From an uncultured archaeon (GTDB lineage Archaea > Asgardarchaeota > Thorarchaeia > Thorarchaeales > CAZPUN01): a stretch of DNA of 32,000 nucleotides. The position numbers were made by a program, and so were the translations under genes. Positions 1 to 32,000 of the stretch are shown here, piece by piece. Positions within the stretch are counted from its first letter, which is position 1. Every line of letters begins with the position of its first letter. The stretch lies in NCBI GenBank assembly GCA_964589775.1, contig CAZPUN010000013.1, forward strand, positions 38,515 through 70,514, read 5' to 3'. The notes below the pieces were generated by a model that was given only the letters and a program-made list of their open reading frames with translations, did not search any database and was not told the DNA's origin.

Positions 1-664
1 TTTTATTTTGAATAATATATTCTGCAATTCTTTTAATTGGGTCTTCACAGGGTATTTCAAATCCGTTTCTATCATAAACTCTATATTGTGGACCACAATT
101 AGTGCAACATGTGGTTTGCGCATGAAATCGTCTATCTAACGGATCTGTATATTCTTTATAACACTCATCACAAAATGGAAAATCCTTCATTGTCGTATTT
201 GGCCTATCATAAGGTAGTTGAGTTATAGTTGTAAATCTTGGTCCACATTCTGCACATGAAGTAAATGGATATCTATATCTTCTATATTCATTTTTTGAGA
301 ATAATTCTGAAATGCACTTATTACAAATTGCTATGTCGGGTGGAAATATTGGTGTTTTTGATTTTTTATTTTCATCTGATTTTATAATATTAAATTTATT
401 ATACCTTTTATTTTTTATATTTTTATTAAATTTAATAATTTTATTATCTATCCTTCCAATTGATGGAATGTCATTTTCTAATTGATATAAGAATTTCTCA
501 ATATCTTGAAAATCCCCTTCAACAACAATTTTTACTTTTCCATCGCCAGTATTTTTTACATATCCTGTTAAATTATTCTTTATAGCGATCCTATATACAA
601 AGGGTCGGAATCCAATTCCTTGTACTATTCCTGTAACTTCTATATCTGCTCTAGTTTGCACCAC
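1..664 (-). CDS. hypF: Hydrogenase maturation carbamoyltransferase HypF (5' part; runs off the window start)
   Basis: Manual translation from GTG at 664: acylphosphatase domain (VTGIVQGIGFRPFVYR), then PPDIAICNKC, YPFTSCAECGPRFT, FPFCDEC and RRFHAQTTCCTNCGP zinc-finger motifs. Not in the ORF track because it is truncated. Confidence 0.95.
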   Translation of the reverse strand, partial: MVQTRADIEVTGIVQGIGFRPFVYRIAIKNNLTGYVKNTGDGKVKIVVEGDFQDIEKFLYQLENDIPSIGRIDNKIIKFNKNIKNKRYNKFNIIKSDENKKSKTPIFPPDIAICNKCISELFSKNEYRRYRYPFTSCAECGPRFTTITQLPYDRPNTTMKDFPFCDECYKEYTDPLDRRFHAQTTCCTNCGPQYRVYDRNGFEIPCEDPIKRIAEYIIQNK

Positions 665-812
665 AATTCCTCATTTCTATGATTTTTACTAATATTTATT
701 GCGATAAATTAAAATGTATTCCGATTGTAATACATAAAATAAAATTATAATTTCCAATAAATTTATTTGAAATAATAAAATTAATAATTTAATTATATTT
801 AATAGGAGAGAT

Positions 813-1784
813 GTGGTTGCAATGATTATAGATGAATCTGCATTTTTCAAGCATTTTAACGTACGTAAGGAGACAATACAAAAGTGGCATAATAAAGTAG
901 GTTTTTCGTCCTCCCCGTTTAAAGGATTCAAAATGCCTGACCCTAGATTATATGTTGAGCACTCCGAATTTTTGGATGAAATGGTTGATATTATTATCAC
1001 AAATGAACGACATATATTTTTAAGAGGTCCTATCGGTATTGGAAAATCAACTCTAATGCTTTTAGCTTTGAGAGACCTTCCAAATCTAACAGATAGACGT
1101 GGTCGTGAATTTGTTGTTGGCTATGTTGGTATGACGGGCTTATACGAAAAGCAAATGGCAGCTGCAATAGCTAATGCTTTGCGTATTAAATATAAACGAA
1201 GCTGGGAATCGCAACAAATTATTGATGAAATAGCTAAAGTTACACTGAAACGATATATTGAAGAAAACAAAAGATCTGTACTGTTTATTGAAGATGTAGC
1301 TGATAATCAAGAAAACAGTTTTCATAAACTTAGATATTTAGCAGATCTTCCATCGCAAGAAATGATTGATGAATATCATATTGATGAACCAATTATTACT
1401 CTTGTTATGAGTGGTACTCCCGAATATTGGTCTGCAATGGTTAACTTCTTACCACAAATTGCAGATCGTACAGAACCTCTAGACGTTCCCCCAATGAATG
1501 TTGATCAAACAAAAGAATTCATCGGGCGTCGTATATATTATGCTCGGGGTGATTTAGATAATTTTGACCCTAACGATTATGACCTTTATCCCTTTGAGGT
1601 AGAGGCTGTTGAAGTTCTACATGATGCAGCAAAGGGTGTGCCTCGTGATATTCGAATGTTGGGTCGTGCATGTGAGCAACTAGCGGCTGAGAATTATAAA
1701 AATACTAATGACCCTGTCATATCCCAGAAAATTGCTGAATTGGTTGCTGAAGCATATCAATCAATTTTTGAGGAGGTTAAATAA
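813..1784 (+). CDS. ExeA/GspA-like AAA+ ATPase of unknown function
   Basis: N-terminal GFSSSPF, Walker A GPIGIGKS, deviant Walker B VLFIED, sensor-1 VMSGT, Arg-finger QIADR, lid motif GVPRDI. Confidence 0.8.
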   Translation: MVAMIIDESAFFKHFNVRKETIQKWHNKVGFSSSPFKGFKMPDPRLYVEHSEFLDEMVDIIITNERHIFLRGPIGIGKSTLMLLALRDLPNLTDRRGREFVVGYVGMTGLYEKQMAAAIANALRIKYKRSWESQQIIDEIAKVTLKRYIEENKRSVLFIEDVADNQENSFHKLRYLADLPSQEMIDEYHIDEPIITLVMSGTPEYWSAMVNFLPQIADRTEPLDVPPMNVDQTKEFIGRRIYYARGDLDNFDPNDYDLYPFEVEAVEVLHDAAKGVPRDIRMLGRACEQLAAENYKNTNDPVISQKIAELVAEAYQSIFEEVK

Positions 1785-2083
1785 TGCCCACTGTATTAGG
1801 AAAATATCGGAAAGAGGTATTAGAGCCTCCTGAGAAAAAAACAACTCATGTATCAAAAGAACCTACAAAAACTAAAGTAACTGCAAAAAAACGAGGTCGA
1901 AAGCCTATTCCTGATAAACGTGTGATTTTTACATGTAGTATCGAATCTGATTTATTAGAATGCCTTAAAACCATTAGTAAAGAACAGTTTTTAAATTTAA
2001 GTCGATGGACTGAACAGAAATTAATTCAAGCGGTTATTCGTGAATTTCCAGAATATGCAGAAAAATATGGAATTAAAAAATAA
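1784..2083 (+). CDS. Small basic DNA-binding protein: Lys-rich tail with AT-hook-like KKRGRKP and a probable ribbon-helix-helix C-terminus
   Basis: TAATG stop/start overlap with the ATPase; strand KRVIFTCSI followed by two amphipathic helices (ESDLLECLKTISKEQ, NLSRWTEQKLIQAV). Confidence 0.65.
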   Translation: MPTVLGKYRKEVLEPPEKKTTHVSKEPTKTKVTAKKRGRKPIPDKRVIFTCSIESDLLECLKTISKEQFLNLSRWTEQKLIQAVIREFPEYAEKYGIKK

Positions 2084-2226
2084 ATTTATTATTGTTTATA
2101 TTTTTATTATTTTTATTTTTTATATTATTTTTATTATTCCTATTATTAATAATCTTTACACAATATTTTTATGTATATTATATTATCCAAAAATTGTTAG
2201 TGAATTACTACTGGAGTGATATATCA

Positions 2227-2493
2227 ATGGAAAATCGTGCACTAAGTATCATGAAATCCTTTGCGGTACTAATGGGGCTTGCATCATTAGCTGGTATTGG
2301 TATATTTTTTGTATTTGACATTGCATTAACTATAAAATCAATGAGTCTTCCATGGCTAGCCATATATTCATTTGTAATTACCTTTGCAAGTATCAAGCTT
2401 ATGGAAGAAAATCCATCAAAAAGCTATTTTAATCAATGGATTATTGGATTAGTCTTTGGAGCATTTCTAGTGGCTTTAATATTCATTGTGTAA
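2227..2493 (+). CDS. Hypothetical membrane protein (88 aa, about 3 TM helices)
   Basis: ATG at 2227 with GGAGTGA upstream; three hydrophobic segments. Confidence 0.7.
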   Translation: MENRALSIMKSFAVLMGLASLAGIGIFFVFDIALTIKSMSLPWLAIYSFVITFASIKLMEENPSKSYFNQWIIGLVFGAFLVALIFIV

Positions 2494-2509
2494 AAAGGAG
2501 GATTTTTAA

Positions 2510-3145
2510 TTGTCTAAAGTTCTACCTGGTACAAAAGCAACGCGTATGGAATTACTTAGATTAAAGACACGACTGAAATTAGCGAATCGTGGTCATGATC
2601 TTTTAAAGGAAAAGCGCGATGCTTTGATTATGGAATTCTTTAATGTAATTGAGGATGTTAAAAAAGCCAGACATGAAGTTAATGTTGCATTAGAAAATGC
2701 ATTTAGAGCATTGACACGCGCTAAAATGTCTATGGGTGTTACAAAACTAGCAGAAACCGCAATGCAAATGGATGTTTCATTAAATCTTGAAACTTTTACA
2801 AAAAACATAATGGGTGTACGGACTCCTATCTACAAATTTACAAAAAAAGTTCCTGAGCTTCCATATAATCTTGTAGATACAAGTCCACAATTAGATGATG
2901 CAATTGATGAATTTAATGAGGCATTAAACAAAATTATCGTTCTTGCCGAAAAAGAATCTGAAGTTGAACGACTTGTTACAGAAATTGAAAGAACAAAGCG
3001 CCGAGTTAATGCATTAAAATATATTGTCATTCCCCGACTTGAAGCTACAGTTCGTTTTATTAAATTACAATTAGAAGAACATGAGCGAGAAGACTTCTTT
3101 AGACTTAAACGTGTCAAAGATATGCTCGAGGCGGGATCTGATTAA
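2510..3145 (+). CDS. atpD: A/V-type ATP synthase subunit D
   Basis: TRMELLRLK...A.RGH.LLKEKRDAL, NIMGV, EIERTKRRVNAL, EREDFFRLK; GGAGG RBS before TTG. Confidence 0.96.
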   Translation: MSKVLPGTKATRMELLRLKTRLKLANRGHDLLKEKRDALIMEFFNVIEDVKKARHEVNVALENAFRALTRAKMSMGVTKLAETAMQMDVSLNLETFTKNIMGVRTPIYKFTKKVPELPYNLVDTSPQLDDAIDEFNEALNKIIVLAEKESEVERLVTEIERTKRRVNALKYIVIPRLEATVRFIKLQLEEHEREDFFRLKRVKDMLEAGSD

Positions 3146-3155
3146 TCCCGCTTTT
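3131..3155 (+). terminator. Hairpin plus U-tract overlapping the atpD stop
   Basis: GCGGGAT-CTGATTA-ATCCCGC-TTTT between convergent atpD and nac. Confidence 0.5.
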
Positions 3156-3210
3156 ATTAAACTTATTACATATATTATTTTAAATAAAATTATTAAGAAA
3201 ATTATTTTTA

Positions 3211-3567
3211 TTATGATTTTAACATCATTATAGCTCGAGCTAAATCTCCATTAGTTTCTTCTAATGCTTTCTTTGCAGCTTCTGGCGAGGCACCTGTTTG
3301 TGCAACAACTAGTGAAATATCCTCTGGAGCTATTTCGATCTTTTCAGTTTCTTCTTTTTGAGTACTTATTCTCTCGGATTTCTTTCCAATTATTTGATAG
3401 ATTTCTTGACCGGCTTGTATAATTAATGAAATTTGCGGATTTTTTATAACCCATTCTTTACCTTCGAATTTAATAACGACCTCCTTTGCGCCTTCTACCT
3501 CTTTTGTTGAAATTCCCATTTGTTTCATTAGTCTTTTCATTTGTCTTGGGTTAAGACCTCTTGCCAT
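3211..3567 (-). CDS. nac: Nascent polypeptide-associated complex protein (aNAC)
   Basis: NPRQMKRLMKQMGI, NAC domain, UBA-like DISLVVAQTG...NGDLARAI; ATG at 3567 chosen from GGTGA RBS. Confidence 0.95.
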   Translation of the reverse strand: MARGLNPRQMKRLMKQMGISTKEVEGAKEVVIKFEGKEWVIKNPQISLIIQAGQEIYQIIGKKSERISTQKEETEKIEIAPEDISLVVAQTGASPEAAKKALEETNGDLARAIMMLKS

Positions 3568-3568
3568 T

Positions 3569-4423
3569 TTATTCACCTGATTTTTTTATACTAAAATCTA
3601 TAGCCATATGTTTTACATACGGAGAATAATTTTTTATAAATCGGTAATTTAATTTTATCATTTCATAATTTTTTATTTTTAATTGTTTATTTATATAATC
3701 TGTTATTTCATTTAATTGTTCATTATTGTGTACAGATATATGCATAATAATTCTTCCGCCTTGTTCCTTAAGACCTTTCAATGCTGCTTGAATATATCTA
3801 TGTGTTGAATGCAAATATCCCATAATTATTAAATCTGCTTTATTTGATGGGATTACTTTCCTTGAATCACCCAATATTGGTGTGATATTTTTTATTTTAT
3901 TTAATTTAATACCTTCTATCAAGTAATCGAATGCTTTTGGATTAATTTCGATTGAGATTACTTCCTTTGGTTTTGCGCCTATTGCAACAGGAAAACTAAA
4001 TTGCCCCACGCATGCAAACATATCAATAACAATCTTGTTTGGAAGATTCATGTTATATAATCTTAATCGTTCCCTTTGGTTTCCAAGTGAAAAAGTAATC
4101 TCAGTGGGATCCAGTACATACTTTATCCCATTTTCAATATGTACTGTTTTCGTAGATTCCTCGCCATATACTATTTCATATTTTACATTGCGGGTAATAT
4201 ATTGCGATTTTTCCTTTTGTATTGCTACAGTTCTAATTTTGTTATTCCATTCCTGAATTAGTTTTGAAATACTTACTATGTGGGGTTCTAATATGGGTTC
4301 TATTTTTAGTAGTGCAACATGTCCTATAATTTTAATAGTCTTTGGAAGTACTTCTAATTCTTTATCTGTCAGAATGTCCTGTAAATGTGTCTTTAGAAAT
4401 TTTTTTAATGGAATGTTTGTCAT
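3569..4423 (-). CDS. taw2: Trm5/Tyw2-family SAM-dependent tRNA-37 transferase, most likely Taw2
   Basis: IIGHVA, HIENG, FSLGN..ER, DMFACVGQF, EINP, and IMGY (Taw2-like rather than Trm5b MNLP). Confidence 0.75.
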   Translation of the reverse strand: MTNIPLKKFLKTHLQDILTDKELEVLPKTIKIIGHVALLKIEPILEPHIVSISKLIQEWNNKIRTVAIQKEKSQYITRNVKYEIVYGEESTKTVHIENGIKYVLDPTEITFSLGNQRERLRLYNMNLPNKIVIDMFACVGQFSFPVAIGAKPKEVISIEINPKAFDYLIEGIKLNKIKNITPILGDSRKVIPSNKADLIIMGYLHSTHRYIQAALKGLKEQGGRIIMHISVHNNEQLNEITDYINKQLKIKNYEMIKLNYRFIKNYSPYVKHMAIDFSIKKSGE

Positions 4424-4715
4424 GTTGATCTCCTACAAAACGTATTGAACCAAAGTTTTAAGAAGGTATTATGCGAAAGAATCATTTGAAATTAATCATC
4501 ATGGGATATGATAAAAAATCCCATTTGTATTACAATCATTAAAAATATCAATCTTAAGATAAATGCATAATTGATGATTTATGATTATCAATGATTTCAC
4601 AATGCATTGTGAATTGAATGATTGATAATTTCGTGATCATGCTACAAGAAATTGTGGGCAATCATATTTCAAATCAATTATATTATCATAATCACGCTTA
4701 TAGGAGAAAACTCGT

Positions 4716-5978
4716 ATGGGAACGGATTACGATGCTAGTTCAACAAAGTATGTTATAAAAGCGAGAATTGAAGTCGATGGGGTTGTTGAAAACCCTGATG
4801 TTATTGGTGCTATATTTGGTCAAACTGAAGGTCTTCTTGGTGAAGAACTTGACCTTCGTGAATTACAAAAATCCGGCCGTATTGGTCGTATACAAATAAG
4901 TATGAAATCCCAAGGCGGGCATAGCCGAGGTGAAATTATTATTCCATTAAGTATGGACCGTGTCGGAACTGCTATTCTGGCTGCATCTCTAGAAACAGTC
5001 GATCGAATAGGTCCCTGTTCTGCTAGGATTACTCTAGAAAAAATAGAGGATGTCCGAGATGCTAAACGAAAACGCATTATCGGGCGTGCTGTATCAATTC
5101 TTAAGAACTGGGAGGAACAAATCTCCCCAGGTGCGGACGAAATTACGGATGAAGTAATTAAAGCAGCTAGAATTAGTGATATTATACGATATGGTCCTGA
5201 AGGATTACCTGCTGGATCTGCAGTTGAGGAAAGTCCCTCAATTATTGTTGTTGAGGGTCGAGCCGATGTGCTTTTACTTCTTAAATATGGAATTAAGAAT
5301 GTAATTGCAGTGCAGGGTACTCATATTCCTAAGACAGTCATCGAACTTAGCAAACGAAAAAATGTTACGGCCTTTGTCGATGGTGATCGCGGCGGAGAAC
5401 TAATATTAAAAGAACTATTGCAAGTAGCAAATATTGATTATATTGCGCGAGCTCCCGAAGGAAAGGAAGTTGAAGACCTTTCTAAAAAGGAAGTTTTCGC
5501 CGCACTTCAAGCAAAAGTTCCGGCAGATCAATATTTCACGCATGAAAAGCGTCATATTCATCATGAGCGAAGAAAGAAAGAATCTACTATTGAGAAGCGT
5601 GAAACAAGATCCCGTGAAAAACCTGAGCCTAAAAAAGTCATTCAAAAAGTCAAAAAGGCAGTTCGTCCAAAGAAAGTATTAAAGTTTCCCATTGAAATTA
5701 TTGAAAAAGCAGAAAATATCAAAGAAACATTAACTGCAATTTTACTTTCAGATGATTATTCAGTAGTTGATACAATTCCTGTTGCTGAACTCGCTGAAAA
5801 ATTACAGAATATTGAACATGGTACAGTAAAAAGTATAATATTTGATGGTGTCATAACGCAACGATTAGTAGATATTGCAAGTTCAATCGGTGTAAAAACC
5901 ATAATTGGCGCTAGAATTGGTAATATTACAAAACGACCTATCAATCTTAAAATTGCGACATTTAAAGATCTTGAATGA
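4716..5978 (+). CDS. dnaG: Archaeal DnaG (TOPRIM; exosome-associated)
   Basis: DVIGAIFGQTEGLLG, LRELQKSGRIGRI, VVEGRADV, DGDRGGELI, FDGVITQRLVD. Confidence 0.97.
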   Translation: MGTDYDASSTKYVIKARIEVDGVVENPDVIGAIFGQTEGLLGEELDLRELQKSGRIGRIQISMKSQGGHSRGEIIIPLSMDRVGTAILAASLETVDRIGPCSARITLEKIEDVRDAKRKRIIGRAVSILKNWEEQISPGADEITDEVIKAARISDIIRYGPEGLPAGSAVEESPSIIVVEGRADVLLLLKYGIKNVIAVQGTHIPKTVIELSKRKNVTAFVDGDRGGELILKELLQVANIDYIARAPEGKEVEDLSKKEVFAALQAKVPADQYFTHEKRHIHHERRKKESTIEKRETRSREKPEPKKVIQKVKKAVRPKKVLKFPIEIIEKAENIKETLTAILLSDDYSVVDTIPVAELAEKLQNIEHGTVKSIIFDGVITQRLVDIASSIGVKTIIGARIGNITKRPINLKIATFKDLE

Positions 5979-5998
5979 GATTAATGTGAGGTATTAAA

Positions 5999-7081
5999 TT
6001 GGAGGTCATCAAGAAGGATCTTAAGCATGGTATGATTACTCTCAAAATAACAACTCTTGATGACCTCTGGCATCTTTATAATATTATATTACCGGGTGAT
6101 TTTGTAACTTCAAAAACCGTTAGACGAATAAAGAGCTCTGATGAAGATGGAAAACCCGATAAGGGTAGCCGTAAGCCTATGACTCTTAAAATTCAAGTTG
6201 ATGATGTTAGTTTTCATGCATTTTCTAATAGGTTGAGAATTAAAGGTAAAATTGTTAGTGGTCCTGAAGATCTAATTTCAATTGGAACTTTTCATACTTT
6301 AAATATTGAAATTGGCAGTATTCTTACAATTGAAAAAGATGAGTGGCCTCGTTATTTACTTGAACGAATTGAACAATCTTCTAAATATAGTTCTAAACCT
6401 ATGGTACTGATTGTTACCATTGATGATGGTATTGCAGATCTTATCGTTGTTTCTGAGTATGCCTTAAGAACAGTTCTAAGTATTTCACGCTCTATAACTG
6501 GAAAACGAGGTGAATTAAAAGACCGCGAATCTGCCATTGAAGAATTTTTCAAAGAATTATTACAAGGAATTAAACAAGTATTAAAGAATTATAAAATTGA
6601 CTTAATTGTGGTTGCAGGTCCTGGATTTACTAAGGAACACTTTGTAGAATTTTTAAAACAAAATAAGCACAATTTTCCACAAATAATTATGGATTTTGTT
6701 AGTAATGTTGGTATTCCTGGTGCAAAGGAAGTTCTTAGTAGAGGAATTATTTCTCAGGCAGTTGAAGGCTTACGTATTGAGCGTGAAACTCAATTACTTG
6801 ATGAATTATTAATGCATATCGGAAAAGAAGATGGAAAAGCTGCATATGGTACTGAATATGTAATGCGGGCAGCTCAAATTGGTGCAGTTTCCGTATTGTT
6901 ATTAATAGACAAGTTACTTAGAACTAATGATCCAGATAAACGCCGCTTTTTTGATGAATTAATAAAATTAGTTGAATCTTCTGCAGGCGATGTTGTTATT
7001 ATGAGTACTGAGCATCCTTCAGGAAAACAATTGGAAGCTCTTTCTGGTGTTGCAGCAATTCTAAGATTCCCCATTGAGTGA
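5999..7081 (+). CDS. pelA: mRNA surveillance protein Pelota
   Basis: LDDLWHLYNII.PGD, RLRIKG, HTLN, AGPGFTK, AAYG, GVAAILRF. Confidence 0.96.
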   Translation: MEVIKKDLKHGMITLKITTLDDLWHLYNIILPGDFVTSKTVRRIKSSDEDGKPDKGSRKPMTLKIQVDDVSFHAFSNRLRIKGKIVSGPEDLISIGTFHTLNIEIGSILTIEKDEWPRYLLERIEQSSKYSSKPMVLIVTIDDGIADLIVVSEYALRTVLSISRSITGKRGELKDRESAIEEFFKELLQGIKQVLKNYKIDLIVVAGPGFTKEHFVEFLKQNKHNFPQIIMDFVSNVGIPGAKEVLSRGIISQAVEGLRIERETQLLDELLMHIGKEDGKAAYGTEYVMRAAQIGAVSVLLLIDKLLRTNDPDKRRFFDELIKLVESSAGDVVIMSTEHPSGKQLEALSGVAAILRFPIE

Positions 7082-8197
7082 AAGTGCATCTAGTGGAATA
7101 AATTGTGTTTGAAGTCGGTCCCATGTTGGATATTCTTCGGCAATTCCTATCTCAAAATCGATGTTGTGCTGTTCAAGTATTTGCTTTATCTCATTACCTA
7201 AGTTTTCTATTATTTTTGGTGTTGTTTCGATTCTATTTCTTTTCTCATTAAATACAAATAGTTCATTTGGAATTCCAAACTCATTCTTGATTTGATTTAT
7301 TAAATCATTAATATTTAATATTCCTATTATTTTTATTATTCCTAATATCAGCAATCCTTCATCGGTTATTTGTTCATATTCTTTTGCAATATTTTTAGCT
7401 CTACGTTTCAAGCGATTTCTTAATTGGGTTCCATCTTTTAATTTACTAGTACAATAATGTACATTTAGTTTCTTCAATCGTTTTGATGCCCATTTTAAAA
7501 ATTCCATAGCTGTCTCATTACTTTCCTTTATAGCTGCTGATATATCATCTTTCATGAGATATCCTCTTTTTACCATATTTTCAAAATTAGTCTCACTATA
7601 TTCGAGTTCATTTAAATTTAGAAATTTCACACCTCTCAATTCTGCTCTAATTGCTATACGTTGCAAGTATTCTAAGGTTCCAGGTAGAACTGGTATTTCA
7701 ATTCCAACGTCCATTTTTGTTTGAAGTGCTAGTTCAATTGCATGCCATGTTCCTGAGCGAATATGAAAGCGAATTTCATCTAATCCTGCAGATTCTAAAT
7801 CTTTAATTATTTTACGTGTTAATTTTCTTCCGGTTGTATATAGATGAATATGAAAATTCTTTCCAAATGTTTCCTTTAATAATCGAATATATTTTATAGT
7901 TCTTTCAATTCTTTCTAATGGATCTCCTCCGGTTATACTTGCACCCTCAGCTGATATCATTTTTGATTCATATATTATGTCCTCCTCACTTTCTACTGGC
8001 ATTTCATCAGCAAAAATAACATCCTTGTTTTTACGTTCTTCTGATAAGGGACAATAGAAGCATCTTTCAGAACAAATACCAGTTACAAATAGGACCATTT
8101 TTGCACCTTTAATACACAATTTGCATCCTTCTGGTAACTCTCCGATGTAGTATGAATTTCCCTCTGTTTCTTTAATCTCTCGGGTCATTTTAATCAT
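7061..8197 (-). CDS. Conserved archaeal radical SAM protein (COG2108-like)
   Basis: LPEGCKLCIKGAKMVLFVTGIC, CxxxCxxC (CSERCFYC), ITGGDP, GLDEIRFH, NLNELE. Confidence 0.9.
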   Translation of the reverse strand: MIKMTREIKETEGNSYYIGELPEGCKLCIKGAKMVLFVTGICSERCFYCPLSEERKNKDVIFADEMPVESEEDIIYESKMISAEGASITGGDPLERIERTIKYIRLLKETFGKNFHIHLYTTGRKLTRKIIKDLESAGLDEIRFHIRSGTWHAIELALQTKMDVGIEIPVLPGTLEYLQRIAIRAELRGVKFLNLNELEYSETNFENMVKRGYLMKDDISAAIKESNETAMEFLKWASKRLKKLNVHYCTSKLKDGTQLRNRLKRRAKNIAKEYEQITDEGLLILGIIKIIGILNINDLINQIKNEFGIPNELFVFNEKRNRIETTPKIIENLGNEIKQILEQHNIDFEIGIAEEYPTWDRLQTQFIPLDALSLNGES

Positions 8198-8913
8198 ATC
8201 CTTGTTTCTCTTTTGTAAATTGTTCTTCTAATTGCAGGGTCTCTATCTAATACTTTTTTTAGTGCACTTTCAAAACTTTCATTTTCTGATAATCTATATT
8301 TTAGATAAACACCGGTGCGTCCAATATTATTTCGGCGTGTTAAAACTCGAATTCTCTCATCAATAATTTTTTTGTTTACACCTATTAACTTTGATGCAAG
8401 TAATTCATTTCCGATCAAAGAGAATTCTTCATGTCCAAAATTTTTTGGATTTATTACAAGTAAGCGTTTATCAATACCTGGAACTCGTACTCCTGTTGTT
8501 AATTGAGATAAATCGAGTAGTCCTCCGAATTTATAAAATTCATATTCAAGACTTCGCATCTTTATTAATGGAAAGACTATCGTAATATTATCTGACATAT
8601 GAAGTTCTGCTTTTAATACATGAGATGGTGTTGCTTGTACAATATATCGTTCTTCATAATCAATTATTGTTTCTATTTTAAACGATGAGATCTTTTGAAA
8701 AATAATGATATCAATATCGCTGTTTTTTGATACATCGCCTCTAGCAACACTTCCATAGACGTATCCCTTAATTCCATTTATCTCTAGAGTCTTCAGTATT
8801 TCAATTGCCTTATTTCTATATTGCTCTAATTGATTCCATCTTTCTTTTGTATATTTTATTTGTTTAAAATATCCCGCTCTAATTATTTGTTCTCTCAAAA
8901 AATCACCATTCAA
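8194..8913 (-). CDS. Pol-beta superfamily nucleotidyltransferase (COG2413-like)
   Basis: YGSVARGDV..NSDIDI, IVQATP, EFYKFGG, RVPGIDKRL, GRTGV. Confidence 0.88.
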   Translation of the reverse strand: MNGDFLREQIIRAGYFKQIKYTKERWNQLEQYRNKAIEILKTLEINGIKGYVYGSVARGDVSKNSDIDIIIFQKISSFKIETIIDYEERYIVQATPSHVLKAELHMSDNITIVFPLIKMRSLEYEFYKFGGLLDLSQLTTGVRVPGIDKRLLVINPKNFGHEEFSLIGNELLASKLIGVNKKIIDERIRVLTRRNNIGRTGVYLKYRLSENESFESALKKVLDRDPAIRRTIYKRETRI

Positions 8914-9848
8914 TATTTTATTTTACTTCTCACGTTAATTTGCGATAATAATTGACATGTTTTACAAATTTCTCCTGATGTTGGCGCACCACATATTTTA
9001 CATTTATTTAATGGGCGTTTTTTACCTATATTTTGTATATGTGGATGAATTTGTAAAAATGTTCTTAATATTGCGAACATTGTACCCGGTCTTTTTTCTT
9101 CCATTGAATCTATAAAATATCTTATGTCATTTCTCATTGCTTCAGAGCTATATGGACATTTTTCCTGTTGATATTTAATACCTTTAAATTTTGCAAACAA
9201 CTCAATTTCATATTCTGGGATCTCAAATAATGGTTTAACACGCGGTATGAAATTTTCATGTTTATATGTTAATTTTGGTCCGATTCGTGCTAAGTGGTGT
9301 GCATCGCCTCTAAGAAAGTTCATTATTATTGTTTGGGCTTGATCATTTAGATTATGCCCAGTTGCTATTACTGTTGCATTATGCTTCTTAGCTAACCAAT
9401 TCAATGCAGATCGTTTCATTACGCCACAATAGGCGCATGGTGTTAATTTAGAATCCTTAATTTTTAATACAAGTTCATCTAATGTTATTCCAAATATTTC
9501 CTTAAAAGTATATGATATTAATGGGATTTCCAATTTCTCAATATTTTCTTTTATAATTTGTTGTGTTATTTTACTATATTCTCCTGCTAATTCATTTATA
9601 TTAATTGCAAATATTTCAGTTTCCGGATATTTTTTCTCGATCTCAGATAATATGTGTAATAAGACTATACTATCTTTTCCTCCAGAAACGCCAACTGCAA
9701 TTTTGTCATCTAACTTAAACATAGAAAACTTGTTAATCGTTCGTCTTACTCTATCTATTATATTTTTAATAAAACATGAAGAACATAGCGGCTCGCCTGA
9801 ATAGGGTCTCACATAAACTGCAGGCTTGCCGCATTTATTACATTGCAT
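8910..9848 (-). CDS. tRNA 2-thiolation protein, TtuA/NcsA/Ctu1 family
   Basis: N- and C-terminal Zn fingers, PP-loop SGGKDS, CAYCGV, TGHNLND, RVKPL, CPY. Confidence 0.92.
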   Translation of the reverse strand: MQCNKCGKPAVYVRPYSGEPLCSSCFIKNIIDRVRRTINKFSMFKLDDKIAVGVSGGKDSIVLLHILSEIEKKYPETEIFAININELAGEYSKITQQIIKENIEKLEIPLISYTFKEIFGITLDELVLKIKDSKLTPCAYCGVMKRSALNWLAKKHNATVIATGHNLNDQAQTIIMNFLRGDAHHLARIGPKLTYKHENFIPRVKPLFEIPEYEIELFAKFKGIKYQQEKCPYSSEAMRNDIRYFIDSMEEKRPGTMFAILRTFLQIHPHIQNIGKKRPLNKCKICGAPTSGEICKTCQLLSQINVRSKIKY

Positions 9849-9865
9849 TTTTCATTACCTATTCT

Positions 9866-11050
9866 TTACAATAATGGTTTTCCGGTTAAGAATGTCATTA
9901 TAAAGTTCAAAGCTAATATTACCAATGATAATAGTCTTACTGAATTAAGAATTATTGATTTTGCTTTGATTTCTTTCTGTTTTATTATAATATGTTTTTC
10001 CTTTAGTGCTTTTGTTAATAGGTCCGATAATAAATAGTCTCCATCCAATGGTATGAGGGGTAATAAATTGAACATTCCAACGCTTATTAAGACAATCATG
10101 GACCATGTTAGTGTCATATATAGATGTGTTGACACCATTGGATCTATCCATGTTGCCCATGGTCTTGGTGGATAATATGTTGTTCCATATATTCCTATAT
10201 AACCTATATTTGGATTCGATGGATTTGTTCCAAGTGTAAGTTGTAAAATTCCATTGGATGTGTTTATTATGAGAATGCTTCCTGGTGTTGTATTTTGCAT
10301 AAACATACCTAAATCTGTCCATGTTTCTATTTGGGTGCCATTTAATGAATATATTATTGTTCCTGGTGTAATTACACCATCTGCAGGTCCACCTTGTTGA
10401 ATATTATATACATATACTCCTGCCGCAGGTTGATTTGTTAAGGAGATTAATGCAGGAAAATTCATAATCATAATCATAAACAAAAATCCAAAAATGATAT
10501 TTGAAAATGAGCCTGCGCCATAGACTCTCATTCTTTTTCTAATTGGTGCTTTTTTAATGACTTCTTCATCTGGTTCAACAAATCCACCAATTAATACTAA
10601 GAGAAATACTAATCCTGAACTTTTTACGGGAATATCATCTGCTTCGGCAGCTATTCCATGAGCTAATTCATGAGTAAGTAATGTAATTGTTAGGCCTATT
10701 AATATGTAGACCAATGGCATTCCTGAAACTGTAATTCCTGGGATTATCGGTACTACAGCTCCTGCATTTGCTGGCGCCGTAAAGAATGCAACTAAATTCA
10801 TATATAGTGTATAAAATATGTATCCCATTCCAAAGAAACCAACTACAATTCCTAAATCCCATAGCGCTCTCCAAAAGCGTGGTGATTTCTTTGCGATTTT
10901 CCTTAGAAATTGGTTTAATCTCTCTGTTTTATACATTATCATAAATGGCGCAATTTCAATGCCTCTCTTCTTTACATCAAAACTTTTTCCAATTGCCATG
11001 ATTATTATCCAAATGATTAATAATACAATCCACGGATTTAATTCTAGCAT
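9866..11050 (-). CDS. Site-2 protease (M50) with PDZ-like insert
   Basis: HELAH, GGFVEP, AGSFSN, FNLLPLIPLDG; multiple TM segments. Confidence 0.93.
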   Translation of the reverse strand: MLELNPWIVLLIIWIIIMAIGKSFDVKKRGIEIAPFMIMYKTERLNQFLRKIAKKSPRFWRALWDLGIVVGFFGMGYIFYTLYMNLVAFFTAPANAGAVVPIIPGITVSGMPLVYILIGLTITLLTHELAHGIAAEADDIPVKSSGLVFLLVLIGGFVEPDEEVIKKAPIRKRMRVYGAGSFSNIIFGFLFMIMIMNFPALISLTNQPAAGVYVYNIQQGGPADGVITPGTIIYSLNGTQIETWTDLGMFMQNTTPGSILIINTSNGILQLTLGTNPSNPNIGYIGIYGTTYYPPRPWATWIDPMVSTHLYMTLTWSMIVLISVGMFNLLPLIPLDGDYLLSDLLTKALKEKHIIIKQKEIKAKSIILNSVRLLSLVILALNFIMTFLTGKPLL

Positions 11051-11166
11051 TTTGATCCCATTCTATAATTAAGTTAATTTGGAAATATATTGAATATATG
11101 ATAAACTTTCTGTTTAAGATATGGACTGAATGGATAGGTTTTTTAATATTTTTTACGAAGTAAATA

Positions 11167-11479
11167 TGGCGGGTAGGCCCGGGGCGTTTGCCGTGCCCTG
11201 TAACCCGTAATCGGCAATAGCGGGGGGCAGTAACCCAATGGAAGGCATACCTCCGCGGTAATGGCCTGCATGTCCCTACGATGATACCCAGTCCCTTGGG
11301 GATACCGTTGGCGCAGCCACTCATGGAGGTGAGTGGCCAAGGCCAGAGGGAGCGAACCTGGCTAGGCCCGGGAGGGAGCAACCTAAGTTCCCGCGGTTAT
11401 CGCTCAGGGGAGCACTGGGTTGAGGAATGGCATGCAATCAGCCATTATCGCGGGGTGTGTCGACCTGCGGGGGCCGCCA
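11167..11479 (+). ncRNA. ffs: Archaeal SRP (7S) RNA
   Basis: Terminal helix TGGCGG/CCGCCA; Alu-domain CCCTGTAACCCG; helix 6 GCCACTCA-TGGAGG-TGAGTGGC; helix 8 AGGCCC-GGGA-GGGAGCA. Confidence 0.93.
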
Positions 11480-11535
11480 CTTAATTATTACACAATAGAA
11501 AACTTGATAAAGTGATTTGAAAAACAAAAATATGC

Positions 11536-11611
11536 GGGCCGATGGTCTAGTGGCTATGATTTCGCGCTTACACCGCGAAGATCGCTGGTTCGAATCCGGC
11601 TCGGCCCACCA
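11536..11611 (+). tRNA. tRNA-Val(TAC), no intron, CCA encoded
   Basis: GGGCCGA/TCGGCCC acceptor; TCGCG-CTTACAC-CGCGA; TTCGAAT T-loop. Confidence 0.96.
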
Positions 11612-11630
11612 TTCTTATCTTTAACTTAGC

Positions 11631-11802
11631 GCTGGGGTATCCAAGCCCGGTATGGAGCCAGCCTGCTAAGTTGGTGACCCTTGTGGTCTCGAGGGTTCGA
11701 AAGTGTATATACACCGATAATCTCGTGAGAGGCGAAGTAGCCCATGAGTACGGTGTACCGGTTGAAAGTGTATATGCACCGAAAATCCCTCCCCCAGCGC
11801 CA
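11631..11802 (+). tRNA. tRNA-Ser(GCT) with 84-nt intron at 59/60 (11702-11785)
   Basis: GCTGGGG/CCCCAGC, CCAGC-CTGCTAA-GTTGG, long variable arm; BHB TTCG-AAA ... CGAA-AAT restores GAGGG-TTCGAAT-CCCTC. Confidence 0.9.
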
Positions 11803-11894
11803 TAAAATGTTCGAAAACGTAGAATTCATAACTGTTTGTGTCGTATTATATATTATATAAAAAAATTTCTTCTACTGAAGGTGAAAGGTACTAT

Positions 11895-12425
11895 ATGTAT
11901 GACGCAATGAGAATTAATAGTGATTTATTCAAAACTGTATTGGAAGAATTAGGCGGAAAAGAAGCAGTTGAAATTGCATCTGTATTAATTAATGTTCCAG
12001 AAACTACTGATGAGGGTATTGCTACAAAAACCGGTTTAAGATTAAATGTAGTACGTAAAGTGCTATATAAATTACATTCAAATAGCTTGGCTTCCTATCG
12101 TCGAATTCGAGATCAATCTACTGGATGGTTTATTTACTTTTGGAAATTAAACCCCGATAGAGCGCAATACTTGATTAATAAAAAGAAAAAAACAGTTCTG
12201 AATTTATTGGAACAAAGATTAGAATATGAAAAAAACAATGTATTTTATGTCTGTAAAAATAATGATACTCCATTATTAACATTTGATGAAGCAATGGAAT
12301 ATTCATTCAAATGTCCACATTGCGATATGCCTCTGATATACTTTGAAAACAAAGCTGCTATTGAATTTCTAGAAAAAAGAATTGACGAGCTCAAGCGAGA
12401 TCTATCAAGATATAATAACCTATAA
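11895..12425 (+). CDS. tfe: Transcription factor E alpha
   Basis: TDEGIA..TGLRLNVVRKVLYKL, GWFIYFW, Zn ribbon C..N...FDEAMEYSFKCPHC; ATG at 11895 after GGTGA. Confidence 0.95.
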   Translation: MYDAMRINSDLFKTVLEELGGKEAVEIASVLINVPETTDEGIATKTGLRLNVVRKVLYKLHSNSLASYRRIRDQSTGWFIYFWKLNPDRAQYLINKKKKTVLNLLEQRLEYEKNNVFYVCKNNDTPLLTFDEAMEYSFKCPHCDMPLIYFENKAAIEFLEKRIDELKRDLSRYNNL

Positions 12426-12468
12426 AAATATTCTATACTTTCCGATAATAAAAAAGGAATGAGGCATA

Positions 12469-13224
12469 TTGTCATCAATTATTTTAGCTCGTAGGCTATA
12501 TGGTCCTTTTTTAAAAAAGGCCTATAATTATTTCAAACGAGAACTTAGTGAGATTTTTTCTGAATTGGATCTTAAATTTGTTTGTAATTTACTTGACGAT
12601 GGTCGTTTAAAAATTAAATTAGAGGGTATTGATAGCGAATTTGCATCAAATCTATTGAAACAAAAGTATGGCGAGTGTATTTCTGTATCACAACTAAAAA
12701 TTGGAACAAAATTCATAGGAAATCTAATTGATGTTGGAAAACATGGATTTGGTCTCTATGTTCGACCGTGTTACTGTAGTGAGTTTTATAAAGACGCGCT
12801 ATTACCTTTGTATTTAATAAAAAAACAATTATCTAATGAATCCTTACGCAAGCTTGTTTTTAGATATGGTTTTGTCGAGTTTCAAAACATCGAAGTTGAA
12901 ATTGTGGATTTAGATTATAAATTAGAATCTCCTGATGTTCCATACAAAATTTCTGTTAATTTTACAAGGCGTCAATTAGATATATTTAATTCTTGGGTCA
13001 ATGCAAACCATGATCGTATTATTATTTCAGGTGCATTGCTATCTGATGTGCGACGTGCGCTGATTAAAACAGATCATATATCTGATATTTTAAAAATGAA
13101 GAGTCCCTGGATATTAGAACATATTCTTGTTGTAAAAAAGTCATCAAATGCTACTGGCATTTTATCCTCTATCGGAAAATATCTCTCAAATGTACCTATA
13201 GGTATTATTCGTCGTAAGAATTAG
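12469..13224 (+). CDS. Conserved archaeal protein, DUF2110-like
   Basis: G.DSEFA.N.L..KYG, GKHGFGLYV, H..DI; position directly after tfe matches known synteny. Confidence 0.75.
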   Translation: MSSIILARRLYGPFLKKAYNYFKRELSEIFSELDLKFVCNLLDDGRLKIKLEGIDSEFASNLLKQKYGECISVSQLKIGTKFIGNLIDVGKHGFGLYVRPCYCSEFYKDALLPLYLIKKQLSNESLRKLVFRYGFVEFQNIEVEIVDLDYKLESPDVPYKISVNFTRRQLDIFNSWVNANHDRIIISGALLSDVRRALIKTDHISDILKMKSPWILEHILVVKKSSNATGILSSIGKYLSNVPIGIIRRKN

Positions 13225-13236
13225 GAGGAATTTATT

Positions 13237-13899
13237 CTGAGACTCGACGAATATATTCGATTTTTAGGAATAGTGGAGTCTAGAAATAGATCTCAAAATT
13301 TAATTCAAAATGGTATGGTCTTTGTTAATGGAAAAATGGTAAAGAAGCGGTCCTATGTTGTCAATGATAGTGATTTTTTGCTTGTTTTATTAAATGATGA
13401 CTATCGCTATCCATTGGGTTATTCAAAAATAAAGAGATTGTTAAAATATATAAATATACAAATTTCCAAAAAAGCAAAAATATTGGATGTAGGTTCAAGC
13501 CATGGAGGATTTATTGAATATTTCTCTCAATATACACATAATATAACTGCTATAGAAATTGATAAAGAAAAGGTTAATTATTTAAAATCAAAATATAATT
13601 TTTTGGAAATAATTTGTGCCGATGCTTTTAAAATTCCGTATAATAAATTTAAGAAAAATTCATTTGATATTATTTCTATTGATGTTACTACTGAACCTGA
13701 GGGCACTTTAAACTTGATTAAAAAATTTCTTTTATTCTTAAAAGGTGAAGGCATTCTTATTGCTGCATTTAAGTGTAATTGTTCTTTTATTGAAAATGAA
13801 TTGAATAATATAAAATATTTTGGGGGTGTTGTAAAAAAGGTCATTCAGCTAGATGAAAAAAAGCGTGAATGCCACGTATTTATTTCCCGCGACGTTTGA
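13237..13899 (+). CDS. S4-domain SAM-dependent RNA methyltransferase (TlyA-like), probable CTG start
   Basis: LRLDEYIRFLGIVESRNRSQNLIQNGMVFVNG S4 motif begins upstream of the track start; LDVGSSHGGF motif I. Confidence 0.8.
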   Translation: MRLDEYIRFLGIVESRNRSQNLIQNGMVFVNGKMVKKRSYVVNDSDFLLVLLNDDYRYPLGYSKIKRLLKYINIQISKKAKILDVGSSHGGFIEYFSQYTHNITAIEIDKEKVNYLKSKYNFLEIICADAFKIPYNKFKKNSFDIISIDVTTEPEGTLNLIKKFLLFLKGEGILIAAFKCNCSFIENELNNIKYFGGVVKKVIQLDEKKRECHVFISRDV

Positions 13900-14395
13900 T
13901 CTTTACAACATCCCCTAGTGTTAATTCTTCATCTTTTTTATCAAGTTTTATAGGAATGTCAGGTATTTCTATTCGTAAGCTTATTCCTAAGACTCTCTCT
14001 AATTTTTTAATTGTTTTATTTTCTGGGACTATCCGTTTAGTCTCGATTGCTTGTAAAACTGATAGTCGTTCTCCAATTTGTCTCGCGAGTTCTTGTTGTG
14101 AAAGTCCCAATTTTTGGCGTCTCTCTTTAATTACTACATTGTAGTCCTCAATAATTTCATAATCTTCGTCCAATTGTCTTGATTTTTTATGCGTTCTAAT
14201 TTTTGGCTTTGGAATGTAGACTTGTTTTCTTATTCTTTTTGAACTGTGTTTCTTTTGTTCTATAGGCTCAGATTTAATTTCCTCACCTAATTTTGCGCAC
14301 GTAGAACAAACAGTCATTGTGGCTCCTTCAATTCTAATGGTAATTGGTTTGCCCTTTATAGGGCGCCCACAAATCTCACAAAGCAATTTGGTCAC
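13880..14395 (-). CDS. mbf1: Archaeal multiprotein bridging factor 1
   Basis: CEICG...VCSTC Zn ribbon, HTH GLSQQELARQIGE, C-terminal TLGD. Confidence 0.95.
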   Translation of the reverse strand: MTKLLCEICGRPIKGKPITIRIEGATMTVCSTCAKLGEEIKSEPIEQKKHSSKRIRKQVYIPKPKIRTHKKSRQLDEDYEIIEDYNVVIKERRQKLGLSQQELARQIGERLSVLQAIETKRIVPENKTIKKLERVLGISLRIEIPDIPIKLDKKDEELTLGDVVKIKRRGK

Positions 14396-14501
14396 CTTTT
14401 ATATAATATAAAAAGCATTAACACAAATAACCGTTACAATTTTATTTATAGCATTTTTTATATTAAAAGTAACAAATATAAACATATAAAATAAAGAATT
14501 A

Positions 14502-15716
14502 ATGGGTATGACAATGACGGGATCAGTAACTGACAAAGATAACAAACGAATTAATGATGCATATTTATCTAGTTATGCACAACATCTTGAAAGAAAATTA
14601 AGAGCTCTTGAAACTGAAAAGCAAATCTTGCATGCTGAAAGAGCAAGACTTCAACAAGAGCTTCATTCATTACGAGTTGAATTAGAAAAAATGCGGCATC
14701 CTCCGCTTGTTGCTGCTACTATTGTTGATGTATTACCTGATGGGCGAGCTATTGTTCGTAGTACTACTGGGCCCTCGTTCGTTGTATATGTTGCATCATC
14801 AATACCACAAAAGTATTTACAACCGGGAAGTCATGTTGCATTAAATCAGAGAACTTTTGCGATAGTTGAAGGTCTTCCTGTAAATCGAGAACCATTTATT
14901 AAAAATATGGAAATTGAAGAGGTTCCGAATGTTACATATGATGATATTGGTGGATTACATGAACAAATCCGTGAAATTAGAGAGACTGTTGAACTTCCAC
15001 TATTAAAACCCGAATTATTTGAAAAAGTTGGAATTGAACCACCAAAAGGCATATTACTTACTGGGCCTCCCGGGACTGGAAAAACATTGTGTGCAAAGGC
15101 TGTTGCACATGAAACAAAAGCAACATTCATTAAAGTAATTGCATCCGAATTCGTTCAGAAGTTTATTGGTGAAGGTGCGCGTATTGTTCGTGAAATTTTT
15201 GACTTAGCACGTGAAAAAGCCCCTACAATTATGTTTATCGACGAGTTGGATGCTGTTGGAAGTCGCCGCTTAGATATTGCAACTAGTGGAGATCGTGAAG
15301 TACAACGGACTCTTATGCAGCTTCTAAGTGAGATGGATGGTTTTGAATCTCGTGGGAATGTCAGAATTATTGCAGCTACAAATCGACCTGATATTTTAGA
15401 TCCTGCACTGTTAAGACCCGGACGCTTTGATAGAATCATTGAATTTACTCTACCTAATCTAGATGGGCGTATTGAAATATTCAAAATCCACACAAGAAAT
15501 ATGAATATAGATAAAGATATTGATTTCATAAAATTAGGCGAATTAAGCGAACATGCAACCGGTGCAGATATTAAGGCTATTACGACTGAAGCCGGCATGT
15601 ATGCCATACGCGCAGGTCGAACAAAAGTAACAATGGATGATTTTATCAACGCAATTGAAAAAGTTTTACATAAAACAAGTAGATCATTCAAAGCTCCTGT
15701 TGATATTTACGCCTAA
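14502..15716 (+). CDS. pan: Proteasome-activating nucleotidase
   Basis: Coiled coil plus OB domain, [34 protein letters not shown], HbYX C-terminus IYA. Confidence 0.97.
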
Positions 15717-15829
15717 TTTTTCCTTTTTTTACTTAACAATTTTTTATATTCTGATGTATTTTTTTAATATGTACATATTATTTTTATCTGATAACGTAAT
15801 TCTATTAAGATTATAAATCTCAATTTTAT

Positions 15830-16043
15830 TTGCGATGACGAGATATTCCCACTATCGAGGGCGCGTTGAGAAATATCGATGATACGCTGCGCAATATGTG
15901 GGAAACATCTGAGCAAGCGCCGGAACTACAGAAACACCAGAATTCCTGGCACGAGAGAGCTCAGCAGAGGTGGACGGAATGTCCTGACTGTGAAGCTGAG
16001 TGTTAGTGCGTTAGGATACAGGTGTTCCTGTACCGGCGCTTTT
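15830..16043 (+). ncRNA. Putative two-hairpin H/ACA guide RNA with box C/D cap on hairpin 1
   Basis: GC-rich island in an AT-rich spacer; two hairpins, each with pocket, apical K-turn and ACA 14 or 16 nt from the pocket; ATGACGA/CTGA K-turn closes hairpin 1; ends in a T-tract. Confidence 0.75.
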
Positions 16044-16048
16044 AGATT

Positions 16049-16714
16049 TTAAATCTCAATTGTATCTCCAGGATTTAGAATGTGTGCTTTTGTATTTGGC
16101 GATTCTTTTTCGACGTATTTCATAAATTCATTAGGATCTTTCTCTATTACCGGAAATGTGTTATAATGCATAGGTATTACATGTTTAACTCCTAATAGTT
16201 TAGTAGCAATAGCTGCTTCCTTAGGTCCCATTGTGAATGTCGAACCAATCGGTAATAGTGCAATATCTGGTTTATAAACATCGCCTAATAATTTCATATC
16301 ACCAAATAATCCAGTATCACCGGGATGATAAATTGTATGACTTGCAAATTTCACAATGAAGCCGATAGGTGCCCCGATTGATGAAGAATGGAATGCTCGG
16401 GTCATAATTATTTCGGTATTTCCTAATTTATATGTACCACCAATATTCATCCCTAATGTATTTTTCACTCCTTTTTCAGAAGCAACATTTGCTAATTCGA
16501 AGATACTCACAAAGGTTGCATTGGTTTTTTTAGCAATTTCTATGCCTTCATCTAGTCCATGGTCTCCATGATCATGAGAGACAAAAACAAAATCACATTT
16601 ATTTATGTCATCAATTTTCATTTTTGAAGTTGGAGCTGATAACCATGGATCAAAGAAAGCAATTACATCATCCTCAATTTTAAAACCTGCATGTCCTATG
16701 TATGTTATTTTCAT
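16049..16714 (-). CDS. Metal-dependent hydrolase, metallo-beta-lactamase fold (UPF0173-like)
   Basis: MKITYIGHAG start, DPW, SHDHGDH, YHPGDT, LPIG, PMHYNTF. Confidence 0.92.
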   Translation of the reverse strand: MKITYIGHAGFKIEDDVIAFFDPWLSAPTSKMKIDDINKCDFVFVSHDHGDHGLDEGIEIAKKTNATFVSIFELANVASEKGVKNTLGMNIGGTYKLGNTEIIMTRAFHSSSIGAPIGFIVKFASHTIYHPGDTGLFGDMKLLGDVYKPDIALLPIGSTFTMGPKEAAIATKLLGVKHVIPMHYNTFPVIEKDPNEFMKYVEKESPNTKAHILNPGDTIEI

Positions 16715-16782
16715 AATAACCACCTCATCCAAATCTTTAATTGTATTTATGCATTTTAATTCATCGATTATATTATAGGAGG

Positions 16783-17685
16783 TTGAACACCTCGAACGAT
16801 GAAATATTAGAAAAATATTTGTTAGCTGGAAAAATTGCTGCAAATGCACGAGAAAAAGCTGCAGCATTAGTAAAGCCTGGTGCTATGGTACTTGAAATCT
16901 GTGAATTTGCAGAGAATTATATTCTTCAATCTGGTGCAAAGCTTGCATTTCCGTGTAATATTTCCATTAATGAGATTGCTGCACATTATACACCTTTTGT
17001 TAATGATTTAACGAAAATACCAAAAAAAGGGCTTGTAAAAATTGATGTTGGGGCTCACATTGATGGATATATTGCAGATACAGCAAAAACTGTCGATATT
17101 GATGGTAGCTATCAAAAATTAACCGAGGCTTCGCTACATGCATTAACTATGGCAATTGAGCACATGCGACCTGATGAATCTCTTTCCAACATTGGAAAAA
17201 TTATCATGAATTCTATAAATTCATATGGATTTAAGCCGATTCGCAATTTAACTGGTCATCTACTTCAAAGATATATTTTACATGCCGGTAAAAGCGTTCC
17301 AAACGTTCCTATGAGTGGATTACCCAAAATAAAAGTTGATGAAGTTTATGCGATTGAACCATTTGCGACTGATGGTGCTGGATCTATTTTTCAAATTCGC
17401 CATGGTCAAATTTTTAGTTGTGTAAAAAAACCAACATTCTTTGCGACAAAATCAAAGCGTGAACTCTGGAAGATACTAAAATCTAAATTTGGCACTCTAC
17501 CGTTTGCAGCACGATGGCTTAAAGATACATGGAAAGAACCTGATGAACGATTGCATAAACTAGCAAAATCACATCTTCTTTATGAATATCCTCCACTTAT
17601 TGAATACAAACGTGGTATGGTTTCTCAATGGGAACACACAGTAATTGTAACATCAGAAGGTCCAATTATAACTACAAAAATATAA
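16783..17685 (+). CDS. map: Methionine aminopeptidase type II
   Basis: AFPCNISINEIAAHY, KIDVGAHIDGYIADTA, NLTGH, AIEPF, QWEHT; start position uncertain. Confidence 0.94.
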   Translation: MNTSNDEILEKYLLAGKIAANAREKAAALVKPGAMVLEICEFAENYILQSGAKLAFPCNISINEIAAHYTPFVNDLTKIPKKGLVKIDVGAHIDGYIADTAKTVDIDGSYQKLTEASLHALTMAIEHMRPDESLSNIGKIIMNSINSYGFKPIRNLTGHLLQRYILHAGKSVPNVPMSGLPKIKVDEVYAIEPFATDGAGSIFQIRHGQIFSCVKKPTFFATKSKRELWKILKSKFGTLPFAARWLKDTWKEPDERLHKLAKSHLLYEYPPLIEYKRGMVSQWEHTVIVTSEGPIITTKI

Positions 17686-17695
17686 AAAAAAAGGA

Positions 17696-18058
17696 TTATA
17701 ATTCGGGATTCTTTTCTTCCTCTTTTTCTACAAATATTCCCTTTATTACTAATTCGGAATTACATTTTGGGCAATTTCCGACGACTTTAAAGATGTAATC
17801 ATCATCTTTGAAGTTTCTTATTTCCTTAAATCCGCAAGATTTGCATATTATAAGTGTATGTGTTTCAGGTTCAGGTTCTTCCGTAGTCCTCTTTGTTCCT
17901 GTTGATAATAATGTAAATGCTGTGGAAATTAGTAATAAAGCTATAAAGAAATTCAAATAATCATCTTGGGGATTTCCAAAAAACAAAAAATAACTTCCCA
18001 ATGACATCAAAATGAATGCAATAATGGTTGTTATTAGTGATTTTATGTTGACTTTCAT
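17696..18058 (-). CDS. Conserved 2-TM membrane protein with C-terminal Zn ribbon
   Basis: Two hydrophobic helices, CKSC...RNFKDDDYIFK...CPKC. Confidence 0.75.
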   Translation of the reverse strand: MKVNIKSLITTIIAFILMSLGSYFLFFGNPQDDYLNFFIALLLISTAFTLLSTGTKRTTEEPEPETHTLIICKSCGFKEIRNFKDDDYIFKVVGNCPKCNSELVIKGIFVEKEEEKNPEL

Positions 18059-18059
18059 T

Positions 18060-19175
18060 TTATATACCAACTCCAATTGTATTTCCAATTCCAGCTAAGA
18101 TTATGTGATCACCTGGTTTTGTTCTTTTCAATATCGCTTCTTCTATTGTTTTTACAATTTCATCGACAGTGTCCAATATTTGTTTATTCATTGTACCTAC
18201 TGCTTCTGCTTCTGACTGTTTACATACTATTGCATCGATTGGTATGTTTCTTTCTGTTGCTGTTTGTTCAATTGCATATTTTTCCGGCCCTGGATCACCA
18301 ATAGCGGCTCCGACACCCTCTACAATCGTTCCCGTCTTTTCGCCTTCTAGTTTTAGTGCAGCATCAACAGTTATGATCCGTTTAATTTCATTTTTATGAA
18401 GATCTATCATTTTTTTAATAGCAAAACCTGGTTTTCCAACTCTTCCTCCCGGTCCAGTAGCGCGAATAACATATATTGTTCTTCCTTCAAAATTCACCTG
18501 ATAATATCCAATTTCTTTTTCAAAGTTGTCATGATATTCAGGTGCATTATGTTTTTTAGCAAAGGTGGTAACTGATAATGGGCCAATACTATCTCCGATG
18601 GGTTTTCCTTTTGAAAATGGATCTATTGCTTTTGCATATGATTTCGCTAATCTCATAATGTCTGCTAATTGCATCTGTAATTGCATAATTATTAGAGTAC
18701 TTCCTGTCTTTTTACCTAAAATCCAATAATGTCTTACAATTCTAAAAATTAAATTTAATACCATAGCTACTTCGACTGTATTTTCTAAATTGCTCCGTGT
18801 AACTTCATTTGCATTTGGTGCAATGTCTTTGATAAATTCTTCAAATCTTTCTTTTCGTGTCTCAATTAAATGCTCAAGTCTATCTAAAACACCTGCTGGA
18901 TCTTTATCAACAGGTTCTATTGTAAAGAATTCCAAGAATTTTTCAAATTTTTCTTTTGGATCTTTTCCTTCTTCAGTATACTTCTTTATGACTTCTAGCG
19001 CCTTTTCTTTGCTATTTATCATCATTATTCGTAATTCTATTAAAGCAGATTCTATTTGTCTTAACCACATATGTAATTGAAATTTTTGACCGTATAGAGA
19101 AAATACTATTATAAAGACTAAGAATGCTATGTTTATAATCCAACCAAAATCTGATGTATCATTAAGAAATTGCAT
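18060..19175 (-). CDS. DUF1512 family protein
   Basis: N-terminal TM, DPAG, PIGDSIGPL, GPGGRVG, ITVDAALKLEGE, GIGNTIGV. Confidence 0.85.
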   Translation of the reverse strand: MQFLNDTSDFGWIINIAFLVFIIVFSLYGQKFQLHMWLRQIESALIELRIMMINSKEKALEVIKKYTEEGKDPKEKFEKFLEFFTIEPVDKDPAGVLDRLEHLIETRKERFEEFIKDIAPNANEVTRSNLENTVEVAMVLNLIFRIVRHYWILGKKTGSTLIIMQLQMQLADIMRLAKSYAKAIDPFSKGKPIGDSIGPLSVTTFAKKHNAPEYHDNFEKEIGYYQVNFEGRTIYVIRATGPGGRVGKPGFAIKKMIDLHKNEIKRIITVDAALKLEGEKTGTIVEGVGAAIGDPGPEKYAIEQTATERNIPIDAIVCKQSEAEAVGTMNKQILDTVDEIVKTIEEAILKRTKPGDHIILAGIGNTIGVGI

Positions 19176-19253
19176 TTTACCTCACTTGTTCTTCTAATTT
19201 ACTTGCATAATTTCAATAAATGAAACTTATAAAACTAGTTCTGATTGCATTCG

Positions 19254-19331
19254 TGGTGGGCTGGGGGAGATTTGAACTCCCGACCTCTTGAGCCCAAGTC
19301 AAGAATCATAGCCAAGCTAGACTACCAGCCC
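19254..19331 (-). tRNA. tRNA-Pro(TGG), no intron, CCA encoded
   Basis: GGGCTGG/CCAGCCC, CTTGA-CTTGGGC-TCAAG; starts 1 nt after the tRNA-Thr CCA. Confidence 0.95.
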
Positions 19332-19332
19332 A

Positions 19333-19425
19333 TGGAGCCCCGGGCGGGACTTGAACCCGCGGCCTCCTCCTTACCAAGGAGGCGATTTGGCCCTTTACTT
19401 GTCTAACCAACTGAGCTACCGAGGC
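19333..19425 (-). tRNA. tRNA-Thr(GGT) with 16-nt intron at 22/23 (19387-19402)
   Basis: GCCTCGG/CCGGGGC, CCTCC-TTGGTAA-GGAGG; BHB GGTT-AGA ... GGCC-AAA; spliced D-stem has a C11.U24 mismatch. Confidence 0.85.
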
Positions 19426-19477
19426 AACGTGTTCATTCATTTTTCTTTTGCTTTAAAAATCTTTTTTAAATGGTATA

Positions 19478-19679
19478 TGGTGGGGTCGACGAGATTTGAA
19501 CTCGTGACCATTACCCCGAATTGCAGCGTATGCAATTCGCACAGGTTTCTCAAGGCTTGCCTCTCCAGAAGTTCATCATCTGATCATCAGCAAACCTGTG
19601 TTGGCGCACAGCCTTCTGGAGCCTGCCGCGATTCAGGGCTTTTGGTATGACCAAGCATACCTGACTTCGCCACGACCCC
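19478..19679 (-). tRNA. tRNA-Trp(CCA) with three introns: 21/22 (19632-19657), 37/38 (19547-19615), 43/44 (19511-19540)
   Basis: Three BHB motifs (CAGG/CCTG, CTCC/TGAG, ACCT/GGGT); removal gives a 77-nt cloverleaf with GCAGG-CTCCAGA-CCTGT. Confidence 0.9.
19547..19615 (-). ncRNA. Intron-encoded box C/D guide for tRNA-Trp (positions 39 and 34)
   Basis: CACAGGTTTG-CTGA (D') and ATGATGA (C') followed by TTCTGGAG; the guides pair with AAACCTGTG and CTCCAGAA of the precursor. Confidence 0.8.
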
Positions 19680-19837
19680 ATCTATATTCATCAAATAATG
19701 AGTTAACATTATAAAATAAACATTTCGATAATATCCTATCTGGGCGCTTTATTTTATGGCGCCTGTATATAATCTAAATTATATACTTTGTGCAATTAAA
19801 GAAAACTTTATTTACAAAACTTATGATACTATGAATC

Positions 19838-19962
19838 GGTATGCTGGCCATAGGTGGTGGTGATACGCCTGTTCCCATCTGAACACAGAAGCTAAGACCA
19901 CTACCGGTCCGCGTAGTAGTGCGGTGCGCGAGCCCGTGCAAGCCGCGGATAGCTAGCAGCCA
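19838..19962 (+). rRNA. rrf: 5S rRNA, not linked to 16S/23S in this window
   Basis: GGCCATAG, GCCTGTTCCCATCTGAACACAGAAGCTAAG, GCGAG hairpin, terminal helix TGCTGGC/GCTAGCA. Confidence 0.93.
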
Positions 19963-20073
19963 TTCTCTTCTTATTCTAATATCTCTGCTTATTAAATGGC
20001 ATGAGATAACTATATCCAAAAATATACCTAACAAAAAGATTTAAACATAAAATATAATAAAATAAGAGTGTGT

Positions 20074-20212
20074 GCGGAGGTATCCAAGCCCGGTCAAAGC
20101 CTGTCGGCTTACCGACGACTACCTCTGAGAATGGGGTCAGGCGATCTAAGGAGCCAGACTTAAGATCTGGTCGAGTAGTCGTTCGCGTGTTCAAATCGCG
20201 CCCTCCGCACCA
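20074..20212 (+). tRNA. tRNA-Leu(TAA) with 51-nt intron at 21/22 (20098-20148)
   Basis: GCGGAGG/CCTCCGC, CCAGA-CTTAAGA-TCTGG, variable arm CGA-GTAG-TCG; BHB GGTC-AAA-GCCTG...CAGGC-GATC-TAA. Confidence 0.92.
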
Positions 20213-20251
20213 GCTTTATTCTCATAAATCTTTACAAATAGTTCAGGATTG

Positions 20252-21580
20252 ATGTCTTTGGTCGATTACATTGGTAAAGCCAAATCCGTAGTGGATAAAT
20301 TTGGTATTCATGTTGGAGATCTTATTGAAATAAAAACCAATAGTGGCTCATATATTGGAAGATTACTCCCTCGATCTCATTATGAAGGCGCTGATGAATT
20401 TATTGTTGTTAAACTAACAAATGGTTATAATATTGGTATTTCTGTTGAAAAGATAAATTCCATAACTCTATTAGAATCTCTTGAAAATAAAAAGAATGAG
20501 CCTCCTAAAACATTTCAAAAGAAAAAGGATTTACCTCACGTGGTTTTGATAAGTACTGGTGGTACGATATCTAGTAAAATCGATTATTCTACTGGTGCTG
20601 TTAGTCCTGCATTAACGGCAGAGGATCTATATCTTGCAGTGCCTGAATTAAAAGAAATTGTAAATATTGAAGTTGATGTTTTATTTAATGAATTAAGTGA
20701 AAATATATATCCCGAGCATTGGGAAAAACTTGCTGAGCGCATATTTCATCATATTGAAAATGGTGTTGATGGAATTATTGTGGCACATGGCACTGACACA
20801 TTAGGTTACACTGCTGCAGCTTTGAGTTTCGCGCTTCAAAATCTTCCAGTTCCAATAGTTTTGGTAGGTTCTCAACGTTCGAGTGATCGTCCTTCCTCAG
20901 ATGCATTTATTAATTTACGTTCGGCAGCTGTTGTTGCAGGTTATGCAAATCTTGCAGAAGTTGTTGTTGTAATGCATTCAACAACTAGTGATGATATTGT
21001 TGGGGTATTCAGGGGTACAAAAGTTCGAAAAATGCATACAAGTGCACGAAATGCATTCGTATCTATTAACATACCTCCTTTGGGATTTGTAAAAGGAATG
21101 AAATATATTGAGAACATTGCTCCAATTCGTACTCGAAATAAAAATCGTAAAATTTTATTGAAGAATAAATTTGATAAAAAAGTTGCATTAGTTTATTCCT
21201 ATCCTGGATTGTTATCGGATATTTTCACTGAACTAATAAATAATAGGTATTCTGGAATCCTTATTGCAGGTACTGGTCTTGGGCATATATCAAATAGGCT
21301 TCATAAGGTTCTCAAGTCTGCGATTGAAAATGATATTGTTATTGCGATAGCCTCCCAATGTATTTTTGGTCGCACAAATTTGAATGTCTATAGTACTGGA
21401 GTAAACCTGCAAAAAATTGGAATAATTGAATCTCAAGATATGTTTCCTGAAACTGCATATGTAAAATTATTGTGGGCGCTTTCCAACTATTCTAAGGACA
21501 AGGCAATTTCTATTTTCCAAGAGAATATAGTTGGTGAAATTATTGGTCGTACTTATCCTGAAACTATTTTTAATAGGTGA
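20252..21580 (+). CDS. gatD: Glu-tRNA(Gln) amidotransferase subunit D
   Basis: KLTNGYNIG, STGGTISS, HGTDT, GSQRSSDRPSSD, RKMHTS. Confidence 0.97.
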   Translation: MSLVDYIGKAKSVVDKFGIHVGDLIEIKTNSGSYIGRLLPRSHYEGADEFIVVKLTNGYNIGISVEKINSITLLESLENKKNEPPKTFQKKKDLPHVVLISTGGTISSKIDYSTGAVSPALTAEDLYLAVPELKEIVNIEVDVLFNELSENIYPEHWEKLAERIFHHIENGVDGIIVAHGTDTLGYTAAALSFALQNLPVPIVLVGSQRSSDRPSSDAFINLRSAAVVAGYANLAEVVVVMHSTTSDDIVGVFRGTKVRKMHTSARNAFVSINIPPLGFVKGMKYIENIAPIRTRNKNRKILLKNKFDKKVALVYSYPGLLSDIFTELINNRYSGILIAGTGLGHISNRLHKVLKSAIENDIVIAIASQCIFGRTNLNVYSTGVNLQKIGIIESQDMFPETAYVKLLWALSNYSKDKAISIFQENIVGEIIGRTYPETIFNR

Positions 21581-21585
21581 GATTA

Positions 21586-23472
21586 ATGAATTATTCTGAA
21601 ATTAAGTTAAAAGTTGGTCTAGAAATTCATCAACAATTAGACACTAAAACGAAATTATTCTGTGAATGTCCAACAATATTACGTGATGATGATCCTTCTG
21701 GTGTATTCATAAGAGAACTTCGCCCAACAATGAGCGAGCTGGGTATAATTGATCAAGCTGCAATATTTGAATCTAAAAAGGTAAGAAAATTTGAATATGA
21801 ATTTTATAATGACTCAACTTGCCTAGTTGAACTTGATGAAGAACCCCCACATGCATTAAACGAAGAGGCAATAGATATATGCCTTACAATGGCTTTGTTG
21901 TTAAATTCTGAACCACTAGATGAAATTCATGTTATGAGAAAAATTGTTATCGATGGTTCAAATACTTCTGGTTTTCAAAGAACATCGATAATTAGTATGG
22001 GCGGTTCTGTTTCTGTTGGCGACATTAATTGTAGAATACAAACTATATGTCTAGAAGAAGATGCAGCCAGAAAAATAAACGAAGATACTAAAAATGGAAT
22101 TGTGCGTTATAGATTGGATCGCTTAGGTATTCCACTTATTGAGATTGCAACTGCACCCGATATTCATACTCCTTCTGCAGCACAAAAAGTTGCATTACGA
22201 ATCGGAAAGTTACTAAGAACAACCGGTAAAGTAAAACGCGGCCTTGGAACTATCAGACAGGATGTAAATATTTCCATCTTAGATGGTCCAGTTATTGAAA
22301 TTAAGGGAATTCAGCAGCTCGATCTGATAGAGAAAGTTGTCGAAATTGAGGCGAAAAGACAACTTGAATTAATCAATATTATGAATGAACTAAGAAAGCG
22401 TAATGTAACTGCTAAAGATTTATCGAACGAAAAACATGACATAACTGATTTATTGCAATATTCGAAATCAAAAATTATCAAAAGAGCATTAAAGCAAAAG
22501 GCAAAAATATTAGCTATAAAACTAAACGGATTTAGTGGCTTGTTGGGCCGAGAAATACAACCTGGTAAGAGATTTGGAAAGGAATTGGCATATTATGCTG
22601 GCTTTTATGGTGGTGTAAAAGGAATTTTTCATTCAGATGAATTACCTAATTATGGAATTACGCAAGATGAAGTTGATAAAATTAAGAAATTTCTAAATTG
22701 TAGTTCGCAAGATGCATTTGTACTTGTTGCTGCGCCTAAAGTATCTGCTGAAAAAGCATTAGATGGTGTCTTTGAACGTGTTCTTATGGCTTTTTCTGGA
22801 ATTCCTGAAGAGACCCGCAAAGCTGAATCTGATGGTACAACTTCATATTTGCGACCAAGACCTGGCGCAGCCAGAATGTATCCCGAAACTGATGTTCGTC
22901 CTGTTATTATTTCTAATGAACGCATTAATAAAATTAAAGATAATTTACCTGAACTTCCAGAAGAAAAAGTCAATCGATATATCAAAGAATACAATTTAAA
23001 TGAAGAATTAGCTGATGAACTTGTATCTTCTCCAGATTTTATATTGTTTGAAAAGCTTTTGAGTGACGTTGACATAACTCCAAAAATTATCGCTACATAT
23101 TTACTAAATACGTTCAGGACTTTAAGGCGAAATAACATTCCTGTTGATGACATTCCTTATGAACGTATTGTACAAATTCTTAAACTATTAAAAGATAAAA
23201 AGATCGCAAAAGAGGCGCTACCTGAGATTACCGAAAAAATCGCATTGAATCCTAAAATCGAAATTTCCAGTTTTGTATCTTCAATAACAATATCAGATCT
23301 TGATAAGATTATTTCAAAAATAGTACAACAAAAACATGATTTTATTCTCGAACGAGGTGAACGTGCATTAAGTCCTCTTATGGGTGTCGTAATGAAAGAA
23401 GTGCGTGGTAAGATCGATGGAAAAACTGTACGTGAACACTTGAAAAAAGCTATTGATGATGCACTAAAGTAA
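21586..23472 (+). CDS. gatE: Glu-tRNA(Gln) amidotransferase subunit E
   Basis: GLEIHQQL, MRKIVIDGSNTSGFQRT, RGLGTIRQDVN, PGAARMYPETD. Confidence 0.97.
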   Translation: MNYSEIKLKVGLEIHQQLDTKTKLFCECPTILRDDDPSGVFIRELRPTMSELGIIDQAAIFESKKVRKFEYEFYNDSTCLVELDEEPPHALNEEAIDICLTMALLLNSEPLDEIHVMRKIVIDGSNTSGFQRTSIISMGGSVSVGDINCRIQTICLEEDAARKINEDTKNGIVRYRLDRLGIPLIEIATAPDIHTPSAAQKVALRIGKLLRTTGKVKRGLGTIRQDVNISILDGPVIEIKGIQQLDLIEKVVEIEAKRQLELINIMNELRKRNVTAKDLSNEKHDITDLLQYSKSKIIKRALKQKAKILAIKLNGFSGLLGREIQPGKRFGKELAYYAGFYGGVKGIFHSDELPNYGITQDEVDKIKKFLNCSSQDAFVLVAAPKVSAEKALDGVFERVLMAFSGIPEETRKAESDGTTSYLRPRPGAARMYPETDVRPVIISNERINKIKDNLPELPEEKVNRYIKEYNLNEELADELVSSPDFILFEKLLSDVDITPKIIATYLLNTFRTLRRNNIPVDDIPYERIVQILKLLKDKKIAKEALPEITEKIALNPKIEISSFVSSITISDLDKIISKIVQQKHDFILERGERALSPLMGVVMKEVRGKIDGKTVREHLKKAIDDALK

Positions 23473-23531
23473 ATCTCATCATCAATCAATATATTTTTTA
23501 AGGAAAATGACATTTCACACTATGTGATAAT

Positions 23532-23659
23532 GCCGGGGTTGCCTAGCCTGGTTATGGTTAAAAGCAATTTAACCGCCAAAGGGCGCCAGACTCATAATCT
23601 ATTCAAAAAGGGGTCGATGAGCTATCTGGAGGTCGCGCGTTCGAACCGCGCCCCCGGCA
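23532..23659 (+). tRNA. tRNA-Met(CAT), elongator type, introns at 21/22 (23555-23580) and 37/38 (23597-23623); CCA not encoded
   Basis: GCCGGGG/CCCCGGC; BHBs TGGT-TAT/GCCA-AAG and CTCA-TAA/TGAG-CTA. Confidence 0.9.
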
Positions 23660-23717
23660 CTAATTTTAGCAAAAAAGTCTAAAATACTAAAAGTATGATT
23701 TTGTTTTGGTGAATGTT

Positions 23718-24926
23718 ATGAGCCTTCCTTTCAAAACTCTTGATGATATTAATCTAACTGGCAAAAAGGTATTAGTAAGAGCCGAATTAAATTCGCCCAT
23801 TGATCCCTCTAGCAAAAAAATTCTTGATACTTCTCGGATTGATTCTCTTAAAAAAACATTAGATGAATTGAGCAATTCTGCGATAGTAATAATAGCTCAT
23901 CAGGGACGACCTGGCTCTGATGATTTCATAGATCTTTCGCCACATGCTGAACGATTAAGAGAGTTGGGATATAATGTAAAATTTGTAGATGATATTATTG
24001 GAACAAAATCAATTAATGCGATCAAAAATCTAAAAATTGGAGAAATCTTAGTATTGGATAATGTTCGTAAAATTCCTGAAGAAATTAAAAAAATGTCATT
24101 TGAAGATGCTTCTAAGACTCAGCTAGTAAAAACACTTGCGCCATTATTTGATTCATTCATTCAAGATGCTTTTGGAGTAGCACACAGAGCACAGCCTTCT
24201 GTAATTGGATTTCCTGAACTTTTGCCTAGTGTAGCAGGTAGACTTGTTGAACGTGAATATCGTGCATTATCTACACTGGTGGAAAATATAAAGCATCCAT
24301 ATGTTGTAGTTTTAGGTGGCGCCAAATTATCTACAAAGATTCCATTTATTGAACACCTATTAGAAAATGAAATGGTTGATTTCGTATTAACTGGCGGTTT
24401 GGTATCAAATGTTTTCTTATATGTTAGTGGAATTAGAATGGATAGTAAAAACATACAAAAGGCAGATGATACTATAATAAAAATCGCCAAGCGAATATTT
24501 GAAAAGTATTCTGACAAAATTATTATTCCTAAAGATGTTGCATATGAACATAATGGAAAGCGTGAAGAAATTAAAATAAGTGAAAAATCTGTGATTAACT
24601 TCCCGATTTTTGATATAGGACATGAGACTATTTCTGAATATTCGCAAATTATAAAATCTGCAAAAACAATATTTGCAAATGGTCCCTTGGGCTATTTTGA
24701 AAACTCACTATTTACAGAGGGTACTGATGCTATTATTGATGTTTTTAGATCTATAGATGCAAATATTATTGTTGGTGGTGGTCATTTAGGTGCTGTAATT
24801 TCCAGCAAATCTATTCCATCTAATATATATATTAGCACAGGTGGAGGCGCAGCATTAGCTTTTGTCTCAGGAAAAGAATTACCTTTGTTTGAAGCTCTAA
24901 AACGTTCATATTTAAAATTTAATTAA
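23718..24926 (+). CDS. pgk: Phosphoglycerate kinase
   Basis: VLVRAELNSP, AHQGRPG, DAFGVAHR, LGGAK, NGPLG, STGGGA. Confidence 0.96.
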   Translation: MSLPFKTLDDINLTGKKVLVRAELNSPIDPSSKKILDTSRIDSLKKTLDELSNSAIVIIAHQGRPGSDDFIDLSPHAERLRELGYNVKFVDDIIGTKSINAIKNLKIGEILVLDNVRKIPEEIKKMSFEDASKTQLVKTLAPLFDSFIQDAFGVAHRAQPSVIGFPELLPSVAGRLVEREYRALSTLVENIKHPYVVVLGGAKLSTKIPFIEHLLENEMVDFVLTGGLVSNVFLYVSGIRMDSKNIQKADDTIIKIAKRIFEKYSDKIIIPKDVAYEHNGKREEIKISEKSVINFPIFDIGHETISEYSQIIKSAKTIFANGPLGYFENSLFTEGTDAIIDVFRSIDANIIVGGGHLGAVISSKSIPSNIYISTGGGAALAFVSGKELPLFEALKRSYLKFN

Positions 24927-24977
24927 GTATATCACTAAGCAAATATTTTTATTTTTTATTTTCATGTTATTTTGTGT

Positions 24978-25067
24978 GCCTCGGTAGCTTAGCGGCATAG
25001 CGGCAGACTTGTATATGAATGTAAAGAAATCTGCAGGTCGCGGGTTCAAATCCCGCCCGGGGCTCCA
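24978..25067 (+). tRNA. tRNA-Thr(TGT) with 15-nt intron at 37/38 (25014-25028)
   Basis: GCCTCGG/CCGGGGC; GCAGA-CTTGTA|A-TCTGC. Confidence 0.92.
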
Positions 25068-25182
25068 CTTATTCCAAAAAATTATTATTTGTCTGCAAAG
25101 GTTTTTATTTTAATAATCACTCTTTTATCTAAGAAGAGTTAAATATTTAATATGAGTATTTAAAAAATAATGGTGGTTCCTG

Positions 25183-26001
25183 ATGCAAATTGATGCTTCA
25201 AATTTATGGAATATGATTATAGGTGCCTTTAAACCCTTATCTGATGCTCTGAGTGGTATAGGAATTAATGTATCCCCGAGTTTCTTGTTTTTATTAATTA
25301 CGGGAATTTCGGTCTTCCTACTTGTGATCTTTATAAGACGCAGAACAAGCTTACTTGATTCTGATATAATGCCAGAATATCGTGAGCTATTGGAGTCTTC
25401 TATATCTTCCCCATTGACTACGATTGAGATACGAAAGTTATCTCAAATCAGGGACCCCAGACAATTACTAATATTGATGAAAGTGGAAGAAGCTGCTGTA
25501 GAAAATGCAATTAAGTTATTAAATGCGCTTCTTAAATCTGGTGAAATTGACGAATCATTTCATAGTTCCATTCTTAATCTGTATGATGTTAGATTAAGAA
25601 GACTTCAAGAAGTATTAGAAAAGGCTCGTGATATTGATAAACTAAAGAGAACTGAAGCTGATATTTCTCATGCTAGGCATGAATATATACGAAAGCTTGC
25701 TTCATTATCTGGTGCAGCGCCGCCTGTAGCTGGAGCGCCACCGGCAGCTGGGGCACCACCGGCAGCTGGGGCACCACCGGCAGCTGGGGCACCACCGGCA
25801 GCTGGGGCACCACCGGCAGCTGGAGCGCCGCCTGTAGCTGGGGCACCACCGGCAGCTGGGGCACCACCGGCAGCTGGAGCGCCATCCCGCCCTGTATCAA
25901 TGGCACGAGCTATTACTGGGACTGATAAGAAAAAGGAATCTCTTCAAGATGAAATGCTTAGTGCTATTGAGCAATTAAAACAGCTTATTGAAATGGATTA
26001 A
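25183..26001 (+). CDS. Hypothetical membrane-anchored protein: TM, helical region, Pro/Ala repeat linker, C-terminal helix
   Basis: TM FLFLLITGISVFLLVIFI then RRR; (APPAAG)9; C-terminal ESLQDEMLSAIEQLKQLIEMD. Confidence 0.8.
   Translation: MQIDASNLWNMIIGAFKPLSDALSGIGINVSPSFLFLLITGISVFLLVIFIRRRTSLLDSDIMPEYRELLESSISSPLTTIEIRKLSQIRDPRQLLILMKVEEAAVENAIKLLNALLKSGEIDESFHSSILNLYDVRLRRLQEVLEKARDIDKLKRTEADISHARHEYIRKLASLSGAAPPVAGAPPAAGAPPAAGAPPAAGAPPAAGAPPAAGAPPVAGAPPAAGAPPAAGAPSRPVSMARAITGTDKKKESLQDEMLSAIEQLKQLIEMD
25717..25884 (+). repeat. 18-bp coding tandem repeat, about 9.3 copies (consensus GCACCACCGGCAGCTGGG)
   Basis: Near-identical units encoding APPAAG/APPVAG; much higher GC than the flanks. 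Confidence 0.95.
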
Positions 26002-26071
26002 ATTATCGCGAACTTTTGTTCAGCGATATTATTTTATATTTTTATTTACGGTTTATTTTTGGTGTTATAGT

Positions 26072-26764
26072 ATGAGTTCTGCAAAGCATAATTCTGCAAA
26101 ATCTGCAATTAAAATGGTAAAAGATAACTTTACTATTGGTCTAGGTAGTGGTACTACTGTTGTTTATTTTATTGAAGAATTATCTGAATTAGTTAAAATG
26201 GGATATCATATTAAAGTGGTCCCATCCTCCTATCAGTCTTATTCATTGGCAATAGAATATAAAATACCTATTACAAATTTAGATGAATCTCCTATACTTG
26301 ATATAACAGTTGATGGTGCAGATGAAGTGGATCCCGACCTAAATTTAGTAAAGGGTGGTGGTGCTGCTCTAACTCGTGAAAAAATAATTGCTTCTGCTGC
26401 TAAAGAATTAGCCATTATTGTTGATGACTCCAAGATTGTCAAGCATCTCGGTAAGCGTATTGGAATCCCTATTGAAGTCTTACCCTTTGCATGGGGATCC
26501 GTTAAGCGAAAAATTTTAGATATGGGATATGAGCCTATACTTAGAATGGCAACACGAAAAATGGGCCCTGTTATTTCTGATAATGGAAACTTCATAGTTG
26601 ATGTGCAAATAAAAAATATTATAGATGATTTATACGAATTTAATCATGCTTTACTTGAAATTCCTGGCGTAATTGAAACAGGTTTATTCATTAATATGGC
26701 TGATGTAGTACATGTTGGTACCTCTGAGGGCGCCTATACCCTAAATCGGCCTAATAAAAAGTAA
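26072..26764 (+). CDS. rpiA: Ribose-5-phosphate isomerase A
   Basis: GLGSGTT, DGADEVD, KGGGAALTREK, SDNGN, PGVIETGLF; start moved to ATG 26072. Confidence 0.96.
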   Translation: MSSAKHNSAKSAIKMVKDNFTIGLGSGTTVVYFIEELSELVKMGYHIKVVPSSYQSYSLAIEYKIPITNLDESPILDITVDGADEVDPDLNLVKGGGAALTREKIIASAAKELAIIVDDSKIVKHLGKRIGIPIEVLPFAWGSVKRKILDMGYEPILRMATRKMGPVISDNGNFIVDVQIKNIIDDLYEFNHALLEIPGVIETGLFINMADVVHVGTSEGAYTLNRPNKK

Positions 26765-26777
26765 CGGGGCTATTTAT

Positions 26778-27356
26778 ATGAATGATACACTTGATAATTC
26801 AAAAAATAAAGATGAGAACACAATTCCTGTAGTAACTTTTGATACTCAGGAGTATATTGGCATTGTATCTCCTGAAGAATATTCAAAGATTCTTCAATCT
26901 GGACCATTTGGAACACTAATTCAGGACCAATATGTACTAACTCCAATTGAATGTATGTATTTACTTTTTAAAAATAAGATTTTTTTAATTGATTCAGATG
27001 GATCTCCAATATCAATACACCAGCTTTTGAAAATCATGCTTCCACAAGATAAGGATATATGGACAAAATTTCTTGTATATTTTGATCTGAGGTCAAGAGG
27101 TTACTCTGTAAAGCAAGGTTTTGGACCTGGCATAAGTTTTAGATTATATCCTCGTGGAAGTAGATTGGGTGATGATACTGCAAAAATGTTAATTTACATA
27201 TTAACTGACGGTGACTCTATATCACTTGATGAATTAGAGCGAATAACAAAACTTTCAACAAGTTCAAGAAAAAAATTAATTTTTGCTCTAATTAATCCAC
27301 AAGGTGAAATTACGTACTATAAAGTATCTCAAGTACCACTAAGTGAGGGAAAATAG
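26778..27356 (+). CDS. tRNA splicing endonuclease subunit, probably the structural (beta) subunit
   Basis: LTPIECMYL, FLVYFDLRSRGY, RKKLIFALI..GEITYY; the catalytic Tyr and His positions read GFGPG and DDTA. Confidence 0.8.
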   Translation: MNDTLDNSKNKDENTIPVVTFDTQEYIGIVSPEEYSKILQSGPFGTLIQDQYVLTPIECMYLLFKNKIFLIDSDGSPISIHQLLKIMLPQDKDIWTKFLVYFDLRSRGYSVKQGFGPGISFRLYPRGSRLGDDTAKMLIYILTDGDSISLDELERITKLSTSSRKKLIFALINPQGEITYYKVSQVPLSEGK

Positions 27357-28962
27357 TTTGAGTAATAATGAAATATATGTTTTGGATACGTCGATAGTAA
27401 TTGATGGATGGTTGTCTAAGCAAATAAAATCTGGAAATTTCAATAATTCAAAAATAGTTATTCCAAATGTAGTTATCGCAGAAATCGAATATCAATCAAA
27501 CCAAGGATATTCTTCTGGTCGTGCAGGATTAGATGAATTAATCGAATTACGAAATCTAGAAAAATCTGGTTTTATTGAACTGATGTTATTTGGTGATCGC
27601 CCCTCACTAGATCAAATAAAGCTAAGTTATGGTGGTGAGCTTGATGAACTTATTCGTGCAGTAGCTTTTGAATTAAATGCTACACTTATTACTATGGATA
27701 AAGTGCAGTCAAAAGTAGCGGAAATTCAAGGTATTAATGTAATTCTTGTAAAGCCGATGCGTGAAAATGGATATAAAATAGAAGACTTTTTTGAAAGTGA
27801 TATAATGTCTATTCATTTAGCAGAAGGTAATCCTCCGCGTGCTAAGCGAGGTTCTCCAGGTAATTGGCAATTAGTCACTTTAAGTGATGATATTTTAACA
27901 AGAGACGATATTAAACTTCTAATTGAAGATATTTTCTATCACGCAAAAGCTATGCCTGATACATTTTTTGAGATACAGGATCGTGGTGCTACCGTAATCC
28001 AAATGCAAAATCTGAGAATTGTAATTACAACTCCTCCATTTTCGAATAAATATGAAATCACGGCAGTGCGTCCAATTGTTCATTTAACTATTGAAGACTA
28101 TAACCTAGATAATCAATTATTGGCACGATTAGATACCCGCGCAGAAGGGATTCTTGTCGCCGGTTCTCCTGGTGCAGGAAAATCAACATTTGCTGCGGCA
28201 TTGGCTGAGCGCTATGCAAATCAAAATAAAGTTGTAAAAACTATTGAAAAGCCCCGTGATTTAGAAGTGCCTGATACGATTACACAATATACTACACTTT
28301 CAGACAATATGGAACGTACAGCTGATGTTTTACTTCTTGTTCGTCCAGATTATTGTATTTATGATGAATTACGTCGTACTGAAGATTTTCAATTCTTTGC
28401 AGATCTTAGATTTGCAGGTGTTGGTGTAGTCGGTGTTGTTCATGCAAATGAACCTATTGATGCAGTACAACGCTTTTTATCGCGTGTCGAATTAGGACAA
28501 ATCTCACGGGTTATTGATACTGTAATCTTTTTGAAAGGCGGAAAGATTACTCATGTTTCGTCATTAAATCTTACAGTTCGTGTCCCCTCCGGACTAGCTG
28601 AAAAAGACCTTGCACGTCCTGTTGTTGAAGTTCGTGATTTTCATACTGGTGCTTTAGAATATGAAATCTATACATTTGGAGAACAAACAATTGTTGTTCC
28701 CATAAAAGGAAGCAAAAAACGGAAAGGCAAAAGAGAATCAAAGACAATTATTCCTAGTATATCTATTGAAAAGCGCCATATTGTTATTTATGTTGGACGT
28801 GAATATGCCGATCAAAAAATAACAATATTGTCTAATGGGAAACCCTTATTTGACGCATTTGTTGGGAAGGAAGGAGTAGCTAAAATAAGAAAGAAAACAA
28901 AGAATGGACGCCTGTTATTTGACCATATTTCAGCAGGTGCAGATATTAAAGTTCAGACTTAA
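27343..28962 (+). CDS. PIN-domain/PilT-type ATPase (PINA family)
   Basis: VLDTS PIN domain, EITAVRP, GSPGAGKSTF, RPDY..YDELR, GVVHA, DLARPVVEV, YEIYTFGEQ. Confidence 0.92.
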   Translation: MRENSLSNNEIYVLDTSIVIDGWLSKQIKSGNFNNSKIVIPNVVIAEIEYQSNQGYSSGRAGLDELIELRNLEKSGFIELMLFGDRPSLDQIKLSYGGELDELIRAVAFELNATLITMDKVQSKVAEIQGINVILVKPMRENGYKIEDFFESDIMSIHLAEGNPPRAKRGSPGNWQLVTLSDDILTRDDIKLLIEDIFYHAKAMPDTFFEIQDRGATVIQMQNLRIVITTPPFSNKYEITAVRPIVHLTIEDYNLDNQLLARLDTRAEGILVAGSPGAGKSTFAAALAERYANQNKVVKTIEKPRDLEVPDTITQYTTLSDNMERTADVLLLVRPDYCIYDELRRTEDFQFFADLRFAGVGVVGVVHANEPIDAVQRFLSRVELGQISRVIDTVIFLKGGKITHVSSLNLTVRVPSGLAEKDLARPVVEVRDFHTGALEYEIYTFGEQTIVVPIKGSKKRKGKRESKTIIPSISIEKRHIVIYVGREYADQKITILSNGKPLFDAFVGKEGVAKIRKKTKNGRLLFDHISAGADIKVQT

Positions 28963-29014
28963 TGTATTATTAGAAAATCTTTTTTAATAATGCCCTATAA
29001 AAATCAATGAAAGC

Positions 29015-29137
29015 GGGCCCGTAGCCTAGCGGATAGACGAATAGGTCCAAGGCGCTGGCCTCCTAATTTTAGTTGGAGCCAGTCAGTGGTCACGAGTTCG
29101 AAAGGTAAAAAACCCGAAACTCTCGTCGGGCCCGCCA
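29015..29137 (+). tRNA. tRNA-Arg(CCT) with three introns: 22/23 (29037-29050), 37/38 (29066-29080), 59/60 (29103-29120)
   Basis: BHBs GGAT/GTCC, CTCC/GGAG, TTCG/CGAA; spliced product is a 76-nt cloverleaf. Confidence 0.92.
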
Positions 29138-29147
29138 ATTAAAAAAG

Positions 29148-29636
29148 GTGGGTCGCTTGATTTTTGAAAAGAATGAATTAATTGAATTTTTATCACATGC
29201 AGAACGATTGGTATTAATTGGGGTAGGTAATGAGAATTTAGGAGATGATGGTGTAGGAGTCTATATTGTAAATAGTATTCATAAAGCCACAAAATCTAAT
29301 TTTGTATTAAATGGTGGTAGCGTTCCCGAAAATATTACTCACAAATTAAGAAATTTATTGCCTACGCATATATTACTAATAGATGCCGCAAATTTTAATG
29401 AAGAACCTGGAAGTTTCATATTAGCAACATCCGACGATGTTGTTGGGAAATCAATTTCAACGCATCAATTACCTCTTTCTATTTTGATGAAATACCTTGA
29501 AAACGAATATCATGCAAATGTTCGTTTATTATGCATTCAGATTGAATCAAAAATTCCTTCTATGAAATTAACACAAAGTGTGTTGCATACTGCAAATAAT
29601 CTTATTAATATCTTAATTCCTTATTTTTCAAAATAA
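29148..29636 (+). CDS. hycI: Hydrogenase maturation endopeptidase (HycI-like)
   Basis: GVGNENLGDDGVG, VPEN, IDAA, PG, STHQLP. Confidence 0.88.
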   Translation: MGRLIFEKNELIEFLSHAERLVLIGVGNENLGDDGVGVYIVNSIHKATKSNFVLNGGSVPENITHKLRNLLPTHILLIDAANFNEEPGSFILATSDDVVGKSISTHQLPLSILMKYLENEYHANVRLLCIQIESKIPSMKLTQSVLHTANNLINILIPYFSK

Positions 29637-29639
29637 GAG

Positions 29640-30686
29640 GTGAATATTTTGTATAAGACGGTAGAGTGGTTAGATAATAAAAATGCAGTAAAATTAATTG
29701 ATCAAACAAAGCTTCCATTAAAAGAAAAATTCATTGTTACCAAATCATATAAACGAATTGCAAAGGCAATTAAAATTATGGAGGTTCGAGGAGCTCCTGC
29801 TATTGGTGTTGCCGCAGGGATGGGTATGGCATTAGCAGCTATTGAGTCTAAAGCAAAAAATAAAGAACAATTAATTCACTTCTTAGAAAATGCGGGGAAA
29901 ATTCTTACCTCAACGCGACCAACAGCTGTAAATCTATTCTGGGCAGTAGATCGTATGCTAAATAAAGCCCGTGAATTATCCGGCGACGTTGATTTTATCA
30001 TCAATGAGTTAATAAAAGAAGCAAAACTAATTGCAGAAGAAGATATACAATCTTGTATCAATATTGGAAAAAATGCCTTAGAACTGATTGAGGATGATTG
30101 GACAATTCAGACGATTTGTAATGCCGGTTCTTTAGCAACCGCTTGGTATGGTACTGTCGGTGGAGTAATTAGAGAAGCATATAAGAATAAGAAGGGCATA
30201 AAAGTTTATGCTGCTGAAACTCGTCCTAGATTGCAAGGTGCCAGATTAACTGTTTATGAATTTATGAAAGATAATATACCAGTTACACTAATTACCGATT
30301 CAATGATCGGAACCGTGTTTTCACAAGGAAAAATAAATTGTATTGTTGTGGGCGCAGATAGAATATTAAAATCCGGACATGTAATAAATAAAATAGGTAC
30401 ATATACAATGGCAATAGTTGCAAAATATCATAACATTCCATTTTATGTTGCTGCTCCAATATCAACATTTGACCTAAAAACGCCTGTTGAAGAAGTCATT
30501 ATTGAAGAACGTAGTGGTGATGAAATTCGTAAAATTAATGGTGAATACATCACTGTACCGGATGTTCCAGTGTACAATCCTGCATTTGACATAACTCCAC
30601 CTGAATTGATCTCTGCTATAATCACAGAAAAAGGTATAATTCGAAATCCACAACCGGATACAATACTAAAACTTGTAAAAAGTTAA
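29640..30686 (+). CDS. mtnA: S-methyl-5-thioribose-1-phosphate isomerase (eIF2B-like family)
   Basis: IDQTKLP, VRGAPAIG, RPTAVNL, CNAGSLAT, ETRPRLQG, NKIGT, NPAFDITP. Confidence 0.92.
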   Translation: MNILYKTVEWLDNKNAVKLIDQTKLPLKEKFIVTKSYKRIAKAIKIMEVRGAPAIGVAAGMGMALAAIESKAKNKEQLIHFLENAGKILTSTRPTAVNLFWAVDRMLNKARELSGDVDFIINELIKEAKLIAEEDIQSCINIGKNALELIEDDWTIQTICNAGSLATAWYGTVGGVIREAYKNKKGIKVYAAETRPRLQGARLTVYEFMKDNIPVTLITDSMIGTVFSQGKINCIVVGADRILKSGHVINKIGTYTMAIVAKYHNIPFYVAAPISTFDLKTPVEEVIIEERSGDEIRKINGEYITVPDVPVYNPAFDITPPELISAIITEKGIIRNPQPDTILKLVKS

Positions 30687-30758
30687 TTGGCGCTTTTCTT
30701 TCCTTTTTTATTTTTGACAAATAATAATCTTTTTAATGATTTATTTCAAGATATATAT

Positions 30759-30852
30759 GGGTCCGTAGTCCAGCCTGGATTAGGGCGCAGGCCTTCGGTC
30801 TTGTCAGGAAGATAGTCTGATGTCGGGAGTTCAAATCTCCCCGGACCCGCCA
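30759..30852 (+). tRNA. tRNA-Arg(TCG) with 15-nt intron at 37/38 (30799-30813)
   Basis: GGGTCCG/CGGACCC; BHB CTTC-GGT/GAAG-ATA. Confidence 0.93.
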
Positions 30853-30914
30853 TTTATAACACAATCGAAAGATTTTAATTATTATTGCCTTATAATCAAA
30901 ACCACATGGTATAT

Positions 30915-30993
30915 GCCCCGGTGGTGTAGTCCGGCCTAGCATTCAGGACTGTCACTCCTGAGATCTCGGGTTCAAATCCCGACCGGGGCGCCA
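30915..30993 (+). tRNA. tRNA-Asp(GTC), no intron
   Basis: GCCCCGG/CCGGGGC; CAGGA-CTGTCAC-TCCTG. Confidence 0.96.
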
Positions 30994-31127
30994 GATCTTT
31001 CAAAAAATTCTGAAATACATTTCTTACAGTTAGAAATATTTTTAAGCGGTATAATGGGAATCTCATACGTTCAATTAGATAGTTAAAAACACATTTGCCA
31101 TGTTTATGGCTTAAATCTAATAATTGT

Positions 31128-31240
31128 GGGCCCGTAGCTCAGAAACTTACCAATGAAGCTGGAACGGTAGAGCGTCAGGCTTTTATCAAAGTTCGGAAGA
31201 AACCTGCTGGCCGCGGGTTCAAATCCCGCCGGGCCCGCCA
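31128..31240 (+). tRNA. tRNA-Lys(TTT) with introns at 17/17a (31145-31164) and 37/38 (31186-31201)
   Basis: GGGCCCG/CGGGCCC; BHBs TCAG-AAA/CTGG-AAC and CTTT-TAT/GAAG-AAA. Confidence 0.88.
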
Positions 31241-31447
31241 TTCTAAAAATAGAAAATAATCATTGGTTGGAGAATATATTATAACATGACATTGGAGTCA
31301 ATCTGTGGAGATGTATTCATATTGGTCGAGAATGAAATTGAAATTGACCAAGGTCATTTTAGAAAAGATTATAACATAAAAATTATGAATGCATTTCCAA
31401 TTATGATGAAAAAAATTTTTACTTAACTGGATGCGTGGTGTTTTATC

Positions 31448-32000
31448 TTGGATAATGAAAGAAATAGTCACTGGCCACTTGTAGAAGCTTTCTTGGAAAA
31501 GCATGGCTTAGTAAGCCAACATCTTGATTCATTTGATCGATTTGTAGATGTTGAGCTTCAAAAAATTGTTGATGATGTTGGTGAAATTGTACCTAAAGTT
31601 GAAGGCTATAAAGTCAAATTAGGTAAAATTAGTGTTGGTATGCCCACAGTACGTGAGGCTGATGGATCTGAACATCCGTTATATCCTGCTGAAGCACGCA
31701 TCCGAAATTTGACTTATAGCGCTCCTTTGTATCTCGAAATGACTCCTGTTGTTCAGGAAGGTGACGTTACTCGTCTTCTAGAAAGCATTACAGTATTTGT
31801 TGGGCGCCTTCCTATTATGTTAAAATCTAAAAAATGTCTTTTATATGGAAAATCTGATGAAGAATTAATAAAATATGGCGAAGATCCCAAAGATCCGGGT
31901 GGTTATTTTATTATTAATGGGTCTGAACGAGCATTAGTCACTCAAGAAGATCTTGCACCAAATCGTATTATTATTGAAGAAGCTCAACGAAGCTCTACAT
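31448..32000 (+). CDS. rpoB: DNA-directed RNA polymerase subunit Rpo2 (B), 5' part
   Basis: Manual translation from TTG 31448: GLVSQHLDSF, PAEARIRNLTYSAPL, GRLPIMLKS, GEDPKDPGGYFIINGSER. Confidence 0.95.
   Translation, partial: MDNERNSHWPLVEAFLEKHGLVSQHLDSFDRFVDVELQKIVDDVGEIVPKVEGYKVKLGKISVGMPTVREADGSEHPLYPAEARIRNLTYSAPLYLEMTPVVQEGDVTRLLESITVFVGRLPIMLKSKKCLLYGKSDEELIKYGEDPKDPGGYFIINGSERALVTQEDLAPNRIIIEEAQRSST

Follow-up and report, generated by a model that had tools for sequence, protein, structure and literature searches.

A T-loop intron carrying two copies of its own splice-site core in an Asgard archaeal tRNA-Ser(GCU) gene

The window analyzed here, i.e., the whole stretch of 32,000 nucleotides, contains a tRNA-Ser(GCU) gene whose T-loop is interrupted by 84 nt in which the same splice-site core is found twice. 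How can a tRNA gene hold two copies of one splice site and still form one correct splice motif, and how did the second copy arise? A preliminary description of the locus had proposed a "Russian-doll" intron, with splice motifs nested inside one another and perhaps processed stepwise into several small circular RNAs. Having examined the anatomy of the gene, its predicted folds and its orthologue in a sister species, we consider it likely that this is a working tRNA-Ser(GCU) gene, whose BHB intron at position 59/60 grew from about 19 to 84 nt in this lineage. The duplication is supported by our results; the nested reading, and the folding switch that had been suggested together with it, are not supported.

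The tRNA-Ser(GCU) gene and its outer BHB

The host genome is the sole member of its family in the genome collection used. The PAN ATPase encoded in the window had named best matches that were almost all from Asgard archaea, mainly Thorarchaeota, plus Odinarchaeum, Helarchaeota and Baldrarchaeia, and its closest match beyond the sister species was about 70% identical. With the Rfam tRNA model only about 35 tRNA loci were found in the whole genome, many of them 85-112 nt long, and a splice-and-verify pipeline placed BHB introns at D-loop, anticodon-loop, variable-loop and T-loop sites. Examples of interrupted loci lie on contigs C17 (~13867), C23 (115829-115904, minus strand), C43 (24974-25077, minus strand) and C9 (9597-9707). 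The tRNA set of this host is heavily interrupted and under-annotated.

The neighbors of the tRNA-Ser(GCU) gene are an M50 peptidase gene, an archaeal SRP RNA (11167-11479, directly upstream of the two tRNA genes), a tRNA-Val (11536-11611, just upstream of tRNA-Ser), TFE and DUF2110, in an order that is kept in the sister species. The TFE open reading frame was listed from a GTG at 11838 (window 11838-12425), but comparison with public protein records indicated that its start is most likely the ATG at 11895, giving 176 aa.

By hand parsing, the gene (11631-11802, plus strand) encodes a class II tRNA-Ser(GCU), including its CCA. It has an acceptor stem at 11631-11637/11792-11798, an anticodon loop CUGCUAA at 11663-11669, a long variable arm at 11675-11690, a T-stem GAGGG/CCCUC, the discriminator G11799 and CCA at 11800-11802. 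The 5' exon (11631-11701, plus strand) ends with ...UUCGAA at T-loop position 59, and the 3' exon (11786-11802, plus strand) comprises U60, the 3' strands of the T-stem and the acceptor stem, the discriminator and CCA. Between them lies the 84-nt intron (11702-11785, plus strand). When 11702-11785 was removed in silico, ARAGORN called an 88-nt tRNA-Ser(gct) with the T-loop UUCGAAU restored, in agreement with the preliminary description, which had recognized a T-loop intron in a tRNA-Ser gene. From the genomic sequence itself, no tRNA-Ser(GCU) was called at 11631-11802 by ARAGORN (default or intron mode) or by Rfam at its gathering threshold; at E <= 10, Rfam matched the 5' part only, with 23 bits.

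By definition, a BHB has a 4-bp helix with a 3-nt bulge on either side of it, placed where exons and intron meet (PMC5829648), and the outer motif of the tRNA-Ser(GCU) intron agrees with this definition. Its 5' half (11696-11702, plus strand) consists of the helix strand UUCG (11696-11699) and the bulge AAA (11700-11702), and its 3' half (11780-11786, plus strand) of the helix strand CGAA (11780-11783) and the bulge AAU (11784-11786). Even in its strict form the motif is complete, with all four pairs of the helix between the two 3-nt bulges (H=4/4) and helices on both sides (h=5, h'=12).

In the MFE fold the structure is hBHBh', i.e., the T-stem GAGGG/CCCUC, the helix UUCG/CGAA, the bulges AAA and AAU, and a 12-bp helix; the centroid fold has the BHB too. 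The strands of the 12-bp helix h' are palindrome 1, GTGTATATACAC (11703-11714, plus strand; 5' strand), and palindrome 2, GTGTATATGCAC (11768-11779, plus strand; 3' strand). These 12-nt cores are palindromes or nearly so, and are 92% complementary to each other, forming 12 pairs including one G·U. The earlier proposal that the palindromic cores pair over 12 bp, completing the outer BHB, was borne out by the MFE fold, with a pair probability of ~0.99 for h'. For the flanking helices h (5 bp) and h' the values were 0.97-1.0. The fold had z = -4.5 for the pre-tRNA and -5.3 for the T-arm alone, and none of 200 shuffles was as stable.

The splicing enzyme cuts after the second nucleotide of a bulge. 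By this rule cuts are predicted at 11701/11702 and 11785/11786, and they would give back the T-loop UUCGAAU. A gene for an EndA-family splicing endonuclease is present in the window about 15 kb from tRNA-Ser (catalytic-domain match PF01974 at 27057-27317, plus strand); it is one of two in the genome, with open frames of 199 and 203 aa, the second being on contig C23. There is a single gene for the RtcB ligase (PF01139), on contig C21. Asgard EndA is an (αβ)2 enzyme with an L1 broad-specificity loop (PMC5829648). Two EndA genes of ~200 aa are as expected for an enzyme of this type, which would then have the L1 broad specificity reported in that study. We infer that the intron is spliced in vivo.

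The duplicated core and the short intron of the sister species

The direct repeat reported at 11694-11722 and 11760-11787 was present. A repeat search returned 24 nt of it (11699-11722 / 11764-11787, 92% identity, spacing 65), and by eye it covered the full coordinates (28/29 nt), with one 1-nt gap. The duplicated block is a 29-nt exon-intron-exon core that runs from G52 to C61. Copy 1 (11694-11722, plus strand) comprises the last two T-stem bases, the T-loop UUCGAA, a mini-intron-like unit, AGTGTATATACACCGATAA, and TC. Copy 2 (11760-11787, plus strand) comprises a pseudo-exon, GGTT-GAA, with one C missing, the mini-intron unit AGTGTATATGCACCGAAAA, and the real U60 and C61. Between the two lies a 37-nt filler (11723-11759, plus strand), so that the window intron reads, in order, copy 1 unit, TC, filler, GGTT-GAA pseudo-exon and copy 2.

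Because the core and TTCGAA are both palindromes, the repeat is partly forced by pairing. However, the non-pairing flanks are also alike (GGTT-GAAA in copy 2 and CGATAATC in copy 1); this likeness is not forced, and it therefore argues for a true duplication. The copies differ at 3/29 positions, i.e., an A/G change that keeps the pairing in the 12-bp helix, A11718U in copy 1, and the loss of one C from copy 2. All three differences leave the productive BHB untouched.

Together with C11722, the filler folded into two hairpins, the first made of CUCGUG/CAUGAG, interrupted by an AGA bulge, and of GGC/GCC, the second being small; the pairs of the filler hairpin had probabilities of at least 0.93. 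Folded alone, the filler was mildly more stable than expected by chance (z = -1.9, with 8 of 200 shuffles equally stable). A search for its source gave no match in viral contigs, and the best match elsewhere in the genome was 13 nt at E=0.6. Nor did the filler match the 37 nt upstream or the 37 nt downstream (p = 0.65-0.99), which rules out a plain tandem duplication of contiguous DNA. Its only feature that stood out was a 7-nt complement to copy 1, CGGTGTA (p=0.036). A K-turn in the filler hairpin was rejected on inspection, the pairs after the bulge being Watson-Crick.

With the downstream TFE gene as anchor, the locus was found in a sister species represented by six assemblies (L026-28 and L037-39), one of them an NCBI MAG. 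The sister species shares its gene order with the window, with 77-82% DNA identity over 5.5 kb, and its tRNA-Ser exons are identical to those of the window. Unchanged exons in the only tRNA-Ser(GCU) gene found in the genome, in which AGY codons are used, point to purifying selection. At the same site the sister has an intron that is a single 19-nt unit, i.e., A, the 12-nt hairpin GUGUAUUUACAC (GCAC in one strain) and CGAAAA; its single copy of the core matches copy 1, and the filler is missing. The alignment of the two species contains one clean 65-nt indel. The comparison of orthologous tRNA-Ser genes, which the preliminary description had itself proposed, has thus shown the duplication directly. 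When folded, the short pre-tRNA of the sister formed this BHB as well, its h' being a hairpin of 4 bp.

The A/G difference between the window copies (11712 / 11777) falls at a hairpin position that is polymorphic among strains of the sister species (L026/L027 vs L028), and pairing is kept either way, as a U-A or a U·G pair. The cluster of SRP RNA, tRNA-Val and tRNA-Ser and the TFE promoter region were mostly identical between species (window 11167-11900 vs L026 1830-2500). The flanking protein genes had 77-82% DNA identity, and the TFE protein was 98% identical.

Among orthologues at the level of the order, T-loop introns of 29-30 nt were found at 8 of 17 loci, 37/38 introns at nine, and none at three; the T-loop introns lacked an internal repeat. 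Elsewhere in the host, 59/60 introns occur in tRNA-Ala(GGC) (C17 ~13867; 22 nt) and in tRNA-Arg(GCG) (C23:115829-115904, minus strand; 17 nt). The window intron had been described as far longer than an 18-nt 59/60 intron of tRNA-Arg; it is far longer, although the tRNA-Arg(GCG) intron has 17 nt and lies on a different contig. Both introns share the A...CGAAAA layout with the Ser mini-intron. Since the palindromic T-loop core TTCGAA determines what these ends must be, the shared layout alone is no evidence of common descent. From these sequences, a short T-loop intron appears to be the normal state. TFE homologues at 54-61% identity had other neighbors, with no tRNA-Ser upstream.

Intron position in tRNA-Ser(GCU) varied widely across the order. 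One of the order-level orthologues (L015) had an additional 19-nt D-arm intron, and in another (L010) the insert was at a different T-loop position and gave no clean BHB in the splicing pipeline.

The reason that two copies can still make one splice site lies in symmetry. The "palindrome" of the window is the h' hairpin that the ancestral mini-intron already had; once present twice, this hairpin can pair with its own copy, so that the duplication is tolerated. The BHB is two-fold symmetric, and the T-loop core TTCGAA is also a palindrome; it follows that the unit UUCG-AAA-hairpin-CGAA-AAU, when duplicated, pairs with its copy in antiparallel orientation, and that the resulting duplex has one BHB at either end. 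Of these two, the outer BHB is predicted to join the true exons. In the folding calculations, the productive central helix was equally probable in the short and the long pre-tRNA (0.76-0.85). The center of the palindrome is AUAU in both window copies and AUUU in the sister. When both copies were modeled with AUUU, the probability of the long-range helix, and with it that of the productive BHB, fell to ~0.5; hence the AUAU center matters, whether it is older than the duplication or was fixed later.

A freshly duplicated state was also modeled. It contained four BHBs with perfect central helices: besides the productive and the inner BHB, each copy had a local one, and the two local BHBs would mis-splice the tRNA. 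With A11718U and the loss of the C, both local BHBs drop from 4/4 to 3/4 central pairs, and two pairs of the inner site become G·U. This pattern fits drift or selection against unproductive cuts, although another reading of the C deletion and A11718U is that they compensate each other, so that the inner site retains its four pairs.

In the history that we favor, the starting point would be an ancestral mini-intron (A, a 4-bp hairpin and CGAAAA) in a textbook hBHBh' motif. An event at the DNA level would then have added 65 nt, i.e., a second copy of the 29-nt core (G52 to C61) and the 37-nt filler; as a guess, this might have been break repair or a template switch at hairpin-forming DNA. The near-palindromic hairpins of both copies would now pair, replacing the 4-bp hairpin with a 12-bp helix of intermolecular style, and exactly one productive BHB would be rebuilt, with copy 1 supplying its 5' half and copy 2 its 3' half. 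The (αβ)2 endonuclease would cut this BHB at 11701|11702 and 11785|11786, and RtcB would join the exons, probably circularizing the 84-nt intron.

Inner sites and alternative histories

The BHB at the other end of the duplex is an inner BHB-like site (site 2). Its first half, CGAU + AAU (11715-11721, plus strand), mirrors the outer 3' half, and its second half, GUUG + AAA (11761-11767, plus strand), mirrors the outer 5' half with one C deleted (H=4 with two G·U, h=12, h'=1). A mirror image of this kind arises whenever a two-fold-symmetric motif is duplicated, and at site 2 it has since become relaxed.

Is this inner site nevertheless used? If processing were nested, EndA would also cut at 11720|11721 and 11766|11767, and perhaps at a third site, yielding a 46-nt circle with the filler hairpin and a two-piece 38-nt RNA, possibly functional. 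We regard this as unlikely. The second BHB-like site of the preliminary description (CGAT-AAT / GTTG-AAA) does exist, and appears in the MFE fold with a 4-bp central helix, the 12-bp helix flanking it and the 3-nt bulges in register, its four pairs being kept by A11718U in copy 1 together with the lost C of copy 2. However, two of those pairs are G·U, the helix forms with a probability of ~0.5, and beyond it lies a three-way junction in place of an inner helix. The third site was a matter of letters only: in the fold, CUCGUG pairs with CAUGAG over 6 bp and AGA is left as the sole bulge; the site had h=1 and h'=3, and the pair that would expose its 3' bulge (U11723-A11750) had a probability of 0.0. 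Among dinucleotide shuffles of the intron, 62% contained at least one site of the quality of sites 2 and 3, and 32% at least two. Judged by these models, the third site is a coincidence at chance level.

The inner unit has no strict hBHBh' of its own at site 2 or site 3, and removal of 11721-11766 (46 nt) left 38 nt, compared with the attested form of 19 nt. Because the ancestral intron is not regenerated in this way, the nesting records no insertion of one intron into another. What survives of the Russian-doll intron is that it records a duplication, as the 19-nt copy in the sister demonstrates; the nesting itself does not survive. The filler hairpin is mildly stabler than shuffles, which counts in favor of nested processing, but the filler and the inner site are missing in the sister, so that no conserved function is visible, and cuts internal to the intron are irrelevant to tRNA maturation. 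Nested, stepwise splicing into several circles is not supported, and the cuts discussed are predicted ones. The proposed switch between local and long-range folding fared no better: the long-range fold was favored by 9.4 kcal/mol over two forced local hairpins, and its helix had a probability of ~0.99.

The direction of the 65-nt change is not proven by the alignment, because the same pattern would result if a precise deletion between the direct repeats had occurred on the sister's side. The long form would then be ancestral for the genus, and the sister would have lost 65 nt by recombination between the 29-nt direct repeats, which are good substrates for precise deletion. We think this improbable. 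The single copy in the sister is compatible with a chimera of copy 1 and copy 2, and with 3/29 positions already different the event was not very recent; against this, the order-level T-loop introns are all 29-30 nt without internal repeat, the other 59/60 introns of the host have 17-22 nt, and the long form was found only in the species of the window. Even if the sister did lose the segment, the long form must originally derive from the short form, having first arisen by duplication.

It is quite improbable, in our estimate, that the duplication and filler are the footprint of a general mode of tRNA intron growth in Asgard archaea (e.g., staggered-break repair at splice-site DNA, with capture of the filler), combined with a double BHB cut at both ends that releases a 46-nt circle with the filler hairpin. 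Were this combination true, the locus would show both the growth of a BHB intron and the birth of small circular RNAs.

Growth of the intron in a working gene, which we prefer, has also to be weighed against loss of function. That the insertion created a pseudogene, with AGY codons decoded by a second gene absent from the assembly, is very unlikely. No second tRNA-Ser(GCU) candidate was found in the genome, which, being 96.75% complete, could lack one, and gene finders miss the locus under study; AGY codons are in use in the genes neighboring it. On the other hand, its exons are identical to those of the sister despite ~80% overall DNA identity, its BHB is perfect, with a probability equal to that in the short form, and none of the differences between the copies falls within the productive motif.

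That the 65 nt are an assembly artefact, e.g., mis-joined strain variants with the A or the G allele, is extremely unlikely, since, although this is a metagenome assembly in which the copies differ at an A/G position that is polymorphic in the sister, a mis-join would not create a unique, self-folding filler of 37 nt, a 1-nt deletion and a substitution, a perfect BHB is unlikely by accident, and another assembly record of the locus (ENA contig L036, built with MEGAHIT and of a different length, possibly from the same sample) is identical over 3.5 kb including the intron. Exact-pattern scans of metagenome and genome contigs, based on the exons and on the intron, revealed no further alleles.

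Significance and relation to known systems

A review in 2014 called for "snapshots" of the events by which tRNA introns arrive or change (PMC4033280). The tRNA-Ser(GCU) locus is a clean snapshot of intron growth, rather than of arrival: two species have identical exons, one with a 19-nt intron and the other with the same intron plus a clean 65-nt addition that contains a second splice-site core. It also shows why the BHB system tolerates duplication, i.e., the motif is symmetric, its hairpin is near-palindromic, and one productive site is rebuilt. With one productive BHB, its mirror image and two local BHBs that have been weakened, the pre-tRNA is a natural substrate for studying the site choice of the Asgard endonuclease. 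On the practical side, the only tRNA-Ser(GCU) found in this host is invisible to standard tRNA finders.

Models of intron gain are one point of comparison. These include the intron transposition/gain model of Fujishima et al. 2010 (as cited in PMC4033280 and PMC4090602) and the mobile-element model of Sugahara et al. 2012 (PMC3293823). As in these models, an intron changed at the DNA level between close relatives, and the direct repeats overlap the T-arm, as at integration sites. Unlike in these models, an existing intron grew and no new site was occupied, the added sequence occurs only once in the genome, there is neither an integrase nor a mobile element in the vicinity, gene order is kept, and a 29-nt repeat surrounds only 37 nt. 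A transposed intron family of the Thermoproteales type was rejected, since a BLAST search of the genome with the T-arm plus intron, and another with the filler, returned only the locus itself. The scar of an att site was likewise rejected, with only 37 nt between the repeats, no integrase, gene order as in the sister, and no match of the filler in viral contigs.

Long or nested introns are another. [quoted passage not shown] An identity as a box C/D guide was rejected, no C (RUGAUGA) or D (CUGA) box being seen in 11702-11785 and no Rfam snoRNA match being obtained at E <= 10. Twintrons, i.e., introns within introns, occur in Euglena plastids, as noted in PMC11782384, and the splice motifs of the tRNA-Ser(GCU) intron are nested in a superficially similar manner. 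Unlike in twintrons, the inner motifs are not strict, and inner removal does not leave the ancestral outer intron (38 nt remain, against 19 nt in the ancestor), so that this identity too was rejected. The nesting of motifs is a consequence of the symmetry of the duplication.

In split and permuted tRNAs, pairing of leader and trailer forms the BHB (Nanoarchaeum; Cyanidioschyzon; PMC4090602, PMC3978253). The tRNA-Ser(GCU) intron resembles them in that its splice motif is built from two distant complementary segments and not from a local hairpin. It differs in that a single transcript carries both segments, one being a copy of the other, with no trans-splicing or permutation.

Non-canonical archaeal BHB introns, including those at T-loop position 59/60, are known from Thermoproteales, other TACK archaea and Asgard archaea (PMC4090602, PMC4033280; bioRxiv 10.64898/2026.10.13.758758), and have been linked to broad-specificity endonucleases (PMC4090602, PMC4033280, PMC5829648). 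A 2026 preprint reports heavy, repeated intron gain in Asgard tRNA genes (bioRxiv 10.64898/2026.10.13.758758); this census makes no mention of intron growth by internal duplication, and the literature searched yielded no account of a BHB formed anew by pairing between duplicates of an intron's own hairpin. The tRNA-Ser(GCU) intron is like the other non-canonical introns in having a strict hBHBh' at a non-canonical site, in an intron-rich genome with two EndA subunits and RtcB, and in a gene that finders miss. It is unlike them in its length, 84 nt compared with 17-30 nt in every orthologue and paralogue examined, in an h' helix formed by two copies of the ancestral hairpin, and in the pseudo-copy of exon bases that it carries within the intron.

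Follow-up and report, generated by a model that had tools for sequence, protein, structure and literature searches.

We find that the base of a box H/ACA guide hairpin in an Asgard archaeon is closed by a conserved kink-turn (K-turn) with box C/D-like sequence. The hairpin occupies positions 15830–15916 of the window, by which we mean the whole stretch of 32,000 nucleotides that was analysed, and, taking guide and basal clamp together as a single explanation, we consider it on balance likely that it is the first module of an unannotated two-hairpin box H/ACA sRNA of about 212 nt (15830–16043). What is new is the architecture: a second K-turn, box C/D-like, lies directly under the ACA box and is kept across many Asgard families. 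The guide function is already known: it concerns an established pseudouridine in the peptidyl transferase centre, conserved over great evolutionary depth, which is here extended, together with its guide, to the Asgard archaea.

Direct reading of 15600–16150 located every element that an earlier, sequence-only reading of this DNA had listed (Table 1). The hairpin has the layout of a box H/ACA guide, with a lower stem, an internal loop that forms the pocket, an upper stem, a K-turn 5–6 bp above the pocket and an ACA box at 14–16 nt, here exactly 14 nt from the end of the upper stem (15890). The upper stem consists of six pairs, with T15888 bulged, and is followed by a U.U pair and by the apical K-turn, which is built from GA (15868–69), a 2-bp mini-stem GA/TC with the loop AATA, the bulge GAT (15878–80) and a second GA (15881–82). 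In alignments of homologues the pairs of the upper stem and the mini-stem covary, and UGA...AUGA is retained. The outer frame, TTGC-GAT-GA-CGA ... CTGA-GCAA, has the geometry of a box C/D K-turn; a small internal loop immediately above this frame holds the ACA box. As far as sequence can tell, this basal motif comprises a C stem, a 3-nt bulge, tandem sheared G.A/A.G pairs (G15837.A15912 and A15838.G15911) and an NC stem; C15839 lies opposite U15910, and the pairs G15840–C15909 and A15841–U15908 follow.

Table 1. Elements of the two-module RNA and its upstream region, in window coordinates.
Element	Position	Strand	Basis
Possible promoter, AT-rich, with TATA-like words CTATTAAG (15801–08) and TTATAAAT (15811–18)	15801–15818	+	Sequence only; presumed start
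Terminal (C) stem, 5′ strand TTGC; partner GCAA (15913–16)	15830–15833	+	Direct reading; inner pairs covary
Basal K-turn, box C-like strand: bulge GAU (15834–36), sheared GA (15837–38), CGA (15839–41)	15834–15841	+	Direct reading
Linker GATA, opposite the ACA box in the internal loop	15842–15845	+	Direct reading; UA retained in most homologues
Lower stem, 5′ strand TTCCCAC; pairs with GTGGGAA (15898–15904)	15846–15852	+	Seven of seven pairs vary on both sides in alignment A6
Pseudouridylation pocket, 5′ strand TATCGAGG; pairs with 23S CCUCGAUG	15853–15860	+	CGAGG retained in essentially all homologues
Upper stem GCGCGT (15861–66)/ACGC(T)GC (15884–90) and apical K-turn (15867–15883)	15861–15890	+	Direct reading; covariation
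Pocket, 3′ strand GCAATAT; GCAA pairs with 23S UUGC immediately 5′ of the target U	15891–15897	+	GCA(A/U) retained in homologues
Lower stem, 3′ strand (15898–904), and ACA box (15905–07)	15898–15907	+	ACA (few ANA) retained in alignments
Box D-like strand T-CTGA (15908–12) and terminal stem, 3′ strand GCAA (15913–16)	15908–15916	+	Direct reading
Second module: H/ACA hairpin with long basal helix, then T tract	15917–16043	+	Fold; alignment of Rfam HgcG motif 3; BLAST-level conservation in relatives

Taken alone, the 95-nt piece has an unremarkable energy fold (z −1.69), and a loose K-turn frame (4-bp stem, N3, GA ... GA, 4-bp stem) encloses 1400 of 400,000 random 62-nt segments of the host genome. 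The strongest argument against chance is comparative, because the hairpin and the outer motif are both kept with covariation across Asgard genomes. In raw flanks from other Asgard families, a TTTAAG/TTTATA word stands 25–30 nt upstream of the first base of the terminal stem.

The host 23S rRNA gene contains GGCTTGC-TA-CCTCGATG exactly once. At this site the pocket pairs over 4+8 bp, including one G.U, around an unpaired UA (UUGC-UA-CCUCGAUG), with 4 bp on the 5′ side of the target U and 8 bp on the 3′ side. Under the H/ACA pocket rule no other site in the host 16S, 23S and 5S rRNAs reaches at least 9 bp, and this unique site in the host's own 23S bears out the earlier proposal of an H/ACA guide that fits the U equivalent to E. 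coli 2496. Of 2000 shuffled pockets, 30 did as well (4+4, total 12). In the host genome no more than 4 bp form 5′ of the target U. We take the target U to be E. coli 2496, counting from the well-known string C2498-C-U-C2501-G-A2503-U2504-G-U2506. In Pyrococcus abyssi, Psi2588 has been demonstrated experimentally and is guided by motif 1 of Pab40 (= HgcG, Pf7, Afu-4), and Psi2549, Psi2588 and Psi2603 are reported to be conserved in eukaryotes (PMC2377435), in agreement with the earlier statement that the site is modified there as well. The guide function is therefore of a known kind, Psi2588 being the equivalent site that Pab40 motif 1 serves. The yeast counterparts are presumably Psi2826, Psi2865 and Psi2880. 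With these yeast numbers, the spacings of 39 and 15 are identical between the two species, so the equation of the site with yeast 2865, drawn in the sequence-only reading, holds. With Pab40 motif 1 at P. abyssi U2588 as the model for the reaction, Cbf5, Nop10 and Gar1, together with L7Ae on the apical K-turn, would convert the 23S U (E. coli 2496 equivalent) to pseudouridine. Genes for Cbf5, Nop10, L7Ae, fibrillarin and Nop5 are all encoded in the host genome.

The hairpin had been read as a unit of its own. It stands as an H/ACA guide, but it is merely module 1 of a longer, HgcG-like RNA: the 219-nt region folds well against shuffles (z −5.11), and a second hairpin at about 15943–16021 has the pocket GAGAGA/GTTAG (15953–58/16002–06) and an ACA box at 16018–20. 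The basal helix of this second module is formed by GCGCCGG (15917–23) and CCGGCGC (16033–39), and the RNA's 3′ end lies at the T tract near 16043. The predicted target of hairpin 2 is UGAC-UC-UCUU in helix 69 of the spliced 23S rRNA (E. coli 1921 equivalent), with 4+4 bp, a pairing that is weak when taken alone as 228 of 1000 shuffles do as well. The host 23S gene carries in helix 69 an 800-nt intron-like insertion with a hairpin at its end (C23:101409–102208), flanked by GACUCUC and UUAAGGUAGCC. Because the predicted target crosses the insertion junction, hairpin 2 would pair only with spliced rRNA.

At gathering thresholds, Rfam gives no match at the locus. In a permissive scan HgcG (RF00064) is the best family, with 23.8 bits (E 8.4e-5 in a 401-nt search) against a gathering threshold of 77, and the match is weak but ordered, with HgcG motif 1 falling on hairpin 1 and motif 3 on hairpin 2. 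The host RNA is thus a distant relative or analogue of HgcG and not a member by Rfam's rule. Most Asgard homologues consist of three modules, and those recovered from Thorarchaeota-named genomes are three-hairpin RNAs; in the host RNA the middle module is missing, and the last module stands on a long basal helix. In Asgard homologues each H/ACA module has its own basal helix (window 15917–16039; loci L208, L219, L221, L232, L244 and L270), and the ACA box lies in an internal loop, with about 4 nt on the 5′ side and ACA on the 3′ side, leaving no free tail.

The host is the sole species of its family in the genome set and shares its order with genomes named Thorarchaeota; public records list those members of the order in which this RNA occurs as Candidatus Thorarchaeota or Promethearchaeota, which makes the host an Asgard archaeon. 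A BLAST search with the 261-nt RNA against 40 relatives matched hairpin 2 alone. The idea drawn from this search, that hairpin 1 is lineage-specific, was rejected, as covariance models found hairpin 1 in the relatives. A model built from the host sequence alone (R1) matched over its full length in 50 of the 87 genomes examined from the order. In the resulting order-level alignment (A2) the lower stem, the upper stem and the mini-stem of the K-turn covary, while CGAGG, GCA(A/U), the K-turn and ACA stay constant; the share of paired cells is 91.8% and the covariation score is 0.49, compared with 0.19 after shuffling. All 31 homologues of the Thorarchaeota family have, at the base of module 1, a plain helix of 6–13 bp instead of the K-turn (for example UUGUUCAGGA/UCCUGAACAA). 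The consensus of this helix is uGUUCAGG/CCUGAAC (loci L011–L039), in which CUGA pairs with UCAG. The terminal stem is UUGU/ACAA in the Thorarchaeota relatives and UUGC/GCAA in the host, a change on both sides. At the level of the order, the C/D-like motif had looked like the one-off decay of a plain helix, a view that was overturned by the phylum-wide search. No copy of the RNA was found on the metagenome contigs beside the PAN gene, where the closest PAN relatives reach at most 64% identity over full length (69% for one partial sequence).

Across the Asgard phylum, 151 genomes were sampled with a second covariance model (R2), built from 17 sequences. It recovers the RNA from 91 of them; among the 72 of high quality the count is 56. 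Alignment A6 holds 59 sequences from outside the Thorarchaeota-named family, with representatives of every family that has a match. The basal K-turn signature was scored where both aligned dinucleotides read GA. So defined, it is found in 49 of these 59 sequences and in eight of 12 families, the host's included. It occurs in all sequences of seven families (f1, f3, f9, f12, f13, f16 and f21) and in four of five of an eighth (f22), and within this alignment it is absent from f5, f7, f14 and f25. The bulge is GAU or AAU (RAU) in 43 of the 49 K-turn-bearing sequences, and in 49 of the 59 a GA immediately precedes the terminal stem's 3′ strand. The two Watson–Crick pairs that lie over the G.A pairs show 94.7% pairing, with changes between A-U and G-C, and the inner pairs of the terminal stem covary as well (GC 38, AU 12 and GU 4 for one; CG 36, UA 10, AU 6 and UG 6 for the other). 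Overall, A6 is 85.8% paired and its covariation score is 0.75 against 0.22 when shuffled; for both A2 and A6 none of 500 shuffles reaches the observed score and slid controls stay at or below 0.11, in alignments fitted to models derived from the host sequence, which favours the structure.

Raw flanks were also inspected, and in other families the motif is plain without alignment, with UAGC-GAU-GA-AAGG or AAGU-AAU-GA-UGG on the 5′ side and ACA-CUG-GA-GCUA or ACAUC-CUGA-AUUU on the 3′ side. Family f9 has a textbook, near-canonical AUGAUGG/CUGA combination with a U.U pair. The terminal stems that adjoin the K-turn are 2–4 bp long and often A/U-rich. The enclosing C/D-like K-turn of the sequence-only reading is hence real and conserved with covariation across Asgard families, and the check for covariation in relatives that it had proposed turned out positive for the hairpin (A2 and A6) and for the basal motif (A6). 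Judged by its distribution rather than by a rooted tree, the basal K-turn would be ancestral and would have been lost in the Thorarchaeota family. A search of the literature, which is no proof of absence, found neither an archaeal nested C/D–H/ACA RNA nor an Asgard H/ACA RNA.

What is the role of the basal K-turn? Most likely it serves as a second binding site for L7Ae and so holds the module's ends together like a clamp. A second L7Ae would bind the basal K-turn and stabilise the 4-bp terminal helix, which may be too short to stand alone. In this way the 5′ end of the transcript, which the terminal stem probably contains, would be tied to the junction with the next module and the fold would be fixed; such a clamp would probably protect or define the ends of the RNA. 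The Thorarchaeota family replaces the K-turn and 4-bp stem by a helix of 6–13 bp, which argues that the selected property is closure of the base and not a C/D enzyme. The replacement amounts to a natural exchange, with a protein-independent element in place of a protein-dependent motif. The PUA domain of Cbf5 might be in the way of a K-turn situated 2 bp below the ACA box.

The same motif could instead work as a true box C/D motif, with L7Ae, Nop5 and fibrillarin as its proteins, so that one RNA would carry both the H/ACA and the C/D protein sets, as eukaryotic scaRNAs of the U85 type do, with or without methylation; we hold this to be unlikely. In its favour, a box C-like AUGA and a box D-like (C)UGA stand in the right order and in register with the terminal stem, the succession C, D′-like, C′-like, D is that of a C/D sRNA, f9 comes close to the canonical boxes, and genes for fibrillarin and Nop5 are present in the host. 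In addition, Rfam C/D families match weakly at the termini of the RNA, and the hairpin model itself weakly matched an ordinary-looking C/D sRNA (L065). The host box C, AUGACGA, departs once from RUGAUGA and box D is CUGA; across families AUGA and GA alone are invariant. Against this reading, box C is variable in its second half, and the 3b.3n position is A.G, U.G, U.U, A.A, A.U or C.U. The segments between the boxes, about 24 nt long, are paired to each other, whereas the spacers of a C/D guide are free and about 12 nt long. The search for a methylation guide 5′ of the D or D′-like box, run over host rRNA and the tRNAs called by ARAGORN, returned GU-rich 9-mers only; the nucleotides at these positions are strands of the lower and upper stems, which covary and differ between families. 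With no methylation guide conserved or detectable, the RNA is no U85-type dual guide, and the composite guide that the sequence-only reading had proposed finds no support: in addition to the stem strands that occupy the guide positions, an entire sister family, that of Thorarchaeota, has a plain helix and no K-turn at all. The broader proposition that many Asgard archaea keep an H/ACA hairpin in a genuine C/D frame, with Cbf5-Nop10-Gar1 and Nop5-fibrillarin sharing L7Ae on one RNA, is in our estimate improbable too. If true, it would provide a prokaryotic counterpart, even a forerunner, of the eukaryotic composite scaRNAs, and could represent a living link between the two classes of guide RNA.

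Two further explanations do without a clamp. There is a small chance that the outer motif of the host is a decayed basal helix that looks box C/D-like by accident and binds nothing. Relatives of the same order do have a plain helix in which CUGA is paired with UCAG, and the loose frame, taken alone, encloses 0.35% of random segments; yet the motif recurs in eight families, the host's among them, with invariant GA/GA, an RAU bulge and covarying flanking pairs, and, compared with the Thorarchaeota relatives, the host has a terminal stem that is altered on both strands. Very improbable, in our view, is a box C/D sRNA with double-length spacers, whose D′-side guide would methylate tRNA-Leu and whose likeness to H/ACA RNAs would be secondary. 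In its favour is a perfect 9-nt complement, GAGGGCGCG (15857–65), directly 5′ of the D′-like TTGA, the partner of which (window 20197–20205) covers part of the T-stem and acceptor strand of an intron-rich tRNA-Leu. These nine nucleotides, however, are the end of the pocket and a strand of the upper stem. Families differ in the upper stem, whose pairs covary, and the complement is therefore not kept. By a rough, uncomputed estimate, an anchored, GC-rich 9-mer of this kind has a chance of a few percent to occur in about 9 kb of stable RNAs, and tRNA position 65, the nucleotide that it would mark, is not known as a site of methylation. The residues that are conserved are those that pair with 23S around the unpaired UA, together with the ACA box at 14 nt, and we judge the 9-mer to be a coincidence.

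Several known RNAs resemble parts of this architecture. Pab40/Pf7/Afu-4 (HgcG, RF00064), from Pyrococcus and Archaeoglobus, is a box H/ACA sRNA with three motifs and, like that of the host, has several hairpins. Its motif 1 addresses the same 23S position as host hairpin 1 (P. abyssi 2588; PMC2377435), and its last motif is likewise aimed at helix 69. The two RNAs share the pocket word CGAGG and differ in the other, which is GCGA in Pab40 and GCAA in the host. Unlike in Pab40, motif 2 is missing in the host genome. The Rfam HgcG consensus includes neither the closure of each host module by a basal helix, with the ACA box in an internal loop, nor the basal K-turn of module 1. Within the Asgard archaea, the RNA of the Thorarchaeota family differs from that of the host in having a plain helix on module 1 and in keeping motif 2, whereas the host has the K-turn and no motif 2.

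Combinations of the two guide classes have been described. In Pyrococcus, Pab21/Pf1 (snoR9, RF00065) unites an H/ACA guide with a box C/D motif in one transcript and occurs in vivo in forms with and without the C/D part (PMC2377435, PMC4652768). In Pab21/Pf1 an H/ACA hairpin and a complete C/D sRNA stand in tandem, whereas in the host the C/D-like boxes embrace a single H/ACA hairpin and there is no C/D guide. In U85, as reportedly described by Jady and Kiss in 2001, the H/ACA domain is enclosed by a C box on its 5′ side and a D box on its 3′ side, the two being paired via a terminal stem. RNAs of the U85 type guide both methylation and pseudouridylation and have a two-hairpin H/ACA domain; the host RNA has one hairpin in the frame, no methylation guide and its second module outside, so that the likeness is one of topology only. 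With archaeal box C/D sRNAs the host module has in common the terminal K-turn (a C box of the RUGA... type and a CUGA D box), the short terminal stem, an internal K-turn in D′-then-C′ order, and L7Ae as the expected binder. It departs from them in its base-paired segments of about 24 nt, compared with free spacers of about 12 nt, in having no target complementarity at D or D′ and in a box C whose second half is not conserved.

The architecture predicts two L7Ae molecules per module and suggests a simple way in which an H/ACA RNA could have its ends fixed and protected. It also offers a natural test case for the difference between K-turns of the C/D class, to which Nop5-fibrillarin is recruited, and those of the H/ACA class, whose partners are Nop10-Cbf5. 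Eukaryotes, in which C/D–H/ACA composites exist, have their nearest known relatives in the Asgard archaea. This kinship makes the finding of interest for work at the bench, although the evidence favours a structural role.

The host assembly comprises 2.16 Mb in 64 contigs, with 35% G+C and a listed contamination of 3.94%; together with this figure, the very uneven distribution over contigs of islands with at least 56% G+C suggests that some contigs may not belong to the host. The contig that holds the window (C13) also carries SRP RNA, 5S rRNA and Nop10. The 16S (C23:20552–22053) and 23S (C23:99368–103215) genes lie 77 kb apart on one contig, and as the 5S gene is on another (window 19840–19961), the rRNA genes are unlinked.

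The Pyrococcus H/ACA families HgcE and HgcF were not found in the host genome, and strict regular-expression scans of it for canonical C/D sRNAs and H/ACA hairpins gave nothing or noise. A looser scan yielded three ordinary-looking C/D sRNA candidates, G+C-rich and about 57 nt long, with AUGAUGA ... CUGA, a terminal stem and degenerate C′/D′ boxes, at C20:33901–33958 (+), C34:3779–3835 (−) and C23:46427–46484 (−), the minus-strand coordinates counting along the reverse complement of the contig. The ordinary-looking C/D sRNA L065 (L065:3205–3269, minus strand, on metagenome contig Ga0315275_10000002) reads AAUGAAGA ... CUGA ... GAUGAAGA ... CUGA, and its weak match to the hairpin 1 model illustrates the C/D sRNA box order of the capped hairpin.
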